Shown: positions 1-64,000 of the stretch, piece by piece
How positions within the stretch are numbered: position 1 is the first letter of the stretch
Layout of the letters: each line of letters opens with the position of its first letter
The notes under the pieces: model-generated
What the model saw: the letters and a program-made list of their open reading frames with translations, nothing else
What the model was told of the DNA's origin: nothing
Database searches by the model: none
Source of the DNA: Patescibacteria group bacterium
Lineage (GTDB): Bacteria; Patescibacteriota; Patescibacteriia; JAXHNJ01
Reading direction: 5' to 3'
Length of the DNA stretch: 64,000 bases
NCBI GenBank assembly: GCA_041649715.1
Contig: JBAZMP010000001.1
Coordinates: forward strand, 82,741-146,740
Made by a program: the position numbers and the translations under genes

Positions 1-12
1 GAGGCAGATGGT

Positions 13-89
13 GGGCGCGTAGCTCAGTTGGTTAGAGCGCGTCACTGATAATGACGAGGTCATAGGTTCGATTCCTATCGCGCCCACCA
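13..89 (+). tRNA. tRNA-Ile, anticodon GAT; CCA encoded
   Basis: Cloverleaf folded by eye: acceptor gggcgcg/cgcgccc, anticodon loop ctGATaa, T-arm ggttcgattcc, terminal cca. Confidence 0.88.
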
Positions 90-116
90 TTTGCCTCTTA
101 ATAGCGTCACTGACTC

Positions 117-228
117 GTCCCGCACCAAATGCCTGTGAAAATTTGCCTGGGTAGCTCAGTGGTAGAGCGAAGGACTGAAAATCCTTGCGTCGCCAGTCCG
201 ATTCTGGCCCCAGGCATTTGGTGCGGGA
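117..228. repeat. 18-bp perfect inverted repeat (tcccgcaccaaatgcctg / caggcatttggtgcggga) enclosing tRNA-Phe
   Basis: Direct reading: the left arm at 117-134 is the exact reverse complement of the right arm at 211-228. The right arm overlaps the tRNA 3' end. Confidence 0.8.
145..216 (+). tRNA. tRNA-Phe, anticodon GAA; no encoded CCA
   Basis: Acceptor gcctggg/cccaggc, D-arm agctcagtggtagagc, anticodon loop ctGAAaa, T-arm gccagtccgattctggc. Confidence 0.88.
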
Positions 229-261
229 TAAAATCCGGACTATAAATATTAAAGAAAATCC

Positions 262-297
262 TGGAGCCTGCCCCGCACTTTGAGCAAAGCGAAATAG
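262..297 (+). repeat. hairpin with the ccccgcac/gtgcgggg stem and a 16-nt loop; member of the CCCGCA-stem family
   Basis: Sequence gccccgcac tttgagcaaagcgaaata gtgcggggt. The same stem sequence appears as hairpin 2 of the element at 4670-4724. Confidence 0.6.
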
Positions 298-303
298 TGC
301 GGG

Positions 304-382
304 GTCGCCAGTCCGCCGTGAACTACTAAAGAGTTCACGACGCCATGTACCCTTTAGTGGTACATGGCGATTCTGGCCCCAG
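304..382 (+). pseudogene. tRNA-Phe 3' fragment (25 nt copy of the T-arm and acceptor 3' strand) interrupted in the T-loop by a 54-nt double-hairpin element
   Basis: gtcgccagtccg at 304-315 and attctggccccag at 370-382 are identical to the tRNA-Phe 3' part. The insert at 316-369 is ccgtgaact-actaaag-agttcacg followed by gccatgtacc-ctttagt-ggtacatggc. Confidence 0.75.
316..369 (+). repeat. double-hairpin element, copy A; loops ACTAAAG and CTTTAGT are mutually complementary
   Basis: Two adjacent perfect hairpins. Homologous copies lie at 4670-4724 and 52367-52421, with compensatory stem changes and the loops preserved. Confidence 0.8.
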
Positions 383-407
383 ACATCAACATTTTTAAAA
401 TTTTACT

Positions 408-1220
408 ATGAATAAAAAGCCTCTTATCACTTTTACCAGTGATTTTGGCGTTCAATCACAGGGCGTGGGGATGATGGAGGGAGCCGCTTTTAATATAAAT
501 CCAGAGATAAAGGTGATTCATCTAGCGCATGGCATTCCGGATTTCGATATTATCACTGGGGCGCGGATACTAGAGACAGTTTTTTATTTACCGGTCGGTT
601 TTCATGTTTGCGTGGTGGATCCCGGCGTAGGCGGGAAGAGAAAATGTTTGGCCATAAAGGTAAAAAGAGGCGATTATCTAATTGGTCCGGATAACGGCGT
701 ATTGATTCCCGCCGCCAGAAGATTAGGCGGGGTTGAAAAAGTGGCCGAGTTGCAAAATAAAAAATACATGGCCCCTTGCGTGTCTCCCATTTTTCACGGC
801 CGCGATATTTTTGCGCCGGCCGCCGCCTGGCTTTCGCGGGGAGTAAAATTAGAAGAGTTGGGGCCCATACTGGACCGGCAGGCATTGGCCGCGGCTCCCT
901 ACGAAGAAGCGACGGCCAAAGGCAATATTATTGAGGCAAGGATTATTTCCGTCAATAAATTCGGTTCAATTCATCTTAATATCACCCATCAATTATGGGG
1001 CGAGTGGAAATTGAATTTTCAAGACGTGGTCCAGCTCGAATTTGGCGAATGTAAATTGCGCCTACTGGTCGTTAATGTTTTCGGGGATGTTATGGTCGGC
1101 GAACCATTGATCATGAAAGATGATTATGGCCGAATTCAAGTTTCCATTAACCAGGGTTCATTCGCCGATGAATACCCGATTGAAATAGGGCAAAAAGTAC
1201 TAGTGAAGAAATTAAAATAA
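408..1220 (+). CDS. SAM hydroxide adenosyltransferase-like protein, DUF62 family (fluorinase/chlorinase fold)
   Basis: Motifs TSDFG, VVDPGVG, GPDNG and HGRDIFAP are typical of DUF62. Confidence 0.6.
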   Translation: MNKKPLITFTSDFGVQSQGVGMMEGAAFNINPEIKVIHLAHGIPDFDIITGARILETVFYLPVGFHVCVVDPGVGGKRKCLAIKVKRGDYLIGPDNGVLIPAARRLGGVEKVAELQNKKYMAPCVSPIFHGRDIFAPAAAWLSRGVKLEELGPILDRQALAAAPYEEATAKGNIIEARIISVNKFGSIHLNITHQLWGEWKLNFQDVVQLEFGECKLRLLVVNVFGDVMVGEPLIMKDDYGRIQVSINQGSFADEYPIEIGQKVLVKKLK

Positions 1221-1297
1221 CGGGGCGTAGCGCAGTTGGCTAGCGCGCCTGCTTTGGGAGCAGGAGGTCGCGAGTTCAAATCTCGCCGCCCCGACCA
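1221..1297 (+). tRNA. tRNA-Pro, anticodon TGG; CCA encoded
   Basis: Acceptor cggggcg/cgccccg, anticodon stem cctgc/gcagg with loop ttTGGga, T-arm gcgagttcaaatctcgc, terminal acca. Confidence 0.85.
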
Positions 1298-1306
1298 GTC
1301 ATTCTC

Positions 1307-2149
1307 ATGAAATATATATACATAATTCTCTTATTGGCAGTTTTGGGCGCAAGCCTATTTTTTGGAATAAGAGAATTTACGGCCTCTAATAATAGAAATA
1401 CAAATATTAATCCTAATACAAATATTAATCAAGGTTTCAATCAAAACACCAATCAAGCAGTTAATGCGGGCCCGGAAAATAATAATATCAATATCCCGAC
1501 GGAAGTCATTAATGCCAATATTGCGGTTGAATCGGTCCAGGGAGTTAGGCCGGAAATTACCAGGGGTAATACCGAAAAAAAGCAGGTTATCTTTACTTTT
1601 GACGCCGGATCGGGCATTCAGTCAGCGCAAAAAATATTGGACACCTTGAAAAATCATAATTTAACGGCCACTTTTTTTCTGACCGGCAAATGGATAGAAA
1701 AAAATCCGGATCTGGTGGAAAAAATGAGCGTCGCCGGCCATGAAATTTTCAACCACACTTATGATCATCCGCACCTGACCCAGATTTCCGACGCAGAAAT
1801 TGCGGATGAGCTTAAAAAAATGGATGATCTGATGCTTTATTACACTAATCAAACGACGAAACCATATTTCCGACCGCCTTACGGGGACAGGAATGCCCAT
1901 GTTGTGGAAATTGCCGGCAACCAAGGCTACACATCCGTTTTTTGGACGGTAGACGCTTTGGACTGGGAAGAAAGTACGGGTATGACCGCCGCCAAGGTTA
2001 AAGACAGAATTATTTCAAAGTTAGCGCCGGGCAACATTTACCTGATGCACGTGGGCGACAATATTACCGGCGAGATTTTGGAAGAAATGATCCAAAAAAT
2101 CCAGAATCAGGGTTACAAAATCGTCAGTCTGACCGAAGGGTTAAAATAG
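1307..2149 (+). CDS. polysaccharide deacetylase, NodB homology domain, with an N-terminal membrane anchor and an Asn-rich linker
   Basis: FTFDAG...TFFLTGKW...HEIFNHTYDHPHL deacetylase motifs. Confidence 0.7.
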   Translation: MKYIYIILLLAVLGASLFFGIREFTASNNRNTNINPNTNINQGFNQNTNQAVNAGPENNNINIPTEVINANIAVESVQGVRPEITRGNTEKKQVIFTFDAGSGIQSAQKILDTLKNHNLTATFFLTGKWIEKNPDLVEKMSVAGHEIFNHTYDHPHLTQISDAEIADELKKMDDLMLYYTNQTTKPYFRPPYGDRNAHVVEIAGNQGYTSVFWTVDALDWEESTGMTAAKVKDRIISKLAPGNIYLMHVGDNITGEILEEMIQKIQNQGYKIVSLTEGLK

Positions 2150-2195
2150 ATAAAATTGGCTTGTCATAGAGACAAATTTATGGCATGCTTATGGC

Positions 2196-3083
2196 ATGCC
2201 TGTTTTAGATTTTATCAAAGAAAATTCAAGCAGAGAGCCTGTAGGCGGTATATATAATTTTTTGCCCCCGGATTTGGACAAGATCAAAGCGATTGAAGTT
2301 GACACGTACTCGCAAAGGGCGGAGAAATTTAACGAAGAAAAGATTTTGAAGGGTAGCTTTTCCGAATTAAAACTATTTACTCCGATTTTTAACCAGGGAA
2401 AAGAAGGCAAATTGTTTTTGGAAATCGGAGGCGGTGACGGCCGTTTCGCCCTTCAATTAATGAAGCAGGGCTATAAGGTGGTGGAAACGGATATTGCTCC
2501 GGGTTCTGTTAAAAAAGCCCGCTATTTCGCAAAAAAACTGGGAGTGGCGGAGAATAACTATTTTATGGCGGTAGACGCGGAAAATCTGCCTTTTGATAGC
2601 GAGGTGTTTGACGGGGTATTTATGGTCGCTTCCCTGCACCATTTACCGGATTTCAGAAAGGCTCTAGCCGAAATTTACCGTGTGACGAAAAAAGATTCTC
2701 CGGTTTTGATCCTGCGCGAACCGGCCAGCTGGTTCCATTATGTTTTTTGGCCGATCATTGTCAGTTTCCGCGGGCTTATCAGAAGAAGGAATAAAGGCGA
2801 AGCAAAATCGCTGGCCGATGATGTGACGATGGGTTTTTCCCGCGGCAAATTAAAAAGAATATTTGCGGCCGCCGGTTTTACCGAAATAAAAATAACGCCG
2901 GTCGATTATTTGCGTAAATATAATACTTACTTTTGCTATATTTTTAACCGTCTTTTCAAAACAAATTTTTCTGAAAATACGAAAATCAACTATTTTTTGG
3001 CAAAAATAGATAAAATGATCGGCAAAATTCCCCTGATAAAAGAGTTGGCCTGGGATTGGGATTGCGTGATGTCTAAAAAATAG
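2196..3083 (+). CDS. class I SAM-dependent methyltransferase
   Basis: LEIGGGDGRF glycine-rich motif I, acidic residue after beta-2 (VETDIA), motif post-I/II. Confidence 0.65.
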   Translation: MPVLDFIKENSSREPVGGIYNFLPPDLDKIKAIEVDTYSQRAEKFNEEKILKGSFSELKLFTPIFNQGKEGKLFLEIGGGDGRFALQLMKQGYKVVETDIAPGSVKKARYFAKKLGVAENNYFMAVDAENLPFDSEVFDGVFMVASLHHLPDFRKALAEIYRVTKKDSPVLILREPASWFHYVFWPIIVSFRGLIRRRNKGEAKSLADDVTMGFSRGKLKRIFAAAGFTEIKITPVDYLRKYNTYFCYIFNRLFKTNFSENTKINYFLAKIDKMIGKIPLIKELAWDWDCVMSKK

Positions 3084-3125
3084 GTCTTGAAAAAAAATAT
3101 ATTTCGTGGCATCCTTTAAAATAAT

Positions 3126-3478
3126 GCGGGTATAGTATAATGGCTATTACCTGCCCGACTGCTTTGACAGCAGTCAAGGCGGGCGGGTGTCAGCTTTCTC
3201 CCGCAAAATAAGGAAGCGGAGCGACTATATTTTTCGAGGATCCCGCACGCAAAATAATAGTGTTCATTAAGCGGGCATAGTATAATGGCTATTATGTCAG
3301 CTTTCCAAGCTGAAAATACGGGTTCGATTCCCGTTGCCCGCTTAATGAGTGTTATTTTTCGGGATCCTCGCAACAAGATGGATTCACTTTGTTCATCTCA
3401 TCGTTGCGGGACAAGCTGAAAATACGGGTTCTGCGCCCGAGGCGCATCCGCCTTGGGTGGAGATTCCCGTTACCCGCT
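3126..3478 (+). tRNA. split or interrupted tRNA-Gly(TCC) gene with three insertions; either intron-containing or a pseudogene
   Basis: Exon pieces 3126-3149, 3188-3198, 3412-3431 and 3462-3478 reassemble into a tRNA-Gly that is near-identical to the intact copy. The insertions are 3150-3187 (hairpin), 3199-3411 (between anticodon nt 35 and 36, ends tcccgcaa/ttgcggga) and 3432-3461 (T-loop). Confidence 0.6.
3271..3342 (+). tRNA. tRNA-Gly, anticodon TCC, discriminator U; nested inside the 213-nt insertion of the split tRNA-Gly
   Basis: Acceptor gcgggca/tgcccgc, anticodon stem tcagc/gctga with loop ttTCCaa, 4-nt variable loop, T-arm acgggttcgattcccgt. Confidence 0.85.
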
Positions 3479-3579
3479 CCAATTTTTTTCGCTTTTAATA
3501 AGACTTGTTCTGCCGTTGGCAGGGGCCCTGCCCCAAAATTATTATTTTTAACGCCCATTAAGGCGATTTTTTTGTAAAA

Positions 3580-4275
3580 TTATAACACCGACTGTAATTT
3601 CTTTTTTGCTGAATTATAAAATTTTTCTGCTATTTCATATCCAGAAAAAGATCCCCCATTCTTTAAAACACTAACGCCTAAGTTTGCCGTACCCATAAAT
3701 GGGTCTAATATGTTCATGCCAGTTCTGAAATATTTTTTTATTATAAAATCAATTAATTCTTTGGGTTCAGCACAAGGATGTTCATTTGAATGCTTATAAT
3801 TAAAATAAAGAATTTCTCCAGTTTTATATTCAATTTTTGATTTATTAAAGACCAAGATTTGATGGCAATTAGAATGTGTGTTTGAAGAAGTCAAGTAATT
3901 TTTATCAAAACCATGATTGGGTAATTCAAAGCTATTTTTTGTATTTATAAAATTAATATGCCTTGTTTCCAAAAACATGTTAGCATTAACAACGGCATAT
4001 TTTTGAATCAAGCCAGCTAGTTGAATAAACTTGTTGTTAAAAAAGATGCTATCGGCAATTTCTATAATTAATCGGCCATCTTTTTTAAGTGTTTTTGCGC
4101 ATTCTTTAATTACATTCTTCATGAAGTTGAAATATTTTTCTAATTTTAATTTGTCAGTATAGCTGCCGTAATATGTCCCTATATTGTACGGTGGGCTAAA
4201 AAAGACAATGTCAACTGATTTTGGCTTAATTTCATTCATCGATTCCGATGATTTGTTAAAAATTGTATATTTCAT
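3580..4275 (-). CDS. DNA methyltransferase, beta-class (N6-adenine or N4-cytosine); no adjacent restriction enzyme seen
   Basis: Motif IV SPPY near the N-terminus (DIVFFSPPY) and motif I FxGxG near the C-terminus (DPFMGTANLG), which is the permuted beta-class order. Confidence 0.7.
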   Translation of the reverse strand: MKYTIFNKSSESMNEIKPKSVDIVFFSPPYNIGTYYGSYTDKLKLEKYFNFMKNVIKECAKTLKKDGRLIIEIADSIFFNNKFIQLAGLIQKYAVVNANMFLETRHINFINTKNSFELPNHGFDKNYLTSSNTHSNCHQILVFNKSKIEYKTGEILYFNYKHSNEHPCAEPKELIDFIIKKYFRTGMNILDPFMGTANLGVSVLKNGGSFSGYEIAEKFYNSAKKKLQSVL

Positions 4276-4411
4276 ATTAATATCATAGCTAAAGACAGCT
4301 TATCTGTAAATCTGGCCCATAATAATCAATAGAATCACCCATAAAATATGTCATTGTTTATTCTGCGGCCTAGATAAAGACTTACTTAAAGTATGAGTAT
4401 TAACTTGTTTT

Positions 4412-4440
4412 TTGACAATAAAAGTTATTGTCCTTATAAT
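4412..4440 (+). promoter_or_regulatory. consensus sigma70-type promoter, TTGACA-17-TATAAT
   Basis: ttgaca at 4412-4417, a 17-nt spacer, and tataat at 4435-4440. Confidence 0.65.
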
Positions 4441-4446
4441 ATAAAT

Positions 4447-4576
4447 AGTTCTTAAGAGACGCTTTTTTCCAAAGCCGGGCAAACAGGTATCGTAACAGTC
4501 GCATAATATGAGGTGGTTCCAATCCACCCTGTTAGATAGCCCGGTACCCCTGCATGTCGCATGCGGGGGTTTTCTT
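4447..4576 (+). ncRNA. candidate small RNA of about 130 nt with a T-arm-like hairpin, ending at an intrinsic terminator
   Basis: Starts just downstream of the consensus promoter. Nested helices gccgggc/gcccggt and aacagg/cctgtt surround ggtggttccaatccacc. Terminator cccctgcatg-tcg-catgcggggg plus tttt at 4547-4576. No ORF. Confidence 0.45.
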
Positions 4577-4651
4577 ATGGAGTGAAAAAGGCTAAGTATT
4601 GCCAAAAGAGAATAAAATGCTTATACTTTTGATATATTGATGGGAAAATAG

Positions 4652-4736
4652 GCCGCCGTGGTGAAATTGCCGTGAACCACTAAAGGGTTCACGGCAACCC
4701 CGCACCCTTTAGTGGTGCGGGGTGGTATACACGCAA
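4652..4736 (+). pseudogene. duplicate of tRNA-Leu(TAA) nt 1-30, interrupted in the D-loop by a 55-nt double-hairpin element
   Basis: gccgccgtggtgaaattg at 4652-4669 and gtatacacgcaa at 4725-4736 are identical to positions 1-30 of the tRNA-Leu at 5011. The insert lies at 4670-4724. Confidence 0.8.
4670..4724 (+). repeat. double-hairpin element, copy B (ccgtgaacc-ACTAAAG-ggttcacgg caa ccccgcacc-CTTTAGT-ggtgcgggg)
   Basis: Same architecture and loops as the copies at 316-369 and 52367-52421. Confidence 0.8.
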
Positions 4737-4747
4737 TAATTAATATT

Positions 4748-5005
4748 ATGCATACAGTCTATATCCTTTTACTTTCGAATAAACAATTATACACTGGAAT
4801 CACTACAAATTTAATACGAAGAATAAATGAGCATAAAGAGAGAAAAAGTCCGTTTACAAAGAATCGATTGCCCGTTAAACTGATATTTTACGAAGTGTTT
4901 AACAATAAGGAAGATGCGGAAAAGAGAGAAAGATATTTTAAAACGAGTAAGGGGAAATATTCATTAAAGGCGTTACTACGACATGCATTGAGCAAATATA
5001 ATTGA
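4748..5005 (+). CDS. GIY-YIG nuclease family protein, small UPF0213/YhbQ-like; the ORF track starts at 4712 but ATG 4748 is the likely start
   Basis: VYILLLSNKQLYTGITTNLIRRINEH matches the GIY-x10-YIG...R...E motif. The upstream extension of the tracked ORF overlaps the tRNA fragment and hairpin element. Confidence 0.7.
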   Translation: MHTVYILLLSNKQLYTGITTNLIRRINEHKERKSPFTKNRLPVKLIFYEVFNNKEDAEKRERYFKTSKGKYSLKALLRHALSKYN

Positions 5006-5010
5006 TCCAT

Positions 5011-5097
5011 GCCGCCGTGGTGAAATTGGTATACACGCAAGACTTAAAATCTTGTGGGAGCAATCCCGTGTCGGTCCGAGTCCGACCGGCGGCACCA
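5011..5097 (+). tRNA. tRNA-Leu, anticodon TAA, type II with a long variable arm; CCA encoded
   Basis: Acceptor gccgccg/cggcggc, anticodon stem caaga/tcttg with loop ctTAAaa, variable arm gggagcaatccc, T-arm gtcggtccgagtccgac, terminal acca. Confidence 0.85.
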
Positions 5098-5218
5098 AAA
5101 AATAGGCCACGTAACTGATGGTCTGTTTTTTTGATATGATCCTTGACTTTAGGCGTTAGTAATGCTAAAATATATGAGTAAACAACGAATTTTGATATTA
5201 AAAAAATAAAAATATATT

Positions 5219-5635
5219 ATGACTTACGAAGAAAAAAAACAAATCTTAAACAATCATAAAAAGGAAAAAAATTATTATTACGCGATTTTGGCTCTTATTT
5301 GCCTAAATTTTATTTATGGTCTTATTGTGTCTATTCCAAAGTTTAAGGATATAAGTATGCCTGACAAAACTGATCTTGCCGGTTTTGGTCTCATCCCGGC
5401 CGGCATGGTTATAGTCGCCTTGATTATAGCCATTGGATTACAGGTATTATATTTTTATGGAATTTTACGGCTACAAGGCTGGGTGACGATATTCATGTGG
5501 ATTGGTTTTATCGGCTCAATCTTATCTTTTGACCTGGTAAACATAATCATTACAGCCGTCATATTATTCGGCTATAAAAAAGTGTTAAAAATATTCAAAT
5601 CAACGATTCCTGCTCAGCCAAAGCCACAAAGCTAA
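5219..5635 (+). CDS. hypothetical membrane protein with 3-4 transmembrane helices
   Basis: Hydrophobic segments. Preceded by a TTGACT-17-TAAAAT-like promoter around 5147-5175. Confidence 0.4.
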   Translation: MTYEEKKQILNNHKKEKNYYYAILALICLNFIYGLIVSIPKFKDISMPDKTDLAGFGLIPAGMVIVALIIAIGLQVLYFYGILRLQGWVTIFMWIGFIGSILSFDLVNIIITAVILFGYKKVLKIFKSTIPAQPKPQS

Positions 5636-5672
5636 CCATAGAAACAATTAAAACATATAATGATAAAAATCC

Positions 5673-6386
5673 ATGAAAAATAAAATCTTAATCGGTTTGT
5701 TTATTTTTTGCCTCGCTTTGATTGGCGCCGGTTGTGGAGAAAGTACCGACACTCATAATATCAATAAATCTGCAACTATCGCCAACGTGACGATTCCTTC
5801 TTCCGGAACACTCGGCCGTTTTATGGGAAAATTGGACACCCTGGTCATTGCTTCGGAGGATCTGCCGGTCGCCTACGGTCCCTATAAAGGAACTGATGAT
5901 TATCAAGACTATGGATATTATAAAGCGAGCCATTTAAAGGAAGAAGAAGAAAAAGCCGGCTATAATGAAGGTGATTTAATCCAATTATATATCGCAGATA
6001 AGATTGTCTCAGCCAATGATTATGGGTTATCAAGCGTTGATTTAAGCTTTCATGAATTTAAAGATACGGCTACGGCGGCAAAAAATTACGCTTATAATAA
6101 AGGGTATTATTTAGAGATGGGGATAAAATCATTTTCCAATATAAAAGATGAACATTTCTATTATGGAGATACGTCTAGCGAATCAAGCAATTCCCAGTAC
6201 TCAACAACTCGTTGGGGCATAAGTATTCTGATTGACAACTTGTGGGTTAATATAAATATTGATTTGCCCGCTACGGCGACTGCCACGGAAATAAACAGCA
6301 TCGTTGATAATTGGTATAAAAAAGTGGAAGTATATCAGCCAGGAACAGCCGCCGATGTGACCGCGGAAAATGCCTCCGGCATATAG
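5673..6386 (+). CDS. hypothetical lipoprotein
   Basis: Signal peptide with lipobox LIGAGC. Confidence 0.45.
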   Translation: MKNKILIGLFIFCLALIGAGCGESTDTHNINKSATIANVTIPSSGTLGRFMGKLDTLVIASEDLPVAYGPYKGTDDYQDYGYYKASHLKEEEEKAGYNEGDLIQLYIADKIVSANDYGLSSVDLSFHEFKDTATAAKNYAYNKGYYLEMGIKSFSNIKDEHFYYGDTSSESSNSQYSTTRWGISILIDNLWVNINIDLPATATATEINSIVDNWYKKVEVYQPGTAADVTAENASGI

Positions 6387-6486
6387 GATATACGCTAATA
6401 ATAATTTCCGTATAGTATTAATGTAGATATAATATTTGATATTATAAAAAACAGATCTCGAATCCAGGGTCTGTTTTATTTTATAA

Positions 6487-6918
6487 TTATATTCCTAAGG
6501 CAATAAGGATAATACCGATGGGAAACAAAGCCCAGTAAAAACTCGGGACGCCTGCAAACCAACTTTTATGCCACCAGATATCTTTATTATTTTTATTGAA
6601 TTTAGTCAAGCCGTAATGGGGATTCAGGACAAACCATAAAAAATCTTCCAAAGTCCACATCGAGATAAAGACCCCGAAAAGCAAGGCCTCTTTTTTCCAG
6701 GACCAACTGGCGAAAAACAGGGGAAAATGAAAAATAATCAGAGTGAAGAGAATGATAAAAATATGATAGCCCGTGATCGGTTTCTCCCCCATTTTCTTTT
6801 TTAGCCGGAAAGTGGGCAAGTCAGCCGCCCAGCCATGTTTGCCTTCAATTTGAACTTCCAGGGCGGCCAGCGCTAGACTCGCGGCCAAAGTAAAAAATAT
6901 TAGTGATATTATCTGCAT
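6487..6918 (-). CDS. hypothetical integral membrane protein
   Basis: Multiple hydrophobic helices. No recognisable motif. Confidence 0.4.
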   Translation of the reverse strand: MQIISLIFFTLAASLALAALEVQIEGKHGWAADLPTFRLKKKMGEKPITGYHIFIILFTLIIFHFPLFFASWSWKKEALLFGVFISMWTLEDFLWFVLNPHYGLTKFNKNNKDIWWHKSWFAGVPSFYWALFPIGIILIALGI

Positions 6919-6992
6919 ACACTAATTTTACCACAAACAAAAAAGCGGGGGAACCCGCTTTTTTGCCTTAATATGCTTTACTAATTTATTTT

Positions 6993-7484
6993 TTACAGTA
7001 TCTCCATTTTTATAACTTTAACTCCCCATTGGATCGCATCTGTCTTGGTGGGCATCCAGATATCGGCGATATATCTGCCTTTGTTGGCTGCCATGCGGTC
7101 AGTCACGGTAAAAACTTTGTCTCCGAATTTTTCCGGAAACCTAACTTTAGTGCCGAAGGGCAGATAATTATAGGCAATAATGCCATCCCGGACTTTTTCT
7201 CCCGAAGCGGTGGTAAAGGGGTCGTTGTCGCATTCTTCACGGCTTGAGGAATAAGCGGTTACCGAAAGCTTGATTATCTTCCGCGGCTGACGATTGGCAA
7301 TTTCAGGCAGTCCGGTCAAGGACTTTATTTTTTCAACCTGCCGATAATCATTTTGATTAAGGATTGATATTTCTTTAGCTTGGACTTTTTCCGTTTGCGG
7401 GAAGAACCAGCTTAATAGACTAAAAAGCGCGATGAACGCAATAATTTTTTCCGGATTAAAGACCAATCGGGCCTTCATCTTCAT
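6993..7484 (-). CDS. 3D-domain protein (MltA/YuiC-like cell-wall hydrolase fold) with an N-terminal membrane anchor
   Basis: TAYSSSREECDNDPFTTASGEKV...GTKV...VTDRMAA...DIW matches the 3D-domain conserved Asp pattern. Confidence 0.6.
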   Translation of the reverse strand: MKMKARLVFNPEKIIAFIALFSLLSWFFPQTEKVQAKEISILNQNDYRQVEKIKSLTGLPEIANRQPRKIIKLSVTAYSSSREECDNDPFTTASGEKVRDGIIAYNYLPFGTKVRFPEKFGDKVFTVTDRMAANKGRYIADIWMPTKTDAIQWGVKVIKMEIL

Positions 7485-7752
7485 GGGTAATTTAGTTACT
7501 GGCTTAGACCTTGCTTCGCTCTTTATTCCTAAATTCGCGAGAGCAAAGTATCAAAAAACTGCTAACCTTAGAGAAAAATAGCAGTTTGTTGATATATCAC
7601 CTTAGCACATCCATAAATTTTGTCAAGCCCCGTTGGAAATCCAGAAAAATCAGCGCCATGATCGGCAAATGATAATTTCTAACAGGGTAAGGGGCCTTTT
7701 TGGTAAAGAAAAAACCGTTCCGAGGGGAACGGTTATTGTTCAAAGGTGATAT

Positions 7753-8163
7753 TTACTCGAAATTCCAGTATTTCGGGCCGTTTGGACACTGATTGTTCAT
7801 GTCATCCCAGGTGGTGATCTCCAGCTGTTTTGCGATCAGGGTGTAGCTGATCACACCGGGGCCGCAAAGATACTGGTCGAGAATGATGTTTTTACAACAA
7901 TCATCATACCGCCGGACAAGGACCCGGGTACAGCCGTTCACCGGTTTGATAATCTTGAGTTCATACGGAATGAGATCGAGATTTCGGCGCGAATCATGGC
8001 GGGATTGGTTGTCGGGGTTGTAGATGAAGGTGATGTCCTTCATCTGAAAGACATAGAGTCCGTCGGAATTTGTGTTGATCTCATTGGGGTCAAGGAGGCA
8101 TGAGGAGGTTAAGCCGAAGATTATAAGCAGGGTCATAATAAACATCTTGTTCATTTTGATCAC
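7753..8163 (-). CDS. hypothetical Cys-rich secreted lipoprotein
   Basis: Signal peptide with LTSSC lipobox and 7 Cys in the mature part. Followed by the bidirectional terminator at 7713-7742. Confidence 0.4.
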   Translation of the reverse strand: MIKMNKMFIMTLLIIFGLTSSCLLDPNEINTNSDGLYVFQMKDITFIYNPDNQSRHDSRRNLDLIPYELKIIKPVNGCTRVLVRRYDDCCKNIILDQYLCGPGVISYTLIAKQLEITTWDDMNNQCPNGPKYWNFE

Positions 8164-8609
8164 CTCGTTTTAGGAAAGGACATTTGTTTCACAGCACCTT
8201 TGAAAAATCATCTTAGCGCAAAATTGATATTTTGTCAAGCCTAAAAATTATTTCAAGATTTATGTCTGTTGGGATGATTTGCGGACTAGGCCGATTTTAA
8301 GAAAAAAATTTATAATTTTTTCGCATCTTGATTAAGGAATTTGCCCTTGATAAATATACTTTTTTTTATTCTTGATCAGTGAATATTATCAGCCGCATGG
8401 AATAACTTCGGGAAATTTATTTGGCTAGATAACCGACATTTTTGTTTATTATATTGTTATTATTAAGCGCATACTATCTGAAAAATTTTTCAAGGCCAGC
8501 TCTTTTTCGCCCCTATCTATTGTCTGCCAGGAAGAGTATACTATAATCAGGCTCTCTTTAAAGGAGCGCACCTTGTCCAAGGTGCTAAGTTAACCAAAGA
8601 AAGCATCTT

Positions 8610-9161
8610 ATGACTCCCAATATTTCTCCCTCGCACAGCGAGGACGAACTAACCCGAGTTTCGGACGCCAATTCCGAACAAACAATAAGAAAAAGCACGG
8701 CTTCAGGACCCAGCCAGGTCGCCCAAACGGTTTCCACGTCAACTTCGACGCCGACGAGCGAATCAACTAAGACTGAACGCACGGTTGGCGCCACGCCGGG
8801 CGCGGCCAAAGAATACGCCCAGAAAAAGACGCTTTTTCACGCCTACCAAGTAATTTGGTTCATTTTCGGCTTTATTGAAATTGTCCTTGCCTTCCGTTTC
8901 GTACTCAAAGTAATGGGCGCCAATCCTGACGCCGGATTCACCAAATTTGCCTACGGCTTAAGCTATCCGTTTGCCGCTCCATTCTTAAGTATTTTCCAAC
9001 CGACCGCCAATAAAGGCATTGAAACAACTTCTTTCTTTGAGTGGTCAACTATTGTGGCGGCGATCGTTTATGTCGTTATCACCTGGGGTATTACCAAAAT
9101 CTTTAAATTAGGCAAGCCGACTGATTCGAGAGAGGTCGTCGACACCGTTGACAGACAGTAG
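8610..9161 (+). CDS. hypothetical protein with a Ser/Thr-rich N-terminus and a C-terminal YggT-like membrane domain
   Basis: Low-complexity STS-rich region followed by two transmembrane segments. Confidence 0.4.
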   Translation: MTPNISPSHSEDELTRVSDANSEQTIRKSTASGPSQVAQTVSTSTSTPTSESTKTERTVGATPGAAKEYAQKKTLFHAYQVIWFIFGFIEIVLAFRFVLKVMGANPDAGFTKFAYGLSYPFAAPFLSIFQPTANKGIETTSFFEWSTIVAAIVYVVITWGITKIFKLGKPTDSREVVDTVDRQ

Positions 9162-9197
9162 AGCCAGTAGGAGAATTCTTCATCTTCGTCAAATTAT

Positions 9198-9230
9198 AAA
9201 AAAAAGGCGCTTACGCGCCTCTTTTTTATA
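9198..9230. terminator. bidirectional intrinsic terminator
   Basis: aaaaaaa ggcgc ttac gcgcc tctttttt: a GC hairpin flanked by A and T runs. Confidence 0.6.
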
Positions 9231-9252
9231 ATTTTGTGTGAAATTTGTTCCC

Positions 9253-9447
9253 TATCTAATCAGTGGCTCTGCGCCGCTGAAAAAAATAAATTTATCGTCT
9301 GGAGCCGGTTTTACGAAAAAGTTCGCACCTTTTTCGTCTGACCGGTCGGCGGGCGGCCGGTGCGCGGGGGGGTCGGCCGCCCGCCCTGTCCGCGCTTTTT
9401 CTTAAAAAGCCTTCCTTTTTCGTGCCACGCTTCACGTGGCGCGCCGC
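9253..9447. repeat. inverted repeat copy A of the recombinase-associated repeat; 9297-9423 (127 bp) is 100% identical to the reverse complement of 14483-14609
   Basis: Direct comparison with the reverse complement of 14460-14705. The outer 45 nt are diverged. Contains a 12-bp all-GC hairpin, ggcgggcggccg...cggccgcccgcc, and a terminal hairpin whose stem shows compensatory changes between copies. Confidence 0.85.
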
Positions 9448-9460
9448 AACTATAACAATG

Positions 9461-10045
9461 CTATAAACAATCACTTTTACTTATAGCAAAAAAGAAAGTT
9501 TGAGTTGAGTTTTGCACTTGATAAGAATATTCCATGTTTATATCTTGGTCTAGGAGATTATTCCTTGTTTCTGGTGTTTGGCAAGCATTGGGGGCGATGA
9601 TATTTTTCAGTGACTCATTTGTAAGTTGGCTTGTGTCAATATCATGGAGTGTATAAACATAACGAATTGCATTTGGTTCTGCTAAAATATCAGTCCAAGT
9701 CGTTACCGCATCAACTTGCTGAGGAAGTGTTGATTGGGCTTTTATTTCCTGGACGGATTCCTTGATAATATCCTGTTTAGAGTCGCCCCCTAAAATAGCG
9801 GAAGTACCGTTATATACAACATAACGAGCGACTAAAAATGCCATAATAAAAACTACTATGCCTATAACAGAGCCCACAAGTGATTTAATCTTTTTACTCT
9901 TTTTTCCTGGGGTTTTTTCTGATGTTTTGGGTGTTAATTCAGATTGAACGATTTTACCGCCGCAACTCTTGCAAAATTTTGCATTATCATTATTTTCGTT
10001 ACCACAATTTTTACAATATATTTTTTTCTCTTCGGTATTAGTCAT
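9461..10045 (-). CDS. zinc-ribbon membrane protein: N-terminal CxxC-x-CxxC, one transmembrane helix, extracytoplasmic C-terminal domain
   Basis: CKNCGNENNDNAKFCKSCG followed by a hydrophobic helix. Confidence 0.45.
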   Translation of the reverse strand: MTNTEEKKIYCKNCGNENNDNAKFCKSCGGKIVQSELTPKTSEKTPGKKSKKIKSLVGSVIGIVVFIMAFLVARYVVYNGTSAILGGDSKQDIIKESVQEIKAQSTLPQQVDAVTTWTDILAEPNAIRYVYTLHDIDTSQLTNESLKNIIAPNACQTPETRNNLLDQDINMEYSYQVQNSTQTFFFAISKSDCL

Positions 10046-10226
10046 AAATTAGTAATTAAATATTATTTTATTTATTCTGCACGGCTAGGCTCCAGATAGC
10101 AAGCTTGATTTTATTAGGTAGGTTTTTAAGGGTATAGTATTTTTTGTGTACCGCTCTTGTCCCGTCGGATGACGGGATCACGGGGCGCGCCGCAATGGAT
10201 ATAAAAAATTGGTTAGGGTTTCTATG

Positions 10227-11102
10227 TTAATTCATTATATTATTATTTCGGAAAATATCAAGAAACGAGGGAGTTGCATGACCAAAAGAGTATGAAGCGT
10301 TTAGGGTTTCTATATATGCCTGTTCTTTATATATTTTTAGTAATTTTTTCCCCTCATCAGTAATTGGCACCTCTTTCTCATTGATTTTTATTACCTTATA
10401 GCCACTCACAATTGATACAAGGCGGCCAGTCCTGATATCAAAAATTGGGCCACCACTATTTCCAGGGTTGAAAGCCATTGTAAATTCATATAGGTATTTA
10501 TCTTTAGAAGTTTGATATCTACAGTTAATAACACCCTTGTCGACCCTAAGTAGTATGTTACCAATTAATGGTTTACTTAAATCATTATTGGCAAAATCCA
10601 ATTTGCACAAAGGATATCCCAAAACACCAACTTCCGACCCAATCGGTAAAAAATCTTTTGAGATTCTAACAAAATCATTTCTATCTGCTAATATTTTGTC
10701 GTCAACCTGATAGAATTCCTTATCTAAATTAAATATTGCTAAGTCAATCTCGGGGAAAATAAACAAATCTTTATTTATTTTTGGTTCATAAATTCTATAG
10801 TGCCAACTATTATCATCGTCGTGTTTTAACAAATAATATTTGTCACCATCATGGTGCTGAGACGACTCATCTTTTTGAGTATTACTAACAACATGAGCAG
10901 CGGTTAATAATTTCTCCTGTGCTGCCACAAAACCAGTCCCAAGTGTGGTCCACCTAATTACTTGTTGATCGTTAATTTTTTCACTTCTACCACGTACAAT
11001 TATATAAACTGATTTTTTTAGCCACCTCACACATTCAGAAAATGAATGAAATTTTTCTGGTCTTTTTGGGATTCTGATTTTTTTATCTTTTGACATATTC
11101 AC
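10227..11102 (-). CDS. trypsin-like (S1 family) serine protease
   Basis: Catalytic triad context TAAHVV (His), DLAIF (Asp) and GNSGGPIF (Ser). Confidence 0.7.
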   Translation of the reverse strand: MNMSKDKKIRIPKRPEKFHSFSECVRWLKKSVYIIVRGRSEKINDQQVIRWTTLGTGFVAAQEKLLTAAHVVSNTQKDESSQHHDGDKYYLLKHDDDNSWHYRIYEPKINKDLFIFPEIDLAIFNLDKEFYQVDDKILADRNDFVRISKDFLPIGSEVGVLGYPLCKLDFANNDLSKPLIGNILLRVDKGVINCRYQTSKDKYLYEFTMAFNPGNSGGPIFDIRTGRLVSIVSGYKVIKINEKEVPITDEGKKLLKIYKEQAYIETLNASYSFGHATPSFLDIFRNNNIMN

Positions 11103-11135
11103 AACTTTAAAGGTGGGTTATTAAAAATCAATAAA

Positions 11136-13067
11136 CTACCTTTGGAATTTTTTTTCAACTAAGAATTTATGAATTTTATGCCCATATTGATTAACAAGCC
11201 TATTATGTTGGACGCTCACGGCGGCTGATGCCTCACCTAAAAATGGTTCCCCACTTTCAATTTTTCTTTTAGCAATTTCACGACAAACTGCTTCAACAAC
11301 TAGTTCAGCAAGCATAACTTGGCAGTGTCCTTCTTCTTGATTTTCGCCCTGTGGGCCAAAATACATTTCTACAGACGGTGCTTTTGTCGCAATAATTACT
11401 TGGCCACTAGATTGCTCAAACCTAACCCTTTGACGAGGATCAGCAATAGGACTGAAAGTAATTTCTCTAAATAAACCAGCTTTCTTTTTATCTGTAGGTT
11501 CTGGCGTTTTTCTTTTTGAAATGACTTTTACTAATGCCTCTGCTTGCAAGTTATTTGCAATTGCAGTGATTACTCCTTCTGCACCAACTTGTTTACCAAT
11601 AACATGGATCTGTGTAGTTACAATACCGCTTTCATCAGCACCTTTCTCATTTAGTACTATTTTAGGATTTATGACAATAACATTGTTATTGTCACTATTA
11701 ATTTTTATGGTCGCTCCAGGCGGTAATTTTAGGGGAACGATTACTTTAAGAGTAAGAGTTGCTTGGCAATCGACTACTAATTGACTATAGTCAGGGACAA
11801 AATCAAATCCATTTGGAGGTGGTTCATTAATAGTACCCTCCGACCCACCTGTCCCTTCGCCTTTAGTGTCTTCTAGCTCTAATTTAGCAATTTTATTTAA
11901 TTCAGGAAGGGCTGATTGAAAACGTTTTCTTGTTTTCTCACTCTCTAATTTATTTTCACTTTCTTTAGCCAATTTTTCCTCGTCTTTAACAAATTTTTCA
12001 ACTTCCTTACTAATTATTTGGTCAAGCGCTTTTGAAAAATTATCAGTCCAGTCTATGCCTTGTCGATCTGATCTAATAATTGGCCTTTGTTCTACTCTTA
12101 ATAGATGGTCAATATAATCTACGACTGCCCTTCCGTATAATCTTACGGCGTATATATTACCTTCAAATTTTTTAGTTAGTGTAATATCAAGAACCGCGCC
12201 CTTGGATTTTACTAAAATCCCGCTTTCCCTTAGCGGCCCTTCGTCATCATAGCTACTTAGTGGTTCATCAGACCTATAGAGTTCCAGATCAATTTTTGCC
12301 GCATTATAACCCGGCACAGTAAGTTCAGTATGCTCATATAATTTCCCTTTTGGTAATATATACGATAGTTCCTCTTGCCTTTTAATTTTCTCTCTCCCAT
12401 TCTTTTCGATTAGGACTACTTCTCTCATTTTGCTGCTCATTATGTCTCGCAGACTATAATAATGCTCCAATTGCCTTTTTAAATTATCATATTGCGGAAT
12501 TCTAATTTGAGAATTTAGAGCTTTTAGAGTTATACAGGTTCCGTTACTCTCAATTCCGATATCTTTTCGCATCTGTTTTGTGACTTTACATGGTATATAG
12601 CGTTTATAGTTAAGATGTTCAAGAATGCATTTGTTATACGATTGCTCTATAACTGATTCAACGGTACCATAACCAAAAGCGATCATGGCTTCTTTTAATC
12701 CTCTGCCCCAATACCCTCTTCCAGCTTGTTCTTCCGTAAATTCACTTGTATCGCCACCATATTCAGCGACGCGCTCATCCATCTTAAACTCATTAAAACC
12801 CTCGGCATAATCGATTACTCGCACTACTGATCCTTGACGTTTTCTGATAAGTTCAATTATTATTTTTCCACTATTTTTAATATTTTTATTCTCAAGTCGT
12901 CGATAGGAGTCATCACAATTTGTGATTAACTCAATAAGTGCCAAAACCGCATTATTTTTAATTGTGGCTCTAGCTTGTTGTTCGGCAACACGTTGATGTA
13001 AGTGAATTTGTTTATTGACTGCGATGTCCATAAAATTAATTCTTAATTTTGCGTCTATGCATGCCAC
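11136..13067 (-). CDS. GHKL-superfamily (HATPase_c-like) ATPase domain protein, 643 aa, with a long uncharacterised C-terminal region
   Basis: Bergerat-fold motifs: N-box ELITNCDDS, G1-like IDYAEGF, G2 GRGYWGRGLKEA. Confidence 0.55.
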   Translation of the reverse strand: MACIDAKLRINFMDIAVNKQIHLHQRVAEQQARATIKNNAVLALIELITNCDDSYRRLENKNIKNSGKIIIELIRKRQGSVVRVIDYAEGFNEFKMDERVAEYGGDTSEFTEEQAGRGYWGRGLKEAMIAFGYGTVESVIEQSYNKCILEHLNYKRYIPCKVTKQMRKDIGIESNGTCITLKALNSQIRIPQYDNLKRQLEHYYSLRDIMSSKMREVVLIEKNGREKIKRQEELSYILPKGKLYEHTELTVPGYNAAKIDLELYRSDEPLSSYDDEGPLRESGILVKSKGAVLDITLTKKFEGNIYAVRLYGRAVVDYIDHLLRVEQRPIIRSDRQGIDWTDNFSKALDQIISKEVEKFVKDEEKLAKESENKLESEKTRKRFQSALPELNKIAKLELEDTKGEGTGGSEGTINEPPPNGFDFVPDYSQLVVDCQATLTLKVIVPLKLPPGATIKINSDNNNVIVINPKIVLNEKGADESGIVTTQIHVIGKQVGAEGVITAIANNLQAEALVKVISKRKTPEPTDKKKAGLFREITFSPIADPRQRVRFEQSSGQVIIATKAPSVEMYFGPQGENQEEGHCQVMLAELVVEAVCREIAKRKIESGEPFLGEASAAVSVQHNRLVNQYGHKIHKFLVEKKFQR

Positions 13068-13704
13068 CTACGTATTTTTTATCTAACTCCATAGGTGAGT
13101 TAAGCAGCCTGGAGAATCTCGTTTCGCACATTTTAAGAAATTCTACCAAGTCATTTCTGTTATAATCTTCGACAGCTTCAAATAATTGTTGTAAGTTTTT
13201 TCTCCTCGTTTCCGGAAGGGAATCGAGGGTACAGTATATTAAATCACAAAACTCAAATTCGGATATCTTTATTGTATTTCCAACTCTAAGATACTCTTTA
13301 TATTTACTATTTTCTTCCAGTTGTTTAACTAATCGACCACTTTTTGTCCTTCGGTCGCCTTTAATCGCAAGTAGTTTCTTTGTGTCTATTTCGTGAGCTC
13401 CAAGAACTTTACGAATCTTTTGAACGATATTTAAACCTCGGCCCGTAATTTCGAATCCCTGAGCCTTACTGCCTGTAATTAAGCCTTTGTCTGTTCTACA
13501 TCTTAACCAACATTTTTCAACCTGAGATGAATCAGGATATTTTGAAATATAACCAGGCAATCCGAATCTTTGTGGAAAAAGCTCATAACATTCAACAACA
13601 AGATTCTCAAAGTTTGTTACTTTATTCCTCTGGATTAATGAGTATAAGGCAAATACTAATAAATCATCATAAGGAATTTTATTATAAATTTTTGGGTCAA
13701 ACAT
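13036..13704 (-). CDS. hypothetical protein, 222 aa, in an operon with the GHKL ATPase
   Basis: ORF overlaps the downstream gene by about 30 nt, suggesting translational coupling. No motif recognised. Confidence 0.4.
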   Translation of the reverse strand: MFDPKIYNKIPYDDLLVFALYSLIQRNKVTNFENLVVECYELFPQRFGLPGYISKYPDSSQVEKCWLRCRTDKGLITGSKAQGFEITGRGLNIVQKIRKVLGAHEIDTKKLLAIKGDRRTKSGRLVKQLEENSKYKEYLRVGNTIKISEFEFCDLIYCTLDSLPETRRKNLQQLFEAVEDYNRNDLVEFLKMCETRFSRLLNSPMELDKKYVGGMHRRKIKN

Positions 13705-13712
13705 AATATTAT

Positions 13713-13952
13713 CTATTTAAGCTTAAATCTTTGATCTTTGGTTGTGTGGTGAAATTTTGATTTAACGTCGCGGACCATTTTTTCAATAGAATCAAAAATT
13801 TTTCGGACATCACTTTCCGTATAATCATATGCTTGACGATTCGCACAATTCCCTAAAATCATAAGTTTATTTAAAACTTCATTTGTTCTGTATTCGGCAA
13901 GTCTTTTAAATCTATCTGCTTTTGACTCGTTAATTGGGGGTTTGGGTTTCAT
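13713..13952 (-). CDS. hypothetical small basic protein, 79 aa
   Basis: Tightly spaced within the minus-strand operon. Confidence 0.35.
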   Translation of the reverse strand: MKPKPPINESKADRFKRLAEYRTNEVLNKLMILGNCANRQAYDYTESDVRKIFDSIEKMVRDVKSKFHHTTKDQRFKLK

Positions 13953-14130
13953 TGTATTTTTTTAAATCTTAAATTATTGAATTACTTATGAGTTTACTTA
14001 AAGGTTAAAAAATGGTTATATCATCTAAAAATTAGTCTAATACCATTAGTAATCATTGTCAAGATATAATATTGTGGATAACTAAAAAAGACCGAATTAA
14101 ATCGGCTAATATTAGCGAAAAAATACTATT

Positions 14131-14352
14131 CTAATTAATAAAGTAATAAATCTGCTTTTTATATATTTCGGCAAAGCGCTTTAATTCAATAATATCCACT
14201 CTTTGGTCCCCCGCCTCAACCTTTGATATATAGGATTGAGGCTCTTTAAGTTTATTGGCGACCTGTATTTGGGTTAATCCGGCCTCAATACGAGCTTTTT
14301 TTAGCTTTTGGATCAGTTTTTTATACTCTTCAAAATATATTGTGCTTGACAT
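14131..14352 (-). CDS. XRE-family helix-turn-helix transcriptional regulator
   Basis: LTQIQVANKLKEPQSYISKVEAG is a typical Cro/C1 HTH. Direct repeats ttctaattttgaatat and tcttaatttgaatat lie upstream at about 14360-14395. Confidence 0.7.
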   Translation of the reverse strand: MSSTIYFEEYKKLIQKLKKARIEAGLTQIQVANKLKEPQSYISKVEAGDQRVDIIELKRFAEIYKKQIYYFIN

Positions 14353-14459
14353 GGTTATATGATATATTCAAATTAAGAATATTCAAAATTAGAATATTAC
14401 AAAAGGGGAGTAAAGACGTGCGTATGGGTGGGCGGGGCAAACGTTAAGAGGTTTAAAAG

Positions 14460-14705
14460 CGGCGCATCTCCCGAAGGGAGATACGAAAAAGGAAGGCTTT
14501 TTAAGAAAAAGCGCGGACAGGGCGGGCGGCCGACCCCCCCCGCGCACCGGCCGCCCGCCGACCGGTCAGACGAAAAAGGTGCGAACTTTTTCGTAAAACC
14601 GGCTCCAGTTCGTAAATTGCGATTTTTTTGTGGCGAATAACCACTGATTAGATAATAAAATTAGGGCTTTTTGCCCGAAGACTTGGAAGTTCGACACCCG
14701 CGACG
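14460..14705. repeat. inverted repeat copy B: inverted relative to both copy A (9253-9447) and copy C (16139-16229)
   Basis: Reverse complement of 14483-14609 equals 9297-9423. Reverse complement of 14609-14705 equals 16139-16229 over about 92 bp. Confidence 0.85.
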
Positions 14706-14773
14706 ACGGGGGGCTCCGCCGGAGGCGGAGCAGCCAATTTTTCTAAGTTTAAATAAAAGCGAAAGCGACAACT

Positions 14774-16237
14774 ATGAAATATTTAATTTACGCCAGAAAA
14801 TCAACGGACGAGGACGACCGGCAAGTATTGTCCATAGAATCGCAAATAACAGAATTAAGAGAATTTGCCGTCAAGGAAAATTTAGAAATTATTGATGAAT
14901 ACATAGAAAGCAAGACGGCCAAAGCGCCCGGTCGTCCTCTTTTTAATAAAATGATAGAACGAATTGAAAAAAACGGTCCCATGGGAATTTTGGCGTGGCA
15001 TCCCGACCGATTGGCGAGAAACAGCATTGACGGAGGGAAAATTATTTATTTGGTTGATACCGGCAAAATCGGCGGTTTAAAGTTTCCCACTTTTTGGTTT
15101 GATGCCACGCCGCAGGGAAAATTCATGCTTAATATCGCTTTCGGCCAGAGCAAATACTATATTGATAACTTGTGTGAAAACATCAAGCGCGGCATACGCC
15201 AGAAATTAAGAAGAGGCGAATGGCCAGGGCTCGCGCCATTAGGGTATCTCAACGAATTGCGCCACCATACAATTATTAAAGACCCCGAGCGTTGGCCCAT
15301 AGTCAAAAAACTCTTTGAGGCGTATGCCGCGGGCAATCATACTTTGGAAAGTTTAAAACAGTTGTCGCTTTCGCTGGGCTTGGTGAGCCGAAGGTCCGGA
15401 AAACCGATAGTCATCACGATACTTTCGGATATGCTGACCAATCCGTTTTATTACGGCGTATTCGAGCACAGCGGTGAAATGCACCAGGGGACGCACGAGC
15501 CGATCATTACCAAACGGCTTTTTGACGCCGTTCAAAAAATCCATAATACCAAGCGCAAGACAAGAGTAAGAAAAGAGCTGATTCCTTTCGCTTTCCGAGG
15601 CGTATTTACCTGCGGCGAGTGCGGCCGAATGATTACGGCGGAAAGAAAGAAAAAGCCGTCAGGATTGAAATATATTTATTACCGCTGTACGAAAAAGAAT
15701 GTTGTTTGTTCCCAGAAATTCCTGGAAGAAAGGCGATTGGTCAGCCAGATTAATAAAACTATTGCGAGCGTCGCCCTTCCCGAAGATTGGAAAGACAAGA
15801 TGATAAAAAGGGTTGACGAAGAGATAAAGCAAGCTAAAACCAAACATCAAGGCGAGATTGTAGTGTTAAAAAATGAGCAAGCTAAGTTAGAATCAAAGCT
15901 TTTGCGACTGCTTGACGAACGGCTTGATCAGGCAATTTCCAAGCAGATTTTTTCCCAAGCAAAACAAAAAATCGTCAACCGGCAGGTTGAGATTAAAGAA
16001 TTGTTGGATGGGTTTAAACGGAAGGGCGACGCTCGGCTCGAACTCTTTAAAGAGTGGATTTTAGAGGCTCACCAAGCCCCTTTTATCGCAAAGCAGGAAA
16101 ATTTAGAAGTTAAGAGAAATTATATACAAAAAATTGGCTCGAACTTCCAAGTCTTCGGGCAAAAAGCCCTAATTTTATTATCTAATCAGTGGTTATTCGC
16201 CACAAAAAAATCGCAATTTACGAACTGGAGCGGGTGA
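14774..16237 (+). CDS. large serine recombinase (resolvase/integrase family with recombinase domain, zinc ribbon and coiled coil)
   Basis: N-terminal YARKSTDEDDRQVLSIESQ with the catalytic Ser-containing motif; recombinase domain. C-terminal Cys cluster CGECG...YYRC. The last roughly 30 codons lie inside repeat copy C. Confidence 0.75.
   Translation: MKYLIYARKSTDEDDRQVLSIESQITELREFAVKENLEIIDEYIESKTAKAPGRPLFNKMIERIEKNGPMGILAWHPDRLARNSIDGGKIIYLVDTGKIGGLKFPTFWFDATPQGKFMLNIAFGQSKYYIDNLCENIKRGIRQKLRRGEWPGLAPLGYLNELRHHTIIKDPERWPIVKKLFEAYAAGNHTLESLKQLSLSLGLVSRRSGKPIVITILSDMLTNPFYYGVFEHSGEMHQGTHEPIITKRLFDAVQKIHNTKRKTRVRKELIPFAFRGVFTCGECGRMITAERKKKPSGLKYIYYRCTKKNVVCSQKFLEERRLVSQINKTIASVALPEDWKDKMIKRVDEEIKQAKTKHQGEIVVLKNEQAKLESKLLRLLDERLDQAISKQIFSQAKQKIVNRQVEIKELLDGFKRKGDARLELFKEWILEAHQAPFIAKQENLEVKRNYIQKIGSNFQVFGQKALILLSNQWLFATKKSQFTNWSG
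16139..16229. repeat. inverted repeat copy C: a 92-bp perfect inverted partner of 14609-14705, ending at the CCA end of tRNA-Gly(GCC)
   Basis: Direct comparison. The repeat stops at ctggagc, overlapping the tRNA 3' terminus. Confidence 0.85.
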
Positions 16238-16301
16238 GCGGAGTCGAACCGCCGACCTTCTCCTTGGCAAGGAGACGTTCTAGCCACTGAACTACACCCG
16301 C
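16226..16301 (-). tRNA. tRNA-Gly, anticodon GCC, discriminator U; CCA encoded
   Basis: Reverse complement gives acceptor gcgggtg/cacccgc, anticodon stem tctcc/ggaga with loop ttGCCaa, T-arm ggcggttcgactccgct, terminal tcca. Confidence 0.85.
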
Positions 16302-16312
16302 ATGGTTTTTTA

Positions 16313-16384
16313 AGGTCACGGGCGGATTCGAACCGCCGAATAACGGTTTTGCAGACCGTTGCCTTACCACTTGGCTACGTGACC
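16313..16384 (-). tRNA. tRNA-Cys, anticodon GCA, discriminator U; no CCA
   Basis: Acceptor ggtcacg/cgtgacc, anticodon stem acggt/accgt with loop ctGCAaa, T-arm ggcggttcgaatccgcc. Confidence 0.85.
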
Positions 16385-16419
16385 ATAGTTTATAACTGTG
16401 ATAATTCCTTTTTGAAAAT

Positions 16420-16478
16420 AAAGTTCATTTTCGAAGACCACTTTCCGCCCAAGGCGGACCCGCCTCTGGCGGGGGCTA
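16420..16478 (-). pseudogene. tRNA-Cys-like fragment: ttcgaa, then GC hairpins, then a 12-nt copy of the tRNA-Cys 5' end (ggctacgtgacc)
   Basis: ggctacgtgacc at 16467-16478 duplicates 16373-16384. The preceding ccgcccaaggcgg and cccgcctctggcggg hairpins replace the tRNA body. Confidence 0.45.
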
Positions 16479-16531
16479 CGTGACCGAAACGGTATTTAAT
16501 ATTCTAGCAAATTCCTTAGAATTTACAAGGC

Positions 16532-17029
16532 TCAAAGAGTGATTTCCCGAAATTCATTTTTCATATTTTTGAGATCAAAAACGGCGAAGGAGGGGTATTG
16601 GAACATGCCGCCGGCCGTGCCGGGATTTAGCAGATATGTGTTTTTTATTTTTTCAAAAGTTTTTAAATGAGTATGGCCATAGCAGACCAGATCAAAACGG
16701 CCGGCGGACACGAATTTTTTCGCCTGGTCGGGAAAGTGGGTCAGCGCGATCTTTTTGCCGTCAAGGATAAATTCTCCGGCTTGACCGTAGTGTGTGACCT
16801 TGCTTTTGTTTTCCTCGGCCACTATTTTTTCCCGTTCGCGGTCGGCGACGTTTCCGTAGACGAGATTAATGTGGCCGTCAAAATCTTCGGCCATTTTCGC
16901 AAGCATTATCGGCGAAGCCAAATCACCGCAGTAGATCAAATTTGCTATCTTTTCTTTTTTAATGATTTTACTGATGATTTGCCAATCAGCATAATTATCG
17001 TGCAGATCGGATAAAATGGCGATTTTCAT
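16532..17029 (-). CDS. YfcE-like metallophosphoesterase (MJ0936 family)
   Basis: DLHDN...GDLASP...GNVAD...GHTH phosphoesterase motifs. Confidence 0.7.
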   Translation of the reverse strand: MKIAILSDLHDNYADWQIISKIIKKEKIANLIYCGDLASPIMLAKMAEDFDGHINLVYGNVADREREKIVAEENKSKVTHYGQAGEFILDGKKIALTHFPDQAKKFVSAGRFDLVCYGHTHLKTFEKIKNTYLLNPGTAGGMFQYPSFAVFDLKNMKNEFREITL

Positions 17030-17033
17030 AGAT

Positions 17034-17660
17034 TTAGATATAGCCCTTTATTTTGAATAATATTATGGCGCCGTATTCGCGGATCATTTGTTTGAAATAA
17101 ATTATTTTATCCCAAGGTCCCTGGCGGAAAAGCAGGGATTTATTAACGGGCTGGCAGTAAATTTCAGCCGTAAGTTTTTCAAAAATTGCGCAAGCCCTTT
17201 TCGTATGATACGGCGAGGTGACAACCAGGGCATTTTTGTCGCCCCGATTAGCCATGATTGCCAGCGAATTGACGGCATTTTCGTAAGTATTTTTTGAAGC
17301 GGATTCTTTGAGGATCTTGAGCGGGTCGGCACCGATAGAGAGGGCGTAGCCGGTCATTATATCGCTTTCCGTCCAGAGGCGGTTTTTGGCCTGGCCGCCG
17401 GCCAGAAGCAAATAAGGGGCGTATTCTTCTTGCGACAAGACGACACCCATTTTCACTCTTTCCTGGGTTTGTTTGTTCAGTGTTCCGTCTTTTTTAATCC
17501 CGCCGCCCAGAACGATAATGACATCGCTTTTTTGGCGGCCATCTTTTTTAACAAGCGGCTGCGCTAGTAAGTCATTGAACGGCGTGATCTCGATGGCGAG
17601 GAATAAAATTATCAAGAAACTGCCGAAAAAATAAAGGAATTTTTGCCATTTATTGCCCAT
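17034..17660 (-). CDS. DUF218 / YdcF (ElyC/SanA-like) family protein
   Basis: VIIVLGGGI...LLLAGG...VTSPYHTKRA motif pattern. Confidence 0.6.
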   Translation of the reverse strand: MGNKWQKFLYFFGSFLIILFLAIEITPFNDLLAQPLVKKDGRQKSDVIIVLGGGIKKDGTLNKQTQERVKMGVVLSQEEYAPYLLLAGGQAKNRLWTESDIMTGYALSIGADPLKILKESASKNTYENAVNSLAIMANRGDKNALVVTSPYHTKRACAIFEKLTAEIYCQPVNKSLLFRQGPWDKIIYFKQMIREYGAIILFKIKGYI

Positions 17661-17661
17661 A

Positions 17662-18942
17662 TTAGGCGGCCAGATTTTTTAGAAAATCCATCACCTTTTT
17701 TGAGGCCAAAACATTGGCCAGATACATTTTGTATTCGGCCGATTCCAGCTGTTTGATAATTTCCGGCTGGTTTTTGTAGGTTTCCTTGGTTTTTTTTATC
17801 TCGCTTTCAATTTCTTTCGGTTCGACTTCTATTTTTTCCTCTTTGGCGATATGCCGGATGATGAGAGCGGTCTTGATCCTTTTTTCCGCGGTGGGCTTCA
17901 GCTCATTTTTGAGGTCCTCAACGCTTTTTTTCAAGGCTTTCAGATAGTCCTCAAACTTCATCCCCTGATGCGTTACATCGTGTTCCAGCTCGCTGATCAT
18001 TTTAGAAAGTTCGGAATCAAGCAGGAGCTCGGGTATTTCCCCGAATTTTGATTTGCTCATAATGTCGTCCAGGATCTCTATCTCGAATCTTTGTTCTTCG
18101 CGCTCGTCCTTCCCCTTTTTGATGTTGTCAGAAAATTGTTTTTGCAGGCCGGCGAAATTTTCGAACTTACCGGCCATTTTGGCCAAATTATCATCAAGGG
18201 GAGGCAGCTCAATTTTATAAACGGCCAGCATTTTCACCTTAAATTCGGCCAAGCGGTTGGCCAGGTCTTTTTTGTGGTAGTCTTTGGGAAAACGCACTTT
18301 AAATTCTTTTACCTGTTCTTTGGCCATCCCCACCAGATTTTCTTCAAAACCCGGGATAAAACTTCCCTCCCCGATGATCAGGGGGTGTTTTTTGGAGGAA
18401 CCGCCTTCCAGGGGGACTTTGTCCAGGTAAACGTCAAAATCAATCTCGACTTTGTCGCCTCTGACGGCTTGTCTTTCTACGCTTATTTCTTTGCCGTACA
18501 TTCTCTGCAGATCTTTCAGCGCTTTGTCTATTTCTTTTTGCTCTACCGAAATTTGTTTCTTTCTGGCTCTAGTTTTTTTATAATCGCCCAGCTCGATCTT
18601 CGGCAATAAGCTGACCAGCGCTTTATAGACGACCGGATTGCCGGGGGCGAGTTTTTCCAAAGTGATTTTCGGCTGGCCGACGGCTTCCAAGCCTTGTTCA
18701 ATAACCGCCCGCGGATAAGTTTTTCGGATGATGTCTTCCGCCGCTTCTTGGTAAATAGCGGCTTCGCCCACCCTCTCTTTGACCATATCGTACGGCGCTT
18801 TACCCGGCCTAAACCCGGGAAAATTCATCTCTTTGGACATATTTGCCGCGGTGTTGAGCAAAAAAGGCTGCAGCTCAAAAACCGAAACCTCAATGGTCAG
18901 TTCCGCCAGGCTTTTGGGGAGTTTTTTCACTTCCACTTTCAT
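17662..18942 (-). CDS. tig: trigger factor
   Basis: N-terminal ribosome-binding MKVEVKKL...ELTIEV, central PPIase-like domain, C-terminal arm. 426 aa. Confidence 0.8.
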   Translation of the reverse strand: MKVEVKKLPKSLAELTIEVSVFELQPFLLNTAANMSKEMNFPGFRPGKAPYDMVKERVGEAAIYQEAAEDIIRKTYPRAVIEQGLEAVGQPKITLEKLAPGNPVVYKALVSLLPKIELGDYKKTRARKKQISVEQKEIDKALKDLQRMYGKEISVERQAVRGDKVEIDFDVYLDKVPLEGGSSKKHPLIIGEGSFIPGFEENLVGMAKEQVKEFKVRFPKDYHKKDLANRLAEFKVKMLAVYKIELPPLDDNLAKMAGKFENFAGLQKQFSDNIKKGKDEREEQRFEIEILDDIMSKSKFGEIPELLLDSELSKMISELEHDVTHQGMKFEDYLKALKKSVEDLKNELKPTAEKRIKTALIIRHIAKEEKIEVEPKEIESEIKKTKETYKNQPEIIKQLESAEYKMYLANVLASKKVMDFLKNLAA

Positions 18943-19098
18943 AATGTTATTAACGGATAATTAATAAATAATGCGGTTATTTTACCCTATTTTTTCATCT
19001 TTCGCAAACCCGTTTGACAGAAAAAAAAATTACTGATAAGATGGGCTATCATCTGAATTGTTCTTTTTCACATTATTCCTCAGGGGGGCGGACAACCA

Positions 19099-19283
19099 TG
19101 ACTTGCGAAATCATCGGTTTTGAGGAATTGAAGAAAAGATATAATTTGAGTCCAAGGCAGGAAGATTTTTTTGGGCGGTTAGCCAGACGCGGCTATTATT
19201 TCATGACGGCGCCAGACGGGAGGTTTTGGTCAGTATTAATAGACAAGGGTGAATCGTCGGGGGTTCAGGAAAAAACGGCCTGA
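19099..19283 (+). CDS. hypothetical small protein; the ORF track starts at 19014 but ATG 19099 has a purine-rich SD-like sequence upstream
   Basis: ORF. No motif recognised. Confidence 0.3.
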
Positions 19284-19295
19284 AAAAAAGGAGGA

Positions 19296-19523
19296 GTGGA
19301 CATGAGTATAAGCGTCAAGATGGCAACGGAGGCGTTGGGCGGACCCGCCGCGAGAAGCAAAAAAGTCAAGGCATATTTGACGGCCCTGAAAAGAGGTGGT
19401 CTGGAATTGCGTCTCGCGGATCATCCCTATTCTCTTGATATTCATTTCAAGAAGGAACGTTTGGGAAATATGCACATCGATCCCGACGGCAAGCTTTGCT
19501 TTGAGAGCCATTTAGTAGTTTAG
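19296..19523 (+). CDS. hypothetical small protein, 75 aa
   Basis: Strong SD aaaggagg at 19280-19290. Followed by the intrinsic terminator at 19540-19571. Confidence 0.45.
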   Translation: MDMSISVKMATEALGGPAARSKKVKAYLTALKRGGLELRLADHPYSLDIHFKKERLGNMHIDPDGKLCFESHLVV

Positions 19524-19539
19524 GCAAAAAAATCGCCAA

Positions 19540-19571
19540 GGGAAGCGTTTACGCGCTTCCCTGTTTTTTTA
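19540..19571 (+). terminator. intrinsic terminator
   Basis: gggaagcg ttta cgcgcttccc followed by tgttttttt. Confidence 0.65.
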
Positions 19572-19701
19572 ATGCGAATGGGGCGGATTCAGGATCCGTC
19601 CTTCTCGTAATAAAACTAAAACTTTATCTGAAAGCTGATGTGGTTTTAGATTAAAGAGCGAGCCTGGGGGCTCGCTCTTCTCAATATATAATACGGATAA
19701 G

Positions 19702-21165
19702 TTAATCTTTCGGCCGGATGTCGATAATCCTTTTTTCCTTAAGTTCGGTGTCCATGCCGACGCGGTGTAGTATTTTGGCGACCGGCTCTTTCTCTATGAT
19801 CGGGGTCACGCCGACTTCATAGTTAAATTGGGACTTAAGTTTTTTCTCAAAGACCGGCCAATCGGTCTCTTTTTTCGGCGCGACATACAATACCATTTCA
19901 TCCACTTCAAAGGGGTCATTGTCTTTTTTCCGGATTTCTACCTGCCACTCATCAATTTCTCTCAGTCCGGAAAGAAGGGGATAAATATTATTAAGATTAA
20001 TCAGTTCGCCTTTCACTTTGGTCAAGTGAAACTCTTTCATATCAGAGGAACGTTGGATGTCAGGGAAGATCTGCGGTACCGTCAAACCGCAATGCGGGCA
20101 GGGATCATAGTTAATACCCTTGATCATGTCGCCGGTGCGGTAACGGACCACCATTGAGCCGCGCCAGCCAAGCAGGGTGATAGCCAATTCTCCGGACTCA
20201 CCTTCTTTGACCCGATTGCCCTCCTTATCCACGATTTCAAGAAATTCCAAGTCAGGATAAGTGTGGTAACCGGTGGTTTCTGAGCATTGGATCCAGGCGC
20301 TTTTGCTTTCGGTCATGGCGTAGGTGGCGTAAATTTGCGGCATTTTCGCCCCCATCTGTTCCAATATCTCCCGGGTTTTGTCCCGCAGGCCCTGGCCGAT
20401 CCTTTCTCCGCCGGTGATGATGTATTTAACATGAGATAAATTTCTTTTTTGTTCGGCTGCTTGCCTCAGCATATGATAGCCGTAGCCCGGGATATAGACG
20501 ACCAAAGAAGCTTTCATTTTTTCAATGGCGTCGATGATCTTCTGGGTACCCATCACTTTGCCGCCGCCAGTGTGCAGGCAGGTCATGCCGAGTTTGGTTA
20601 AAGCATAGTAAGCCAGCCAGAAAGCCAAGTGGGGTGAAAAGGGGAAAGCGTTGATCGCCACCTCGTCTCGCGAGACTTTTATAACACTTAACATTCTTTC
20701 CCCGGTTTCTTTCATCACTTCCAGGTCGCGGGCGGAATAGCCGAAGGGCGTCGGGGCGGCCGAGCGGCCGGTGGTAAAGTGGAGATGGATTGGTTTATAC
20801 TGCCACTCCAGTTCTCTTTTGAAATCCTGGCCTTTTATTTTTTTGGTCATGATTTTTAGAAGTTCCATCTTGCTCGCATATTTTTTTATCAGATGCTCGT
20901 CGGGTTGCAGGATAAAGGTTTTTGGCCGGCCGGGGTTATCGGCCGTGGGGGCAAGGTCCGCTTTGGAGGAAAGGGGGATTTTCCGCAGGTCATCCGTGGA
21001 TTTAATATCGGAAAACTTCAGATTGTTTTTGGCAAAAAGATCCCGGTAATAGGGCGAAAAGGGAAGTTGGTGCTGGATAAAATAAGCGGTTTTTTTGTCT
21101 TGCATTTTTTTGATCTCACCTTTTGGCAGGCGGGAGATTTTTTTCCAGCTTTCGTAAAGTTTCAT
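19702..21165 (-). CDS. phenylacetate-CoA ligase (PaaK) / F390-synthetase-like adenylate-forming enzyme
   Basis: Adenylation-superfamily fold features; family-level similarity to PaaK-like enzymes (TTGRSAAP P-loop-like, YRTGDM motif). Confidence 0.55.
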   Translation of the reverse strand: MKLYESWKKISRLPKGEIKKMQDKKTAYFIQHQLPFSPYYRDLFAKNNLKFSDIKSTDDLRKIPLSSKADLAPTADNPGRPKTFILQPDEHLIKKYASKMELLKIMTKKIKGQDFKRELEWQYKPIHLHFTTGRSAAPTPFGYSARDLEVMKETGERMLSVIKVSRDEVAINAFPFSPHLAFWLAYYALTKLGMTCLHTGGGKVMGTQKIIDAIEKMKASLVVYIPGYGYHMLRQAAEQKRNLSHVKYIITGGERIGQGLRDKTREILEQMGAKMPQIYATYAMTESKSAWIQCSETTGYHTYPDLEFLEIVDKEGNRVKEGESGELAITLLGWRGSMVVRYRTGDMIKGINYDPCPHCGLTVPQIFPDIQRSSDMKEFHLTKVKGELINLNNIYPLLSGLREIDEWQVEIRKKDNDPFEVDEMVLYVAPKKETDWPVFEKKLKSQFNYEVGVTPIIEKEPVAKILHRVGMDTELKEKRIIDIRPKD

Positions 21166-21188
21166 AAGATTTTATTATTAATGATTTT

Positions 21189-21800
21189 TTAATAAGGATA
21201 GGTTTTGCCGCAAAGAGGGACGATCTGCCGCATGATTTGGCCTGTTAATTCTGACAGCAATTCTCTTGATATTTCCCGGCTGTAATACCTTTCAAAGGCT
21301 AGGGGTTTTCCGATATTTATTATGACCCTATGGCCGCCTGAAAGCAAATCGAAGACCGCTTGACAGTAGTTCTTGTGAATCTTGCTGATAATGCCTATCG
21401 GGATGACGGGCACTTGGGCGGCCAGGGCCATGCGCACAGTTCCAGTTTTGCCTTCCTGAAGGTTGTTTTCGTGGTTGCGTTGACCCTCAATAAAGTTGCA
21501 GATTATTTTTCCGCTTTTTAAATAATCAATAGCCTGTTTTAGGCTTTTTGTCTTATCGTTGGGGTCGATCGGCAGGGTGGCGGCTGACCACCAGTAATTA
21601 TTGGTCTTGGAAAGAAAATAGACGTCTTGTTTTTTTGTCTTCTCAAAGGCGAGAGAAACAAAAAAACCGTCCAGATAATCAACATGGTTGATGGCGATCA
21701 AATAAGGCCTTTTTAACGGCAGATTTTCCAGCCCGTTGATCTCTTTGTATTTATTTCTGAAAAAGGGAAGCAGGATTTTTTTGGCGGCGGAATATCGCAT
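21189..21800 (-). CDS. 1-acyl-sn-glycerol-3-phosphate acyltransferase (PlsC) family, paralogue 1
   Basis: NHxxxxD motif (INHVDYLD) and FIEGQRN. Confidence 0.65.
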   Translation of the reverse strand: MRYSAAKKILLPFFRNKYKEINGLENLPLKRPYLIAINHVDYLDGFFVSLAFEKTKKQDVYFLSKTNNYWWSAATLPIDPNDKTKSLKQAIDYLKSGKIICNFIEGQRNHENNLQEGKTGTVRMALAAQVPVIPIGIISKIHKNYCQAVFDLLSGGHRVIINIGKPLAFERYYSREISRELLSELTGQIMRQIVPLCGKTYPY

Positions 21801-21802
21801 AT

Positions 21803-22438
21803 TTAGAAGGGATAATTTTTTTGGCAGAGCTGGCCGATTGAAAGCATGATTTCCCGGGTGATGTTTTCCAGCGTTTCTTTTGTGATTTCTGAAGGGTAAT
21901 ATTTTTCAAGATTTAAGGGCCGGCCGATAATTATTCTTGCCTTATTTTTGGGAAAAAGGGCGTTTTTTAAGGCCTCAAAAACTCCTTTACCGGGGGGGCT
22001 TACTATGCCGAGGGGAATCACGGGCACTTTGGCCATTAGGGCTAATCTTGCCGCTCCTGTTTTTCCTTTTAAGAGGTTCTTTCGGTCGTAGTTTCTTGTG
22101 CCTTCTGGGAAAATACAGACGATCTCGCCCCTTTTTAAATATTCTAAAGCGGTATCCAAACATTTTGCCTTATCTTTCAAGTCAATATAGATCATGCCCA
22201 GATAATTGGTCCCGAATTTCCCGAATTTCCAACTCAGTTCTTGTTTGGCCAGGGAATAAATAATCCTTTTGATGTAAGGAACAATTCCCGCCCATAAGAA
22301 AATCGGGTCAAGATAGCTTTGATGATTGGGAGTAAGGATATAATTGCCTTTGGGAGGCAGATTTTCCAGCCCTTCGATTGGTTCGAGGTTGCGTTTTAAA
22401 ACCGCCAGGGCTAATTTAATGAACCAGGGGTATTTCAT
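21803..22438 (-). CDS. PlsC-family acyltransferase, paralogue 2; start trimmed from 22474 to the Met at 22438 to avoid overlap
   Basis: PNHQSYLD and FPEGTRN. Confidence 0.65.
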   Translation of the reverse strand: MKYPWFIKLALAVLKRNLEPIEGLENLPPKGNYILTPNHQSYLDPIFLWAGIVPYIKRIIYSLAKQELSWKFGKFGTNYLGMIYIDLKDKAKCLDTALEYLKRGEIVCIFPEGTRNYDRKNLLKGKTGAARLALMAKVPVIPLGIVSPPGKGVFEALKNALFPKNKARIIIGRPLNLEKYYPSEITKETLENITREIMLSIGQLCQKNYPF

Positions 22439-23058
22439 AGGGAAACATCCTCCGGCGGCATTTTTTTGCCGCAAAGCTGGGAAATTTCGGCCATGATTAG
22501 CCGGGATACTTTATGCAAAAGGTATTCGTCTTCCCTTTGCCCGTAAAATTCCGGAAAAGTCATCGGCCGGCCGACTTTAATCGTCGGTCTGGCGGGAGTC
22601 AAAAAAAAGCGCAAAATTCCTGGAATAAAAGTTCTTCCTTTTGTTCCTTTGATGCCTATCGGAATGACGGGCCGCCCGGATCGCAAGGCGAGTCGGGCGA
22701 CGCCGGTTTTCGGTTCGCGTAAAGTTCTTTCCGAATTGGAATTCCCTTCTGGAAAAATCGCGACTATTTTGCCTTTTTTTATTAAATCTACGAATATATC
22801 GACCGTTTTCGCCTTATTTTTAGGATCAATAGGAATGGCCCCCATCCATTTGAATTTTTTCGTGGCCGCCACGGCGTATATTTTTTTGTTAATTACTTTC
22901 GTTAAGGCCGCCCAAATGAAAGGCGAGTCAATCCAGGCGTTATGATTCGCGGCGATGATAAAATTACTCTGTTGCGGGATATTTTCCAGACCCTCGATCC
23001 CCTTTATTTTCAAGCGGAGCAAAGGGATAACATTGAACTTAAAAAAAGTATAAGCCAA
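22435..23058 (-). CDS. PlsC-family acyltransferase, paralogue 3
   Basis: ANHNAWID and FPEGNSN. Confidence 0.65.
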   Translation of the reverse strand: MAYTFFKFNVIPLLRLKIKGIEGLENIPQQSNFIIAANHNAWIDSPFIWAALTKVINKKIYAVAATKKFKWMGAIPIDPKNKAKTVDIFVDLIKKGKIVAIFPEGNSNSERTLREPKTGVARLALRSGRPVIPIGIKGTKGRTFIPGILRFFLTPARPTIKVGRPMTFPEFYGQREDEYLLHKVSRLIMAEISQLCGKKMPPEDVSL

Positions 23059-23081
23059 TATTTTATGATTAAGATATTAGT

Positions 23082-25055
23082 TTACATGAAGATAGGCGCC
23101 AGCACCAAGGATACCATGGCCATTAATTTTATAAGGATATTCATAGCCGGGCCGGATGTGTCCTTAAAAGGATCGCCCAGGGTGTCGCCGACAATCGCCG
23201 CTTTGTGCGCTTCCGAGCCCTTGCCGCCGAAATTGCCTTTTTCAATGTATTTTTTCGCGTTGTCCCAGGCGCCGCCGCCATTGCCCATCATCAAGGCTAA
23301 GAAAACGCCGACCAGAGTCGCGCCGGCAAGCAAGCCCCCCAAGGCTTCCTTGCCTAAAATCAAGCCGACCGCAATCGGGGCAACAATCGCGAGCAAACCC
23401 GGAATGATCATTTCTTTCAGGGCTCCCTGGACAGCGATAGAAATACATTTATTGGGGTCTGACTTGGCTTTGCCCTCCATCAGGCCGACAATTTCTTTGA
23501 ATTGCCGCCTGATTTCATTGACCATTTTGTAAGCCGTGCGGCCGACCGCCGTCATGGTGAGGGAGGCGATTAAAAAGGGAATGATGCCGCCGATAAAAAG
23601 GCCGGTCACGACGGAGGCTTTGGTCAGGTCAATGCTGGTCAGCTTTACAGCCGTGGTGTAGGCGGCAAATAAAGCCAAAGCGGTTAAAGCGGCCGAGCCG
23701 ATGGCAAAACCCTTGCCAATGGCGGCGGTGGTATTGCCGAGCGAATCTAGCCGGTCGGTAATTTCCCGGGTTTTTTCGCCCAGGCCGGACATTTCGGTGA
23801 TGCCGCCGGCGTTGTCAGCGATCGGACCGTAGGCGTCCACCGACATGGTCACTCCGATGGTGGCCAGCATCCCGACGGCCGAGATAGCGATGCCGTAAAG
23901 GCCGGCCAGCTGGTAAGAAAAGTAGACGGCCACCGCGATAATCAAGACCGGTAAAGCAGTGCTTTCCATGGCGACCGCCAGGCCGGTGATGACATTGGTG
24001 GCGGCGCCGGTTTCCGAAGCCTTGGCGATTTTTATGATCGGTTTTGAGGAAGTGTAATACTCGGTCAGCAGGCCGATTAGGATGCCCGTTAAAGTGCCAA
24101 GCGATACGGTCCAGAAAATTTTTGTGGGCAAGCCTAGTCTTTGGACAATAAAATAAGTGGCGATTAAAAGCAGGAGCGCCGCGACATAGGTCACATATCT
24201 TAATATTGTTTGGGGGTTTAATTTGGAGAATATCTTTACGGAAAATACGCCGATAACAGAAGCCAGTAAGCCGGCGATGACGATCCAGAGAGGGAGAGCC
24301 ATCCGAGCTAGTTTTTCACTGGCAAAAGCGATGCTGGTGGCGGCCAGAGCGACGGTGGCGATTACCGAGCCGACATACGATTCAAAAAGGTCAGCGCCTA
24401 AACCCGCCACGTCACCGACATTGTCGCCGACGTTGTCAGCGATCACGCCGGGATTGCGGGGATCATCTTCGGGGATGCCCGCTTCCAGTTTGCCGACCAG
24501 GTCCGCCCCGACATCAGCTGACTTGGTATAGATACCGCCGCCGACCCGGGCAAAAAGAGCGATCGAGGAAGCGCCCATAGCGAAGCCGGAAAGGACGGCC
24601 GGATCTATCTCATGAAAAAAATAGTAGTAAATACCCATACCGATTAAACCCAAAGAGGCGACAGACAAGCCCATAATGGCGCCGCCTAAGAAAGAAATAT
24701 TCAGAGCCTTTGATTGCCCCGCGGTATGAGCGGCGTTGGCCGTCCGGACATTCGCCTGGGTGGCGCCGGACATGCCAAAAAAACCGGCGAGCATGGAGCA
24801 GAGGCCACCGGAAACATAGGCTATTCCCGACCAAATCCCGATTTTCCAGGAAAGCAGGCCAAAAATCACGACCACAAAAATGGCGATTATCGTGTATTCT
24901 TTCTTCAAAAATACCATGGCACCGTGATGAATTTTATCGGAAATTTCTTTCATCAAATCTGTTCCGGCCGGATTTTTTTTGACACTAAAATAAAGAGCAA
25001 GGGTAATCAAAAGGCCAAAAAAGCCGAAGATAAGGGAGTAAATGCCGACATTCAT
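23082..25055 (-). CDS. hppA: membrane-bound H+- or Na+-translocating pyrophosphatase
   Basis: [18 protein letters not shown] and many transmembrane helices. 657 aa. Confidence 0.85.
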
Positions 25056-25134
25056 AATTTTTGTTTTTTAGTTGATTAATTATTATCGGGGTTTCGCCCG
25101 CATTGTTTATTGGGAGATTTATCTCGCTTAATTT

Positions 25135-26508
25135 TTACTTTTGTTCTTCTTTTTTGGCCTCTTTGGTTTTTGGTTCTTCGGATTCAACCTCTTTTGTTGC
25201 TGATTTTTGCTCGGTTTTCTTTTTTTTCTCTTTTTTAGGCTTGGTTTCTTCTTTCTCTTTCTCTTTTTCCTCTTTTTTACTTTCTACCGCTTTCTTTTCT
25301 TTTTCCGTCTTTTCCTCTTTTCCCCCTTTTTCATCTTCTTTTTTCTCGACTTCTACCTTTTCTTCGGTTTTAACTTCAATCTTTTCACCTTTTTTTTCAC
25401 TGGAGACGATATCTATCTTCCAGCCGGTTAATTTGGCGGCTAATCTCACATTTTGCCCGCCCTTGCCGATCGCCAGGGACAGTTGATCTTCTTTCACTTC
25501 CGCCGTAGCGGTTTTTTCTTCCTTGTTAAGCTTGATGCTTATGATTTTGGCGGGCGACAAGGCATTGGTGATGAATTCGACGGGATCTTCGGAGTATTGG
25601 ATGATGTCGATTTTTTCTCCGCCGATTTCCGAGATGATCGTTTGAACCCGTGAGCCGCGTTGGCCGACGCAGGAGCCGACCGGATCAATATTTTTTTGGT
25701 TGGATTTTACGGCAATCTTTGTCCGGGAGCCGGCTTCCCTGGCCACTGACTTTATTTCAACCGTGCCGGCGCTGATTTCAGGCACTTCCAGCGTAAAGAG
25801 CCTCTTGACCATATCGGGGTGGGCGCGTGAGACGATAATCTCCGGACCTTTTGTGGTTTGGTTGACGGAGACGACAAAGACTTTTAGGCGTTCTCCTGGT
25901 CGGTATCTTTCGCTCATGATCTGCTCGTTAGGCGTCATGAGACCAGTGGTCTGGCCTAAGTCAACGAGAACAAATCTTCTTTCCTGTCTTTGGACAATGC
26001 CGCTGATGATTTCGCCTTCTTTGCCCTTGAAGTCTTTGAACAGATTCTCTCTTTCCGCTTCGCGCAGGCGCTGAATGATTACTTGTTTGGCTGTTTGCGC
26101 TGCCATGCGGCCGTAAGCGGTCGGCGGAAAAAGTTCGGTAATTATTTCATCGCCTAATTTGGCGTCTTTTTTGATTTTTTTCGCTTCCGTCAGAGTCAGA
26201 TTTTTTCTGACGTCAAATTTTTCAAATTCTTCTTCTTCGGGTTTTACTTCTTCGCCTTTTTCTTTTCTTTCCTTTATTTTCATGGTCTGGTCGTAGATTT
26301 CGTCGGTGACCACCGTTTTCACGTCAAAAACCCGTGAAGTGGAATCTTCCAAGTTGAATTCGACCTTAATGTTCTGGTTTTTTTCGCCGAAATCCTTGCG
26401 GTAGGCCACGGCCAGGGCCGCTTCAATGGTTTCGATCACGGATTCGAAAGAGATATTCTTTTCCTCGCAGATTTGCTTAATTGCCTGGTTTATTTCATTT
26501 TGAGCCAT
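25135..26508 (-). CDS. nusA: transcription termination/antitermination factor NusA with a Lys/Glu-rich C-terminal tail
   Basis: N-terminal domain, S1 and two KH domains recognisable. The low-complexity EK tail causes spurious antisense ORFs. Confidence 0.8.
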   Translation of the reverse strand: MAQNEINQAIKQICEEKNISFESVIETIEAALAVAYRKDFGEKNQNIKVEFNLEDSTSRVFDVKTVVTDEIYDQTMKIKERKEKGEEVKPEEEEFEKFDVRKNLTLTEAKKIKKDAKLGDEIITELFPPTAYGRMAAQTAKQVIIQRLREAERENLFKDFKGKEGEIISGIVQRQERRFVLVDLGQTTGLMTPNEQIMSERYRPGERLKVFVVSVNQTTKGPEIIVSRAHPDMVKRLFTLEVPEISAGTVEIKSVAREAGSRTKIAVKSNQKNIDPVGSCVGQRGSRVQTIISEIGGEKIDIIQYSEDPVEFITNALSPAKIISIKLNKEEKTATAEVKEDQLSLAIGKGGQNVRLAAKLTGWKIDIVSSEKKGEKIEVKTEEKVEVEKKEDEKGGKEEKTEKEKKAVESKKEEKEKEKEETKPKKEKKKKTEQKSATKEVESEEPKTKEAKKEEQK

Positions 26509-26672
26509 ATTATATGATATGTTTATTGATTAGTCTTTTTTCAAAAAAATAGACTAGTTTAAATACTAGTCTTATGTTGACATTATATAACAAGGGTCAA
26601 AATATGGCAAATAAGTCTTTAGGGGGATAGATTTTTTCAAAAATACGCGCCATATTTTGCCATTTACCGGGG

Positions 26673-27032
26673 TTACAAAATTTTTAAGTGCCGGATGATT
26701 ATTTTTTTAACCGGACGGCAAAAAGTGAGGGAAATAATTTCAAACCGCCAGGCGGCTTTTTCTATTTGGTTTTTTTCCAGGTATTTTTCGATGACCGCGG
26801 CATATTTTTGCCTTTTCTTGAAGTCAACCGCTTGTTCCGGCGGGCCGAAAAGCCATGAGGTGCGGGTTTTTACCTCGACAAAAACCAGCTCGTCTCTGAA
26901 TTCAGCGATAAGGTCGATTTCCCCTTCGCGGACGCGAAAATTTTTCTGTCTGATCCGGTAGCCTTTGTGCAACAGATATTTTTCGGCGATTTTTTCTCCG
27001 ATAAAACCCAGTTTTTGGCGATAATTTTTCAT
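26673..27032 (-). CDS. YraN-family (UPF0102) endonuclease
   Basis: GEKIAEKYLLHKGYRIRQKNFR...GEIDLIA...VFVEVKTR. Confidence 0.7.
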   Translation of the reverse strand: MKNYRQKLGFIGEKIAEKYLLHKGYRIRQKNFRVREGEIDLIAEFRDELVFVEVKTRTSWLFGPPEQAVDFKKRQKYAAVIEKYLEKNQIEKAAWRFEIISLTFCRPVKKIIIRHLKIL

Positions 27033-27080
27033 ATAAAAAACAGTTGCTTTGTTTTTCAGCCACCGTTTTATTTTTACTAA

Positions 27081-27644
27081 TTAAGAAATTTTGGTAAAGA
27101 TAAGTCCGTAATGAAATTGGCCGGCCTTGAAATCGTCCATCAAAGCGAGATCGCAGGCAGCAGCCAATTGTTTGACTCTTTCGCGGGCGACGATATTTTT
27201 TTCCTGGGGCCCAAAAACAATCCCCGCGGTGATCCAGTCAATGACCAGGAGACGCCCTTCCTTTTTCAGCGTCCGGCCGCATTCTTTTAAGATCTCTTTT
27301 TGTTTTTTTGACTGATTGAGAACATTGACTAAAAGACCGCGGTCCAGGCTTTCATTTTTTATTCTTTTGGCGGCGCCGTAGATTTCCAGATCTGACCAGA
27401 CGCAGCGGATCGTTTGGTCTAACCCCCGGAATTTGGCGATGGCCCACAAGGCGGAAAGATTGGGTTTAAAAATATCGACGGCAAAAACCCGGCCTTTCGG
27501 TCCGACCATTTCGGCCGCCTGCAAGGTAAAATAACCGGAACCGCCGGAGCCAAAAACGCCGACGCGCATCGCGAGGCTTATTTCCAGACGCTCCAGGAGC
27601 ACGGCTGGCTCCAGATAGGTTTTGCCGGAGGGAAGTCTGACCAT
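27081..27644 (-). CDS. SAM-dependent methyltransferase
   Basis: VFGSGGSGYF glycine-rich motif I and VDIF acidic motif. Confidence 0.5.
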   Translation of the reverse strand: MVRLPSGKTYLEPAVLLERLEISLAMRVGVFGSGGSGYFTLQAAEMVGPKGRVFAVDIFKPNLSALWAIAKFRGLDQTIRCVWSDLEIYGAAKRIKNESLDRGLLVNVLNQSKKQKEILKECGRTLKKEGRLLVIDWITAGIVFGPQEKNIVARERVKQLAAACDLALMDDFKAGQFHYGLIFTKIS

Positions 27645-27664
27645 GAATTTATTATAGCAAATTT

Positions 27665-28267
27665 TTAGGTTTTTTGTAAGGGCTTGAACGAGAATCGGTG
27701 CAAAAAGCAGGGGCCGTGTTTCCGAAGGGCGGCCAGATGATGGCCGGTGCCATAGCCTTTATTGACTTCAAATTGATAGTGGGGATATTGACGGCTTTTT
27801 TTGACCATATACCGGTCGCGGGAAACTTTAGCGAGGATGGAGGCGGCGGCAATGGAAAAGACCTTTTCATCGCCTTTAACGATTGAGGCGGAAGGCGGGC
27901 GTGTTTTTAGGCGGTGAGCGTCGATTAAGAGGAAGTCGGGTTTTACTTTTAATTTATTGACGGCCATTTCCATGACCTTAAAATTTGCCGCTTGGATGCC
28001 GATTTTATCGATTTGTTTCTGATTTATGGAAGCAACCGCCCAAGCCAAGGCTTGCGTCGTGATTTTTTGGTAGAGGTATGATCTCTGTTCCGGATCGAGC
28101 TTTTTTGAATCGTTTACGCCGGTAATTTTAACCCCTTTTTTAAAAATCACCGCGCCGGCGTAGATCGGTCCGGCGATCGGTCCTCGGCCGGCTTCATCAA
28201 CGCCGGCGATATATTTATAACCCTTTTTCCAGAGTTTTTTTTCTTCTTCCTGGGTCGGAAATTTCAT
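27665..28267 (-). CDS. rnhB: ribonuclease HII
   Basis: GVDEAGRGPIAGP...DSKKL...KGDEKV...SIAAASILAKVSRD. Confidence 0.85.
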   Translation of the reverse strand: MKFPTQEEEKKLWKKGYKYIAGVDEAGRGPIAGPIYAGAVIFKKGVKITGVNDSKKLDPEQRSYLYQKITTQALAWAVASINQKQIDKIGIQAANFKVMEMAVNKLKVKPDFLLIDAHRLKTRPPSASIVKGDEKVFSIAAASILAKVSRDRYMVKKSRQYPHYQFEVNKGYGTGHHLAALRKHGPCFLHRFSFKPLQKT

Positions 28268-28295
28268 GACCTAAGTATAAGGGTTTTTTAAAATA

Positions 28296-28520
28296 AAAAA
28301 AATGGGGCTCACTTGGCTTGAATAAGCTCAAGATATTGCCCCCGTTTCGTGGCCTAGGGCTAAGAAGCCCGCTCAATTCGTGAAGTTAATCACGCGATTG
28401 GGATTATCCCTAGGCTTGGCCGCTAATGCGGCGTGCCACTTATTGCCCTTGCGGGCGTCTTCAATGATAGGATCGGTTCTGTCCGATCCTCCGTTCCGGG
28501 CCCCTCAACCTGTGAGGAGA
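28296..28520 (-). ncRNA. candidate structured non-coding RNA of about 225 nt with its own consensus promoter
   Basis: Minus-strand TTGACA at 28551-28556, a 17-nt spacer and TAAAAT at 28528-28533. GC-rich structured body with no ORF. A T8 run with a weak hairpin near 28296-28330. Confidence 0.4.
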
Positions 28521-28564
28521 CATATATATTTTAGTCTCATCTCTTATGGCTGTCAATAATATAT

Positions 28565-28592
28565 TAAATATTTAAGATAAAAAAAATTTGGG
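28565..28592 (-). terminator. intrinsic terminator on the minus strand
   Basis: Minus strand reads gggccgag-tctgaaataag-ctcggccc followed by aaatttttttt. Confidence 0.7.
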
Positions 28593-28860
28593 CCGAGCTT
28601 ATTTCAGACTCGGCCCCGACGATATTCTATGTTGCGAAGCAATGGTTGTCCCTTACTACGGTACCTTCTGAGGTCTCCTCACGGAATCCTCCCTCGGTTT
28701 GGTATTGAAGGGGTACGCCCATTTGCGCGGGGCATCAGCCCCGACCACGCGTCCTCATTAGAGCCAAGACATCTTTTTTCCGGCGCTAATAGGGACGAAA
28801 AACAACGATATTTCCAAGTTATCATAAAAACAGAGGCTTGTCAAGAGTATAGCCTCTCTC
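28593..28860 (-). ncRNA. structured RNA of about 270 nt between trxB and the terminator: either a long 3' UTR or an independent ncRNA
   Basis: GC-rich and hairpin-rich (ggtcggggctgatgccccgcgc...). No ORF. No convincing separate promoter was found. Confidence 0.3.
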
Positions 28861-28892
28861 AAAAGTGTTAATTAGCTGTTTGTATCTCTTGA

Positions 28893-29831
28893 TTATTTTC
28901 CCCAATCAACAAAGATGTTTTTTGTTTTTCCCTGGGCTTGCAGATATTGATGGCAGGCAAGGGCAGCCTTGGCCCCTTCCCCCGCGGAGATCACAAGCTG
29001 TTTATAGGGGGTATCCGTCACATCGCCGGCGGCAAAAACACCGGGCAATGAGGTGCGGCCCTGATGGTCGACGATGATCTGATTTTTTTCGTCTTGCTTC
29101 ACGAGACCGGCCAGAAAATCCGCTCTAACCTCATACCCGATTTCTACAAAAACTCCCTCAACGTTTAGCGTAACATTTTTTCCTTTCTGTTCAACGATTA
29201 TTTGATTGACCTTATTTTCACCCTTAATTTCTTTGACGGCGCTATCATAGAGAATTTCTATGGCTTTATTCTTTAAAACTTGGTTGATCAGTATTTCTTC
29301 ACCCCTGAATATTTCACGGCGATGGATGAGATATACTTTTGGCGAGTTTTGGGCTAGCATCAAAGCGGCATCCAGGGCGGAGTTGCCCCCGCCGACGACG
29401 GCCACGGTTTTATTTTTATATAGCGGCGCGTCGCAATTGGCGCAGTAAGCCACGCCCCTGCCGACAAATTTTTCCTCGCCCGGCACCCCCAGATGCCGGT
29501 GGGAAAGACCCGAGCTTAAGACAAGGGCAGAACTTAAATATTCTCCGTTATTGGTTTTAACCAAGAATTCATTTCCTTTTTTAGTAAGACCAATGGCTTC
29601 CTCGCCTTTGAACTCAGCGCCGAATCTCTGGGCCTGTTTTAAGAAGTTCATCATCAAGGTGGCGCCATCGGCTGCTTCAACGCCGGGATAATTTTCAATC
29701 AGGCCGGCGTTGGTCGCTTGTCCGCCGATATCTTCGGAAATCAATAGGGTTTTGAGATTCCGTCGGCTGGCAAAGATAGCGGCCGAGAGTCCGGCTGAAC
29801 CGGCGCCGATTATAATAACATCATATTTCAT
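28893..29831 (-). CDS. trxB: thioredoxin reductase
   Basis: FAD motif IIGAGSAG, redox CxxC CANC, NADPH GGGNSA. Confidence 0.85.
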   Translation of the reverse strand: MKYDVIIIGAGSAGLSAAIFASRRNLKTLLISEDIGGQATNAGLIENYPGVEAADGATLMMNFLKQAQRFGAEFKGEEAIGLTKKGNEFLVKTNNGEYLSSALVLSSGLSHRHLGVPGEEKFVGRGVAYCANCDAPLYKNKTVAVVGGGNSALDAALMLAQNSPKVYLIHRREIFRGEEILINQVLKNKAIEILYDSAVKEIKGENKVNQIIVEQKGKNVTLNVEGVFVEIGYEVRADFLAGLVKQDEKNQIIVDHQGRTSLPGVFAAGDVTDTPYKQLVISAGEGAKAALACHQYLQAQGKTKNIFVDWGK

Positions 29832-29838
29832 GTTTATA

Positions 29839-30162
29839 TTATATATATTTATTAAGTTCCGCGATCAGCTTGTCTTTGGTCTGCAGACCCACGGCTTGCC
29901 AGATCACTTCGCCGCCCTTAAAAATCATTATAGTGGGGATACTTTGGACCTGATATTTTTCCGCCATTTGTGAATTCTGATCTACTTCTAGTTTTCCGAC
30001 CTTGGCTTTCCCGGCCATTTCGGCTGCGACGGCTTCTATAATCGGCCCCTGCATTTTGCAGGGTCCGCACCAAGTCGCCCAAAAATCAACTAGGACGGGT
30101 AATTTTTGTTCTTTTAAAACTTCGACTTCGAAGTTTTGATCAGTGAAAATAATTTCAGACAT
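29839..30162 (-). CDS. trxA: thioredoxin
   Basis: WCGPC active site. Confidence 0.85.
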   Translation of the reverse strand: MSEIIFTDQNFEVEVLKEQKLPVLVDFWATWCGPCKMQGPIIEAVAAEMAGKAKVGKLEVDQNSQMAEKYQVQSIPTIMIFKGGEVIWQAVGLQTKDKLIAELNKYI

Positions 30163-30169
30163 AATATTT

Positions 30170-30424
30170 TTAATTAATTTTAAATAAATTGTTAGTTATA
30201 TATTCAAGCTGCTTTATTTTATCATGTTTTACCCCTTTTTCACAAAAACAGCGCGAGCTTTCGTCCTGTAATATAGCCGAACATATTTTTTCCAAGGAAG
30301 CCCGGCTGGCCAGCAATTGCTGGATAATTTCCTTGCAATCGCGTTTTTCTTCCAGCATTTTTTCAATACCGGCGATCTGGCCGCTTAGACGATGGAGATG
30401 CGATTTTATAGCTGATTGTTCCAT
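30170..30424 (-). CDS. CsoR/RcnR/FrmR-family metal-sensing transcriptional repressor (DUF156)
   Basis: Four-helix-bundle size, conserved Cys and His positions, RLSGQIAGIEKM. Confidence 0.55.
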   Translation of the reverse strand: MEQSAIKSHLHRLSGQIAGIEKMLEEKRDCKEIIQQLLASRASLEKICSAILQDESSRCFCEKGVKHDKIKQLEYITNNLFKIN

Positions 30425-30619
30425 ATTTTGGCGAATTTAAGCCTCAGACGGTAAAAGGAGGTATACTGGGGGGGAGTATATTTATAATATGGTTATATCA
30501 ATATAAAGTCAAGTTATAAAAATATTTAGATTAGAGGGGTGCGGAAAATGCAAATTAAAAACACCTTAGCGGAAAGGTGTATTTTTCTGACCTATTCGTT
30601 AATCAGATCAGCTTTACTT

Positions 30620-31198
30620 TTATAAGGTCGGCGCAGGCTGTCCAGCTAGCCAGAGGTTCCAACAGAAAATGAAGTCGTCAGACTCAAGGTAAGTACTGAT
30701 TTCTGCGTAATCTCCAAGACAACTCAGAAATTTCTGTTGGTAGTAGACGTGATCACTTGAATCCCCAGCAGGGCCTTCCGGGCCTGTTGGACCTTGCGCT
30801 CCAGTAGCTCCTGTTGGCCCCTGTGGTCCTGTCGGACCGGCTGGACCCGCAGGCCCTCGTAATGCAGTGCTCGCAAGATCCACGGTTAAGTTACCTTTTA
30901 TTTCTACATCGTCATCAATAATGAGTGGTTTGTCGTCTCCGGGGCCTTGTATAGCCCCGCGATAGAGGCGACCATCAATACGTATGTTGTCGCCGAAGGT
31001 AACGGGGTTGTCCGCTCCGTCAGTCGTTGTCGCATTGATGATCGTTCCGTTGAAATATGTCACTCCGCCGAGGCCCTGCTGTCCGACCTTTAGGGAATTG
31101 ACCTGCAGGGTGTCGTTAATGACCTGGGTGGCCTGGGCGGTTTGTGCGATGATAAAAACCGCAATAGCGACCCCCAGAAAGATTGGTAGTTTTCGCAT
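30620..31198 (-). CDS. secreted collagen-like (Gly-X-Y) triple-helix repeat protein
   Basis: Signal peptide. [32 protein letters not shown] Gly-X-Y run. Confidence 0.6.
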
Positions 31199-31345
31199 AA
31201 TGTTTCATTCTTTAATAATAAATGTAGACATTTTTATTATAGTCTCGTCCAAAAAAAACAAGCATAAAAGAACATATTGTTGATATATTAACAAGATTAA
31301 GTTGATAATAATCAAAAAACAGCTATTTTATTAATAACTGTTCTT

Positions 31346-31421
31346 TGGTGGACCTCAGGGGGCTCGAACCCCTCACCTCTTCCATGCCATGGAAGCGCTC
31401 TACCAAATGAGCTAGAGGCCC
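31346..31421 (-). tRNA. tRNA-Ala, anticodon GGC, with G3:U70; CCA encoded
   Basis: Acceptor gggcctc/gaggtcc, anticodon stem cttcc/ggaag with loop atGGCat, T-arm aggggttcgagcccct. Confidence 0.85.
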
Positions 31422-31473
31422 CGTTAGAAATCTATGAAAATTATTTTCGTTTATGGATACGCAATATACATTT

Positions 31474-31956
31474 CTAACGGGGCAAGCCCAGATTATTATG
31501 CCATAGAATTAGTTCTATTTTCCTTCCCAATTTACCGTTTTTTTTACCAAATGTCCAATGATGGATAACCGGTGATCGTTTACGAGAACTATTGCTAATC
31601 GCTTTTTTATTTCCGATATAAAATCCGATATGTTTGTGAAATTTGCCATTTTTCGATTTTACTGGCTCCCAGATCAAAACGCTTCCAATTTTAGGTTTAT
31701 TCACGGATTTCCACCCTCGACGTATCATATCCCCTTTAGTACCCTCGACAGTCGCATGTGTGGTTGCTATTAGATTAAATATAGCTAGAATTGAAGAAAC
31801 GTAGAATGCGCAGGAATAAACTCCGTTAGTAATGTCAGTCTTTTTTCCTTTAACTTTCACATACAAATGTTGAAAAAGGCGGGTACCCACACTTGTCTTA
31901 ATGACTGTCAGATAAGTGGGTAGAAGCATTAACTTAACCTTACTTTTTTCAACCAT
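31474..31956 (-). CDS. putative NlpC/P60- or CHAP-like cysteine hydrolase; the ORF track's N-terminal extension to 32106 overlaps two tRNAs and is rejected
   Basis: Candidate Cys (YSCAFY) and His (HKHIGFY, VIHH) positions. Start moved to ATG 31954-31956, just downstream of tRNA-Ala(CGC). Confidence 0.35.
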   Translation of the reverse strand: MVEKSKVKLMLLPTYLTVIKTSVGTRLFQHLYVKVKGKKTDITNGVYSCAFYVSSILAIFNLIATTHATVEGTKGDMIRRGWKSVNKPKIGSVLIWEPVKSKNGKFHKHIGFYIGNKKAISNSSRKRSPVIHHWTFGKKNGKLGRKIELILWHNNLGLPR

Positions 31957-31962
31957 ATTATT

Positions 31963-32036
31963 TGGTGGAGATACCGGGAGTCGAACCCGGGTCTCGGCAA
32001 TGCGAATGCCGCGTATTGCCACTATACTATATCCCC
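31963..32036 (-). tRNA. tRNA-Ala, anticodon CGC, with G3:U70; CCA encoded
   Basis: Acceptor ggggata/tatctcc, anticodon stem cggca/tgccg with loop ttCGCat, T-arm cccgggttcgactcccgg. Confidence 0.8.
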
Positions 32037-32097
32037 AAGAATTATTGTATTTGTGGTACTCCCCTGCTTGTTTTTCCTGATTATAGGGCAGGGGATA

Positions 32098-32170
32098 TGC
32101 CCCCACCAGGAATCGAACCTGGATTTATCCCTTAGGACGGGACCGTTCTAGTCCATTGAACTACAGGGGC
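32098..32170 (-). tRNA. tRNA-Arg, anticodon CCT; no CCA
   Basis: Acceptor gcccctg/tgggggc, D-stem gttc/gaac, anticodon stem gtccc/gggat with loop gtCCTaa, T-arm ccaggttcgattcctgg. Confidence 0.75.
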
Positions 32171-32489
32171 TAGTATTTAAATTGTCCATTGTCTCCCTTC
32201 GGGAGATCTGCGTAGGCAGAAACTACAGTGTGTATTTTTTGGTTTATTGTCACTCAGCGAGTGATTCCTGTCCCTACGAGATATCTTTCGTTCGGATGGC
32301 GAAAAAAGGGGAAAGACAGGTGAGGGATTAGGTTTTAAAAATGTTCCACGTGGAACATTTTGTTATTTTGAGGCTAATATTAGGTATATTTTCATTAAAA
32401 ATCAAGAAAAAAAAGTAAAATATATGAAAATAATTTGAAAAAAATATATTATTTAGCTATATATAGCTAATAATAAGTGTCGCAAAATG

Positions 32490-32738
32490 CTATTTGATAA
32501 TATATGATGAAATATGTTCAGCAAAATGAGTGACTTTGCTTGTTTTCAGATCAAAGACATACAATCCGATAAATATAACAATTATCGTAAAAGTTAAAAC
32601 AAATACCTTAGTTAGATTATGTTTCAAAATTTGATGGTATGTCTGCTCGTTAGTATGCGATATATTTGCTACCGGCTTGATAGCTGGTTGATTTTGGGTA
32701 AAAAATGCCTGAAATTTCCTTTTTTTATCCTTGCTCAT
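32490..32738 (-). CDS. hypothetical small membrane protein
   Basis: Single transmembrane helix. Confidence 0.3.
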   Translation of the reverse strand: MSKDKKRKFQAFFTQNQPAIKPVANISHTNEQTYHQILKHNLTKVFVLTFTIIVIFIGLYVFDLKTSKVTHFAEHISSYIIK

Positions 32739-32781
32739 ATAAAAATAATACGATATTTAATAAATTTTATCAAGTAAAAAC

Positions 32782-32810
32782 TTGACAAATGGCTAATTTT
32801 AGCGTATAAT
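32782..32810 (+). promoter_or_regulatory. consensus promoter TTGACA-17-TATAAT upstream of the giant surface-protein gene
   Basis: ttgaca at 32782-32787 and tataat at 32805-32810. Confidence 0.6.
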
Positions 32811-32879
32811 AAGGCTATAGGAATATTCTAAGACATTTTTTGCATATTCTTGGCATATTAACTAGCCGTATTATTATTA

Positions 32880-35800
32880 ATGAAAAATGCGATAATTAAA
32901 GCATATAGTGCCCATCAAAGAAGGTTAAATTGCATTAAAGAAGCGCCAGGCTTTTTTAAGCGTATTTCTATTTGCGTTCCGACTATAACTCGGGAAATAT
33001 TTTATAGTTTGCTTTATCTGCCGCATTTTTTAATTAACCTGCCGTATGATAATTTTCTCAAGGTAGCACCGCGGGATGAAAAAGGAAAGTGGATAATTTC
33101 TTATTCTCGATATTTAACCTACAAAAAATACGCCTTAAGCTTTCTTACGGTGTTTTTGTCAATATTTGGGTTAGTTTCATCTTTTATTATTTTTAATTTT
33201 AACGTATCGCCGGCGCAAGCGGCGGTTGTTTGTTCAGAACCTTTAACGGTTACCGTATTAGCACCAGCCTCAAATCAAACGATCTGTGTCGGCGAATCTT
33301 TTACATTTTCCGGATTTTTCAGAGATAGCGCAACGGGGACAACTTGTACCTCTTTAATTGAGTATACGGGAGTAGTAAATAGCAGCATTATTTCGACTTC
33401 GACCCCTATCAAGGTTTTATCAGGCTCGTATTTGGGGTCGGTTAACAATGAGACGACTACCTGGAGCAAAACTGTGTATGGTAACACAGCCGGTACTCAT
33501 ACTATTAAATTTAACGTTATAGCTCCCTCGGATATCGTTTATAGTTCTTCGACAAAAACCATTACCGTTAACTCTTTGGTCGATTGGGGGGTCGGGGAAC
33601 TTTCCCATTCCGCCAATACAACTTCTTCTATCACTTGGTCTTGGTCTGACATTGCCAGTGAAACTGCCTACCGGATAATGGATACTGGAGACGTCAATAA
33701 ATCAGGCGATTTGGCCGCCAATACCACTTCGTGGCAGGAGACAGGTTTATCCGCCAACACCCAATACACTCGTTATGCGCAGGCGGTTAATTCCTGCAAT
33801 AGCGTTAATACGGAAGATTCAAGTGTTTATACTTCTATTGAGTCTCCGACCGGAATCAGCTTTGATAACGTTGAAAAAAATTCCATTACGGTTTCCGGCA
33901 GCGGCTCTATTTCCAATCTCGCTTCCGGCAGTTCAGGCATCTATTTCGCCGAGAGCGTGACCGCCACCAACTCCGGCTGGCTGCAAACTAATTCCTGGGA
34001 GAAAACGGGTTTGACCGCCAATACCCAATATTCTTTCACCGGCCAGACAAGAAATAGCGACGGTGATACCACCACGGCCACGGCTGCGGAAACAAAATAC
34101 ACTTTAGCGGCGGATGCGGCGGCGACCGCCGACAAGATTGAAAATACCTGGTATAACACGGCCGACATTGTCTTTACCAACACGCCCGGATTCGGCGGGG
34201 GCGGCGTGGAATATTACCGTTATATTTGGGACCAAAATGACACTTATGTTTTTAATGATACAGAAACACAGTGGGATGCCGGGACCTTGACCAAAACCGC
34301 GACAAGCGAAGGAGAATGGTATTTACATATTAAGGCTTATAATGCGGAGGATGTGGCGGCCGCCAGTGGCGCCACTTTGGACTTAGGGCCATATGGTTAT
34401 GACGCCACTGGGCCAACGATCACTAATAATCAGTCTGGCGACGACACCTGGCGGAACGGAGCCGGCACGACCTATAACGTGGATTTTTCCAGCGGTGGTA
34501 ATTCCGATCTGGACTATGCCCAATACGCGGTGGGTTCCAGTCAGGGTGATACGGACATTATCGGCTGGACGAATATTTTTACGGATGATGTCGCCTCTTA
34601 CGAAACTAACTGGTCAGTCGATTTTAATAATCTAGAGGAAGGGGTAAATTATGTTTCTTTCCGGGTTTATGATTTGGCGGGCAATCTGACCACGGAGACC
34701 GATCCGGGATTTTATATCAAGGTTGATATCACCGAGCCAGTAATTACTAATAACGTTTCCGGTGATAATTCCTGGCGCAACGCGGCCGGAACAAGTTATG
34801 ACGTGGATTTTCTCTCCGGCGGCGGCTCGCTTTTGGATTACGCCCAGTACGCCGCGGGCACCTCTGAGGGAGCCAGCGATCTAATCGGCTGGACCAATAT
34901 TTTTGCCGATAATACCGCCAATTACACCGCGGCCTGGACCGTTGATTTTGCCGCTCTGCGGGAAGGTACCAATTATATTTCTTTCCGAGTTTATGATCAG
35001 GCGGGCAACGTGACAACCGTAACCAGCCAGGGTTTTTATATCAATAAAGATACCGTGCCGGCCAATACGGCCAGCGTTGAGACAGAGGCCACGACTGCCA
35101 GCGCCGTCATTACCTGGACGACGGACGAAGCCACGACCACCCAGGTGGCCTGGGGCACGACTGACAGTTACGGCAACCTTACGGCTGAAGATACGGACAT
35201 GGAAACCAGCCACAGCGTGACCATTAATGGTTTGAACGATGACACGATTTATCATTTTATACCCCTGGGGGACGACCGGGCGGGAAATCTGACCGCGGCC
35301 GCCGACTACGTTTTTACTACTGATCAGGTCGTGGCAACCGTCATCACTGATGTCCAGGTGACGGAAATTAATACTACTTCCGTTAAGGTTACCTGGACAA
35401 CCAATCACGCCGCTGATTCCAAAGTCCGATACGGTCTGACCACCGCCTACGGCGACGAAGTTTATGAGAGTGATTTGGCTACCAGTCACTCGATCACTAT
35501 AACCGGCTTGACACCCGATACCACTTATCATTATGAAGTCATAAGCACGGGTAATACCACCACTTACGACGCGGATGCAACTTTCACGACCGAAGAAGAA
35601 GAACCCGAGCCTGAACCAGAACCCGAGCCTGAACCAGAACCCGAGCCTGAACCAGAGCCGGGAACAGATACATATTTAGCTTCGCCGACCATCGTCTATC
35701 CCGAGGATAACTCGACCATAGATCTGGCGCGGCCGACGATCACCGGTCTTTCCCGTTCAAATAACACCATCTTTATTTTTATCGACGGTGATCTGGAAAA

Positions 35801-36464
35801 TACGGTCTTAAGCACCAACCATCCTTCCGGCACGGGTTCCTTTTTCTATAAAATGAGGCGTGACTTGAACGAGGGTGTGCACACTTTATATACGATAGCC
35901 AGAAATAGCGAAGGCGTTTATTCGGCGCGTTCGCCCAAAATATATTTTACCGTGGACTTACCATATATCACTCCGACGCTGCTGGAGCCGGTTTTCACGG
36001 ATGGCGCCAATCCGACCGTGATCATCCGCGGTGTGGCTTATAATGATTCATTAATCAAGGTTTATGTGGACGGCGTTTATGTCGGCGAGTTCAACGTTAC
36101 CAATAGCGTTAATAATAATACCGCTTCCTTTACTTATATCTTGCCGCTTTCCGATTTGTCCGTCGGCCAACATGGTATAACCACCAAAGCTTTTGATCTT
36201 TCCGGTCAAGCTTCCAACTTTTCCAACGCTGTCAGTTTCACTAAAACAGAAGCTTCCACTACGACAAATCAGCCGAGCTATGAGTTTACCGCCGGCCTGA
36301 CTTATCGCGTGGTCAGCGGTGATTCGCTTTGGAAGATCGCGGAGAGGTTTTACGGACACGGCCAAGATTACTCAAGGATTGTTTATGCTAATATTAATAT
36401 ATATCCTTCTTTGGCGACAAATCCCAGTTTAATCCAACCAGGCTGGCAACTTATCATTCCTTAA
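32880..36464 (+). CDS. giant cell-surface protein, 1194 aa: N-terminal membrane anchor, multiple fibronectin-III / Ig-like beta domains, an (EP)n linker, and a C-terminal LysM domain
   Basis: Repeated WS...T..YT.. FN3-like modules. A perfect 18-nt x3 tandem DNA repeat encodes EPEPEPEPEP at about 35594-35654. The C-terminus YRVVSGDSLWKIAERFYG...IQPGWQLIIP is a LysM domain. Confidence 0.7.
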   Translation: MKNAIIKAYSAHQRRLNCIKEAPGFFKRISICVPTITREIFYSLLYLPHFLINLPYDNFLKVAPRDEKGKWIISYSRYLTYKKYALSFLTVFLSIFGLVSSFIIFNFNVSPAQAAVVCSEPLTVTVLAPASNQTICVGESFTFSGFFRDSATGTTCTSLIEYTGVVNSSIISTSTPIKVLSGSYLGSVNNETTTWSKTVYGNTAGTHTIKFNVIAPSDIVYSSSTKTITVNSLVDWGVGELSHSANTTSSITWSWSDIASETAYRIMDTGDVNKSGDLAANTTSWQETGLSANTQYTRYAQAVNSCNSVNTEDSSVYTSIESPTGISFDNVEKNSITVSGSGSISNLASGSSGIYFAESVTATNSGWLQTNSWEKTGLTANTQYSFTGQTRNSDGDTTTATAAETKYTLAADAAATADKIENTWYNTADIVFTNTPGFGGGGVEYYRYIWDQNDTYVFNDTETQWDAGTLTKTATSEGEWYLHIKAYNAEDVAAASGATLDLGPYGYDATGPTITNNQSGDDTWRNGAGTTYNVDFSSGGNSDLDYAQYAVGSSQGDTDIIGWTNIFTDDVASYETNWSVDFNNLEEGVNYVSFRVYDLAGNLTTETDPGFYIKVDITEPVITNNVSGDNSWRNAAGTSYDVDFLSGGGSLLDYAQYAAGTSEGASDLIGWTNIFADNTANYTAAWTVDFAALREGTNYISFRVYDQAGNVTTVTSQGFYINKDTVPANTASVETEATTASAVITWTTDEATTTQVAWGTTDSYGNLTAEDTDMETSHSVTINGLNDDTIYHFIPLGDDRAGNLTAAADYVFTTDQVVATVITDVQVTEINTTSVKVTWTTNHAADSKVRYGLTTAYGDEVYESDLATSHSITITGLTPDTTYHYEVISTGNTTTYDADATFTTEEEEPEPEPEPEPEPEPEPEPEPGTDTYLASPTIVYPEDNSTIDLARPTITGLSRSNNTIFIFIDGDLENTVLSTNHPSGTGSFFYKMRRDLNEGVHTLYTIARNSEGVYSARSPKIYFTVDLPYITPTLLEPVFTDGANPTVIIRGVAYNDSLIKVYVDGVYVGEFNVTNSVNNNTASFTYILPLSDLSVGQHGITTKAFDLSGQASNFSNAVSFTKTEASTTTNQPSYEFTAGLTYRVVSGDSLWKIAERFYGHGQDYSRIVYANINIYPSLATNPSLIQPGWQLIIP

Positions 36465-36549
36465 AATATTACCGTAACAGTCAAAAACAAAAAAAAGAAA
36501 GCGGGAAGCTCATATAGGCGTCCCGCTTTTGAATGTTTGAACTACCGGA

Positions 36550-37149
36550 TTACCGGTAGCCCCCCTTGATTTCTCCCCAGCTGGTCCGGTCGGTACCGAT
36601 TGGGATCACCGGTACCGGTATGATTTTCCAGGCATACAGCGCGTGGCCGGTGATAGCGATGACCAGGCGGACATCGTAGGTTTGGCCGGGAGAAAATCCG
36701 AAGTCGCAGAGATCAATGAGCAGGGGCGAGGACCATTCGCAGTAGGATTTAGTGTCTGTCAGGTCCAGGACTTCGACTCCGGATTCGCCGGGGCTTTGGC
36801 AGACATAGACCTTGAAGCTGCCGATGAGGCCCGCGGCTTGAATGAATTGGAAATCGACTTTCCCGGAGGCCGGCACCGTCAGAGGTCCCCAGGTCAAATC
36901 AAAATCTTTGAAACCGCTGATGGGAGCCGGGTAATACCGTGAGTCAGAAATTTGGCAGGCGCCGGTGCTGAAAGTGCTGGGGGACCGGCCGGTCAGAGGA
37001 AGAACGGTCCAATACGGCCAGGCCGCCGCCGGATCCTTTTCCGCTCGGACTTCGAGGACTTCGGCGGCGATAACCGGAACGGCGACTGCGAGGATGAAAT
37101 AAAAGGAAAGGGCGATGGCGAAAATAATCATCAGGAGCGACGTTTTCAT
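36550..37149 (-). CDS. hypothetical secreted protein
   Basis: N-terminal signal peptide. Confidence 0.4.
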   Translation of the reverse strand: MKTSLLMIIFAIALSFYFILAVAVPVIAAEVLEVRAEKDPAAAWPYWTVLPLTGRSPSTFSTGACQISDSRYYPAPISGFKDFDLTWGPLTVPASGKVDFQFIQAAGLIGSFKVYVCQSPGESGVEVLDLTDTKSYCEWSSPLLIDLCDFGFSPGQTYDVRLVIAITGHALYAWKIIPVPVIPIGTDRTSWGEIKGGYR

Positions 37150-37308
37150 GAGTACCTCCTTTTGGGTGGTAAAAAGCCTTCTGCTTTCTATGTACCAAAT
37201 TTGTGTTCATATTATAACTGGATATTTTTTAACTGTCAAAAATCACCTTTGACAATTAAGCGATGTTATCTTACAATAATTAGGCGTTATTATTAAATTT
37301 AAAAATCT

Positions 37309-37722
37309 ATGTTCAAGTCAGACCAAGAAACCTACAAAGAAGCCGAGACGGTGATCGGCCCCTCTGTGAAAGTGGAAGGGAATTTCGCCAGTGACGGCGA
37401 CGTGGTGATTGAGGGGCAGTTAACCGGTACCCTGAAGACTTCTAAAAATGTAAAAATCGGGGCCTCGGCCAGGATAAAGGCCGATGTGGAAGCGACCAAT
37501 ATCTTCCAGGCCGGAGAAATAAGGGGCAATGTTAAAGTCTCGGAAAAATTGCAGCTAAAATCCACCGCCAAAATCTTCGGCAATGTGGAAGCCAATATTC
37601 TATCGGTCGATGAAGGCGGCATCTTGAATGGTAAATGCCAGATGATGAAGAAAGAGAACCCGGCCGGAGAACAAAATCCCGACTTATTCGCGAGCGAAGA
37701 CAAAAAAAAGAACAAAAAATAA
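37309..37722 (+). CDS. bactofilin-family cytoskeletal protein
   Basis: Repetitive beta-helix segments (VKIGASARIKADVEATNIFQAGEIRGNV) typical of the DUF583 bactofilin domain. Confidence 0.65.
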   Translation: MFKSDQETYKEAETVIGPSVKVEGNFASDGDVVIEGQLTGTLKTSKNVKIGASARIKADVEATNIFQAGEIRGNVKVSEKLQLKSTAKIFGNVEANILSVDEGGILNGKCQMMKKENPAGEQNPDLFASEDKKKNKK

Positions 37723-37743
37723 TTTCTGGATATTTTTTAACTC

Positions 37744-38496
37744 ATGTATCACTACATTTACGATTCTTTCTTATCGGACAAAAGATACGAGAACGATCTC
37801 TCGCTGATTGAAGCGAGAATTTTAGCGCTTGGGATAAACGGCCGAATGGATAAACTGACTATCCTGAAAAATTTGAAAGAAATCGTGGAAGATAGCGTAA
37901 AAAGAGGGGCGGAAACACTGGTGGTGATCGGCGACGATATGACTCTGGGCAAGGTGATAAGTTACGTCGCTCCCTTTCGCAAAGTGATCTTGGGTTATAT
38001 CCCCTTGGGCCCCAAACAGTCGATTGCCCGTCTTTTAGGCATTCCTGGCGGGTTAGCCGCCTGCGACATACTATCGAAAAGAATGGTCAAAAAATTCGAT
38101 TTGGGCAAGGTTAATGAGAAATATTTCCTTTTTTCCCTGAACGTGACGAAAAACAACGTCGTCATTGAATGTGACGGCAATTATAATTTTAAGACCGTCG
38201 TGCCGTCCTCGCTTCTCCGGATCTGTAATTTGGGACTGCCGGAGGAAGGCGTTTTTTTCAACCCCGGCGACGGACTGCTGGAAGCGGTGGTGGTCAACCG
38301 GAGCACCGGCTGGAATTTTTTTAAAAAAAGCTATAAAAAAGACAGCATTTTTCCTTTCAAAAAAGCGAAAATAAAATGTGAGACCGAGTGCGTGCCCCTT
38401 TTGCTGGATGGGCAGACGGTCGTTAAAACTCCGGCGGCGGTGGAGATTGCGCCGGGGCGCTTGAATATCATTGTCGGCAAAGACAGAAAGATTTAA
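37744..38496 (+). CDS. YegS/BmrU-family lipid kinase (diacylglycerol kinase catalytic domain)
   Basis: LVVIGDDMTLGKV resembles the GGDGT motif. About 250 aa. Confidence 0.5.
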   Translation: MYHYIYDSFLSDKRYENDLSLIEARILALGINGRMDKLTILKNLKEIVEDSVKRGAETLVVIGDDMTLGKVISYVAPFRKVILGYIPLGPKQSIARLLGIPGGLAACDILSKRMVKKFDLGKVNEKYFLFSLNVTKNNVVIECDGNYNFKTVVPSSLLRICNLGLPEEGVFFNPGDGLLEAVVVNRSTGWNFFKKSYKKDSIFPFKKAKIKCETECVPLLLDGQTVVKTPAAVEIAPGRLNIIVGKDRKI

Positions 38497-38506
38497 GATC
38501 ATAATT

Positions 38507-39130
38507 ATGCTTGAAAAAATTAAATGGCTGGGTCAGTCGGGCTTTAAGATAATTACGGCCGCGGGCAAAACCATTTATCTGGATCCATACAAAGTACCGG
38601 CGGAAAGTCCTCTGGCCGATTTTATCTTTATTACCCATGGCCATTTCGACCATTTTTCCCCGGAGGTTATCGCCAAAATTCGGGGCGAAAAAACGCAAAT
38701 TTATTGCTCGGCGGAATTAGCGTCTAAGATCGGCGGCCAGCTTAAAACGGTCAAGCCCGGCGATAAATTTGCCGCCGATGGATTCGGTGTCCAGGTAGTA
38801 CCGGCCTACAATATCAACAAAGATTTTCATCCCAAGGAAAATAATTGGGTGGGCTTCATTTTGGAGATCGACGGCCAAAGGATTTATCACGCCGGAGATA
38901 CGGATTTGATTCCGGAAATGAAGGATTTAAAAAATATTGATATCGCCTTATTGCCGGTCGGCGGCACCTACACAATGAATTGGCAGGAAGCGGCCGAAGC
39001 GGTCAAGGCTTTCGCCCCAAAAATGGTTATCCCGATGCATTACGGCGAAGCGGCCGGGTCAGACGACGATGCGATAAATTTTAAACAAGCGGTTGGGGAA
39101 AAAGTGGTGATTTTGGAAAAGGAGGGTTAG
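38507..39130 (+). CDS. MBL-fold metallo-hydrolase
   Basis: HGHFDH metal-binding motif and AGDTD. Confidence 0.65.
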   Translation: MLEKIKWLGQSGFKIITAAGKTIYLDPYKVPAESPLADFIFITHGHFDHFSPEVIAKIRGEKTQIYCSAELASKIGGQLKTVKPGDKFAADGFGVQVVPAYNINKDFHPKENNWVGFILEIDGQRIYHAGDTDLIPEMKDLKNIDIALLPVGGTYTMNWQEAAEAVKAFAPKMVIPMHYGEAAGSDDDAINFKQAVGEKVVILEKEG

Positions 39131-39523
39131 AGCGTTCTAACCATTCTAATCGTTTTATCCGTTCTATCGTCCTTCGGACTCGTCTTTAGCGAATAGAACG
39201 AGCGTGAGCGATATAACGTCTAGGGCGTCTCAAGCGGGAACGATCGAAACCTCTTGACAAGTAGATAAAAATAAGCTAAGATAGCTGCAAAGCTAAGATA
39301 TGGCTTTGTTAATTAACAATTCATGGGTTAGTAAACCTTTGTGAGACGCTAAGTACTCCTGGCCTTTTGGTCGCTATAGGGCCAGCGGGGAAGACCTTTT
39401 TTAGGCGCGTCATTAGAGCGAAACCGGCACAAAGAGAGGTGATGTTTGATTTGGGTAAAATTTTATTAAGGTCTCACAAAGCGTGAGGCTTTTTTTGTTC
39501 TTTACATTAAGGAGCAATGAAAC

Positions 39524-39907
39524 ATGGCGACCATTCTAGTGATCGAAGATGACGGCGAAAGACAGCACATTTTACAAGCCGTGCTTTTATGCCAGGGGCA
39601 TGAAATTATCGTGTCCGCTGACCCCGGCACCGCCTGGGTGAAGATGATGGCAGCGTCGGGGCGGCCGGACCTGATCATCTGTTCCAGCCCCCAGAGGGGA
39701 TTAGCCGCTTTTCTGCAGAGAAAACACGGGGAAAAAGGATACGGCCGGATACCCGTCATTTTCCTACTGAAAAACGAGAAGTTCAATCAAGAGGAAACCG
39801 AGAGAGAGCCTAAACATAACTATTGGTTTTATCTGGCTATTCCCTTTAATGTCCAACATCTTATCTGCCAAGTGGATGAGATATTGGCCAAAGCCGCTTG
39901 CCGATAA
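39524..39907 (+). CDS. stand-alone response-regulator receiver-domain (CheY-like) protein
   Basis: ILVIEDD...DLIICS receiver architecture. Confidence 0.5.
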   Translation: MATILVIEDDGERQHILQAVLLCQGHEIIVSADPGTAWVKMMAASGRPDLIICSSPQRGLAAFLQRKHGEKGYGRIPVIFLLKNEKFNQEETEREPKHNYWFYLAIPFNVQHLICQVDEILAKAACR

Positions 39908-40137
39908 TTAAGAGTAAGTCCGCCTGGAGCACCCGGCGGACTTTTTTTATCCCATTAGGAATTTTTTTCTGACGGGGTTTTCTTGACCCAGCCGTTCGCG
40001 AACGCTGGGTTGACAAAAACATTGATATTATTTAAAGTAATAATTCAACGGGTTGTCGGATTGATCTTTGTTAATTGGTTTTAAACTGAGAATGAGGGGT
40101 CAGTTTTTAGTCAGTTTTTCAACGGAAAGGAGTAGAG

Positions 40138-41769
40138 ATGCGAGACGTACAGCTGATCACGGGTCCAGACATTTCCTGCGCCAACTGGCAGATCGAAGCG
40201 GCTTTGCGCATGCTTCACAACAACATTGTCCAGGGCGCCAAGCCGGCCGAGCTCATAATCTACGGCGGGGGGAAAGCGGCGCGCAGCTGGGAGTGTTTCG
40301 ACGCCATCGTCAAAACTCTAAGGGAGCTTAAACCCGATGAGACACTGCTTATTCAGAGCGGCAAACCCGTGGGTGTTCTTAAGACCTTTGAACATTCGCC
40401 GCGGGTACTGATCGTCAATTCCATGTTGGTTCCCCAGTGGTGTTACGAAAAGATCTTTTGGCCTCTGGAAGAAAAAGGAATGACCATGTACGGCCAGATG
40501 ACCGCCGGTTCCTGGGCTTATATCGGCCAGCAGGGGATTATGCAGGGAACTTTCGAGACTTTCGGCGCGGCCGGGGCAAAACCGGGCAAACTTATTTTCA
40601 GCGCCGGTCTCGGCAACATGGGCGGCGCCCAAGCGCCAGCCGGCAAAATGAACGGAGCCACCACTTTGATCGTCGAGATCGATCCTGGACGTATCAGCCG
40701 CTGTCAGAAGGAAGGCTGGATCGATGAGGTATTTGTCGAGATCGAACCGGCGATAAAAAGAGCCTTGGCTGCCCGGGAAAGAAAGGAGTCTGTGGCGATC
40801 GCTTTGCAGGCCAATGTTGTTGATGTTTTGGATTATCTGGTTTCTCACGGTATCGTGCCGGATATCGTGACTGATCAGACCGCAGCTCATCATCCGAAAA
40901 TCGGATATTTTCCCCAACGGCTTTCTTTTGAGGAATCTCTGGAGATGAGAAAAAAAGATCCAGACTATTATCTTGAATTATGTCTGGAATCCATATTCAG
41001 GCACGTAGCGCGATTAGTTAATCTTCAGAACAGCGGGGCGACGGTTTTCGACTACGGCAATGGCATCCGCCGGCACGCCTTTGAGAGAGGTCTTGAGAGT
41101 GCTTTCAATATCAAGGGCTTTGTCCCGCTCTATGTCCGGCCGCTTTTCTGCGAAGGCCGCGGGCCTTTCCGGGTAGCTGCTCTTTCCGGCGATCCGGCGG
41201 ACATTGCAGTCATCGACAAGATCATCCTGGACTTTTTCCCGGACAACGCGATGCTTGTTAATTGGATACACAAGGTGCAGAAAGCGATTGATTTTTCCAA
41301 ACAGCCCGGTCTGCCGGCGCGCGTCTGCTGGTTAGGTCAGGGCGAGCGGAAAGCGATCGTCGAGGCGATCTGGTGGGCCCTGAGAAAAGGGGAGCTGAAA
41401 GCTCCGATCTGGGTCGGCCGCGATCATCTTGATTGCGGTTCCGTGGCTTCACCTGACCGCGAGACGGAAAGCATGATTGATGGTTCGGACTTCATCGCTG
41501 ACTGGCCGATTCTTAACGCCTTGGTCGCCTGCTCGAGCGGAGCCACCTGGGTGAGCGTGCACGACGGCGGCGGGGTCGGTATTGGCAAAGCCATTCACGC
41601 CGGTCAGTGCTTTGTCATCACGCCCGACGCGAGTTGTCTTTCGCGGGCGACGCGCGTTTTCACCAACGATCCGGCCACCGGGATTATCCGGCACGCCGAC
41701 GCCGGCTACCCGGAAGCGATCAAGGCCGCGAAAAAGCACGGCATCATAATTCCGATGCCCAAAGAATAG
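40138..41769 (+). CDS. hutU: urocanate hydratase
   Basis: Near full-length urocanase-like sequence (GQMTAGSWAYIGQQGI..., NAD-binding GGGKAAR). GC content is clearly above the window average. Confidence 0.75.
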   Translation: MRDVQLITGPDISCANWQIEAALRMLHNNIVQGAKPAELIIYGGGKAARSWECFDAIVKTLRELKPDETLLIQSGKPVGVLKTFEHSPRVLIVNSMLVPQWCYEKIFWPLEEKGMTMYGQMTAGSWAYIGQQGIMQGTFETFGAAGAKPGKLIFSAGLGNMGGAQAPAGKMNGATTLIVEIDPGRISRCQKEGWIDEVFVEIEPAIKRALAARERKESVAIALQANVVDVLDYLVSHGIVPDIVTDQTAAHHPKIGYFPQRLSFEESLEMRKKDPDYYLELCLESIFRHVARLVNLQNSGATVFDYGNGIRRHAFERGLESAFNIKGFVPLYVRPLFCEGRGPFRVAALSGDPADIAVIDKIILDFFPDNAMLVNWIHKVQKAIDFSKQPGLPARVCWLGQGERKAIVEAIWWALRKGELKAPIWVGRDHLDCGSVASPDRETESMIDGSDFIADWPILNALVACSSGATWVSVHDGGGVGIGKAIHAGQCFVITPDASCLSRATRVFTNDPATGIIRHADAGYPEAIKAAKKHGIIIPMPKE

Positions 41770-41949
41770 GAAGAGTTTCTTTCATCAAAACCCGCCAGCA
41801 CCTACGCGTGCTGGCTTTTTTATCCCGTTAGAAAAGTGATTTTTAAAGAGAGTAATTTGACTTTTTTGACAAATGTTACTAAGATTATTTATTCATTGAT
41901 AATTGAGTATTTTTTTTCCGACGAACTTTCAAAATTAAGGAGGAATATT

Positions 41950-42459
41950 ATGTTAGCAGTAGGGGGCGGAGGCTATCCATTGATGAATGTTTTGTATCGC
42001 ACCTACAGTCAATTGATAGATGCATTATTTTCTTGGTCGGATAATCCAGTCACTGACAAAACATTCGGTTGTTTGATTGTGCTAACTCCTCAAGGTACAT
42101 TTGTCCAAGACCGTGTCGGTCCGCTTAGGCCGGAAGAATTTAGGCCGGATAAATACGATCAGCTAGAAATTTTGTCTCTGGAAAAAGCTAAGCGTCTTCG
42201 TCGCCACCCGAAGCATTTTTCCAGTTTTCAAAGCCGAAATCCGGAAAAGAATCAGCTGGGCGGGGCGGTCAGAATCGAAAATAACAATTTCATTCTCTCC
42301 CTCACCTATGTTAATGAAGAGTTGGATGAGGCAATTGTGACAGCGACTGCTTGGCACATGGGAATAATGTCTATGGATGAGACTAGGCGGATAGCTGAAG
42401 CGAGTGGCAATCAGTTTATTTCTCGTTTGATGGAGATTGAGATTGAGAGCCCTTTTTAA
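41950..42459 (+). CDS. hypothetical protein; start moved to the ATG that follows aaggagg
   Basis: SD aaggagg at 41936-41942. Confidence 0.35.
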   Translation: MLAVGGGGYPLMNVLYRTYSQLIDALFSWSDNPVTDKTFGCLIVLTPQGTFVQDRVGPLRPEEFRPDKYDQLEILSLEKAKRLRRHPKHFSSFQSRNPEKNQLGGAVRIENNNFILSLTYVNEELDEAIVTATAWHMGIMSMDETRRIAEASGNQFISRLMEIEIESPF

Positions 42460-42574
42460 GGGGTAGACTAAACAGTCCAAAAATCGAACAAAGCGAGTGC
42501 CTAGACACTCGCTTTTTTATTTGACTTATAGCCAAATTTTTACTAGAATTAAGTATCTCAAATTATTTTATATT

Positions 42575-44380
42575 ATGGTTGAGGAAGCGAAAAAAATCAT
42601 CGAGATACCCGCGAAAATCATGGTCAAGGAACTGGCCGGGCTTTTGAAATTGCCGGTTACCGACATTATCGCCCAATTGATGAAAAACGGCGTGCTGGCC
42701 AGCCAGAATGAAAACGTCGATTTTGACACGGCGGCGGTGATCGCCGATGATCTGGGTTTTGAGGCGAAACTGAGGGAAGAGGCAGAAAGCGAAGGCGGCC
42801 AGGGTATAAAAGAAATTATCGGCCTTGAAGAAAAGAAAAATTTAAAGCCGCGGCCGCCGATTGTCGTTGTTTTGGGCCACGTCGATCATGGCAAGACCAT
42901 GCTGCTCGATGCCATCCGTCAGACGAAAGTGGTGGACAGCGAATACGGCGGCATCACCCAGCATATCGGCGCATACCAGGTACGGCATAAAAAACAATCC
43001 ATTACTTTTATCGATACTCCTGGCCACGAAGCTTTCACGGCCATGCGTTCGCGCGGAGCCAAAGTCGCCGACATCGCCGTCCTGGTGGTGGCGGCGGACG
43101 ACGGGATAAAACCCCAGACCAAGGAAGCTTTGAATATCATCAAAGCGGCCGGATTGCCTTTTATCGTGGCGATAAATAAGATAGATAAACCCGAGGCCGA
43201 TGTCCAGCGGATTTTAAAAGCCCTGGCGGATCTTGATCTGCTGCCGGAGGAATGGGGCGGCAAGACCATCTGTGTCAAAGTTTCCGCCAAGGAAAAGAAA
43301 GGCATCGATGATCTTTTGGAGATGATCTTGCTCGTTTATGAAATGGAAAAACAAAAGATCGTGGCCTCGCCTTCCGGCAAGCTGGTCGCTTCAGTGGTCG
43401 AGTCGCGCGTTGATCCCCAGGAGGGCCCGGTGGCCACCATTTTGATCCACGCCGGCACTTTGAAGATCGGCGACACGGTCAGTATCGGCAGCATTTACGG
43501 CAAGATAAAAGCCATGAAGAATTTTTTAGGCGAACCGATCGGCCAAGCTTTGCCTTCCACGCCGGCCAGAATCTTGGGCTTGAAAGGCTCGCCGGTCGTA
43601 GGCGACATTCTGACCCTGGCCGAAAATTTGCACTCCTTGAAAAAAATGGCCAAACAGTATCGCGTCGATAAACATTTGTTAAAGCCCAACGAAATGCGGG
43701 TTGAAACAAAAAGGGGCAAGGAAGAAAAAGACAAGGAAGGCAAAAATGAAAAAAGGGTAAAAGAGCTTAAACTGATATTAAAGGCGGATAATCTCGGCTC
43801 GTTGGAAGCGATCACTGAAAGTCTGAAGAAGTTTCAGCATCCCGAGGTCAAGCTTGAGATCGTCTACAGCGGTCTCGGCAATATCATGGACAGCGATGTG
43901 CTGAAAGCGGAGGCGACGGAGGCGCTTTTGCGGGGATTCAATGTTTCTCTCCAGCCTTCGGCCCAAGACCTCGCCCGCGAAAAAAACATCGTTTTCAAAA
44001 GCTACCGGATCATCTACGAATTATTTGACGAGATAAAAAGTAAATTAGAGGGGATGCTTAGTCCCGACATTTTTGAAGAAAAAACCGGACGGATGAAAGT
44101 CATGGCTATTTTCCGCACCGAAAAAAGATCAATGATCGTGGGAGGCAAGGTCACCGAAGGAAAATTCCGGCCGAAAATAAAAGTTAAAGTTTTAAGGAAT
44201 AAAGAAGAAATTTCCCGCGGTACGATCTCGGCGACCCAGCAGGACAAGAAAGCCGTCCCCGAAGTGGGCAAGGGCCAGGAATGCGGCCTGAAATATGAAG
44301 GCGACCCCGTTATCCAGGTGAATGACGTGATCGAAGCCTACGAAGAGCAGAAAATCTTCAAAAAAATTCAAATAAAATAA
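42575..44380 (+). CDS. infB: translation initiation factor IF-2
   Basis: G-domain GHVDHGKT, DTPGHEAF, NKID. Downstream beta-barrel domains. Followed by rbfA. Confidence 0.85.
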   Translation: MVEEAKKIIEIPAKIMVKELAGLLKLPVTDIIAQLMKNGVLASQNENVDFDTAAVIADDLGFEAKLREEAESEGGQGIKEIIGLEEKKNLKPRPPIVVVLGHVDHGKTMLLDAIRQTKVVDSEYGGITQHIGAYQVRHKKQSITFIDTPGHEAFTAMRSRGAKVADIAVLVVAADDGIKPQTKEALNIIKAAGLPFIVAINKIDKPEADVQRILKALADLDLLPEEWGGKTICVKVSAKEKKGIDDLLEMILLVYEMEKQKIVASPSGKLVASVVESRVDPQEGPVATILIHAGTLKIGDTVSIGSIYGKIKAMKNFLGEPIGQALPSTPARILGLKGSPVVGDILTLAENLHSLKKMAKQYRVDKHLLKPNEMRVETKRGKEEKDKEGKNEKRVKELKLILKADNLGSLEAITESLKKFQHPEVKLEIVYSGLGNIMDSDVLKAEATEALLRGFNVSLQPSAQDLAREKNIVFKSYRIIYELFDEIKSKLEGMLSPDIFEEKTGRMKVMAIFRTEKRSMIVGGKVTEGKFRPKIKVKVLRNKEEISRGTISATQQDKKAVPEVGKGQECGLKYEGDPVIQVNDVIEAYEEQKIFKKIQIK

Positions 44381-44724
44381 TGTCGGAAAAACGCTTAAAT
44401 CAGGTTAATCAGCTTATCCAGCGGGAAATCGCCGATATCATCCTGAAAGAGATAGATTTCCCCCCGGGGTGTCTGGTGACCGTGACCAGGGTAAAGACCT
44501 CGGTGGACATTGCCTTCGCCAGGGTCTGTCTTTCTGTTTTGCCCGTCTCTTTTGCCGGCCGGGTGCTGAAAATTTTGGAAAAGAACATCTATCATCTCCA
44601 GCAGGTGCTAAATAAGCGGCTCGTCATGCGCACGGTGCCGAAAATCATGTTCCGGCTTGATCTAGCGGAGCAGGAGGTGGAAAGAGTGAATAAGCTGCTT
44701 GACAAGATAAAGAATCAAGGTTAA
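44380..44724 (+). CDS. rbfA: ribosome-binding factor A
   Basis: Conserved infB-rbfA synteny. KH-like sequence of about 114 aa. Confidence 0.75.
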   Translation: MSEKRLNQVNQLIQREIADIILKEIDFPPGCLVTVTRVKTSVDIAFARVCLSVLPVSFAGRVLKILEKNIYHLQQVLNKRLVMRTVPKIMFRLDLAEQEVERVNKLLDKIKNQG

Positions 44725-44746
44725 ACTGCCCGGTTAAACCCTTTTA

Positions 44747-45736
44747 ATGCCGGTTATGAAAGAATTTAATCAACCTTTCGCCAAGTTAAACGAATACATT
44801 CTTGCCAGCCAGAATATCCTTTTGACGACCCATGAAAAGCCGGACGGGGACGCCATCGGCGCCCTGCTTGCCCTGGCTTATTATTTTTCTGACTTAGGCA
44901 AAAAATATCATTGTTTTTCAGAAACCAGGGTCATTGACCCTTTTTATTTTTTACCGGGGATCGAAAAAGTCAGCCAGAGCATCCCTGATCTTAAAGGTTT
45001 TGACCTGATCATTTTTTTGGACGCCGGAGACGTCAAAAGAACCGGGATCAAGGATTATCTGCCTCAAATCGAGAGGGAAAAAACAAAGATTGTCAATATT
45101 GACCATCATTTGACCACAAGCCTTAAGGCCGGTCACTTTTTTGATTTGAATATCGTTGATCTGGAGGTTTCCTCAACCGCGGAAATAATCTATAATTTTT
45201 TTGATTTTTTGAACATTCCGATCAACAAGGAAAAGGCCACTAATTTATTGACCGGGCTTCTTACCGATACGGGCTGTTTTTCCAATTTGGGGACGACGGT
45301 TTCTTCTTTTGCCATCGCTGCCAAACTACTGAATAAAGGGGCCAACATAAAAAAGATCTGCGACCATACCTTAAAAAATAAAAACATCGTTTCTTTAAAA
45401 CTTTGGGGCCGGGTTTTGGCGGGTTTGGAAAAAAACGAAAAAACGGGAGTGGTTACTTCCGTCATTACGCTGAAAGACGTGGAGGAATGCGGCGCCGACG
45501 AGGAATCAACTGAAGGGATCAGCAATTTTTTGAATTTTCTTTCCGAGGCCAGGTTCACTCTTTTGCTTAAGGAGGAAAAAAACGGCCAGGTCAGGGGCAG
45601 CTTAAGGACGACGCGCGAGGACGTAGATGTTTCACGGATCGCGGCCCGTTTCGGCGGCGGCGGCCATAAAAAAGCCGCCGGTTTTTCCGTTAAAGGCAGG
45701 CTTAGGAAAACCAAAGACGGCTGGCGGATAGAGTGA
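44747..45736 (+). CDS. DHH-family phosphoesterase (NrnA-like oligoribonuclease / pAp phosphatase)
   Basis: DHH motif (NIDHH), DAIGA, GGGH near the C-terminus. Confidence 0.65.
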   Translation: MPVMKEFNQPFAKLNEYILASQNILLTTHEKPDGDAIGALLALAYYFSDLGKKYHCFSETRVIDPFYFLPGIEKVSQSIPDLKGFDLIIFLDAGDVKRTGIKDYLPQIEREKTKIVNIDHHLTTSLKAGHFFDLNIVDLEVSSTAEIIYNFFDFLNIPINKEKATNLLTGLLTDTGCFSNLGTTVSSFAIAAKLLNKGANIKKICDHTLKNKNIVSLKLWGRVLAGLEKNEKTGVVTSVITLKDVEECGADEESTEGISNFLNFLSEARFTLLLKEEKNGQVRGSLRTTREDVDVSRIAARFGGGGHKKAAGFSVKGRLRKTKDGWRIE

Positions 45737-45798
45737 TTGAAAGATTTTCGAGCCTGGTCTATAATAATATAGCCTAATTATTAAGCGCTTATAATAAT

Positions 45799-46401
45799 AT
45801 GTCAGAAATCAAAGATCAGGTCCTCGTGCCCATGGTGGTGGAAAAAACTTCTTTGGGTGAACGGGCCTACGACATCTATTCCCGTCTCCTAAGGGAAAGA
45901 ATTGTTTTCCTGGGCGATGTGATCAGCGATGCCTTGGCCAACACGATAATTGCCCAGCTGCTTTTTTTAGCCAGCGAGGACAAGAACAAGGAAATCAAAT
46001 TGTATATAAATACGCCGGGCGGCTCGGTGACCGCCGGCATGGCGATTTACGATACCATGCAGTATGTCAAGCCGCAAGTGGCCACTATCTGTGTCGGGAT
46101 GGCCGCTTCCATGGGGGCGGTCCTGCTTTCGGCCGGGGCGCCGGGAAAAAGATTTGCCCTGCCTAATTCAGAGATTCTCCTCCACCAGGTGATGGGCGAA
46201 GCGGGCGGCCAGGCGGTGGATATCAAGATCCGGGCTGAACATATCCTGAAGATCCGTGACAAAATAAATAAAATCTTGTCCAAGCACTCCGGTCAGCCTT
46301 TGGCAAAAATTGAAAAAGACACTGACCGCGACTTTTTTATGTCCGCTGAAGAGGCGAAAAGATACGGCTTGGTCGATAAGATTATCGTTAACGGATTATA
46401 G
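45799..46401 (+). CDS. clpP: ATP-dependent Clp protease proteolytic subunit
   Basis: [14 protein letters not shown]...GMAASMG...H catalytic triad context. Confidence 0.85.
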
Positions 46402-46585
46402 GTTTAGAATAAGGGGGATGGCGGCTCCTTGCCCTTTTCTTTTGTTTATGTTAATATGACAAAAGTTATCTTATTAATAATCAATATGATAATCCATAAA
46501 ATAATTAATAGAAAAAGGAGAAAAGAGCCAAATATATCGTTTTTGGCGCTTGTTTCGCTGTTTTATGGATTAGGAAATCAATCTT

Positions 46586-48112
46586 ATGAACACATCAATT
46601 TGGATTATACTCCTGGCGGTGGGTTTGCCGGCCGGGATTTTAGCCGGTTATTTTGCCCGCAAATTTTGGGCCGTACGGGAGTCCGCTTCGGCTGAAGCAA
46701 GAGCGAAAAATTTAATCGATCAGGCCAAAGAGAAACAGAAAGAAATCCTTATCCAGGCCAAGGATAAGGCGCTTTCGGTTATCGACGAGGCAAAGAAAGA
46801 AGTCGAAGAGCGACGCCATGAATTTTCTCATTTGCAGAACAGATTGGAAAAAAGAGAAGCGCTTTTTGACCAGAAAATCCTGGATTTTGAGGAAAGGCAG
46901 CAAGGCCTTTTAGACAAGATCCAGCGTATTGAAAAAATGAAAGAAGAAATCGTGGCGGTCAAGGAGGAACAGATGGCAAAACTGGTGAAAATCGCCGAAC
47001 TGACCCAGGAAGAGGCAAAAAAAGTCCTTCTGGAAAATACGGAGACAAAAATGAAAGAAGAACTTTTGGCCCGTATCCGCAAACTCCAGAATATAGGCCA
47101 GGAGGAATTGGAACGTGAGGCGAAAAATCTGCTTTCAGTTGTTATTCAGAGGATCGCTTCTTCGCATGCGACCGAAACCACCACCACGGTAGTAAATCTG
47201 CCTTCAGATGAAATGAAGGGTCGGATCATCGGCCGCGAAGGCCGCAATATCAAGACCATCGAGCAGCTAACCGGAGTGGAAATCATCGTGGATGACACGC
47301 CGGAAGCGATCGTCATCTCCGGTTTCAATCCCATTCGGAGGCATCTGGCCAAAAGGGCGCTTGATAAATTGATCGCCGACGGCCGCATTCATCCCGCCCG
47401 CATCGAAGAAACGATCGAAAAGGCGAAAAAAGAACTGGCTTTGGATATTAAAAAGGCCGGTGAGGAAGCGGCTTACAAGGTCGGTGTCGCCGGGTTAGAC
47501 CCGAAATTGATCCAGATTTTAGGCCGTTTGAAATACCGGACTTCTTACGGCCAGAATGTTTTGCAGCATTCCATCGAAGTTTCGGAGCTTTCCGCTTTGC
47601 TGGCCGAAGAGCTAGGGGCGAATGTCACGGCCTGTAAAAAGGGCGGGTTGCTGCACGATATCGGCAAGGCGGTTGATCACGAAGTCCAGGGCGGCCATCC
47701 GGAGATCGGCTACGATATCATGAAGAAATTCGGTCTGCCCGAGGAAATCGCCTACGTCGCCCGGGCTCATCATGAAGACGCCCCCAAGACCTTGGAGGGT
47801 ATCATCGTGAAAGTGGCGGATGCCATTTCCGGTGCCCGACCGGGAGCGCGGAAGGATTCTTACGAAAATTATATTCAGAGGCTCGAGGAACTGGAAGCGG
47901 TGGCCAAGCAATTTCCTGGCGTGGAAAAAACCTATGCCGTGCAGGCCGGCCGCGAAATCCGCGTCTTCGTCATACCGGAAAAAATTGACGACCTGGCGGC
48001 GGTAAAAATGGCCGCGGCTATCGCCAAAAAAATCGAAGAGGAACTGCGCTATCCGGGCGAGATTAAAGTTAATGTCATTCGTGAAACAAGGGTGGTGGAA
48101 TACGCCCGTTAG
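46586..48112 (+). CDS. rny: ribonuclease Y
   Basis: N-terminal transmembrane helix, coiled coil, KH domain (GREGRNIK), HD domain (HDIGKA...H). Confidence 0.85.
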   Translation: MNTSIWIILLAVGLPAGILAGYFARKFWAVRESASAEARAKNLIDQAKEKQKEILIQAKDKALSVIDEAKKEVEERRHEFSHLQNRLEKREALFDQKILDFEERQQGLLDKIQRIEKMKEEIVAVKEEQMAKLVKIAELTQEEAKKVLLENTETKMKEELLARIRKLQNIGQEELEREAKNLLSVVIQRIASSHATETTTTVVNLPSDEMKGRIIGREGRNIKTIEQLTGVEIIVDDTPEAIVISGFNPIRRHLAKRALDKLIADGRIHPARIEETIEKAKKELALDIKKAGEEAAYKVGVAGLDPKLIQILGRLKYRTSYGQNVLQHSIEVSELSALLAEELGANVTACKKGGLLHDIGKAVDHEVQGGHPEIGYDIMKKFGLPEEIAYVARAHHEDAPKTLEGIIVKVADAISGARPGARKDSYENYIQRLEELEAVAKQFPGVEKTYAVQAGREIRVFVIPEKIDDLAAVKMAAAIAKKIEEELRYPGEIKVNVIRETRVVEYAR

Positions 48113-48264
48113 TTTTATTTGTTTTAACCGCTCTAACCGCAGTAACCGTTTTATCGCCTTTGGCTCGCTAACGTTTAGAACGTTTCAAACGAGCGAAGCG
48201 ATAAAACGATTAAAACATACGAATCTATCAGTTAACTATTCAACTAACTAACTAAAACACACCC

Positions 48265-49062
48265 TTGATTCTAAAAGTATTATTCTTCGGCGACATTGTC
48301 GGCAAAATCGGCCGTCAAGCGGTCAAAAAAATCCTGCCGAAATTAAAAAAGGAATATAAGCCTGATTTGATTTTGGCCAATGCGGAAAACCTGGCTCACG
48401 GCATCGGCATGACGGAAAAAACCATCGATGAAATGCAGGAAGCGGGAGTGGACTTTTTCACTTCCGGCAACCATTTTCTGAAAAAAGAGGAAATTCGCGA
48501 CCGGCTTTCTTCGCCGGAAACCAATATTTTGCGGCCGGCCAACTATCCGCCAGGCGTGCCCGGCCGAGGGGAAAAATTGCTTGAGATTGGCTTAAAAAGG
48601 GTGGTTGTGGTAAACTTAGTAGGCAGGGTATTTATGGGCGAGGATTTTGATTGCCCTTTCCGGAAATTTGATGAGATTTTTGAAAAGTACAAAAACGATA
48701 AAGTACCCATCATTGTTGATTTTCACGCCGAAGCCACCTCGGAAAAAGTGGCCTTGGGTTATTATCTTGACGGTCGGGCGGCCGCGATAGTCGGGACCCA
48801 TACCCACGTGGCGACGGCTGACCAGCGTGTTTTGCCGGGCGGCTCGGCTTTTGTCAGCGATATCGGCATGGTGGCGACTCTTGATTCCGTCATCGGGGTG
48901 GAGAAAAAAGAGGTGATCAAGATGTTCTTGACTCAGCTGCCTCTGCGCCACGAGTTGCCGGAAGAAGGCGAAGTCTTGGTCAATGCGGTTTATTTTGAGA
49001 TTGATCTGGAAAAGAATAAGGCAAAAAGCATCGAAAGAGTGGACCGCGTGATCAAAATCTAA
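48265..49062 (+). CDS. ymdB: YmdB-family metallophosphoesterase (2',3'-cyclic-nucleotide phosphodiesterase); TTG start
   Basis: GDIVG...NAENLAHG...GNH motifs. Conserved position downstream of rny. Confidence 0.7.
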   Translation: MILKVLFFGDIVGKIGRQAVKKILPKLKKEYKPDLILANAENLAHGIGMTEKTIDEMQEAGVDFFTSGNHFLKKEEIRDRLSSPETNILRPANYPPGVPGRGEKLLEIGLKRVVVVNLVGRVFMGEDFDCPFRKFDEIFEKYKNDKVPIIVDFHAEATSEKVALGYYLDGRAAAIVGTHTHVATADQRVLPGGSAFVSDIGMVATLDSVIGVEKKEVIKMFLTQLPLRHELPEEGEVLVNAVYFEIDLEKNKAKSIERVDRVIKI

Positions 49063-49123
49063 AAACAATAAATCAAAGCAGGCTAAAGGTCGAAAAGATA
49101 AATAAAACAGGAGAAATATTAAA

Positions 49124-49402
49124 ATGAACAAAGCGGAACTTTGCGACAAAATCGCGGAAAAAGTCGGTTTAAACAAAAAACAATGCGAAGACGTAATGGA
49201 TGCTTTTGAAGCCATTACGATTGAACAGCTGAAGGCCAACGGCGAAGTGACTCTGACGGGTTTCGGCACTTTTCTGGCCAAAAAAAGAGAAGCGAGAATG
49301 GGCGTCAATCCCCAGCATCCGGAACAAAAAATCCAGATTCCGGCCGTCACCGTGCCCAAATTCAAAGCTGGCAAGAAGTTAAAGGATTCCTTAAAAGTCT
49401 AA
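49124..49402 (+). CDS. hup: HU-family DNA-binding protein
   Basis: MNKAEL...GFGTF...R.G.NP.T HU signature. Confidence 0.85.
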   Translation: MNKAELCDKIAEKVGLNKKQCEDVMDAFEAITIEQLKANGEVTLTGFGTFLAKKREARMGVNPQHPEQKIQIPAVTVPKFKAGKKLKDSLKV

Positions 49403-49495
49403 ATTTAAGAAATTTATCAGTTTTTTAAATAAAACGAAGTCCTCTTTTTTATAGAAAGGGGATTTTGTTTTAGAAAAATATATCTACCCTTTTAA

Positions 49496-52234
49496 TTATT
49501 TTTTGACGCTTGTGTTTAGAGCAGCTTGGGCGGAGGCCAATAAGGCGATGGGGACGCGGAAAGGCGAGCAGCTGACGTAGGTAAGGCCGGCTTCGTGGCA
49601 AAAGCGGATGGTCCGGGGGTCGCCGCCGTGTTCGCCGCAGAGGCCGACTTCCAGATTCTGGCGGGTTTTCCGGCCCCTCTCCAGAGCGATTTTGATCAGT
49701 TCACCCACGCCTTTTTGGTCAAGGGTTTGGAAGGGATCATCGGCTAAAATCCCCTTTTTTAGATAAACCGGCAAAAAACTTCCTATATCGTCTCGGGAAA
49801 AACCAAAGGTCGTTTGCGTCAGATCGTTCGTGCCAAAAGAAAAAAACTCGGCCGGGATGGCCAGCTCACCGGCCAGCAAGGCCGCGCGCGGGATTTCAAT
49901 CATGGTGCCAAAAGCGTAGGTTATTTTTTTCAAGCCGAATTTTTTCAAAACATCGTGATAGATTACTTCCGTCATTGTGCGCTGATCGTCCAATTCTTTG
50001 CGGTCAGAAACCACGGGTATCATTATTTCCGGAAAAGGTTTTTTGCCTTCATTTATTAATTCCGCGGCCGCCTCAAAAATCGCCTGAATTTGCATGCGGC
50101 TTATTTCCGGGTAAGTCACGCCGAGGCGGACGCCGCGGTGACCCATCATCGGATTGGATTCGTGCAGTTTTCTGGCCCTTTTTGCCAATTCTTCTTGAGA
50201 GATTCCAAGCTCTTTTGCCAGGGCTTGCCGTTTTGCTTCTTGGCGCGGAATAAATTCGTGTAAAGGCGGATCAAGCAGGCGGATGATGACCGGATAACCG
50301 GACATGGCCAAAAGGGCGGCCTTAAAATCTTTTTTTATGAAAGGAAAAAGCTTGTTTGCCGCTTTTTCTCTTTCTTCTTCAGTACTGGCCATGATCATCT
50401 GGCGCAAAATAAAGAGCGGTTCATCTGCGCCATGCCCGTAAAACATGTGTTCGGTCCGGAAAAGACCGACTCCTTCGGCGCCAAATCCTTTGGCTTTGAC
50501 GATATCATCGGCGGTATCCGCGTTGGCGCGTATCTCTAGTTTTTTCACCCGGCCGCAAATTTTCAGGAATTCATTGAGGGTTTTGTTTTCTTCGCCCGCG
50601 TCCATCATGGCCAATTGGCCCCAATATATATTTCCCTTGGTGCCGTTTAGGGTCAGCCAATCGCCTTCTTTTAAAATTTTTCCGGCTATCCGGAGTTCGT
50701 CAGAGGCATGATCGATATGCAGGGCGGCGCAGCCGACGATGCAGCATTTTCCCCAGCCGCGGGCGACCAAGGCGGCGTGGGAGGTCATGCCGCCTCTGGC
50801 GGTCAAAATCGCTTCGGCGGCGCGCATGCCGTCCACATCCTCCGGATTGGTTTCCTCCCGCACTAAGATCAATTTCTTACCTTGTTTTTTCCCTTCCATG
50901 GCCGCCGCCGCGCTAAAAACGATCTGGCCGGCCGCGGCGCCGGGCCCGGCCGGTAAGCCGGCCGCCAACGGCTTGTTTTCCGCTTCCGCCTCCGGATCGA
51001 TTATGGGATGCAGCAATTCTTCCAATTGGCTGGGGGTGACCCGGTTTACGGCTTCTTTTATGGTAATAAGTTTTTCTTTAAGCATGTCAACGGCCATCCG
51101 GACAGCGGCCGGACCGTTTCTTTTGCCGGTGCGGCATTGCAGCATATAAAGCCGGCCCTTTTCAATGGTAAATTCGATATCCTGCATTTCATGGAAATGC
51201 TTTTCCAGGCGGTTACGATAGCCTACCAATTCTTTATAAAGTTGCGGCATGGCCTTTTCCAGAGTAAGCAGGTTTTTGTTGTGTTCCGACTTGGAATATT
51301 CGTTTAAGGGAGCGGGCGTTCGGATGCCGGCCACCACATCCTCCCCTTGAGCGTTGATCAGATATTCGCCGTAAAAACTATTTTCGCCGTTGCCGGGATT
51401 GCGGGAAAAAGCGACGCCGGTGGCGGAATCCTTACCCATATTGCCGAAAACCATGGCCTGGATGTTGACCGCTGTGCCCCATTCATCGGGAATATTTTCA
51501 ATGCGGCGGTAGGAAATCGCCCGTTTTCCCCGCCAGGAAGAAAAAACGGCTCCTAAAGCGCCCCAAAGCTGTTTTTCCGGGTCGTCGGGAAATTCTTTTT
51601 TTAATACTTCCCTGATTTTTTCCTTGTATAGAGATATCATTTTTTCCAGATCATCGGCGGTTAGATCCGTATCACTCTTGTATCCCTTTTCTTTTTTCAA
51701 GGAAGTCATTATTTTTTCCAGCTGCTTGCGGATACCCCCTTCTTCTCTTGGCTCGAGGCCAGCCGCTTTTTCCATGACGACGTCGGCATACATCGTGATC
51801 AAACGGCGATAAGCATCATAGACAAAACGCCGGTCGCCGCCCGCCTGTTTGACCAAGCCAGGGATGGTTTTTGCGGTTAATCCGATGTTTAAGACTGTCT
51901 CCATCATGCCGGGCATGGATTTGCGGGCGCCGGAACGGACCGAGACAAGCAGGGGGTTGGCCGGATTTCCGAATTTTTTGCCCACCAGTTTTTCCACTTT
52001 AGCTAAGGCTTTGTTTACTTCAGCTTTTAGGCCTTGAGGGTAGCGGCCTTTGTTTTTATAAAAATAAGTGCAGACTTCGGTGGTTACGGTGAAGCCCGGC
52101 GGGACAGGCAATCTCAAGTTTTTATGTCCGGCCATCTCTGCCAGATTCGCTCCCTTGCCGCCCAGAAGATTTTTCAGGCCTTCATGGCCGTCGGTTTTTT
52201 TACCGCCGAAAAAATAAACGTATTTTTTTGCCAT
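49496..52234 (-). CDS. ppdK: pyruvate, phosphate dikinase
   Basis: ATP-grasp N-terminus, phospho-His domain GGMTSHAALVARG, PEP-utilising C-terminus. 912 aa. Confidence 0.85.
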   Translation of the reverse strand: MAKKYVYFFGGKKTDGHEGLKNLLGGKGANLAEMAGHKNLRLPVPPGFTVTTEVCTYFYKNKGRYPQGLKAEVNKALAKVEKLVGKKFGNPANPLLVSVRSGARKSMPGMMETVLNIGLTAKTIPGLVKQAGGDRRFVYDAYRRLITMYADVVMEKAAGLEPREEGGIRKQLEKIMTSLKKEKGYKSDTDLTADDLEKMISLYKEKIREVLKKEFPDDPEKQLWGALGAVFSSWRGKRAISYRRIENIPDEWGTAVNIQAMVFGNMGKDSATGVAFSRNPGNGENSFYGEYLINAQGEDVVAGIRTPAPLNEYSKSEHNKNLLTLEKAMPQLYKELVGYRNRLEKHFHEMQDIEFTIEKGRLYMLQCRTGKRNGPAAVRMAVDMLKEKLITIKEAVNRVTPSQLEELLHPIIDPEAEAENKPLAAGLPAGPGAAAGQIVFSAAAAMEGKKQGKKLILVREETNPEDVDGMRAAEAILTARGGMTSHAALVARGWGKCCIVGCAALHIDHASDELRIAGKILKEGDWLTLNGTKGNIYWGQLAMMDAGEENKTLNEFLKICGRVKKLEIRANADTADDIVKAKGFGAEGVGLFRTEHMFYGHGADEPLFILRQMIMASTEEEREKAANKLFPFIKKDFKAALLAMSGYPVIIRLLDPPLHEFIPRQEAKRQALAKELGISQEELAKRARKLHESNPMMGHRGVRLGVTYPEISRMQIQAIFEAAAELINEGKKPFPEIMIPVVSDRKELDDQRTMTEVIYHDVLKKFGLKKITYAFGTMIEIPRAALLAGELAIPAEFFSFGTNDLTQTTFGFSRDDIGSFLPVYLKKGILADDPFQTLDQKGVGELIKIALERGRKTRQNLEVGLCGEHGGDPRTIRFCHEAGLTYVSCSPFRVPIALLASAQAALNTSVKK

Positions 52235-52347
52235 ATTATTATTTGCACCCTTCCTTTTGATTAATTAATTGATAATTACACTTGAAAATAATTTTAAAAA
52301 AAATGCCTGGTAGGCGGGAATAATATTTAATTTTTAATAAAATTATG

Positions 52348-52424
52348 GTGAGCGTAGAGGGATTCGCCTTGAACTACTGAAGAGTTCACGGCTGCCCCGA
52401 ACCCTTTAGTGGTTTGGGGCGAAC
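52348..52424 (-). pseudogene. tRNA-Lys 3' fragment (copy of the acceptor 3' strand and T-arm) interrupted in the T-loop by a 55-nt double-hairpin element
   Basis: gtgagcgtagagggattcg at 52348-52366 plus aac at 52422-52424 match gtgagcgcagagggattcgaac of the intact gene at 52466-52487. The insert lies at 52367-52421. Confidence 0.75.
52367..52421 (+). repeat. double-hairpin element, copy C (ccttgaact-ACTGAAG-agttcacgg ct gccccgaacc-CTTTAGT-ggtttggggc)
   Basis: The loop 1 A-to-G change still pairs with loop 2 through G:U. The stem 2 changes are compensatory. Confidence 0.8.
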
Positions 52425-52464
52425 TTTTCAATTCCACGTATATTTTAATATGTAATTTTTAAAG

Positions 52465-52538
52465 TGAGCGCAGAGGGATTCGAACCCCCGACACCCTGCT
52501 TAAGAGGCAGGTGCTCTAACCAGCTGAGCTATGCGCCC
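52465..52538 (-). tRNA. tRNA-Lys, anticodon CTT; no CCA
   Basis: Acceptor gggcgca/tgcgctc, anticodon stem cctgc/gcagg with loop ctCTTaa, T-arm gggggttcgaatccctc. Confidence 0.85.
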
Positions 52539-52554
52539 GTGAAATCTTTTTTAA

Positions 52555-52630
52555 TGGTGCGCCCGGAGGGATTCGAACCCCCAATCTTGTGGTCCGAAGC
52601 CACACATTCTATCCATTGAACTACGGGCGC
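52555..52630 (-). tRNA. tRNA-Arg, anticodon TCG; CCA encoded
   Basis: Acceptor gcgcccg/cgggcgc, anticodon stem tgtgg/ccaca with loop ctTCGga, T-arm gggggttcgaatccctc, terminal acca. Confidence 0.85.
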
Positions 52631-52836
52631 AAGATGCTAATAATATGATCCTAATAAACAATTGTGATATCTCCCGCCAGGCAAGGCGGGATCCTCGTCA
52701 ATTATCAAAATCGGAGATTTTGTAATTGACGGGACAATTTCACTACGAGGGCGAGATTGTTCGTGTTAAAAATAATATCATTTTCCAACAAAAAAATCAA
52801 GGTTCTGGCTTGATGTATTCTTCGGGATAAATATTA

Positions 52837-53790
52837 TTAAGGCTTGATGCGGCCGCGGTTCGCTTCCGCGCCCAGTTCTTTATCCTCGGATTTTTCGGCG
52901 AATTGAATGGCCAGGGCTATTTGGCGGGAAATTATGTTCAGAAGGATTTGATTGTTGAAATTAAAGTCCTCTTCTTTTTTGTCGACTAAGACGATCGCCC
53001 CGATGATCTTTTGTCCGGCCTGGATTTTTACGCCAAGAGCGTTTTGTCCCAGATAGGGAAGAGAAAACTTCTTGTTGGTTTTTGATTCGGCCGCCGTCAA
53101 AAAGATATCTTCGCCGGTTTCGTGGATTTTTCCCAAGAAGGGATCGTTTTTCAATCCCAGGTTCAGATTCTTTACGGCCTGGTTGTCGCCAAAACCTATC
53201 GCTTCCTGGATGATGATTTTGTTTTCAAAAGTTTTAAAAAGGGCGAAGAAAGCTTTCTTGGCCTTGATCACGGTAAGGATGGTTTCCAGAAGTAGGGGGA
53301 GAAGGTTATAAATATTGGCGTAGGTTGAGGCGATTTTACCGGTAGAATATACAGTGACCAGCTTATTATTGGCATGATGAAGGCGTTCCGTCAGGTTGGC
53401 CACGATATTGCCGTAAATACGGTTGGCCAGGCGGGGTTCTTTGGCCGCCAAGCTCAGAAATTCTTTGCCTTCGATGGTGATTATCTCTCCCTCTTTAATG
53501 ACTTCTCCTGAATGGGTGTGCTTGAGCTTGGGATCGACCAGGGCGCTTTCCACGGCGAAATCATCCCGGTCCATATAGGCGAGTACTTCCTCTTCGTCTT
53601 TGAGATATCGGCAGATCTTTATTTTGCCGCTTAAGATGATATAAAAAGTTTTTCGGGCTTCGCCGGATTGAAAAAGCTTTTCGCCGATTTTGGTTTTTTT
53701 TATCCGACAAATAGGGATCAGGGAATCAATTTCCTGGTTTTCAAGTTTAGCAAAGACGGGTATGTTTTTTATCAATTTTGACTCCACCAT
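52837..53790 (-). CDS. cyclic-nucleotide-binding domain plus GAF domain protein; putative signalling protein or regulator
   Basis: N-terminal cNMP-binding beta-roll (FYIILSGKIKI), C-terminal GAF-like region. Confidence 0.5.
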   Translation of the reverse strand: MVESKLIKNIPVFAKLENQEIDSLIPICRIKKTKIGEKLFQSGEARKTFYIILSGKIKICRYLKDEEEVLAYMDRDDFAVESALVDPKLKHTHSGEVIKEGEIITIEGKEFLSLAAKEPRLANRIYGNIVANLTERLHHANNKLVTVYSTGKIASTYANIYNLLPLLLETILTVIKAKKAFFALFKTFENKIIIQEAIGFGDNQAVKNLNLGLKNDPFLGKIHETGEDIFLTAAESKTNKKFSLPYLGQNALGVKIQAGQKIIGAIVLVDKKEEDFNFNNQILLNIISRQIALAIQFAEKSEDKELGAEANRGRIKP

Positions 53791-53794
53791 AAAA

Positions 53795-54925
53795 TTATTT
53801 TAACATTTCCGGATTTACCATGTGGGTTAAGGCGGTCGTTTCATTAATCTGCCTTTTTTCAAAAATATTTTTGATGTCTTGGTCCATGGTGAACATGCCT
53901 TCTTCGGCGCTCGTCTGGATGGCGGTTTTGATCTGGGCGATTTTATTTTCCCGGATAAGATTGGAGATAGCCGGCGTATTGATCAGTATTTCGCGGGCGG
54001 CCACCCGGCCGCCGCTCACTCGGGGCAGCAATTGCTGGGAAATAATGCCTTTTAAGAACAAGGAAAGCTGCAGACGGACTTGGGGTTGCTGGTAAGGAGG
54101 GAAGACATCAATGATACGGTCGATACTTTGAGCCGCATTCAGAGTATGCAGAGTGGCTAAAACTAAGTGGCCGGTTTCGGCCAAAGTGATGGTGGAACTG
54201 ATCGTTTCCAGGTCGCGCATCTCACCGACCATAATCACGTTCGGGTCCTGGCGGAGCACATGTTTTAAACCTTCCGCAAAGGAGAGCATATCGGAGCCGA
54301 GCTGTCTTTGTCGGATGATGCATTTGATCGGGGTAAAAATGTATTCGATCGGATCTTCAAGAGTGACGATATGGGAAGTTCTCTCGTTGTTAATGAGGTC
54401 GATCATGGCGGCTAAAGAGGTGGATTTTCCGCAGCCGGTCGGGCCGGTGATGAGGAGTAAGCCTTGTTTTAAGCGCAGTAATTCATAAACAATGCGCGGC
54501 ATCTCCAGGCTTTCCATGCTCGGGATTTTCGTGGAGATGACGCGGGCGACCATGCCGACGTAGTTTTTTTCCCAATGAAGATTGACTCTGAAACGGGACA
54601 GGTCTTTGATTTCATAAGAAACATCAAGCTCTCTTTGATTGATGAGGGTTTCCTGGAGTTTGGGCGAGATGATGCTGAAACAAAGTTCTTCTGTGTCTTT
54701 GGGTTTAAGCACTGGATATTCATTGAGTTTTTTTAATTCTCCGTCAATGCGCAGGATGGGGGGCATATTAGCCATAATATGAAGGTCGGAAGCGCCCTTT
54801 TTTACCGCTTCTCGGAATAAATCGTCAATTTTGAGCATATTTTTTCCCTTATAGAACGTCTGGTTCTTATACCGTCGATCCAGGCGTTTTTTTATATTAA
54901 TAATGCGTTTTGTTTCTGCCTTCAT
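53795..54925 (-). CDS. pilT: type IV pilus retraction ATPase PilT
   Basis: Walker A GPTGCGKST, Asp box, Walker B, His box. 376 aa. Confidence 0.8.
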   Translation of the reverse strand: MKAETKRIINIKKRLDRRYKNQTFYKGKNMLKIDDLFREAVKKGASDLHIMANMPPILRIDGELKKLNEYPVLKPKDTEELCFSIISPKLQETLINQRELDVSYEIKDLSRFRVNLHWEKNYVGMVARVISTKIPSMESLEMPRIVYELLRLKQGLLLITGPTGCGKSTSLAAMIDLINNERTSHIVTLEDPIEYIFTPIKCIIRQRQLGSDMLSFAEGLKHVLRQDPNVIMVGEMRDLETISSTITLAETGHLVLATLHTLNAAQSIDRIIDVFPPYQQPQVRLQLSLFLKGIISQQLLPRVSGGRVAAREILINTPAISNLIRENKIAQIKTAIQTSAEEGMFTMDQDIKNIFEKRQINETTALTHMVNPEMLK

Positions 54926-55020
54926 TTTAGAATTTTATCTGCTCCGTGTCAAACTCGCAAAAAAACAAAAAACTCAAGGTCAAAAAATCCTGAGCATTTC
55001 CGGTAATTTTCCGATAAATT

Positions 55021-56694
55021 TTAGTAAATTTCTTCCTTTTTCTCCTTATAAAAATTCATCCAGTCGTCTAGCACCTCTACCAATGTTTTGAACGGAGCCT
55101 CTATGATGAAATCGAGGAAGAAAGTGAAAATATTTATGCGCGGAGTGTTTAGGGATATCCAGCGGCCGAGCCGGATGATAGGGAGGGAGAAAAAATCAAT
55201 CAGGGAGCCGATAAAACCTCTTTTTTTGTCGATGATGATCAGCTCGCGCATCGTTTCCCGGTTTCGGATGCCGAAGAAACTGACCAAGCTCAAGAAAAGC
55301 AGGAACAAAAAGATACTGACGGCGTTGAAATGCAGATATCTTAAGAGATAGATAATGGCGCCGAATGAGATTATAAAAACAATGAAATAGAGGAAGTTAT
55401 AGATAATGTTCCAGGTTTTCCGGCGCCGGATCGGTTTTTGGAAAACCACGAAGACGAATTCTTTTTCGTCGGCGTAGATCAGCCCCCTGACCGCTTCAAT
55501 GACTTTTTCCGTATTTTGCCGGGCGGGGATGAAAATATTGGCCGCGATGAAGATAAGCAGCAGAGGATGAAAGATTATGTTGATCACCAGGGCGGAATAA
55601 TGGACGATCCCGTAAGAAAGGATATCAAAGGGTATTTCAAAAATAAAAGCCAGAATAGTCTTGGTGCAAAGGACGTAAATTACCGTGCGGGTGGTGCTTC
55701 GCATCAGCTTGGCTCTTGCTTTTTTATAGCGCTGATCGCAAGCGGCGACGATCTTCTCCCTCAAGAGCATGGGGTCGCTTAAAATCTGGTCGGCCTTGTA
55801 GGGATTCTCTCGAATGAGATCTTTGATGGTTTTTAATATAATGATGTATTTTTTGACCTGCCGGCCGAGGACACTGCCCAGCGGATGCTTGATCTGTCCG
55901 TCAATCGTCAGTTTCAAGGCGGGCAGATGGGAAGCTATTTCATCGATCAAATTTCCGTCCGCTTTATCCCAGCCCGGATAGTAAAGCTTAAAAAGACCAT
56001 AGCTGATGATAGCGTTGTCGCTTTTGGACACCGCCCGCTGGATGGCGATATAGAGTTGGGTATTCTTGGTTCTTTCGTCAGTTTCCGTTTCGTCCACGAC
56101 TACTTTATCGGAAAGAATGGAATAGGCGTATTCAGTTAAGGCCTGGTTCTCGTAGCTGGGGAAAAAATGATTTTCAATCTCCACGGAAGCAAGCTTTAAG
56201 ATCCATTCGTTCAGGATAAGGCGTTCTTCCCCCCCCTTGATATAAGCGGCCTTTTTCCTCAAGAGCAGAAATTTTTCCAGGATTTGCCGTACTTCAAAGA
56301 CCACGCTTTCCGGGACGGTGTCGTTCTTCAGATAGCCGGCCCGGACGAGCTCTACCAGCAAAGTCCGGACGTCAAAAGTCTCGATTTTGCCCTCTAAAAG
56401 CCAGCGTTTTAATATTCTTTCAATGGCGTTTTTTCGCAAGAGATGCTCGTCTGTATAGTCGATGGCCATCCGGATTTTTTCGTAAACATAGGCCATCCGC
56501 GAAACAGTGGTGGAAACGTGGATTTTCGGGATTTTAGGATCCTGCCAGTCAGAAATAAGTTTTTTCCGGAAGCCGACGATCAGCTGTTTGACATTATTCC
56601 TTAGGGGTTTCTCGCCCTCATATTTTTTCTGGTCACGGCCAAAACTAGGCTGTTTCTTTGGTTTTAGATAAAGATTATCTTTTGTTTCGCTCAT
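55021..56694 (-). CDS. hypothetical membrane protein: soluble N-terminal domain and C-terminal multi-transmembrane region
   Basis: Hydrophobic C-terminal helices. No known motif recognised. Confidence 0.4.
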   Translation of the reverse strand: MSETKDNLYLKPKKQPSFGRDQKKYEGEKPLRNNVKQLIVGFRKKLISDWQDPKIPKIHVSTTVSRMAYVYEKIRMAIDYTDEHLLRKNAIERILKRWLLEGKIETFDVRTLLVELVRAGYLKNDTVPESVVFEVRQILEKFLLLRKKAAYIKGGEERLILNEWILKLASVEIENHFFPSYENQALTEYAYSILSDKVVVDETETDERTKNTQLYIAIQRAVSKSDNAIISYGLFKLYYPGWDKADGNLIDEIASHLPALKLTIDGQIKHPLGSVLGRQVKKYIIILKTIKDLIRENPYKADQILSDPMLLREKIVAACDQRYKKARAKLMRSTTRTVIYVLCTKTILAFIFEIPFDILSYGIVHYSALVINIIFHPLLLIFIAANIFIPARQNTEKVIEAVRGLIYADEKEFVFVVFQKPIRRRKTWNIIYNFLYFIVFIISFGAIIYLLRYLHFNAVSIFLFLLFLSLVSFFGIRNRETMRELIIIDKKRGFIGSLIDFFSLPIIRLGRWISLNTPRINIFTFFLDFIIEAPFKTLVEVLDDWMNFYKEKKEEIY

Positions 56695-56848
56695 TCTATG
56701 GGTTTATTTGGGAATTTAGTCCTTCTATTTAAGATTATAACGCAATCTAGTAGTTTAATCATATAACGGGTTTTTGTCAACCCCTAAAGGATTTCTTTGA
56801 GAAAAATATCTTTTCAGATGAAATTATCTTTATGGGGGCAAAGCGGAT

Positions 56849-57982
56849 TTAGCCGAACATCAGCCATTCGGGTTTTATGACCAGGAGTATGCCGATCATA
56901 AAAATCAATAAGCCTCCGATCAGCTCGGAAAATTTGCTGTATCTGGTTGAAAGGCCGGTCGCTTTGGCGGTCAGCATGGCGGCCGTAAAAATAATCATGT
57001 CGTCAATCATGAAAATAACGACATAGAAAAAAAGATAAAGATAATATTGCCATTTGGGCAACTGGTTTAAGGTCAAGATTTGGGTGTAAATCGCGGGCAA
57101 GCCGATGGAACAGGCCAGTTCAATAAGATTGACGACAAAGGCCAGGGCGATAATGCCGAAAAGGGCATAGATTATTTTTTTTGATTCCACGATCTGGTTG
57201 ATGCGGTCGATGATTTTTCTTCTTTTTTCCCCCTTTACCACCTTGCACTCTTCGGCCGTTTGTCCTCTTTTCTGCCAGTATTCTCTCAAGTAATAGGCGC
57301 CGACAAACAGGGCCAGGGCGCCGATGATTAGCTGGATTATTCGGATATAGCCGATGAAAAGGAATAAATTAAGCCAGGCGGCCATGAAGAGATAGTAAAC
57401 GGCCGCGGAGGCGCCGATAAAAGTCAGGCCGATGGCCCACATGTTTTTCCGGTTTTCTAGCCCCAAAAGCGCCCCGATTAAAAATACCAGCACCCACATG
57501 GCGCAGGGATTGAAACCGTCAATGGCCCCGACAACCAGTGTCAGGACAGGCAGAGAATATTTCATCAGGTCCACCTTACCGATCAATGGCAGTTGATAGA
57601 TCTTGCTCGTATTCGCGTTGGTATTTTGATTTGTGTTGTTGTTTTTTATCTCCGATATTTTATCTCCCAAAAAACTGATGATGGGCGCGTCGCCGACGAT
57701 ATACTGATCGCCGAGTATCAAAACCGGCACTCCTCTTTGATTATAGGGGATATTGTGTTCATCGGAGATCTGGTTGAAAAGCTTGTTATTGTTGCTGTTT
57801 GAAACTTCCCTTTTTTCGATCTGGATGTATTTATTTACGTCGTTGTCTTTGATATATTCTTCCACGTTTTTGCAGTGAGGGCAGGTGTAACTATAGAAAA
57901 AAGTCGCCTTTTCCTTGGCCTGGGAGACAAAAGGGATAAGGAGAAAAATGAATGAGCTTATAATAAAAAGCTTCTTAAACAT
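56849..57982 (-). CDS. thioredoxin/glutaredoxin-like domain fused to a CcdA/DsbD-like transmembrane disulfide-transport domain
   Basis: N-terminal CPHC redox motif. The membrane domain has paired Cys. Confidence 0.6.
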   Translation of the reverse strand: MFKKLFIISSFIFLLIPFVSQAKEKATFFYSYTCPHCKNVEEYIKDNDVNKYIQIEKREVSNSNNNKLFNQISDEHNIPYNQRGVPVLILGDQYIVGDAPIISFLGDKISEIKNNNTNQNTNANTSKIYQLPLIGKVDLMKYSLPVLTLVVGAIDGFNPCAMWVLVFLIGALLGLENRKNMWAIGLTFIGASAAVYYLFMAAWLNLFLFIGYIRIIQLIIGALALFVGAYYLREYWQKRGQTAEECKVVKGEKRRKIIDRINQIVESKKIIYALFGIIALAFVVNLIELACSIGLPAIYTQILTLNQLPKWQYYLYLFFYVVIFMIDDMIIFTAAMLTAKATGLSTRYSKFSELIGGLLIFMIGILLVIKPEWLMFG

Positions 57983-58084
57983 ATCAAAAATAATTATTTA
58001 TTAACTTTCTTATCTTAATCGATTATTCGATTTTTGGCAAGGCGGAGGTATTATTCAATTCCAAACAAAATAGATAAAAAACAG

Positions 58085-58112
58085 GGGAATCCCGAAGGAT
58101 TCCCCTTGAAGG
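58085..58112 (-). terminator. intrinsic terminator on the minus strand
   Basis: Minus strand reads ggggaatcc-ttcg-ggattcccc followed by tgtttttt. Confidence 0.6.
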
Positions 58113-58654
58113 TCAGCAGTTACCCTGCTAGCCATCTGCCGGACCTTGTCGTAGTCCTAGGTGGCGATGACCTCCGCTGCGAAACAGAACATCTTCATAT
58201 CGGCATCATTCCTTTCAAAAACCCACGTTTTGATGATGCCTCCGTAAGAGAACTTCTGCCTACGGCTGATTCGTTTTTTTAGCGGGAGCCGGGCATTGCT
58301 TTTATTTTAAGGGAAATTTGGGAGGTTGGCAAGGCGGGTTTGGTCTAAAGTTTTTAAGGTGTGGCAACTGGTGGGGTTATAAGGTATGTTTTAGGTCAAT
58401 CGTTTTAAACCCAAACTATACCCTCAGACTTTACTAGCCGCTATAACCAAACCAAAATCACAACAGAGAATATAGTTTGACCACTTCATTGTTCCTTTGT
58501 TATAATACGAGCATAAATTCTTTTTCGTTCTTTATTTCACCCAAGTCTAGACTTGGCCCTCTGGGTCGGGAGGAAACACGCGTGAAATTCAGCAGCTCGT
58601 GCCAAAACACCTCCAAACCTTTCGCCTTGGTAGGAGACGAAAGGAGAGTCTTTT

Positions 58655-59128
58655 ATGAGACTCAGAATTCCCCTAATCCTGTTTGTCTTTATTGTCACAA
58701 CGGCCCTCATGTCATCGTGCTCGTACGCCAACGCCGGCGTGCGGCCGAATCCGGTCGACATGATCACCGTCAACGGCATCGACGAGTATATGCCCACCAC
58801 GGCTGATATGCCGATCAATCTCATTACACGCGCGGAGAAATTCACTGCTATCAGGACGTCGTCCTCCGTCTTCTCACCGAAGAATGAGAAGTACAACGCC
58901 GTCATGAATGCGGTCGGGAGCCTGTCGGGTATCAACCCCGTGATTATCGGAAATGACGTCGCCGTTTCGAACGTCAATTCCACCAACACGCCGGCAATCT
59001 ACGCCAGGAACCAGATTCGCGACGGAATGCGAAGCGGTTCGAGCACGGACACGGGAGAAGCAAATCTGCCTTGGGGGATTTCCCCTGTGGTCAAAGCGGT
59101 GATCGTGCACGACACGATCATGGTCTAA
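58655..59128 (+). CDS. hypothetical secreted protein, GC-rich
   Basis: Signal peptide MRLRIPLILFVFIVTTALMSSCS. Intrinsic terminator at 59176-59212 (cccccggtttccgtacagccggggg plus t-run). Confidence 0.45.
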   Translation: MRLRIPLILFVFIVTTALMSSCSYANAGVRPNPVDMITVNGIDEYMPTTADMPINLITRAEKFTAIRTSSSVFSPKNEKYNAVMNAVGSLSGINPVIIGNDVAVSNVNSTNTPAIYARNQIRDGMRSGSSTDTGEANLPWGISPVVKAVIVHDTIMV

Positions 59129-59471
59129 GGGTGATGTGCCTAAGACCTAATTGTGTCGATCGACATTTTTAATTCAGACCCCCGGTTTCCGTACAGCCGG
59201 GGGATTTTTTTAAAATATAAAATTTGTCTTGGACCTGCAAGAACTGGAACTTTTTTAGTGTAAATCGGCTAGTTTACATTTTCCTTTTCCTGGCCGTTAT
59301 TATTGTTTATTTCCGTACTTTGAAAACGGACCGTGGCCAAAAAACCCAAGATGCCCAAAACGATGATGATGATAAGTAGAATTATCGATTTTTTGTTCAT
59401 ATTATTATTATACAATAATATTATAAATAAAAAACTCCCCGAATCGGCTAGATTTCGGGGAGGGACGGGGC

Positions 59472-59846
59472 TTAAAGAGCGCGGGCCGCCTGAAAAGCTT
59501 CTTCAATGGCGGCATTGGTAGAGGAGAGAGGGATGATTCCGTCGGGTCGGAAGCCAAGAGCGTGGGTTTTTTCCCGGGTAAGTCCGGGTTTCCGGCTGGT
59601 AAAAAAAAGAAGAGATTCCTTCAGGGCACCTAGTATTTCTTTTAGGCGATTGGTCGTTTCGACAGGGATGTTTTCGTCCGGTTCAAGGTGGAGGATAACT
59701 ACGTCGGGCGCTTGAAAATTCATCGCGCCGAGGCCATCTTGTCGGCTGTCGCATTCGACAACCAGGTAGCGGTGTTTGATCAGGATCCGGGCCAGCCTTT
59801 CCCTTTCTTCTTGATCTTTCTCGCAGATCATGGCGATTTTGCACAT
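59472..59846 (-). CDS. stand-alone response-regulator receiver-domain protein
   Basis: CheY-like fold features (DVVILHL). Confidence 0.45.
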   Translation of the reverse strand: MCKIAMICEKDQEERERLARILIKHRYLVVECDSRQDGLGAMNFQAPDVVILHLEPDENIPVETTNRLKEILGALKESLLFFTSRKPGLTREKTHALGFRPDGIIPLSSTNAAIEEAFQAARAL

Positions 59847-59917
59847 CGTTACCCCCTAGTGAAATGAGCCGATGATATTTTTGCCGAATAATTAAAAAGT
59901 AATCTCTTTTTGACCTT

Positions 59918-60121
59918 TTGTCAATTCGACTTTTGAGCTATAATAGAAGCATGAAAGAAATAAAAGAAGAAAAACAAGGCGGTAAAGCCAAGAAATTCTT
60001 TATCCTGGCCTTTTTGACGGCGATCGCCACGGCCGTGGCCGCTCTTTTCGTCAAAAAGAAACAAGAAGACGAGAACGAAATCTTGGGTTTTAAAGAAGAA
60101 AAATCGAAAAAGAAGAAATAA
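59918..60121 (+). CDS. hypothetical small membrane protein with a Lys/Glu-rich tail
   Basis: One transmembrane helix. Confidence 0.3.
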   Translation: MSIRLLSYNRSMKEIKEEKQGGKAKKFFILAFLTAIATAVAALFVKKKQEDENEILGFKEEKSKKKK

Positions 60122-60328
60122 CTTCCGGTAAATAAAAAGCCGTCACTTTTCAAGTAAACGGCTTTTGTTGTGTTCAAAAAAATTGTGGGCATAGCAGAAA
60201 AGGCCGCCTCTGAATAAGGGGCGGAGAAATGGGGTTGACAAATTTTCTATTTATTGCTATTCTTATTTGTTCTTTGTCAATAAATTCGGACTAGTTTAGT
60301 AAGGAGCGGAAAGAAAGGAAGGGCGCAT

Positions 60329-61687
60329 ATGGTGATGAATGCGGTTTTTGACTTCTTTAAATTGTTTGGCGCTTTGGTGGGTTTCATGCTTGCCTGGCTT
60401 GCCAGCGGTTTTCTGGTGGCTTGGATGGCTCTGATCGTCAAATCTTTTTTCAAGCCGTCCGGGCAGCGCCTGACTTTCCTTAAAGAAGCCTGGGCGCTTA
60501 AGACCTGGTTTTGCGATTTTGCGAAACTTGGCCCGGCCAGCCTGATCGTGGCGCCCGTCTCGATTTTTCTGCCGTATAATCCGCGGGCAGACGCCGAGCG
60601 TTTGGCTTGCGATGAATTTCTCAAGAGCACTCAGCTGGGTCCGGAGCACTGGTGGCATTATGGTCACCGCGAAATGTATTTGGATAGCGCTCAACGGTCG
60701 ATCGAAAACCTCGACCATAATTTGGCTTCCGTCGGCGCCGCTATCGAAACCGTGCCCGCTCAAACCAAGCGCTGGGCCTGGGTGACGGCGACTTGCGCTT
60801 TTCTGATGACCTCGATGCGAACGGGTCTGGTTTTTGCCGCGGATTTTTTAAGCAGCCTTTCAGCCAAAGCCACGACGGTGGAAACCGTAAGCCAAAAGGA
60901 AAAACCCTTGTCATCCGCTTCCGGTTTTCTGTTCGCTTCGGCGATCGAAGATGAGGCGGGCGAGCGGATCCGCTTGGAAAAACTGAATTTGCGCGGCGAC
61001 TACCGGCGGGGAAGAATTTTTCTGACTGGTCAATACGACTTCGCGGCCAAGGACCTGAAATTGGCCAAGATCGGTTTTGACTACCCCGAACTGAAAGTTC
61101 TTCTGGAAGCCGGCCGTATGGCCACTCCCTTCGGTCTCATGCATCTGTCGCCGGCCAAGAGCCCGTTTATCCGGATACCCTTGGACCAGCTGGGGCCACC
61201 CATGTTTGATAACGGGTGTCTGGTCTCTTTTTCCGGCCGCCACTTCGAAACAAGAGCCGGATTTCTTAACGGCAGCGGCGGTCTGGATGACGACAACGCG
61301 GAGATGGATGGCGTCGGCCAGGTATTTCTGAAATCCCGCTTCGGCAGTTTCGGCGCTGTGTTCGAACGCGGCCGCCAGGCCAAGGCAATGCGCGAGGTCC
61401 TCGGCCTGAACGCGGAAACAAGAATCGGTCGTTTGCGCGGCCGCTGCCTGTTCGTCTCGCGTCCCGATCTTAAGGCCGACGGTTTCATGGCCAATGCTGT
61501 TTTGTCCGCCGGGCCGGTTGAAGCCGTTGGGCAATACGAGAAAACCCGCGGCCTGGCGACTGACAGCGAAATACTGGAAGTGGGCGTCAACCGTAAGATC
61601 GACGAGGGCGGAACGCTTCTGGGCCACGCGATCCTGGCTCGAAACGCGCCGCCGGTGTTTCAACTGCAACTTAAGTATTTGTTCTAG
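60329..61687 (+). CDS. hypothetical protein with N-terminal transmembrane helices and a C-terminal region ending in Phe with alternating hydrophobic residues (outer-membrane-barrel-like signature); GC-rich
   Basis: Ends ...FQLQLKYLF. GC content is far above the window average. Confidence 0.35.
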   Translation: MVMNAVFDFFKLFGALVGFMLAWLASGFLVAWMALIVKSFFKPSGQRLTFLKEAWALKTWFCDFAKLGPASLIVAPVSIFLPYNPRADAERLACDEFLKSTQLGPEHWWHYGHREMYLDSAQRSIENLDHNLASVGAAIETVPAQTKRWAWVTATCAFLMTSMRTGLVFAADFLSSLSAKATTVETVSQKEKPLSSASGFLFASAIEDEAGERIRLEKLNLRGDYRRGRIFLTGQYDFAAKDLKLAKIGFDYPELKVLLEAGRMATPFGLMHLSPAKSPFIRIPLDQLGPPMFDNGCLVSFSGRHFETRAGFLNGSGGLDDDNAEMDGVGQVFLKSRFGSFGAVFERGRQAKAMREVLGLNAETRIGRLRGRCLFVSRPDLKADGFMANAVLSAGPVEAVGQYEKTRGLATDSEILEVGVNRKIDEGGTLLGHAILARNAPPVFQLQLKYLF

Positions 61688-61848
61688 CACCTTGGAAATT
61701 AACTTCGGGGTTCCTGCCGTCAGGAACCCCTTTTTTTATCCAAGCTCTTGACACTTTTTAAATCTTATGATAAGTTCAGCTGTCTGAAACCAGGGGGTAG
61801 AAAGCAAGTTTTTCCGTAAACAGGTCTAGGCAAAAAGGAGGTCAGCTC

Positions 61849-62292
61849 GTGAAAAATTGGTTTTTGTTCATTGTCCTTTTCACCTTTGCTTTTTCTTTGT
61901 CCAGCCCGTCTCTTTGGGCCGGCAAGAAGGAAGCGTTAGATTATCCCTGGATCGTACCTGTTTCTAAAGATAACATCCGTCTGGCCGACGGCCAGTTCTC
62001 TTACGCGGTCGGCGACCTGATCGCCCGCAGCAACAAATCAGGGGTATACGGTAGTGAAGTAAAACTGTATTTTGCCGCCATTCTGCCTGACAACAGTGTG
62101 ATGGTCGAGCGTGTCTGTGTTTCATTCAGCCAGGCTTTTGCCAGCACTGTTTCTTTTCGCTTGTCATTAACTGAAACGGCGACCATCGGCTATACGCCGT
62201 ACGACAGTAAAGACACAATATCTCCGCTCATGGTCACCTTGCTTCACGCAAATGGTCGAATGGCCACATTTAAACTAACAACTTTGCCCTGA
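61849..62292 (+). CDS. hypothetical secreted protein
   Basis: Signal peptide. Confidence 0.4.
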   Translation: MKNWFLFIVLFTFAFSLSSPSLWAGKKEALDYPWIVPVSKDNIRLADGQFSYAVGDLIARSNKSGVYGSEVKLYFAAILPDNSVMVERVCVSFSQAFASTVSFRLSLTETATIGYTPYDSKDTISPLMVTLLHANGRMATFKLTTLP

Positions 62293-62474
62293 TCGGTCGA
62301 ACATTATTCCGCGCCGCGACTCTTAACCAAGAGCCGCGGCCTTTTTTACCCCCAAGGTTTGGGCTTGACAGGATCTGTGGATATGCTACACTTCAAGCAT
62401 TAATCAGTAAGGTATTTCTGTCAGTGCCGGTCCCCAAAGGATCAAGGCGGGCAGAATACAAAAAGGTCAATTAA

Positions 62475-62660
62475 ATGCAGGATCCACAAGGCTTTGGTCA
62501 GAGAAAAATGTACCAAGGCAATTGGACATGTGCAGGCTGCGGCGCCGCGATTACCGAACTTCCGTTCGAACCGGATGGCACTCGCCCCGTATACTGCCGT
62601 GATTGCCATCGCCAAAGACGGGACAACCGTGGCGGCGGTGGAAGACGCAGAGATTTCTAA
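62475..62660 (+). CDS. small zinc-ribbon protein (CxxC...CxxC) with an Arg/Gly-rich tail
   Basis: CAGCGAAITELPFEPDGTRPVYCRDC. Confidence 0.4.
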   Translation: MQDPQGFGQRKMYQGNWTCAGCGAAITELPFEPDGTRPVYCRDCHRQRRDNRGGGGRRRDF

Positions 62661-62751
62661 AAGATTTTATCTTTTTGAAAGATACGTCGTAAAACAGTCC
62701 AAATAAAACAAAAACTCCCAGGTAAAACCCAGGAGTTTTTGTTATTATAAT

Positions 62752-64000
62752 TTATTTATTATTGTTTTCCTTGACGAACCGGTAATAGAGCAGCTTGCCG
62801 CTTTCCGTGAAAATGAAGTAAGTGATAGCCACCAAAGAGATGGTTAAAAGCTGGGTGTATGTGGGAGCAGTGAATTTAAACAGGTCGCGACCGATGAAGG
62901 TGAATGGCAATAAGATTGTTATACCAATGGCGGCCACCGACAGCCAGAGCAGAGTCGGCGAAAGTTTTTTGCCTTTTAAAAAGAAATACCGGGTGCGGAT
63001 GGAGAAGATAAGAAGTAATTCCGTGATGACGCTGCCGATAAACCAGTTGGTCTGCAGGGTGGCAGGGGAAATGCGGTAAAAAAGGCCGAAGAAGATAAAG
63101 TCAAAAACCGTGCTGATAACGCCTAAAGTGATCGCCATCAAAGCGACATCTTTAATTTTATAATGCCGGGGTTTTTTAAGCTCGGCCAGATCCACATTAT
63201 CGGTGGCAATGGCTATCATTGGAAAGTCGGAAAGAAGGTTCAAGAGCAGGATCTGCAGGGGGAGCATTGGCAGGTAATCGATCAGAAGCGAGGCGATGGC
63301 CACGGCGAAAAAATTGCCGAAATTAGAAGTGAGCGTCGCTTTGATGTATTTTAAGGTATTGGCGAAAACCCGGCGGCCTTCTTCTACTCCGTCGATGATC
63401 ACTTTTAAGCTTTTGTTCAACAGAACGATGTCGGCGGTTTCCCGGGCGATGTCAGAGGCGCTTTCTACCACGAGCCCGACATTGGAGATCTTTAAGGCCG
63501 GGGCGTCATTGATGCCTTCGCCTAAAAAGCCGACCTCGTATTTTTCCTGCAAGATATGGATAATGTTGAATTTTTGCTCAGGGGTGACGCGGGCGAAGAC
63601 CGCATATTTTTCCGTCGCTTTATGCTGTTCCTCATGGCTTAGTTTTTGAAAATTTTCGCCGGTGATTACCGCCGTTATATCATCGGTCAGAGCGATTTGT
63701 TGGGCGACGGCACCGGCCACTTCCGGGCTGTCGCCGGTCAGGATTTTTATTTTTACGCCTAGACTTTCCGCCTTATTAACCGCATCCTTGGTCGATTTCT
63801 TTACTGGATCAATAAACGAGATTAAGCCGGCAAAATCCAGGTTATTTTCACCCGCCAAGATATCCTTGTTTTTAGCGGTTAGTTTTCGGCTGGCCACGGC
63901 GATCACCCGCCGGCCGGCTCGGCCGGCGGAAACGTGCCAGGCCGTCAATTTTTCCTTTTCCGCCGGGCTTATTTTGGGGCATAGTTTAATAATTTCCTCG
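62752..64000 (-). CDS. P-type cation-transporting ATPase, C-terminal part; the gene continues beyond the window end
   Basis: GDGINDAPALK hinge motif (LGEGINDAPALK), C-terminal transmembrane helices. The N-terminal Met given by the ORF track is internal. Confidence 0.7.
   Translation of the reverse strand, partial: EEIIKLCPKISPAEKEKLTAWHVSAGRAGRRVIAVASRKLTAKNKDILAGENNLDFAGLISFIDPVKKSTKDAVNKAESLGVKIKILTGDSPEVAGAVAQQIALTDDITAVITGENFQKLSHEEQHKATEKYAVFARVTPEQKFNIIHILQEKYEVGFLGEGINDAPALKISNVGLVVESASDIARETADIVLLNKSLKVIIDGVEEGRRVFANTLKYIKATLTSNFGNFFAVAIASLLIDYLPMLPLQILLLNLLSDFPMIAIATDNVDLAELKKPRHYKIKDVALMAITLGVISTVFDFIFFGLFYRISPATLQTNWFIGSVITELLLIFSIRTRYFFLKGKKLSPTLLWLSVAAIGITILLPFTFIGRDLFKFTAPTYTQLLTISLVAITYFIFTESGKLLYYRFVKENNNK

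Follow-up and report, generated by a model that had tools for sequence, protein, structure and literature searches.

The described RNAs that come closest to the locus analysed here are the stand-alone genes of trans-acting small RNAs (sRNAs), the alphaproteobacterial sRNA BjrC1505 (RF02356), and the T-arms of tRNAs together with tRNA-like RNAs. Stand-alone sRNA genes have their own sigma-70 consensus promoter, contain no ORF, and specify a transcript of ~130 nt with a single-stranded 5' segment, a stable hairpin body, and a Rho-independent terminator with a U tail. All of these features are seen or predicted in the candidate described below, which differs from such genes in having no detectable family, target, or chaperone context and in being found in one species only. 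BjrC1505 has a similar hairpin when aligned weakly over its full length (consensus GAGUGG-cUCCUGU-CCACUC-UGUU, compared with GAGGUGG-UUCCAAU-CCACCC-UGUU in the candidate), and both RNAs end in a terminator. However, the score of 13.9 bits, against a gathering threshold of 50, and the E-value of 1.3 mean that the candidate is not a member of this family; its loop also lacks the CUCC anti-Shine-Dalgarno motif, and the phylum is unrelated. In tRNAs, the T-arm abuts the 3' strand of the acceptor, and position 57 is a purine in a T-loop of the pattern UUCRANY. The likeness of the candidate to T-arms and tRNA-like RNAs (RF00005 and the tRNA-like module of YrlA) consists of a 5-bp stem, a 7-nt UUCNAAU loop closed by G-C, and a 7-bp terminal stem, but there is no match to the tRNA model, the loop carries C57, the spacing is wrong, a D-arm partner is lacking, and the genome has no Ro/TROVE protein.

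Promoter, terminator, and extent of the candidate unit

The candidate lies in a 64,000-nt stretch of DNA, which was analysed as a whole and is referred to here as the window. It belongs to a genome of 1.1 Mb that is assembled in three contigs and is 99.9% complete, and the homologues of the neighbouring proteins are labelled Parcubacteria or Patescibacteria. The features of the locus are listed in Table 1. The promoter (4412-4440) matches the consensus at 12 of 12 positions and was the top site found by the promoter scan within positions 3000-6500. The stem of the terminator (4546-4570) comprises 11 bp, seven of which are G-C pairs, encloses a 3-nt loop, and is followed by TTTTCTT; all suboptimal folds within 6 kcal/mol contained it. 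On the plus strand between these two elements, the sole ORF beginning with ATG encodes 25 amino acids (4508-4585) and has no Shine-Dalgarno sequence, and the overlapping ORFs on the minus strand (84, 40, and 36 amino acids) had no Pfam match. A Pfam search also detected no coding remnants in the unit. The scans and the ORF and Pfam checks thus confirm the preliminary description of the locus as a perfect promoter upstream of a strong terminator, with no credible ORF. With a transcription start site that we infer to lie 7 nt past the -10 hexamer, the predicted transcript would be ~128-130 nt long, consisting of the 27-nt leader, the 72-nt hairpin (4474-4545), and the terminator.

Table 1. Positions of the candidate unit and adjacent features within the window
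Feature	Position	Strand	Basis or description
Orphan beta-class N4/N6 DNA methyltransferase gene, divergent neighbour	3580-4275	-	27-31% GC vs 44.7% in the genome
-35 hexamer TTGACA	4412-4417	+	Promoter scan
Perfect palindrome GACAATAA-aag-TTATTGTC	4414-4432		Overlaps the -35 hexamer and the spacer
-10 hexamer TATAAT, spacer of 17 nt	4435-4440	+	Promoter scan
Predicted 5' leader of ~27 nt, unstructured, contains UUCCAA	4447-4473	+	Unpaired in centroid folds
Predicted RNA body, bulged rod hairpin of 72 nt	4474-4545	+	-25.6 kcal/mol, z -3.23
Apical hairpin GGUGG-UUCCAAU-CCACC, with the look of a T-arm	4512-4528	+	Fold of the body
Intrinsic terminator: 11-bp stem, UCG loop, UUUUCUU tail	4546-4577	+	Terminator scan
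Second promoter-like site TTGCCA-17-TATACT	4599-4627	+	Promoter scan; 24 nt before the tRNA-Leu 5' fragment

Perfect promoters of the form TTGACA-N16-18-TATAAT occur 14 times in the genome, against 0.86 expected from its composition, which is an enrichment of ~16-fold. Most of the others are followed by a Shine-Dalgarno sequence and a start codon, and one precedes a ribosomal L10 leader (RF00557, 60 bits). Two more precede short, terminator-ended, non-coding units that contain no ORF and have no Rfam match (G000:C3:4370-4569 and G000:C1:172159-172300, where G000 is the genome studied here); in these, a terminator-like hairpin follows the promoter after ~100-160 nt, and both are themselves candidate small RNA genes, so this style of gene recurs in the genome. 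Because the genome uses such promoters, as indicated by their enrichment and by the real units that the checked sites drive, the promoter at 4412 is probably active, and transcription from it is likely. Terminators of comparable strength are rare (113 in the genome, both strands together), and the probability that one would occur by chance 60-200 nt past a given promoter is therefore only ~0.007.

The palindrome with 8-bp arms that overlaps the -35 hexamer and the spacer lies at the usual place for a repressor site and is a possible operator of a dimeric repressor. Its arms recur perfectly at only one other place in the genome, inside an ATPase ORF and around a different spacer, which gives no indication of an operator regulon.

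Fold of the RNA body and comparison with known RNA classes

The body is predicted to fold into a rod consisting of the helices GCCGGGC/GCCCGGU, UAUC/GAUA, and UAACAG/CUGUUA and the apical hairpin, in which the 3' strand is paired continuously and the 5' strand is interrupted by bulges of 7, 1, and 13 nt. None of 200 shuffled sequences was as stable as the body, and this fold accounted for 39% of the ensemble; the nested helices noted previously are therefore real. The motif UUCCAA is predicted to be exposed both in the leader and in the apical loop. The body is nearly as stable when read on the minus strand (z -3.03 vs -3.23), so that the hairpin may also be a palindrome at the DNA level.

A scan of the window against Rfam 15 at the gathering thresholds, together with two scans of the locus at E ≤ 10, returned only terminator-driven noise. 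Weak matches at the locus were to NsiR1 (25 bits) and to BjrC1505, and the comparison with Rfam proposed in the preliminary description therefore placed the unit in no family above noise. Several well-known classes were also considered and rejected. 6S RNA is a rod of ~180 nt with a two-sided central bubble, whereas the body of the candidate has 72 nt and is bulged on the 5' strand only, and RF00013 was unmatched throughout the genome. A bacterial Y RNA (YrlA) was rejected because PF05731, the Ro/TROVE protein, was not found in the genome and there was no Rfam match. The tmRNA and RNase P RNA of this organism are located elsewhere (C3:202761-203151 and C1:579432-579895, respectively). A dispersed hairpin repeat (REP- or MITE-like) was rejected because the candidate is present as a single copy in its own genome, according to both BLAST and a covariance model.

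The signal recognition particle (SRP, 4.5S) RNA was rejected on structural grounds: the apical loop is a heptaloop rather than a GNRA loop, and the AGCA and domain IV motifs are missing. This comparison led to an observation on the genome as a whole, in which the SRP pathway was not detectable. The SRP RNA families had no match (RF00169 at E ≤ 10 and RF01854 at E ≤ 1), and neither the M domain of Ffh (PF02978) nor an SRP54-type GTPase was found. RF00169 matched in none of 41 genomes of the class, and PF00448, the GTPase domain of the SRP54 type in Ffh and FtsY, was found in none of the same number of class genomes and in one of 121 phylum genomes, as a weak and partial match, whereas it was recovered in 14 of 14 controls. 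Two independent six-frame motif searches of the genome (P-loop + DTAGR + TKxD) retrieved only ribosomal protein L31. If real, this would be a whole bacterial lineage without SRP; a literature search found no paper stating that SRP is absent from this lineage.

Insertion into a tRNA array and search for relatives

In the family relatives G002 and G003, the tRNA genes form a compact array in the order Ile-Phe-Pro-Gly-Leu, and the Gly-Leu gap, which is 136-165 bp long, contains nothing that resembles the candidate unit. In the genome studied here, the same gap is 1.67 kb and contains, in order, a 3' fragment of tRNA-Gly, the methyltransferase gene on the minus strand, the candidate, and a 5' fragment of tRNA-Leu with a double hairpin and a GIY-YIG gene. 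The candidate therefore sits among tRNA debris, in agreement with its earlier placement among tRNA-derived elements. Comparison of the array (window 1-7300 vs G002:C8:23447-25441 and G003:C2:510604-517873) showed that every gap of the array is filled here by inserted genes or tRNA debris, marking the array as an insertion hot spot. G002 likewise lacks the stretch 5100-6480 with its two small genes for membrane proteins or lipoproteins. The 10-nt sequence AAAATAGGCC occurs as a direct repeat at 4645-4654 and 5099-5108, on either side of the tRNA-Leu fragment, the GIY-YIG gene, and the tRNA-Leu unit, and may reflect either chance or a target duplication. The same-genus genome G001 has GIY-YIG matches at other tRNA-Leu genes, but a search of its contigs yielded neither tRNA-Gly(TCC) nor tRNA-Leu(TAA), which makes this genome uninformative on the locus.

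The AT-rich methyltransferase gene is part of the same lineage-specific insertion as the candidate. No close relative of the methyltransferase was found in 400 Patescibacteria species genomes; homologues with 60-71% identity occur on metagenomic Parcubacteria contigs, where they are always solitary, lie in varied neighbourhoods, and are twice located beside tRNA debris. The homologues at L104:2560-2960 and L106:2640-2960 adjoin tRNA genes with hairpin insertions in T-loop-like debris, which hints that the small methyltransferase travels with insertions in tRNA arrays. A 15-nt identity between the -10 region of the candidate and the PPYNI-coding stretch of the methyltransferase homologues has no in-frame extension and was judged to be a chance match.

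Two further observations concern tRNA genes elsewhere in this genome. Approximately 9.3 kb upstream of the window (G000:C1:73292-73464), ARAGORN called two tandem tRNAs with the anticodon CTA (labelled 'Pyl') that would read the amber stop codon; these suggest suppressor tRNAs, which may derive from a phage or a mobile element. The only expected tRNA for which ARAGORN made no call was tRNA-Glu(TTC). At the start of another contig (G000:C2:56-282), there is a 102-bp tandem repeat with pieces resembling the T-arm of tRNA-Glu, and the missing tRNA-Glu(TTC) gene probably lies in this unassembled repeat.

BLAST searches of 40 relatives revealed no convincing homologue of the candidate. A covariance model built from the single sequence and run on these relatives and on ~150 class genomes returned nothing beyond weak chance hits, which fell in a coding region, in a terminator, and in an apparent intron of a 16S rRNA gene. 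The last of these hits is in a class relative (L082:1380-1680, G014:C24), in which the 16S rRNA gene is interrupted directly after the conserved ...TTGTACACA by a long, structured, intron-like insertion. Homologues were likewise not found at 12 loci encoding a methyltransferase with 60-71% identity, nor in phages or plasmids, and loop-anchored pattern scans of metagenome and viral contigs produced zero hits or one chance hit in a coding sequence. A similarity to a promoter in G013 was traced to the promoter of a sugar-transferase gene. The sensitivity of BLAST is limited for elements of this kind, as a control non-coding unit of the same genome (C3:4370-4569) was also invisible in the same 40 relatives. 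Because this control was equally invisible, and because G001 lacks a findable tRNA-Gly(TCC) and tRNA-Leu(TAA), 'not found' is a weaker statement here than 'absent'. The organism has also been assembled in ENA ERZ27247363; a second assembly (L113) was 100% identical and therefore provided no population variation. A search for closer strains with the downstream lipoprotein retrieved only one homologue, with 79% identity, on a 920-bp contig.

The search for targets gave no lead. Exact complementarity between the candidate and the rest of the genome extended over 13 nt at most, which is about the level expected by chance, and predicted duplexes with neighbouring transcripts did not surpass those formed by shuffled sequences, a comparison that is not meaningful at these lengths. 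Sites with UUUGGAAAAAA in the genome are mostly in coding sequence.

Alternative readings and significance of the unit

The best reading of the locus is an orphan gene for a trans-acting sRNA of ~125-130 nt, specific to this species and carried on an insertion in the tRNA array, to which we assign a probability of roughly 50%. RNA polymerase would start at the consensus sigma-70-type promoter, which a repressor may gate through the palindrome with 8-bp arms over the -35 hexamer and the spacer, would synthesize the unstructured leader of 27 nt and the bulged rod hairpin of 72 nt, and would stop unconditionally at the strong intrinsic terminator. The RNA would then act in trans, and its exposed parts would be the leader, the bulge of 13 nt, and the apical loop of 7 nt, with UUCCAA present in both leader and loop. 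Through these parts, the RNA could base-pair with targets or be bound by a protein. The gene would be accessory; it lies with the orphan DNA methyltransferase in a species-specific insertion that separates tRNA-Gly from tRNA-Leu.

The preliminary description regarded the apical hairpin as a mimic of the T-arm and the transcript as a possible tRNA-like regulatory or processing RNA. In this reading, the acceptor-like stem (with a G1-U72 pair), the discriminator A followed by CCC, and the T-loop-like hairpin would attract tRNA enzymes, and RNase P, RNase Z, the CCA-adding enzyme, and T-loop modifiers would trim the transcript to a 73-nt mimic or decoy. The size is that of a tRNA, as the body and the next base (4474-4546) together make up 73 nt, and the GC-rich, 7-bp terminal stem is followed by A and then CCC, as in a tRNA acceptor, a feature that is not specific on its own. 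The apical hairpin has a 5-bp stem and a 7-nt loop with the pattern UUCNAAU, its location is inside a tRNA array, and the best local match in the genome, among 48 tRNAs, is to the T-arm of tRNA-Ile(TAT). However, the score of that match (26) equalled the maximum of 100 shuffles. Furthermore, the tRNA model RF00005 (gathering score, 29 bits) had no match at E ≤ 10 in searches of 851 nt and 141 nt of the locus, ARAGORN called no tRNA at 4412-4576, and a cloverleaf could not be drawn by reading the sequence. The hairpin occupies positions 39-55 of the body, not 49-65, and lies 10 nt (CUGUUAGAUA) away from the acceptor-like 3' strand; the stacked helix has 22 bp rather than the 12 bp of the acceptor/T-arm stack of tRNA; and the apical loop, UUCCAAU, has C at T-loop position 57. 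Among 70 occurrences of the exact apical 17-mer in species-representative genomes, only two are in tRNAs, and none of the 70 loci matches the candidate beyond the hairpin. The tRNA set is complete except for Glu(UUC), so there is no missing tRNA for the candidate to replace. The likeness to a T-arm is only a surface likeness, the label of tRNA mimic is accordingly corrected here, and the tRNA-like reading is quite improbable. It is extremely improbable that the unit is a 73-nt decoy in a conflict over tRNA genes, in which an RNA or DNA hairpin would imitate, with its acceptor-like stem and T-loop-like cap, the site at which the local GIY-YIG/double-hairpin elements insert into tRNA genes (T-loop position 56/57); such a decoy, expressed from a very strong promoter, would titrate the nuclease of the element or tRNA-processing enzymes, or would serve as a harmless landing site, and would have arrived with the orphan methyltransferase on one small island with a protective role.

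A structured RNA with an immediate terminator, situated upstream of genes on the same strand, is also the classic layout of an attenuator, and the unit might therefore act in cis, as a leader that gates read-through from the strong promoter into the GIY-YIG gene and tRNA-Leu by riboswitch-type attenuation or by processive antitermination. However, when the 3' arm of the terminator was blocked in constrained folding, the 5' arm stayed unpaired and the body was unchanged, and all 13,348 suboptimal structures within 6 kcal/mol retained the terminator. The absence of a mutually exclusive antiterminator in these searches points to constitutive termination, as in stand-alone sRNAs, and counts against a riboswitch or attenuator. 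There was no match to an aptamer in Rfam, and in G001 and G003, where the GIY-YIG cassette occurs at other tRNA-Leu genes, its copies have no such unit upstream. The second promoter-like site is likely to be the promoter of the downstream tRNA-Leu/GIY-YIG unit, which, having this site of its own, does not need the promoter at 4412. Together, these points make a cis-acting leader highly improbable. The unit could instead be a functionless relic, in which a strong promoter and a terminator were left adjacent after gene loss or rearrangement in the insertion-prone tRNA array; the source might have been a lost partner of the methyltransferase or of another cassette, the hairpin would be decayed palindromic or tRNA-derived mobile DNA, and the locus would perhaps be transcribed but without function. 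The locus falls within a 1.67-kb expansion of the array, whose counterparts in G002 and G003 are compact, is surrounded by tRNA halves, double hairpins, and the GIY-YIG cassette, is single-copy with no detectable relatives, and has a hairpin of similar stability on both strands. In addition, the 5' arm has the appearance of a continuous arm broken by small insertions, with a duplication of AACAG, and the arms of the terminator (CCCC-GCA/UGCGGGG) resemble the GC hairpins of the neighbouring elements. On the other hand, decaying DNA would not be expected to keep all 12 promoter positions intact and a flawless terminator; the promoter, the 27-nt leader, the single clean hairpin, and the terminator are tidily arranged, with no coding remnants detected; and the hairpin, with no other copy in the genome, is not a dispersed repeat. 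A relic of this kind is somewhat unlikely but is the main rival of the sRNA reading.

The promoter, the terminator, the absence of an ORF, the stable fold, and the lack of an antiterminator thus support a promoter-to-terminator small RNA, as originally proposed, as far as the sequence can show; the transcription of the orphan sRNA gene, its action in trans, and any target are inferred. An RNA found in a single species opens no new question by itself, and its value is as a clean candidate for the mapping of metatranscriptomes. If expressed, it would be another strongly promoted, uncatalogued small RNA in the ultra-small Patescibacteria, which have few known regulators, and would indicate that small insertions in tRNA arrays can carry such genes.

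Follow-up and report, generated by a model that had tools for sequence, protein, structure and literature searches.

A GIY-YIG nuclease gene and a double hairpin at a displaced tRNA-Leu 5′ end in Patescibacteria: a candidate cassette that rebuilds its target

Introduction

Dunin-Horkawicz et al. placed minimal stand-alone GIY-YIG proteins in the Slx1 cluster (PMC1564403). Proteins of the UPF0213 family (B. halodurans BH0048, PDB ID: 1zg2; E. faecalis EF2693, PDB ID: 1ywl; the E. coli YhbQ type) are considered products of chromosomal genes, and our literature search found no report of nuclease activity for them and none that links them to tRNA-gene fragments or hairpin repeats. The homing endonucleases I-TevI, I-BmoI and Seg carry a C-terminal DNA-binding domain behind an N-terminal GIY-YIG domain. 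GIY-YIG endonucleases typically leave 2-nt 3′ overhangs (PMC2761285), as does SegB of the T-even phages, which is encoded among tRNA genes and cuts tRNA-gene DNA (PMC2330249). SegB activity is needed for tandem amplification of tRNA and segB and yields repeats in which the 3′ end of segB meets the 5′ end of the tRNA (PMC13096335). In fungal mitochondria, endonuclease ORFs (Allomyces macrogynus atp6; Glomus atp6, atp9, cox2 and nad3) create hybrid genes; the ORF, a GIY-YIG one in Glomus atp9, inserts together with a replacement gene end, and the native end is left as a duplicate (PMC3630166).

Short repeats of two hairpins form a second group of relevant systems. The DHEs of chytrid and fission yeast mitochondria occur in intergenic regions and structural RNA genes, are conserved across species and are presumed to be mobile by an unknown mechanism (PMC10085805, PMC2800124). 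The literature that we searched reports no regular association of DHEs with tRNA loops or a nuclease gene. REPIN-RAYT systems and IS200/IS605 derivatives consist of inverted palindrome doublets that form alternative hairpins, exist in many copies and go with one small nuclease-type gene; their stems covary and short motifs are conserved. No REPIN is known to target tRNA loops or to rebuild its target. The classical integrative element inserts at a tRNA gene, restores it from a copy that it carries, and leaves a direct repeat. In the phylum studied here, GIY-YIG-encoding insertions occur in CPR rRNA genes, also structural RNA genes, but these are set apart by their description, which includes no tRNA case, gene-end duplication or double hairpin. 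The tRNA introns published for Patescibacteria belong to group I and interrupt the anticodon loop (PMC13011429).

Here we describe a tRNA-Leu(UAA) locus in a window of 64,000 nt (the whole stretch of Patescibacteria DNA that was analysed), together with related loci, designated by L numbers. A displaced tRNA fragment, a double hairpin, a nuclease gene and an intact tRNA follow one another; a full-text literature search returned no description of this architecture.

Results and Discussion

A first-pass annotation of the window had reported that the 30-nt 5′ end of tRNA-Leu is present twice, that the upstream copy is interrupted by a double hairpin, and that a small GIY-YIG gene is the only gene between the copies. 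This anatomy was confirmed. The parts of the locus are as follows:

4599..4627, plus strand: sigma-70-type promoter, TTGCCA-17 nt-TATACT, with 10/12 consensus matches
4652..4669, plus strand: displaced 5′ fragment X, nt 1–18 of tRNA-Leu(UAA), ending at G18 of the D-loop
4670..4722, plus strand: double-hairpin element DH-A, 53 nt, which splits X from Y-prime
4723..4736, plus strand: short tRNA piece Y-prime, nt 17–30 of tRNA-Leu
4748..5005, plus strand: gene encoding a minimal GIY-YIG nuclease (85 aa) of UPF0213 / prokaryotic Slx1-like type
5011..5097, plus strand: intact tRNA-Leu(UAA) with encoded CCA; nt 1–18 (up to 1–30) are the putative "replacement" copy

The intact tRNA was called by ARAGORN and by Rfam (57.5 bits). 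A repeat search found GCCGCCGTGGTGAAATTG at 4652–4669 and again at 5011–5028 (18/18 identical), and TGGTATACACGCAA at 4723–4736 and 5027–5040 (14/14 identical). The two upstream pieces overlap by the dinucleotide TG, which ends X and begins Y-prime, and jointly cover nt 1–30 of the tRNA; a 30-mer with 3 mismatches allowed is expected 0 times in shuffled sequence. Since the upstream copy stops at nt 30, there is no complete split tRNA here. Between fragment and intact gene the GIY-YIG ORF is the sole ORF, and the 359-nt insert holds no recombinase. The nuclease gene starts with ATG at 4748, and its stop codon (5003–5005) lies 5 nt ahead of the tRNA +1 position. The promoter at 4599..4627 is the native one of tRNA-Leu and would now also drive the fragment, the hairpin and the GIY-YIG gene. 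The corresponding promoter is directly upstream of the intact tRNA in the related locus L024 and upstream of the fragment in L007, and no terminator-like site was found between the promoter and the tRNA.

A permissive Rfam scan of 3000–6500 returned just two tRNAs and chance-level matches, with no ribozyme core; a group I or group II tRNA intron and a known RNA family were both rejected, and the published Patescibacteria introns are unrelated to this insert. No remnant of an older tRNA 3′ part was recognisable beyond 5097. The 10-mer AAAATAGGCC occurs at 4645–4654 and at 5099–5108, maybe by chance; L007 shares only part of it.

The double hairpin (DH) at the junction is a highly regular structure. 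Hairpin 1 (4670–4694) reads CCGTGAACC-ACTAAAG-GGTTCACGG; the spacer CAA (4695–4697) and hairpin 2 (4698–4722), CCCCGCACC-CTTTAGT-GGTGCGGGG, follow. The halves are inverted copies of each other, their 7-nt loops are mutual reverse complements, and either half is expected 0 times in shuffled sequence. Across the collected loci we found 25 copies of 48–53 nt. We aligned 19 distinct copies, drawn from 9 genomes: pairing holds in 95.9% of the cells, compensatory changes occur in 11/21 pairs (a covariation score reached by 0/500 shuffles), and the loops are nearly invariant. A direct repeat of 2 or 3 nt flanks 24/25 copies and varies with the target (TG, CG, TAA, TTA, CA); in 21/25 it is the 2-nt repeat TG or CG, and DH-A at tRNA-Leu is flanked by TG...TG. 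Such 2-nt repeats are the only, and indirect, hint that the enzyme may cut the empty allele with a 2-nt overhang. Taken together, the properties of DH point to a real, selected, repeated element, best described as a covarying, MITE-like repeat: short, non-coding and multi-copy, with terminal inverted repeats and short flanking repeats. Within the whole locus, this 2–3-nt repeat is the only one that looks like the product of an insertion.

The mitochondrial DHEs are likewise short dispersed repeats of two adjacent hairpins. They have no sequence relation to DH and were reported without flanking duplications (PMC2800124), in contrast to the 2–3-nt repeats found here. The gene that accompanies DH also differs from that of REPIN-RAYT systems, being a GIY-YIG gene and not a Y1 HUH transposase: no Y1 (HUH) transposase, TnpA or RAYT was found in the related loci, where GIY-YIG is the only linked gene. 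No autonomous element with one hairpin at each end was seen; nuclease units have both hairpins on one side. DH stands in either orientation relative to the tRNA and is also present at non-tRNA intergenic sites (L003, L008, L009). G·T and A·C mismatches are about equally frequent in its stems, so there is no sign of one strand folding as RNA. The candidate role of an RNA element in the 5′ UTR of the nuclease gene was rejected because DH is downstream of the gene in L031, and further because of the inverted copy at tRNA-Lys and the balanced stem mismatches. By its placement, DH appears to mark the junction with the displaced tRNA terminus. A phage origin was rejected as well, as the DH pattern gave 0 matches in a collection of viral contigs.

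The encoded protein is a single Pfam domain (PF01541, E 6.6e-15; 55.6 bits against a cutoff of 22.6; residues 1–69) in an ORF that ends at residue 85; its homologs have 82–96 aa. A six-frame profile search of the window found no second such gene, the only match being 4748–5005. In phmmer searches against the PDB the best matches are UPF0213 proteins, 1zg2 (3e-6) and 1ywl (4.8e-5). The AF2 model (pLDDT 91.7) has the order strand-strand-helix-strand-helix-helix, and Foldseek ranked 1zg2, 1ywl, Slx1 (7cq3_A; TMq 0.64, rmsd 1.9 Å) and 6seh. I-TevI (1ln0) is a weak fold match (TMq 0.50) behind the UPF0213 and Slx1 structures. NCBIfam gave no family match for the window protein; only the L007 paralog had a sub-threshold match to TIGR01453 (group I intron endonuclease). 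Residues Y5, Y15, G17, E49, R60 and E61 are invariant in 28 homologs, and R25 and H29 are at least 90% conserved; the conserved core includes the catalytic Tyr, Tyr and Arg and the metal-binding Glu. The dN/dS of about 0.04 indicates strong purifying selection. Together with the modeled fold close to Slx1, a branched-DNA nuclease, this conservation makes the nuclease look active.

By sequence and modeled fold the protein is of the minimal Slx1/UPF0213 type, closer to it than to the UvrC or I-TevI lineage. It has the size, fold and Tyr/Tyr/Arg/Glu core of the UPF0213 proteins and, like them, no accessory domain, although the identity to them is only 33–36%. The label "UPF0213-like" given in the first-pass annotation was apt; its description as homing-endonuclease-like was not, in the classical sense, as the 85-aa protein is a bare catalytic domain that lacks a C-terminal DNA-binding domain. 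SegB shares with it the position at tRNA genes, but is a two-domain, sequence-tolerant phage homing enzyme, while the protein described here is encoded in a bacterial chromosome; neither a hairpin element nor split tRNA fragments have been described for SegB.

Comparison with relatives gives both states of the site. The syntenic locus L024 has the same nested tRNA-Gly, the same small structured RNA and a TTGCCA-17-TATAAT promoter that is joined directly to an intact tRNA-Leu(UAA). Fragment, hairpin and GIY-YIG gene are all absent there; the start of X matches the start of this intact tRNA exactly. L007 has the same flanks as the window and L024, and is occupied. The cassette is therefore polymorphic in presence and absence at a conserved tRNA-Leu site, as the proposal of an insertion had predicted. 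This supports an insertion and a mobile origin, and it is a trait that the nuclease has in common with homing endonucleases. The three loci are roughly equidistant, with flanking proteins 74–80% identical. Their branching order gave no decision between gain and loss, as L007 is no more distant from L024 than from the window. The gene is also missing from five other loci with the same tRNA-Leu.

A word-index search gathered 33 homologs. At 17/17 inspected distinct Patescibacteria loci the GIY-YIG gene adjoins an intact tRNA gene on the same strand, be it Leu (TAA, TAG, CAA, CAG, GAG), Ser(CGA), Gln(CTG) or Gly(TCC). The homologs at these loci have 52–95% identity, plus one paralog at 31%. A hairpin-split tRNA fragment is present in almost all 17. 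Wherever the flanks of a related gene are readable, a hairpin pair (DH or DH-like) lies at the displaced-tRNA junction, which agrees with the earlier suggestion that the double hairpin is part of the unit. One MAG, JBDRMK, has units at four tRNA-Leu isoacceptors (L001, L002, L012, L026). In the mirror form, which is found at T-loops and is represented by L031, the intact tRNA-Leu is followed by the GIY-YIG gene and then by GGGTTCG / DH / CGATTCCCGCCCCGGGCACCA; because DH is 3′ of the nuclease gene here, it is read as a junction marker and not as a 5′-UTR element. In L016 and L033 the displaced 5′ fragment comes from another tRNA-Leu sequence type than the intact gene, and the two differ in L012 and L017 too. 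In L012, L017 and L034 an older tRNA, of which the 3′ part persists, encloses the intact tRNA and, in L017 and L034, the nuclease gene as well. Two tools stumbled at these loci: ARAGORN gave overlapping tRNA predictions in L012, and in L031 the gene caller let the nuclease ORF run on into the tRNA.

Encoded at a TAA locus, the window nuclease is 84–87% identical to that of L001 (CAG locus) and only 73–74% identical to the L007 protein of the orthologous locus; on these values, nuclease relatedness does not appear to track the anticodon. Synonymous sites are saturated between the window and L001 genes, and the divergence from L007 equals that of neighboring genes; from both, residence seems to be long and largely vertical. 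Near-identical dispersed copies, a sign of current activity, were not seen.

Two more copies of DH in the window (316–367 and 52367–52419) split partial tRNA copies that adjoin the intact gene, with no GIY-YIG gene nearby:

304..385, plus strand: tRNA-Phe T-arm and 3′-end copy without GIY-YIG gene, gtcgccagtccg / DH-A 316–367 / cgattctggccccagaca
52346..52424, minus strand: tRNA-Lys 3′-end copy with CCA and without GIY-YIG gene, its T-loop split by DH-A (52367–52419)

The former lies 86 nt downstream of the intact tRNA-Phe (144–217), and the latter 39 nt downstream of the intact tRNA-Lys (52464–52538, minus strand, CCA not encoded); both DH copies are flanked by CG...CG. Hairpin-split fragments without a GIY-YIG gene are thus found at four other tRNAs of the window (Phe, Lys, Cys and Gly), those at Cys and Gly split by a second hairpin family, so the nuclease gene is locally dispensable for this architecture. 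In all, 5/12 tRNA genes of the window have hairpin-split or nested remnants. The spacer of L005 matches the intergenic sequence between DH and nuclease gene in L004 of the same MAG, which suggests that solo DH units derive from nuclease-bearing ones. CCA is often found on displaced 3′ ends where the intact gene has none (Lys, Gly, L012, L031, L034). It was considered as a sign of an RNA or cDNA origin of the fragments, a proposal that was dropped since older resident CCA-encoding genes explain it equally well.

To the following explanation, which we favor, we give an even chance. The 359 nt from 4670 to 5028 (equivalently 4652–5010, owing to the repeat ambiguity) would be a small selfish cassette inserted at G18/G19 in the D-loop of tRNA-Leu(UAA). 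It would consist of the 53-nt DH at the junction with the displaced 5′ end, the nuclease gene, and a replacement tRNA segment. As the cassette would supply a copy of the segment that it cuts off, the tRNA gene would be rebuilt and the cell would survive. The nuclease gene, which would have no promoter of its own, would depend on the tRNA promoter for its transcription, and the tRNA would be released by RNase P cutting at +1. Members of the family in Patescibacteria would occupy the D-, anticodon- and T-loops of tRNA genes, in a 5′ type (displaced 5′ end, DH, nuclease, intact tRNA) and a mirror-image 3′ type (intact tRNA, nuclease, DH, displaced 3′ end). In the route that we infer, the nuclease, having no DNA-binding domain, would recognise hairpin or cruciform DNA in tRNA-gene arms, in DH or in both, and would make a 2-nt staggered cut in the loop. 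Repair from a cassette-bearing copy, on a sister chromosome or in DNA taken up from a relative, would bring in the whole cassette: DH, nuclease gene and replacement tRNA piece. With the target rebuilt, repeated insertion and unequal recombination would yield tandem and nested arrays. What remains after deletion of the nuclease gene would be solo fragments split by DH, as found at tRNA-Phe and tRNA-Lys, and the short X repeats would also permit precise loss.

The fungal mitochondrial ORFs follow the same logic as the window layout of displaced nt 1–18(–30), cassette ORF and rebuilt tRNA, and the order in L031 (core, replacement 3′ end, ORF, native 3′ end) is identical to theirs. The fungal targets are the 3′ ends of organelle protein genes, whereas here either end of a bacterial tRNA gene is involved and a hairpin lies at the junction. 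A foreign carried terminus, a trait of the fungal type, is seen in L016, L033, L012 and L017. In the window the copies are 30/30 identical, so an imported and a locally duplicated segment are indistinguishable.

Several observations sit awkwardly with the cassette. The D-loop variant that window and L007 each have in both copies requires gene conversion or re-insertion. The long, largely vertical residence and the lack of near-identical dispersed copies also count against it. In most loci the fragment equals the intact copy, which is awkward for a carried 5′ segment that spreads among paralogs, and during such spread among tRNA-Leu genes the carried acceptor strand must match the local 3′ strand. 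The rebuilt tRNA stays a target, and its escape from continual cutting is unexplained. Nuclease-less DH-split fragments are common and DH also occurs at non-tRNA sites; DH may be moved by another enzyme and accumulate in dead tRNA pieces.

This last thought leads to a rather unlikely alternative in which two processes are overlaid. Breaks made by a SegB-like nuclease would be mis-repaired into tandem duplications of tRNA and nuclease gene, and the redundant tRNA copy would decay. DH would be an independent MITE, moved by a transposase encoded elsewhere with a preference for YG or TWA; because insertions into working tRNAs would be lethal, it would survive only in non-essential tRNA debris. The tandem amplification that depends on SegB offers a precedent (PMC13096335), and it is matched by a nuclease stop codon 0–8 nt from the tRNA +1 in every 5′-type nuclease locus and by the L001 array, whose repeated unit takes in 18 nt of tRNA leader, as tandem duplication predicts. 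DH also has the traits of a MITE (terminal inverted repeats of about 25 nt that are 0–3 nt apart, 2–3-nt flanking repeats, non-tRNA copies), and hairpin-split fragments do exist without a nuclease gene. However, a later, independent arrival of DH leaves it unexpected that a DH or DH-like pair occupies every readable nuclease junction, with no clean unsplit fragment among them. In L006, DH lies directly upstream of the nuclease gene without a tRNA fragment, and divergent nuclease clades are paired with divergent hairpins, with loops GTC-nnnn-GAC in L017 and L032 and the 5-nt loops ATAAA/TTTAT in L031. The foreign-type fragments of L016 and L033 are not explained by local tandem duplication, and no transposase was seen beside any DH copy.

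An arrangement that is not mobile at all is more doubtful still. The GIY-YIG protein, encoded in tRNA operons, would serve the host, perhaps in repair or in RNA metabolism, DH would serve in processing, termination or regulation, and the fragments would be debris. The low dN/dS, the neighbor-like divergence between window and L007 and the predicted co-transcription from the tRNA promoter suit a host gene. So does the literature: stand-alone Slx1-like GIY-YIG domains are widespread in bacteria with a proposed role in repair, and one is fused to the tRNA Gm18 methyltransferase TrmH (PMC1564403). Such a gene would hardly be absent from syntenic L024 and the five further tRNA-Leu loci, number just 33 homologs, or occur in one genome as several copies and derivatives at different tRNAs (L001, L002, L012, L026). 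It precedes the tRNA in some loci and follows it in others, and a split tRNA fragment accompanies it in every case. The balance of G·T and A·C mismatches and the occurrence of DH in either orientation, also between unrelated genes, likewise speak against this reading.

The reading in the first-pass annotation was a long target duplication. A literal target-site duplication, in which a long staggered cut by the GIY-YIG or a site-specific enzyme is filled in to give the 18–30-nt repeat, is in our view very improbable. It would account for the identity of the upstream 18-nt copy with the neighboring tRNA in 7/8 5′-type loci (first set) although the tRNAs differ between loci, for the fragment that begins exactly at tRNA +1 in most of them, and for the single D-loop difference between window and L007 (T vs C), each genome having its variant in both copies. 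But a simple duplication around an insert would place DH at the border of the repeat, whereas it is found within it (18 / DH / 12). Fragment and intact gene differ in L016, L033 and L012, and nested L012, L017 and L034 retain the old 3′ part. The second tRNA piece measures 5–13 nt (up to 41 nt in L022), the L001 repeat includes leader, and the known GIY-YIG stagger is 2 nt, not 18–30 nt (PMC2761285, PMC2330249). Foreign fragments and nested tRNAs are what an element carrying a replacement tRNA piece of its own should leave behind. Insertion chemistry probably did not produce the 30 nt as a target-site duplication, and a replacement-bearing cassette, by analogy with the fungal mitochondrial endonuclease ORFs, would fit the sequences better.

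Scarcely credible is a degraded integrase-type island with attL/attR in the tRNA gene and GIY-YIG as its last surviving cargo: the Phe and Lys T-loop fragments do have the typical extent of a T-loop att site, but no integrase or other recombinase was found in or near any of the 17 loci, the same 250–360-nt unit recurs everywhere, the 5′ end and D-loop are rarely used by integrases, the putative core site has DH at its center, and it is implausible that more than 10 loci decayed independently to one and the same minimal remnant.

Returning to the cassette, we offer one bolder version as a tentative possibility only: nuclease and DH would together form a "nuclease-only" transposon, a new kind of mobile element in bacteria, with cruciform ends cut at a 2-nt stagger. 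It would choose targets by DNA shape (extruded tRNA arms at G18/G19, 34/35 and 57/58) and not by sequence, and the host would be kept alive by tRNA rebuilding.

Conclusion

The family of tRNA-loop cassettes outlined here is apparently undescribed. Stand-alone Slx1-like proteins of UPF0213 have had structures since 2005 but no assigned function, and the cassette loci give a hypothesis for their substrate: tRNA-gene hairpins and a cognate double hairpin. If the "nuclease-only" transposon is true, it would be the first mechanistic role for the large orphan UPF0213/YhbQ family, and would explain the nested copies and fragments that are layered on the tRNA genes of reduced genomes. The "insert and rebuild" strategy of organelles would have a bacterial counterpart, on tRNA genes and at either end. 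Such loci are mis-handled by tRNA finders and gene callers, as in L012 and L031. With remnants at 5/12 tRNA genes of the window, tRNA loci seem to be a main arena of selfish-DNA turnover in the ultra-small genomes of Patescibacteria, and probably also of horizontal tRNA replacement.

Anatomy of the tRNA-Leu locus

The window has a G+C content of 44.7% and contains 12 tRNA genes. One of these, tRNA-Leu(UAA), is preceded by a displaced copy of its own 5′ end. The copy is in two pieces, and the 53 nt between the pieces fold as two hairpins (the double-hairpin element, DH; its family is termed DH-A).

4599-4627, promoter TTGCCA-17-TATACT, 5′ of the tRNA-Leu fragment
4652-4669, displaced copy of the first 18 nt of tRNA-Leu (exact match, repeat search)
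4670-4722, DH: hairpin 1, CCGTGAACC-ACTAAAG-GGTTCACGG; spacer, CAA; hairpin 2, CCCCGCACC-CTTTAGT-GGTGCGGGG
4723-4736, second piece of the copy, tRNA-Leu nt 17-30 (exact match, repeat search)
4748 (ATG) to 5003-5005 (stop), GIY-YIG ORF of 85 aa, stop codon 5 nt before tRNA +1
5011-5097, intact tRNA-Leu(UAA) (ARAGORN and Rfam concur)

The two 7-nt loops of the DH are reverse complements of each other. Shuffled sequence gave no tRNA-Leu repeat or hairpin matches. The first-pass annotation had described a 30-nt repeat of the tRNA-Leu 5′ end, with one copy interrupted by the double hairpin and a GIY-YIG gene as the only gene in between. The exact 18-nt and nt 17-30 matches bear this out, and the GIY-YIG gene is the sole ORF between the fragment and the intact gene. 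We regard this anatomy as established. Since the promoter lies ahead of the fragment and no terminator-like site was found from there to tRNA-Leu, the nuclease is most likely transcribed from the tRNA promoter, and RNase P would free the tRNA.

A 10-mer, AAAATAGGCC, is present at 4645-4654, where it overlaps the first three bases of the fragment, and again at 5099-5108, past the CCA of tRNA-Leu. Only AAAAATAG of this 10-mer is present 3′ of the tRNA-Leu in L007, a related occupied locus. The pair could be a chance match or the vestige of a larger duplicated unit.

Empty site and age of the insertion

Scanning a metagenome collection with nt 1-44 of tRNA-Leu returned seven loci. One of them, L024, is syntenic with the window and L007, with the same nested tRNA-Gly, small structured RNA and TTGCCA-17-TATAAT promoter. 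Here the promoter runs directly into an intact tRNA-Leu, and the first base of that gene takes exactly the place held in the occupied genomes by the first base of the 18-nt fragment. The insertion of the window is also present in L007. The insertion proposed earlier is thus supported by an empty site, and its presence/absence polymorphism is established.

Flanking proteins are 74-80% identical across the window, L007 and L024. The nucleases of the window and L007 are 73-74% identical, and this similar divergence indicates that the insertion is old and was inherited vertically in both lineages. The window is no closer to L007 than L024 is. Either the insert was lost precisely in L024, by recombination between the 18-nt copies, or it was acquired on two occasions; under either scenario, the segment is a discrete unit that the genome can do without. 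No near-identical dispersed copies were seen, which, together with the long residence, leaves no evidence of present-day activity of the element.

Another type of 5′ remnant of the same tRNA-Leu(UAA) was observed in L022 (minus strand). It consists of nt 1-11, a 25-nt unrelated insert and nt 16-41, and is separated by 41 nt from the intact gene downstream; neither DH-A nor a nuclease gene accompanies it.

Nuclease loci in related genomes

A word-index protein search found 33 homologs of the window nuclease; the named sources are all Patescibacteria, Parcubacteria or unclassified "bacterium". In all 17 distinct loci read, the nuclease gene has an intact tRNA next to it, in the same orientation. 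Fourteen of these are at tRNA-Leu, with five anticodons. The others are at tRNA-Ser(CGA), where a different hairpin pair splits the anticodon loop at 34/35, at tRNA-Gln(CUG), where the D-loop is split, and at tRNA-Gly(UCC), where the nuclease is a distant paralog and the T-loop is split. In every 5′-type locus (displaced 5′ end, DH, nuclease, intact tRNA), the distance from the nuclease stop codon to tRNA +1 is 0-8 nt.

The mirror image of the window is found in L031, in which an intact tRNA-Leu is followed by 12 nt, the nuclease gene, GGGTTCG, the DH and CGATTCCCGCCCCGGGCACCA. The DH therefore marks the junction of the displaced terminus on either side. A role of the DH as leader of the nuclease mRNA is ruled out by this locus, where the DH is 3′ of the gene. 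That the units recur at many tRNAs and loops and take both mirror forms is established.

Some units consist of a DH-split tRNA fragment with no nuclease gene (solo units). The MAG JBDRMK has nuclease-bearing units at Leu-CAG (L001) and Leu-CAA (L026), and solo DH at Leu-GAG (L002) and Leu-UAG (L012). A different MAG has a solo unit (L005) whose spacer matches the DH-to-nuclease intergenic sequence of the nuclease-bearing locus there (L004), so the solo units look like deletion derivatives of nuclease-bearing units.

A distant homolog (~40% identity) lies in a tandem array of ~365-nt units (L028 1-1250; also L029 and L030). Each unit holds an 87-aa GIY-YIG gene and a conserved spacer with near-palindromic TTAGAAATTCTTA motifs, with no tRNA close by.

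The double-hairpin element

Two more DH-A copies are present in the window, both at sites with no GIY-YIG gene.

316-367, DH-A interrupting a second tRNA-Phe T-arm and 3′ end; intact tRNA-Phe lies 86 nt upstream
52367-52419, DH-A interrupting a second tRNA-Lys 3′ end; intact tRNA-Lys lies 39 nt upstream

A second hairpin family, DH-B, splits a tRNA-Cys 5′ fragment and the T-loop of an old tRNA-Gly(UCC). Hairpin-split or nested remnants accompany 5 of the 12 tRNA genes in the window. A DH-A pattern scan with one genome per species found 12 loci, every one in Patescibacteria MAGs; together with loci retrieved afterwards, the set comprises 25 copies. DH-A is located in the D-loop of tRNA-Leu 5′ fragments immediately 5′ of intact tRNA-Leu (CAG, GAG, CAA, TAA, TAG), in T-loops of 3′ fragments and at a few plain intergenic sites.

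Across 19 distinct copies, 95.9% of cells are paired, compensatory changes are seen in 11 of 21 pairs, and the loops are nearly invariant. The covariation score was reached by 0 of 500 shuffles. G.T and A.C mismatches are about equally frequent in the stems, which gives no pointer to one strand folding as RNA. A direct repeat of 2 or 3 nt flanks 24 of the 25 copies and varies with the target (TG in Leu D-loops, CG in T-loops, TAA, TTA or CA elsewhere). The conserved structure and the short flanking repeats are established. The repeats are what a short staggered cut would leave; typical products of GIY-YIG endonucleases have 2-nt 3′ overhangs (PMC2761285, PMC2330249).

The tRNA-Cys 5′ fragment (16430-16485, minus strand) reads GGTCACGTAGCC, then a DH-B-type double hairpin, cccgccagaggcggg tccgccttgggcgga, then AGTGGT. 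It is 57 nt upstream of intact tRNA-Cys (16313-16384). The layout is that of the tRNA-Leu unit, but with the other hairpin family, no 2-nt flanking repeat and no nuclease gene. Another DH-B-like pair is at ~14697-14729.

The nuclease

The window protein matches Pfam GIY-YIG, and its nearest solved relatives by sequence are the UPF0213 proteins 1zg2 and 1ywl. AlphaFold, given 28 homologs, produced a confident model (pLDDT 91.7). Its fold is closest to UPF0213 and then to Slx1, a nuclease that cuts branched DNA (7cq3_A, rmsd 1.9 Å, 72 columns); the match to the I-TevI catalytic domain is weaker. Minimal stand-alone bacterial GIY-YIG proteins were assigned to the Slx1 cluster by Dunin-Horkawicz et al., and one of them is fused to the tRNA Gm18 methyltransferase TrmH (PMC1564403). 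The first-pass annotation called the gene homing-endonuclease-like. This does not hold in the classical sense, since the 85-aa protein lacks a DNA-binding domain.

The catalytic Tyr, Tyr, Arg and Glu are conserved, and dN/dS is ~0.04 (dN 0.015 and dS 0.42 for L010 versus L027; dN 0.095 with dS saturated for the window versus L001). Both the protein fold and the selective constraint are established. The nuclease identity matrix is out of step with the anticodon: the window nuclease, at a UAA locus, is 84-87% identical to that of L001 (CAG locus) and 71-74% identical to those of the UAA loci L007 and L011.

Origin of the repeat

The repeat had been read as a long target duplication. It does resemble one, in that the upstream 18-nt copy is identical to the adjacent tRNA in most 5′-type loci. 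However, the DH interrupts the repeat internally (18 nt, DH, 5-13 nt) instead of bordering it. The displaced fragments of L016 and L033 represent another tRNA-Leu sequence type than the intact gene, and L033 has two successive older 5′ fragments. L012, L017 and L034 each have a complete intact tRNA nested within an older one that shares its anticodon and has kept its 3′ remainder; the nested segment also includes the nuclease gene in L017 and L034. The working tRNA-Gly of the window is nested likewise in an older tRNA-Gly.

The foreign fragments and the nesting match the pattern of fungal mitochondrial mobile endonuclease ORFs, which bring a replacement gene terminus while the native one stays as a duplicate (PMC3630166). 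One D-loop base differs between the window and L007, and both copies in each genome carry their own variant. This would require gene conversion or re-insertion and counts against a carried replacement. A second possible route to such repeats is offered by analogy with phage SegB, whose nuclease activity leads to tandem amplification of a tRNA+segB unit in which the 5′ end of the tRNA is joined to the 3′ end of segB (PMC13096335). Because the window copies are identical, the two routes are not separable for the window itself.

Nested tRNAs and neighboring features

The working tRNA-Gly(UCC) (3270-3343, no encoded CCA) lies within an older tRNA-Gly(UCC) that spans 3126-3480 as a whole.

3126-3149, outer tRNA-Gly 5′ part, then a long hairpin of 38 nt (3150-3187) and nt 26-36 (3188-3198)
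213-nt insert in the outer anticodon loop (35/36) that comprises leader, tRNA and trailer; its terminal inverted repeats are 8 bp, TCCCGCAA...TTGCGGGA
3412-3431, outer tRNA-Gly 3′ part, followed by a 30-nt DH-B in the T-loop (3432-3461) and the 3′ end with CCA (3462-3480)

The outer copy retains the ancestral acceptor pair found in L007. The leader can pair with the trailer over 8-15 nt, including G.U wobbles when read as transcript, at 3250-3270/3344-3358, at 118-132/213-227, and in L012 and L017. The resulting long stems either lengthen the acceptor stem or compete with it. Such tRNAs mostly have no encoded CCA; displaced older copies often have it.

A boundary motif recurs where whole tRNAs nest in older ones, with (C)CTGCCCGC on one side and GTGGGCAGG on the other.

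L012 3779-4075, a different tRNA-Leu(UAG) within tRNA-Leu(UAG)
L001 3683-3890, boundary-motif site
L033 1765-1835, boundary-motif site
L035 ~1855-1900, tRNA-Lys 5′ half ending at the anticodon, then CCTGCCCGC

These motifs may be the ends of a tRNA-carrying cassette.

A candidate small structured RNA at 4412-4578 has its own perfect promoter (TTGACA-17-TATAAT, 4412-4440) and an intrinsic terminator (4546-4570). Its core of ~75 nt is closed by a long stem and includes a hairpin resembling a T-arm, GGTGG-TTCCAAT-CCACC. The candidate is conserved in L007 and L024, where its position is the same, and gave no Rfam match and no ARAGORN call. Between it and the tRNA-Gly remnants is an orphan N6/N4 DNA methyltransferase gene (3580-4275, minus strand; Pfam PF01555, E 2.5e-25). 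L007 and L024 lack this gene in the corresponding interval, which makes it a further insertion into this tRNA-rich site. The interval of L007 contains a second, divergent GIY-YIG gene.

A candidate mobile element

We propose, at roughly even odds and from sequence comparison, that the DH, a putative structure-selective minimal GIY-YIG nuclease and a replacement tRNA piece form a selfish cassette. The cassette would enter a tRNA-gene loop after a 2-nt staggered cut, recombinational repair of the cut would install it, and the solo DH units would be non-autonomous derivatives. In the main rival explanation, which we consider unlikely, the DH is an independent MITE collecting in dead tRNA pieces made by nuclease-triggered duplications. 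Against this, nuclease genes are strictly paired with hairpin elements, and divergent nuclease clades carry different hairpin types.

Our literature searches turned up no description of the fragment/DH/nuclease architecture, of bacterial DH elements, or of GIY-YIG genes in Patescibacteria tRNA genes. Known neighbors are group I introns in anticodon loops of Patescibacteria tRNA (PMC13011429), non-intron GIY-YIG insertions within CPR rRNA genes (PMC11270868), mitochondrial double-hairpin elements (PMC10085805, PMC2800124), target-rebuilding mitochondrial endonuclease ORFs (PMC3630166) and phage SegB (PMC2330249, PMC13096335). There is a real chance that the pair of nuclease and hairpin element is a new type of mobile element, which would then provide the first functional clue to the UPF0213 family.

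What the first reader, a model, noticed from the sequence alone, without database searches (positions are those of the whole stretch)
4670..4724. Double-hairpin element family: three copies, all inserted into tRNA-gene fragments
The copies lie at 316-369 (in the tRNA-Phe T-loop), 4670-4724 (in the tRNA-Leu D-loop) and 52367-52421 (in the tRNA-Lys T-loop, on the opposite strand relative to the tRNA). Hairpin 1 is conserved (ccKtgaacY-ACTRAAG-RgttcacG). Hairpin 2 has divergent stems (gccatgtacc, ccccgcacc, ccccgaacc) that are always perfectly compensated. The loops are invariant apart from one A-to-G that keeps loop-loop pairing through G:U. Each insertion site can be delimited to the nucleotide against the intact tRNA. 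That is the signature of an RNA-level selected, insertion-competent miniature element (MITE-like, or a mini-intron).
Basis: seen in the sequence. Interest (0 to 1): 0.85.

Follow-up and report, generated by a model that had tools for sequence, protein, structure and literature searches.

The report
Mobile double-hairpin DNA in tRNA-gene fragments
A 52-53-bp double-hairpin DNA insert, widespread in the tiny CPR/Patescibacteria bacteria, sits with a 2-bp duplication in leftover pieces of tRNA genes beside the working gene, often directly in front of a minimal GIY-YIG nuclease gene, which points to an undescribed mobile system that invades tRNA genes without killing them.

Summary
There are three copies, with cores at 316-367, 4670-4722 and 52367-52419. 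Each interrupts a partial tRNA copy (Phe 3' piece, Leu 5' piece, Lys 3' piece) that lies 42-287 nt from the intact cognate tRNA. Each is flanked by a 2-bp direct repeat (CG, TG, CG).

Scans of public genomes and metagenomes gave 94 copies in 78 loci, almost all Patescibacteria. Stems covary strongly: 97.5% of cells are paired and 16 of 20 pairs change on both sides. G:T pairs (39) are no commoner than A:C mismatches (35), and both strands score equally. No loop change is compensated. The constraint is therefore on a DNA palindrome, not on an RNA. Removing the element restores a tRNA in only 1 of 94 cases, so it is not a mini-intron.

About 40 of 65 distinct sites are in tRNA fragments. The other 24, with TTG, CAA or TAA ends, are not.

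The new finding is a recurrent arrangement: [tRNA part up to a loop][double hairpin][5-12 nt][83-93-aa GIY-YIG ORF][intact tRNA]. It also appears when loci are chosen by the protein, and with unrelated hairpin families.

My best reading is a MITE/REPIN-like module partnered with a minimal GIY-YIG nuclease in a tRNA-gene-invading cassette. The mechanism is inferred, not shown.

The parts
316..367 (.). Double-hairpin element (DHE) copy 1, 52-bp core. Flanked by CG at 314-315 and 368-369.
   Evidence: 77 bits on both strands.
304..386 (+). Displaced 3' piece of tRNA-Phe (positions 46-57 and 56-74) interrupted by copy 1. It has one G-to-A difference from the intact gene.
   Evidence: L103 holds an orthologous fragment that carries a different hairpin insert.
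144..217 (+). Intact tRNA-Phe(GAA), the source or partner of the fragment, 96 nt upstream of copy 1.
4670..4722 (.). DHE copy 2, 53-bp core. Flanked by TG at 4668-4669 and 4723-4724.
   Evidence: 84.5 bits.
4652..4736 (+). Displaced 5' piece of tRNA-Leu(TAA): positions 1-18 (18/18 identical to the intact gene) and 17-30, interrupted in the D loop by copy 2.
4748..5005 (+). 85-aa stand-alone GIY-YIG nuclease ORF. It starts 25 nt after the DHE core, and its stop codon lies 5 nt before the intact tRNA-Leu.
   Evidence: Pfam PF01541, E = 2e-15. UPF0213-like in the PDB. 40 Patescibacteria homologue clusters. Invariant Y5, Y15, R25, H29, E61. Same layout in other loci.
5011..5097 (+). Intact tRNA-Leu(TAA).
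4599..4627 (+). Promoter-like site (TTGCCA-17-TATACT) upstream of the Leu fragment. No comparable site lies between the fragment and the intact tRNA, so fragment, DHE, ORF and tRNA are probably one transcript (inferred).
52367..52419 (.). DHE copy 3, 53-bp core. Flanked by CG at 52365-52366 and 52420-52421.
   Evidence: 73.6 bits.
52346..52424 (-). Displaced 3' piece of tRNA-Lys(CTT): T loop to 3' end plus CCA, with one G-to-A difference. Only 5 nt of tRNA sequence lie on the inner side of the element.
52464..52538 (-). Intact tRNA-Lys(CTT), 42 nt from the fragment.
3432..3461 (.). 30-bp mini double hairpin (TGCGCC-CGA-GGCGCA / TCCGCC-TTG-GGTGGA) in the T loop (56/57, no duplication) of a displaced tRNA-Gly(TCC) 3' piece. 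Same behaviour, different family.
   Evidence: (I9). In L014 the orthologous region carries both a mini double hairpin and an A-type DHE.
16444..16473 (.). Second mini double hairpin, in the D loop of a displaced tRNA-Cys 5' piece (16436-16485, minus strand), 52 nt upstream of the intact tRNA-Cys.
   Evidence: (I9).
3150..3187 (.). 38-bp hairpin insert at position 26/27 of a displaced tRNA-Gly(TCC) 5' piece (3126-3198).
   Evidence: L014 has a different double hairpin 2 nt away in the same fragment.

Best explanation
**What it is**
The element is a DNA-level mobile palindromic module of Patescibacteria. It consists of two inverted hairpin units, each with a 10-11-bp stem and an invariant 7-nt loop (ACTAAAG / CTTTAGT). 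It is inserted with a 2-bp target duplication at YG in the loop-coding parts of tRNA genes: C56G57 of the T loop, T17G18 of the tRNA-Leu D loop, and CG of one anticodon loop.

**How it most likely works**
It is most likely the non-coding partner of a minimal (83-93 aa) GIY-YIG nuclease gene. Together they form a cassette that invades tRNA genes, in this order:
1. the old tRNA part up to a loop;
2. the double hairpin;
3. 5-12 nt of tRNA sequence;
4. the GIY-YIG ORF;
5. a complete tRNA.

The cassette is read from the tRNA's own promoter. The interrupted gene stays functional because the interrupted part is present a second time. The hairpin module is therefore seen only in the displaced, dispensable copy.

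Copies without the ORF, such as copies 1 and 3 here, are non-autonomous or decayed derivatives. They turn over, move between paralogous tRNA loci, are amplified into tandem arrays and can be lost precisely.

**Shown**
- The insertion and its 2-bp duplication.
- The loop positions.
- That the fragments are copies of the adjacent tRNA.
- Palindrome-type covariation.
- The recurrent ORF layout.
- Turnover at orthologous sites.

**Inferred**
- That the GIY-YIG enzyme makes the 2-nt staggered cut and mobilises or recognises the hairpins.
- That insertions into sole functional tRNA copies occur and are purged.
- Co-transcription of the cassette.
For: **Insertion and target**
- Exactly 2 bp of overlap in 18 of 23 junctions measured against the intact tRNA, leaving a 52-53-bp insert.
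- GIY-YIG homing enzymes leave 2-nt 3' overhangs. The SegB abstract (PMC2330249) says so.

**Fragments are local copies**
- The fragments match the adjacent tRNA, including genome-specific acceptor stems.

**DNA palindrome, not RNA**
- 97.5% of stem cells are paired, 16 of 20 pairs change on both sides, and 0 of 500 shuffles reach this.
- There is no excess of wobble pairs, and both strands score equally.

**Link to the GIY-YIG ORF**
- 14 of 17 GIY-YIG ORFs in the pattern-found loci start 17-47 nt from an A-type DHE. Two more follow a mutated-loop or mini double hairpin.
- In 11 of the 17 the stop codon lies 0-10 nt before position 1 of an intact tRNA.
- Four distinct loci chosen through the protein, not the DNA pattern, show the same layout with other hairpin families and other tRNAs: Leu-CAA, Leu-TAA and Met.
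- GIY-YIG subfamilies track tRNA type and hairpin family.
- The catalytic-type residues are invariant.

**Decay, spread and turnover**
- An ORF-less spacer in L012 keeps a remnant of the ORF cassette seen in L010.
- Copies in one genome share identical arms in 17/28 pairs, against 21/378 between genomes.
- A foreign tRNA-Leu fragment with its DHE lies upstream of a different tRNA-Leu in L020.
- Tandem unit arrays occur in L045, L066, L067 and L079.
- L102 lacks, precisely, the fragment and hairpin unit that L103 has.

**Nothing else to move it**
- No transposase, reverse transcriptase or Y1 enzyme appears in the window's Pfam lists. The only recombinase, a large serine recombinase, belongs to a separate ~7-kb element, so the GIY-YIG gene is the only enzyme gene found beside these elements.
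Against: - Nothing here shows what the nuclease cuts. The protein is only a catalytic domain, with no recognisable DNA-binding domain.
- The intact tRNA copy keeps the same loop sequence, so a homing model has no explanation for immunity.
- Orthologous fragments carry different hairpin families: window against L103 for Phe, and window against L014 for Gly. Hairpin insertion is therefore separable from formation of the fragment.
- Most copies, including two of the three here, have no ORF nearby.
- About 24 of 65 sites are non-tRNA, with no GIY-YIG gene in the DNA fetched.
- The mini double hairpins have no target duplication.
- The loci were found through a pattern for the element, and are mostly 8-kb pieces of metagenome assemblies. 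Genome-wide counts are unknown.
Confidence: 0.45

Rival explanations
1. The element is an independent MITE, and its apparent preference for fragments is a survivorship effect. The double hairpins would be moved by an unlinked, unidentified transposase or recombinase that recognises tRNA loop sequences such as TTCGA. They persist only in dispensable tRNA fragments that other processes create: integrases, homing endonuclease genes, or illegitimate recombination after DNA uptake. The GIY-YIG gene would be a separate selfish gene that homes into the DHE-tRNA interval.
For: - Different hairpin families occupy the same inherited fragment in related genomes.
- Most copies have no ORF nearby.
- Old split genes carry several independent hairpin inserts, for example tRNA-Gly at 3126-3480.
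- Non-tRNA sites exist.
- Fragments from element integration are a known, common phenomenon (PMC9897764).
Against: - No candidate transposase appears in the 78 kb of this contig that was inspected.
- In every case examined, the ORF lies at a narrow distance from the hairpin: 5-12 nt of tRNA sequence plus a short leader, across five independent tRNA/loop contexts.
- Nearly all fragments (about 56 of 69) carry a double hairpin. That would need a very high insertion rate.
- GIY-YIG subfamily, hairpin family and tRNA type co-vary.
Confidence: 0.3
2. The element is a scar or crossover site of site-specific recombination. The T, anticodon and D arms of tRNA genes are the classic crossover sites of integrases. 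The double hairpin would be a leftover att-type or hairpin-type recombination site of small integrating circles, and the 2-bp repeat would be the crossover dinucleotide, as for serine recombinases.
For: - The inserts sit exactly at loop centres, and TTCGAA and CTCCGGAG are palindromes centred on CG.
- The flanking dinucleotide is repeated at both ends, with its complement at the centre.
- The fragment layout mimics attL/attR.
- A large serine recombinase is encoded in the window at 14774-16237.
Against: - The stems vary and the loops are conserved. That is the opposite of a protein-binding-arms-plus-spacer site.
- Only 8-100 nt, or just a GIY-YIG ORF, lie between the intact tRNA and the fragment, so there is no element body.
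- The serine recombinase belongs to a separate 7-kb element at tRNA-Gly(GCC).
- The TG sites are not palindromic.
Confidence: 0.08
3. The element is a host or cassette cis-function at the RNA level. The hairpins would act in the transcript as a processing signal, a stabilising 5' structure for the GIY-YIG mRNA, an insulator that stops the fragment pairing with the downstream tRNA, or a spliced mini-intron.
For: - The element probably lies in the 5' leader of a fragment-ORF-tRNA transcript.
- The hairpins are very stable as RNA.
- Hairpin integrity is kept between diverged orthologous cassettes, window against L014, through compensated changes.
Against: - There is no wobble excess: 39 G:T against 35 A:C.
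- Symmetry is equal on both strands.
- No loop change is compensated.
- Excision restores a tRNA in 1 of 94 copies.
- Many copies lie downstream of tRNAs or in non-tRNA DNA with no ORF.
- The 2-bp target duplication is a DNA-level signature.
Confidence: 0.07

Closest known systems
Mitochondrial double-hairpin elements (DHEs) of Allomyces and other chytrids and of Schizosaccharomyces, and the related yeast mitochondrial GC clusters
   Same: - Short G+C-rich elements that fold into two stem-loops and are thought to be mobile (PMC10085805).
- From my own memory of Paquin et al. 2000 (not held in the library): the loops are conserved and the stems vary.
- For yeast GC clusters, a short target duplication and help from resident endonucleases have been proposed (PMC4478555).
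- From my own knowledge, unchecked: in fungal mitochondria, free-standing GIY-YIG genes also duplicate the ends of genes they invade.
   Different: - This family is bacterial (Patescibacteria), not organellar.
- It has a clear 2-bp duplication, whereas Allomyces DHEs were reported to lack flanking duplications, and an RNA route was suggested for them (PMC2800124).
- Its targets are loop positions of tRNA-gene fragments.
- It has no sequence similarity to those elements.
REP / BIME / REPIN elements with their RAYT (Y1 HUH) transposases
   Same: - An inverted pair of short palindromic units.
- Non-coding and multi-copy.
- Stems kept by compensation.
- A single small nuclease gene sits directly beside a repeat copy.
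   Different: - No Y1/RAYT gene was found. The neighbouring gene is a GIY-YIG.
- There is a 2-bp target duplication.
- There is no GTAG-type conserved head.
- The targets are tRNA-gene loops rather than general extragenic space.
- Copy number per genome appears low: 3 in 64 kb.
Free-standing GIY-YIG homing endonuclease genes, for example phage T4 segB in the tRNA gene cluster
   Same: - GIY-YIG catalytic domain.
- Location among or inside tRNA genes.
- 2-nt 3' overhangs (PMC2330249).
- Spread with co-conversion of flanks, which is compatible with the foreign fragment in L020.
   Different: - Here the protein is the catalytic domain alone, at 83-93 aa. I-TevI and the Seg proteins carry DNA-binding domains (own knowledge).
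- The gene abuts the tRNA 5' end and follows a double hairpin.
- The target gene is partly duplicated instead of carrying an intron or differing by polymorphisms.
- Absent from viral, phage and plasmid collections.
attL/attR tRNA fragments left by integrases of phages and integrative elements
   Same: - A partial copy of the tRNA lies beside the intact gene.
- Break points lie in the T, anticodon or D arm (PMC9897764).
   Different: - The distance between the copies is 8-300 nt, not kilobases.
- No integrase lies between them.
- The fragment is itself interrupted by a hairpin insert.
Bacterial MITEs with a 2-bp duplication (Correia/IS630-type, TA), and Rickettsia palindromic elements that insert into genes, including RNA genes
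   Same: - Small palindromic insertions.
- Short target duplication.
- Non-autonomous.
   Different: - The target dinucleotide is YG, not TA.
- The structure is two separate hairpins with conserved loops, rather than terminal inverted repeats around a core.
- No IS630-type partner was seen.
- These comparisons rest on my own knowledge and were not tested here.

Membership tests
MITE (non-autonomous DNA transposon) | Short target-site duplication of fixed length | tested here: met
   2 bp in 18 of 23 junctions measured against the intact tRNA.
MITE (non-autonomous DNA transposon) | Small, non-coding, multi-copy, at unrelated sites, with presence/absence differences | tested here: met
   94 copies and about 65 distinct sites. 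Copies in one genome share arms. L102 lacks the unit that L103 has.
MITE (non-autonomous DNA transposon) | Ends match those of an autonomous element that encodes a transposase | tested here: inconclusive
   No transposase was found. The only linked gene is a GIY-YIG nuclease that lies beside the hairpin pair, not between the two hairpins.
REPIN / RAYT system | Two inverted short palindromic units that form hairpins | tested here: met
   Hairpin 1 is the reverse complement of the hairpin-2 unit (I4/I6, 12, 70).
REPIN / RAYT system | Associated Y1 HUH (RAYT) transposase gene flanked by the repeats | tested here: not met
   No Y1_Tnp family appears in the Pfam lists covering the window and its flanks.
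tRNA intron (group I, or bulge-helix-bulge) | Interrupts an otherwise complete tRNA gene, and its removal restores the tRNA | tested here: not met
   Excision gives an ARAGORN tRNA in 1 of 94 copies. No Rfam intron family matches at the gathering threshold. True group I-type introns do occur in relatives' tRNA-Phe and look quite different.
Structured functional RNA | Covariation that tolerates G:U on the transcribed strand, and asymmetry between strands | tested here: not met
   39 G:T against 35 A:C. Equal model scores on both strands. No Rfam match.
Mitochondrial-type double-hairpin element | Two adjacent stem-loops with conserved loops and variable, compensated stems | tested here: met
   This shows the same architecture only, not shared ancestry.
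Mitochondrial-type double-hairpin element | Sequence relationship, or organellar setting | tested here: not met
   The host is a Patescibacteria chromosome. No sequence of the mitochondrial elements was available to compare.
Homing endonuclease gene cassette (GIY-YIG) | GIY-YIG catalytic domain with conserved catalytic residues | tested here: met
   PF01541, E = 2e-15. Y5, Y15, R25, H29, E61 are invariant in 25 sequences.
Homing endonuclease gene cassette (GIY-YIG) | Site-specific cleavage of cassette-free alleles, and copying of the cassette into the break | not testable with these tools
   The evidence is only indirect: the 2-bp duplication, a foreign fragment moved between tRNA-Leu loci in L020, and subfamilies that track tRNA type.
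Integrase att site remnant | Integrase gene and element body between the intact tRNA and the displaced fragment | tested here: not met
   The gaps are 8-300 nt and hold nothing or only the GIY-YIG ORF.

The most novel reading that the evidence does not exclude
A minimal 85-aa GIY-YIG nuclease and a double-hairpin DNA module together make up a previously unrecognised class of autonomous bacterial mobile element. It would recognise hairpin- or cloverleaf-forming DNA by structure, cut tRNA genes at loop positions with a 2-nt stagger, and regenerate the essential gene by duplicating or carrying the interrupted part. That would be a natural "invade and rescue" system for tRNA genes, and the first GIY-YIG-based transposition or homing system with its own MITE-like satellites.
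Probability: 0.25. Interest if true: 0.85.

Novelty: new variant of a known kind. Interest (0 to 1): 0.66.

Why it matters
- **Genome plasticity in reduced genomes.** Patescibacteria have very small genomes with single-copy tRNA genes, yet their tRNA loci are littered with partial gene copies that each carry a hairpin insert. If the GIY-YIG/double-hairpin cassette is a real mobile system, it shows how a selfish element can live inside essential single-copy RNA genes without an intron. It would also explain a recurrent source of tRNA pseudo-fragments and local tandem arrays in these genomes.
- **A function for an orphan protein family.** It would give a testable function to the widespread stand-alone GIY-YIG (UPF0213-like) proteins.
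- **A possible tool.** It may offer a very small structure- or site-directed nuclease.
- **Annotation.** The ORF was not called in the source annotation, and the fragments can be mistaken for tRNA genes or introns.

Tried and rejected
- **Mini-intron.** I removed each of the 94 elements, with a range of end offsets, and ran ARAGORN. Only L084 gave a tRNA. Rejected.
- **Known RNA family.** Rfam at gathering threshold over the window, and at E-value threshold over 4380-4760, gave only tRNAs and chance hits.
- **RNA-level selection.** Wobble against A:C counts and strand symmetry speak against it.
- **Loop-loop kissing.** No compensated loop pair exists.
- **Phage or plasmid origin.** There were no pattern hits in viral contigs and no blastn hits in the phage or plasmid collections.
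- **Part of a larger insertion sequence.** No transposase, Y1 or reverse transcriptase appears in the Pfam lists for about 78 kb of the source contig. The large serine recombinase at 14774-16237 belongs to a separate element.
- **Literature.** Searches for GIY-YIG with tRNA and Patescibacteria, UPF0213/YhbQ, tRNA gene fragments with palindromes, and CPR MITEs found no description of this family. Paquin et al. 2000 is not held.
- **Presence/absence at copy 1.** Relatives found through the neighbouring protein gave one locus with a different hairpin family in the homologous fragment (L103) and one with no fragment at all (L102). No relative had the fragment without a hairpin, so the order of events stays open.
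- **A single-event model for fragment plus hairpin.** I considered break repair with over-replication. It fits fillers that copy the tRNA's own downstream flank (L066, L014, L103), but it does not explain hairpin turnover.
- **Unrelated pattern hits.** The Kocuria and Actinomycetes hits and the Clostridia hit (L004, L007, L008, L022, L025, L030) were set aside as unrelated or single-unit matches.
Full report
**1.

Reading the three places and scanning with the conserved hairpin pattern gives exactly three copies. None is expected by chance.

In register, each copy is a 52-53-bp core.

| Copy | Core | Flanking repeat | Repeat positions |
|---|---|---|---|
| 1 | 316-367 | CG | 314-315 / 368-369 |
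| 2 | 4670-4722 | TG | 4668-4669 / 4723-4724 |
| 3 | 52367-52419 | CG | 52365-66 / 52420-21 |

- Both as RNA and as DNA, each copy folds into two adjacent hairpins far more stable than shuffled sequence (z = -4.7 to -8.7).
- ARAGORN and Rfam find 12 tRNA genes in the window.
- Each element lies in a partial copy of the nearest one: the tRNA-Phe 3' piece, the tRNA-Leu 5' piece and the tRNA-Lys 3' piece. These are 96, 287 and 42 nt from the intact gene.
- tRNA genes and their fragments cover under 2% of the window, so three of three is not chance.

**2. The family**

The source contig is a 221-kb metagenome contig with bacterial housekeeping genes.

One degenerate pattern covering both loops found 30 loci in species-representative genomes. 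Almost all are Patescibacteria, Parcubacteria or Saccharibacteria MAGs. It found 57 loci in metagenomes and none in viral contigs.

Together with the window this gives 94 copies in 78 loci and 67 distinct sequences.

An alignment of 54 distinct copies shows the following:
- The loops and the three loop-proximal base pairs are invariant.
- 16 of 20 stem pairs change on both sides.
- 97.5% of cells are paired, against 77% in shuffles.
- None of 500 shuffles reaches the observed values.

A covariance model built from this alignment finds only the three known copies in the window. It also finds diverged relatives with other loops in other loci.

**3. DNA palindrome, not RNA**

- Hairpin 1 is the reverse complement of the hairpin-2 unit, so the whole element has dyad symmetry and no orientation.
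- The model scores both strands equally.
- In 1206 stem pairs there are 39 G:T and 35 A:C. An RNA under selection would tolerate the first and not the second.
- The loops are complementary because of the inverted arrangement. Eight elements have one changed loop and none has the compensating change.
- Removing the element restores a tRNA in 1 of 94 cases.

The "RNA-level" and "mini-intron" readings therefore fail.

**4. Insertion anatomy**

Against the intact neighbouring tRNA, the left and right flanks overlap by exactly 2 nt in 18 of 23 distinct junctions:
- CG, at C56 G57 of the T loop or in the CCG anticodon loop;
- TG, at positions 17-18 of the D loop of class II tRNA-Leu.

T loops that read TTCAAAT carry CAA-ended elements (L075, L083).

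The flanking nucleotides extend both stems, and their complement sits at the centre of the element.

Of about 65 distinct sites:
- about 40 are in tRNA fragments: 22 T loop CG, 3 T loop CAA, 14 D loop, 1 anticodon loop;
- one (L013) is linked to a tRNA-Leu and a GIY-YIG ORF but has flanks that are not tRNA-like;
- 24 are in AT-rich non-tRNA DNA. These have TTG, CAA or TAA ends, come mostly from one lineage, and are sometimes nested.

**5. The fragments are copies of the neighbouring gene**

- 5' pieces lie upstream of the intact tRNA and 3' pieces lie downstream.
- They match genome-specific acceptor stems.
- The 5' pieces are 18/18 identical to the intact gene. The 3' pieces usually differ at one position.
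- Fillers in L066, L014 and L103 begin with a copy of the tRNA's own downstream flank, so these are local tandem duplications.
- Units are amplified into arrays of 88-123-nt periods in L045, L066, L067 and L079.

Of 69 tRNA fragments detected in all loci, 44 carry this element. Most of the rest carry a degenerate copy or a double hairpin of another family.

The window itself has three more such inserts:
- 3150-3187, in a tRNA-Gly(TCC) fragment;
- 3432-3461, also in a tRNA-Gly(TCC) fragment;
- 16444-16473, in a tRNA-Cys fragment.

**6. The GIY-YIG link**

Between copy 2 and tRNA-Leu lies an 85-aa ORF (4748-5005). It is a bare GIY-YIG domain.

Across the pattern-found loci there are 17 such ORFs:
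- 14 start 17-47 nt from an A-type DHE, and two more follow a mutated-loop or mini double hairpin.
- In 11 of the 17 the stop codon lies 0-10 nt before position 1 of an intact tRNA.

Homologues form 40 clusters, all from Patescibacteria.

Four distinct loci fetched through these proteins, so not ascertained by the DNA pattern, show the same order. The order is: tRNA part up to a loop, double hairpin, 5-7 nt, ORF, intact tRNA. They involve tRNA-Leu(CAA), tRNA-Leu(TAA) and tRNA-Met, with hairpin families that share no loop sequence with this one.

ORF subfamilies follow tRNA type:
- Leu type;
- Arg type, in a T loop or anticodon loop;
- Val/Gly type, with the mini hairpins.

Residues corresponding to the GIY-YIG catalytic set are invariant.

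A promoter-like site lies upstream of the Leu fragment and none lies between it and the tRNA. This suggests one transcript.

GIY-YIG homing enzymes cut with 2-nt 3' overhangs (SegB; PMC2330249). That would fit the 2-bp duplication.

**7. Dynamics**

- Copies within a genome share an identical 10-nt arm in 17/28 pairs, against 21/378 between genomes.
- In L020 a fragment of one tRNA-Leu, with its element, sits upstream of a different tRNA-Leu.
- L033 has a chimeric pair made of one mini hairpin and one A-type hairpin, so the hairpins are modular.
- At the Phe locus, the window has the A-type element (57/58, CG duplication). L103 has a mini double hairpin (56/57, no duplication) in a homologous fragment with a homologous filler. 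L102 has neither fragment nor hairpin.
- The Gly 3' fragment shows the same kind of difference between the window and L014.

Hairpin acquisition can therefore be separated from fragment formation, and the whole unit can be lost precisely.

**8. Explanation and rivals**

The descriptive core is well supported: a DNA-level insertion with a 2-bp duplication, at loop positions of tRNA-gene sequence, surviving in redundant pieces, and tightly associated with a minimal GIY-YIG gene.

I rank highest (0.45) the reading that the hairpin module and the nuclease are partners in a tRNA-gene-invading cassette, with the ORF-less copies as satellites.

The main rival (0.30) keeps the element as a MITE moved by something unseen. 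Under it, the fragments are made by other processes and the nuclease gene merely homes next to them. The turnover data favour this rival. The fixed hairpin-to-ORF geometry in independent contexts, the co-variation of ORF subfamily with hairpin family, and the absence of any other enzyme favour the partnership.

Recombination scars (0.08) and an RNA-level cis-function (0.07) fit poorly.

Open problems:
- What cuts the DNA.
- Why the intact copy is spared.
- What creates the first duplication.

**9. Comparison with known elements**

| Known kind | Relation to this family |
|---|---|
| Mitochondrial double-hairpin elements of chytrids and fission yeasts, and yeast GC clusters | Nearest by architecture |
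| REP/REPIN-RAYT systems | Nearest by logic in bacteria, but the defining Y1 transposase is absent |
| Free-standing GIY-YIG homing genes such as T4 segB | Nearest by gene |

I found no description of this bacterial family. I class it as a new variant of a known kind. If the nuclease-hairpin partnership is real, it could amount to more than that.

Noticed in passing
window 3126-3481: An old tRNA-Gly(TCC) gene appears split at the anticodon (35/36) by a 213-nt segment (3199-3411). The segment has 8-nt inverted ends (TCCCGCAA / TTGCGGGA) and carries the present intact tRNA-Gly (3270-3343). The two old halves pair with each other (GCGGGTA / TACCCGC) but differ from the new gene at a compensated base pair (GCGGGCA / TGCCCGC). 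L014 has the same nested layout.
   Followed up: partly
window 119-131 with 217-229; 1-8 with 90-97; 3237-3247 with 3360-3370: Several tRNAs are flanked by leader and trailer sequences that are complementary and extend the acceptor stem by 8-13 bp, for example TCCCGCACCAAAT ... ATTTGGTGCGGGA around tRNA-Phe. Similar CCCGCA-type motifs recur in other loci (L028, L102).
   Followed up: no
window 9253-16235: Long inverted and direct repeats (9253-9447, 14459-14694, 16139-16235) bracket about 7 kb. This stretch ends in a large serine recombinase gene (14774-16237) overlapping the 3' end of tRNA-Gly(GCC). It is probably a separate integrated element.
   Followed up: partly
window 4412-4577: A perfect sigma-70-type promoter (TTGACA-17-TATAAT, 4412-4440) is followed by about 130 nt ending in a strong terminator hairpin (4546-4570). 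The unit is conserved in L014 and has no Rfam family. It is possibly an unannotated small RNA.
   Followed up: partly
L001 145-317 (about 9.3 kb upstream of window position 1, same contig): Two tandem tRNA genes both have the anticodon CTA (amber-reading). ARAGORN labels them tRNA-Pyl.
   Followed up: no
L102 448-739 and L103 1-301 (relatives of the window's tRNA-Phe locus): In these relatives tRNA-Phe(GAA) carries an intron-like insert of about 230 nt in the anticodon loop. ARAGORN does not call the gene. The window's tRNA-Phe has no such insert. The insert was not tested against Rfam. Its position fits the published reports of group I introns in Patescibacteria tRNA genes.
   Followed up: no
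window 144-217 (also L102, L103): The tRNA-Phe T loop reads GTCCGATTC, with C at position 55 where U is almost universal. The fragment copies share this.
   Followed up: no
window 4748-5005: The GIY-YIG ORF is not among the genes called on the source contig (gene table of L001). Such short ORFs beside tRNAs may be under-annotated.
   Followed up: partly
window 322-334, 4676-4688 and the complementary strand of the second hairpins: The conserved loop and neck CACTAAAGGG is identical to the core 10-mer of the phage T3 RNA polymerase promoter (from my own knowledge). The two copies in an element face each other, so a promoter role seems unlikely. Not tested.
   Followed up: no
window 281-305: A hairpin CCCCGCAC-(18 nt)-GTGCGGGG lies directly upstream of the Phe fragment. 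It uses the same stem as hairpin 2 of copy 2 but has an unrelated loop, and it is a weak model hit (9 bits). It may be a decayed hairpin unit. The homologous filler in L103 lacks the 5' arm.
   Followed up: partly
L011, L021, L034, L041, L052-L054, L086: The non-tRNA copies with TTG or CAA ends are embedded in a longer AT-rich repeat (aaattctaaacaaaatt...). Some have a third hairpin inserted into one arm. In that lineage the unit may be part of a larger repeat.
   Followed up: no
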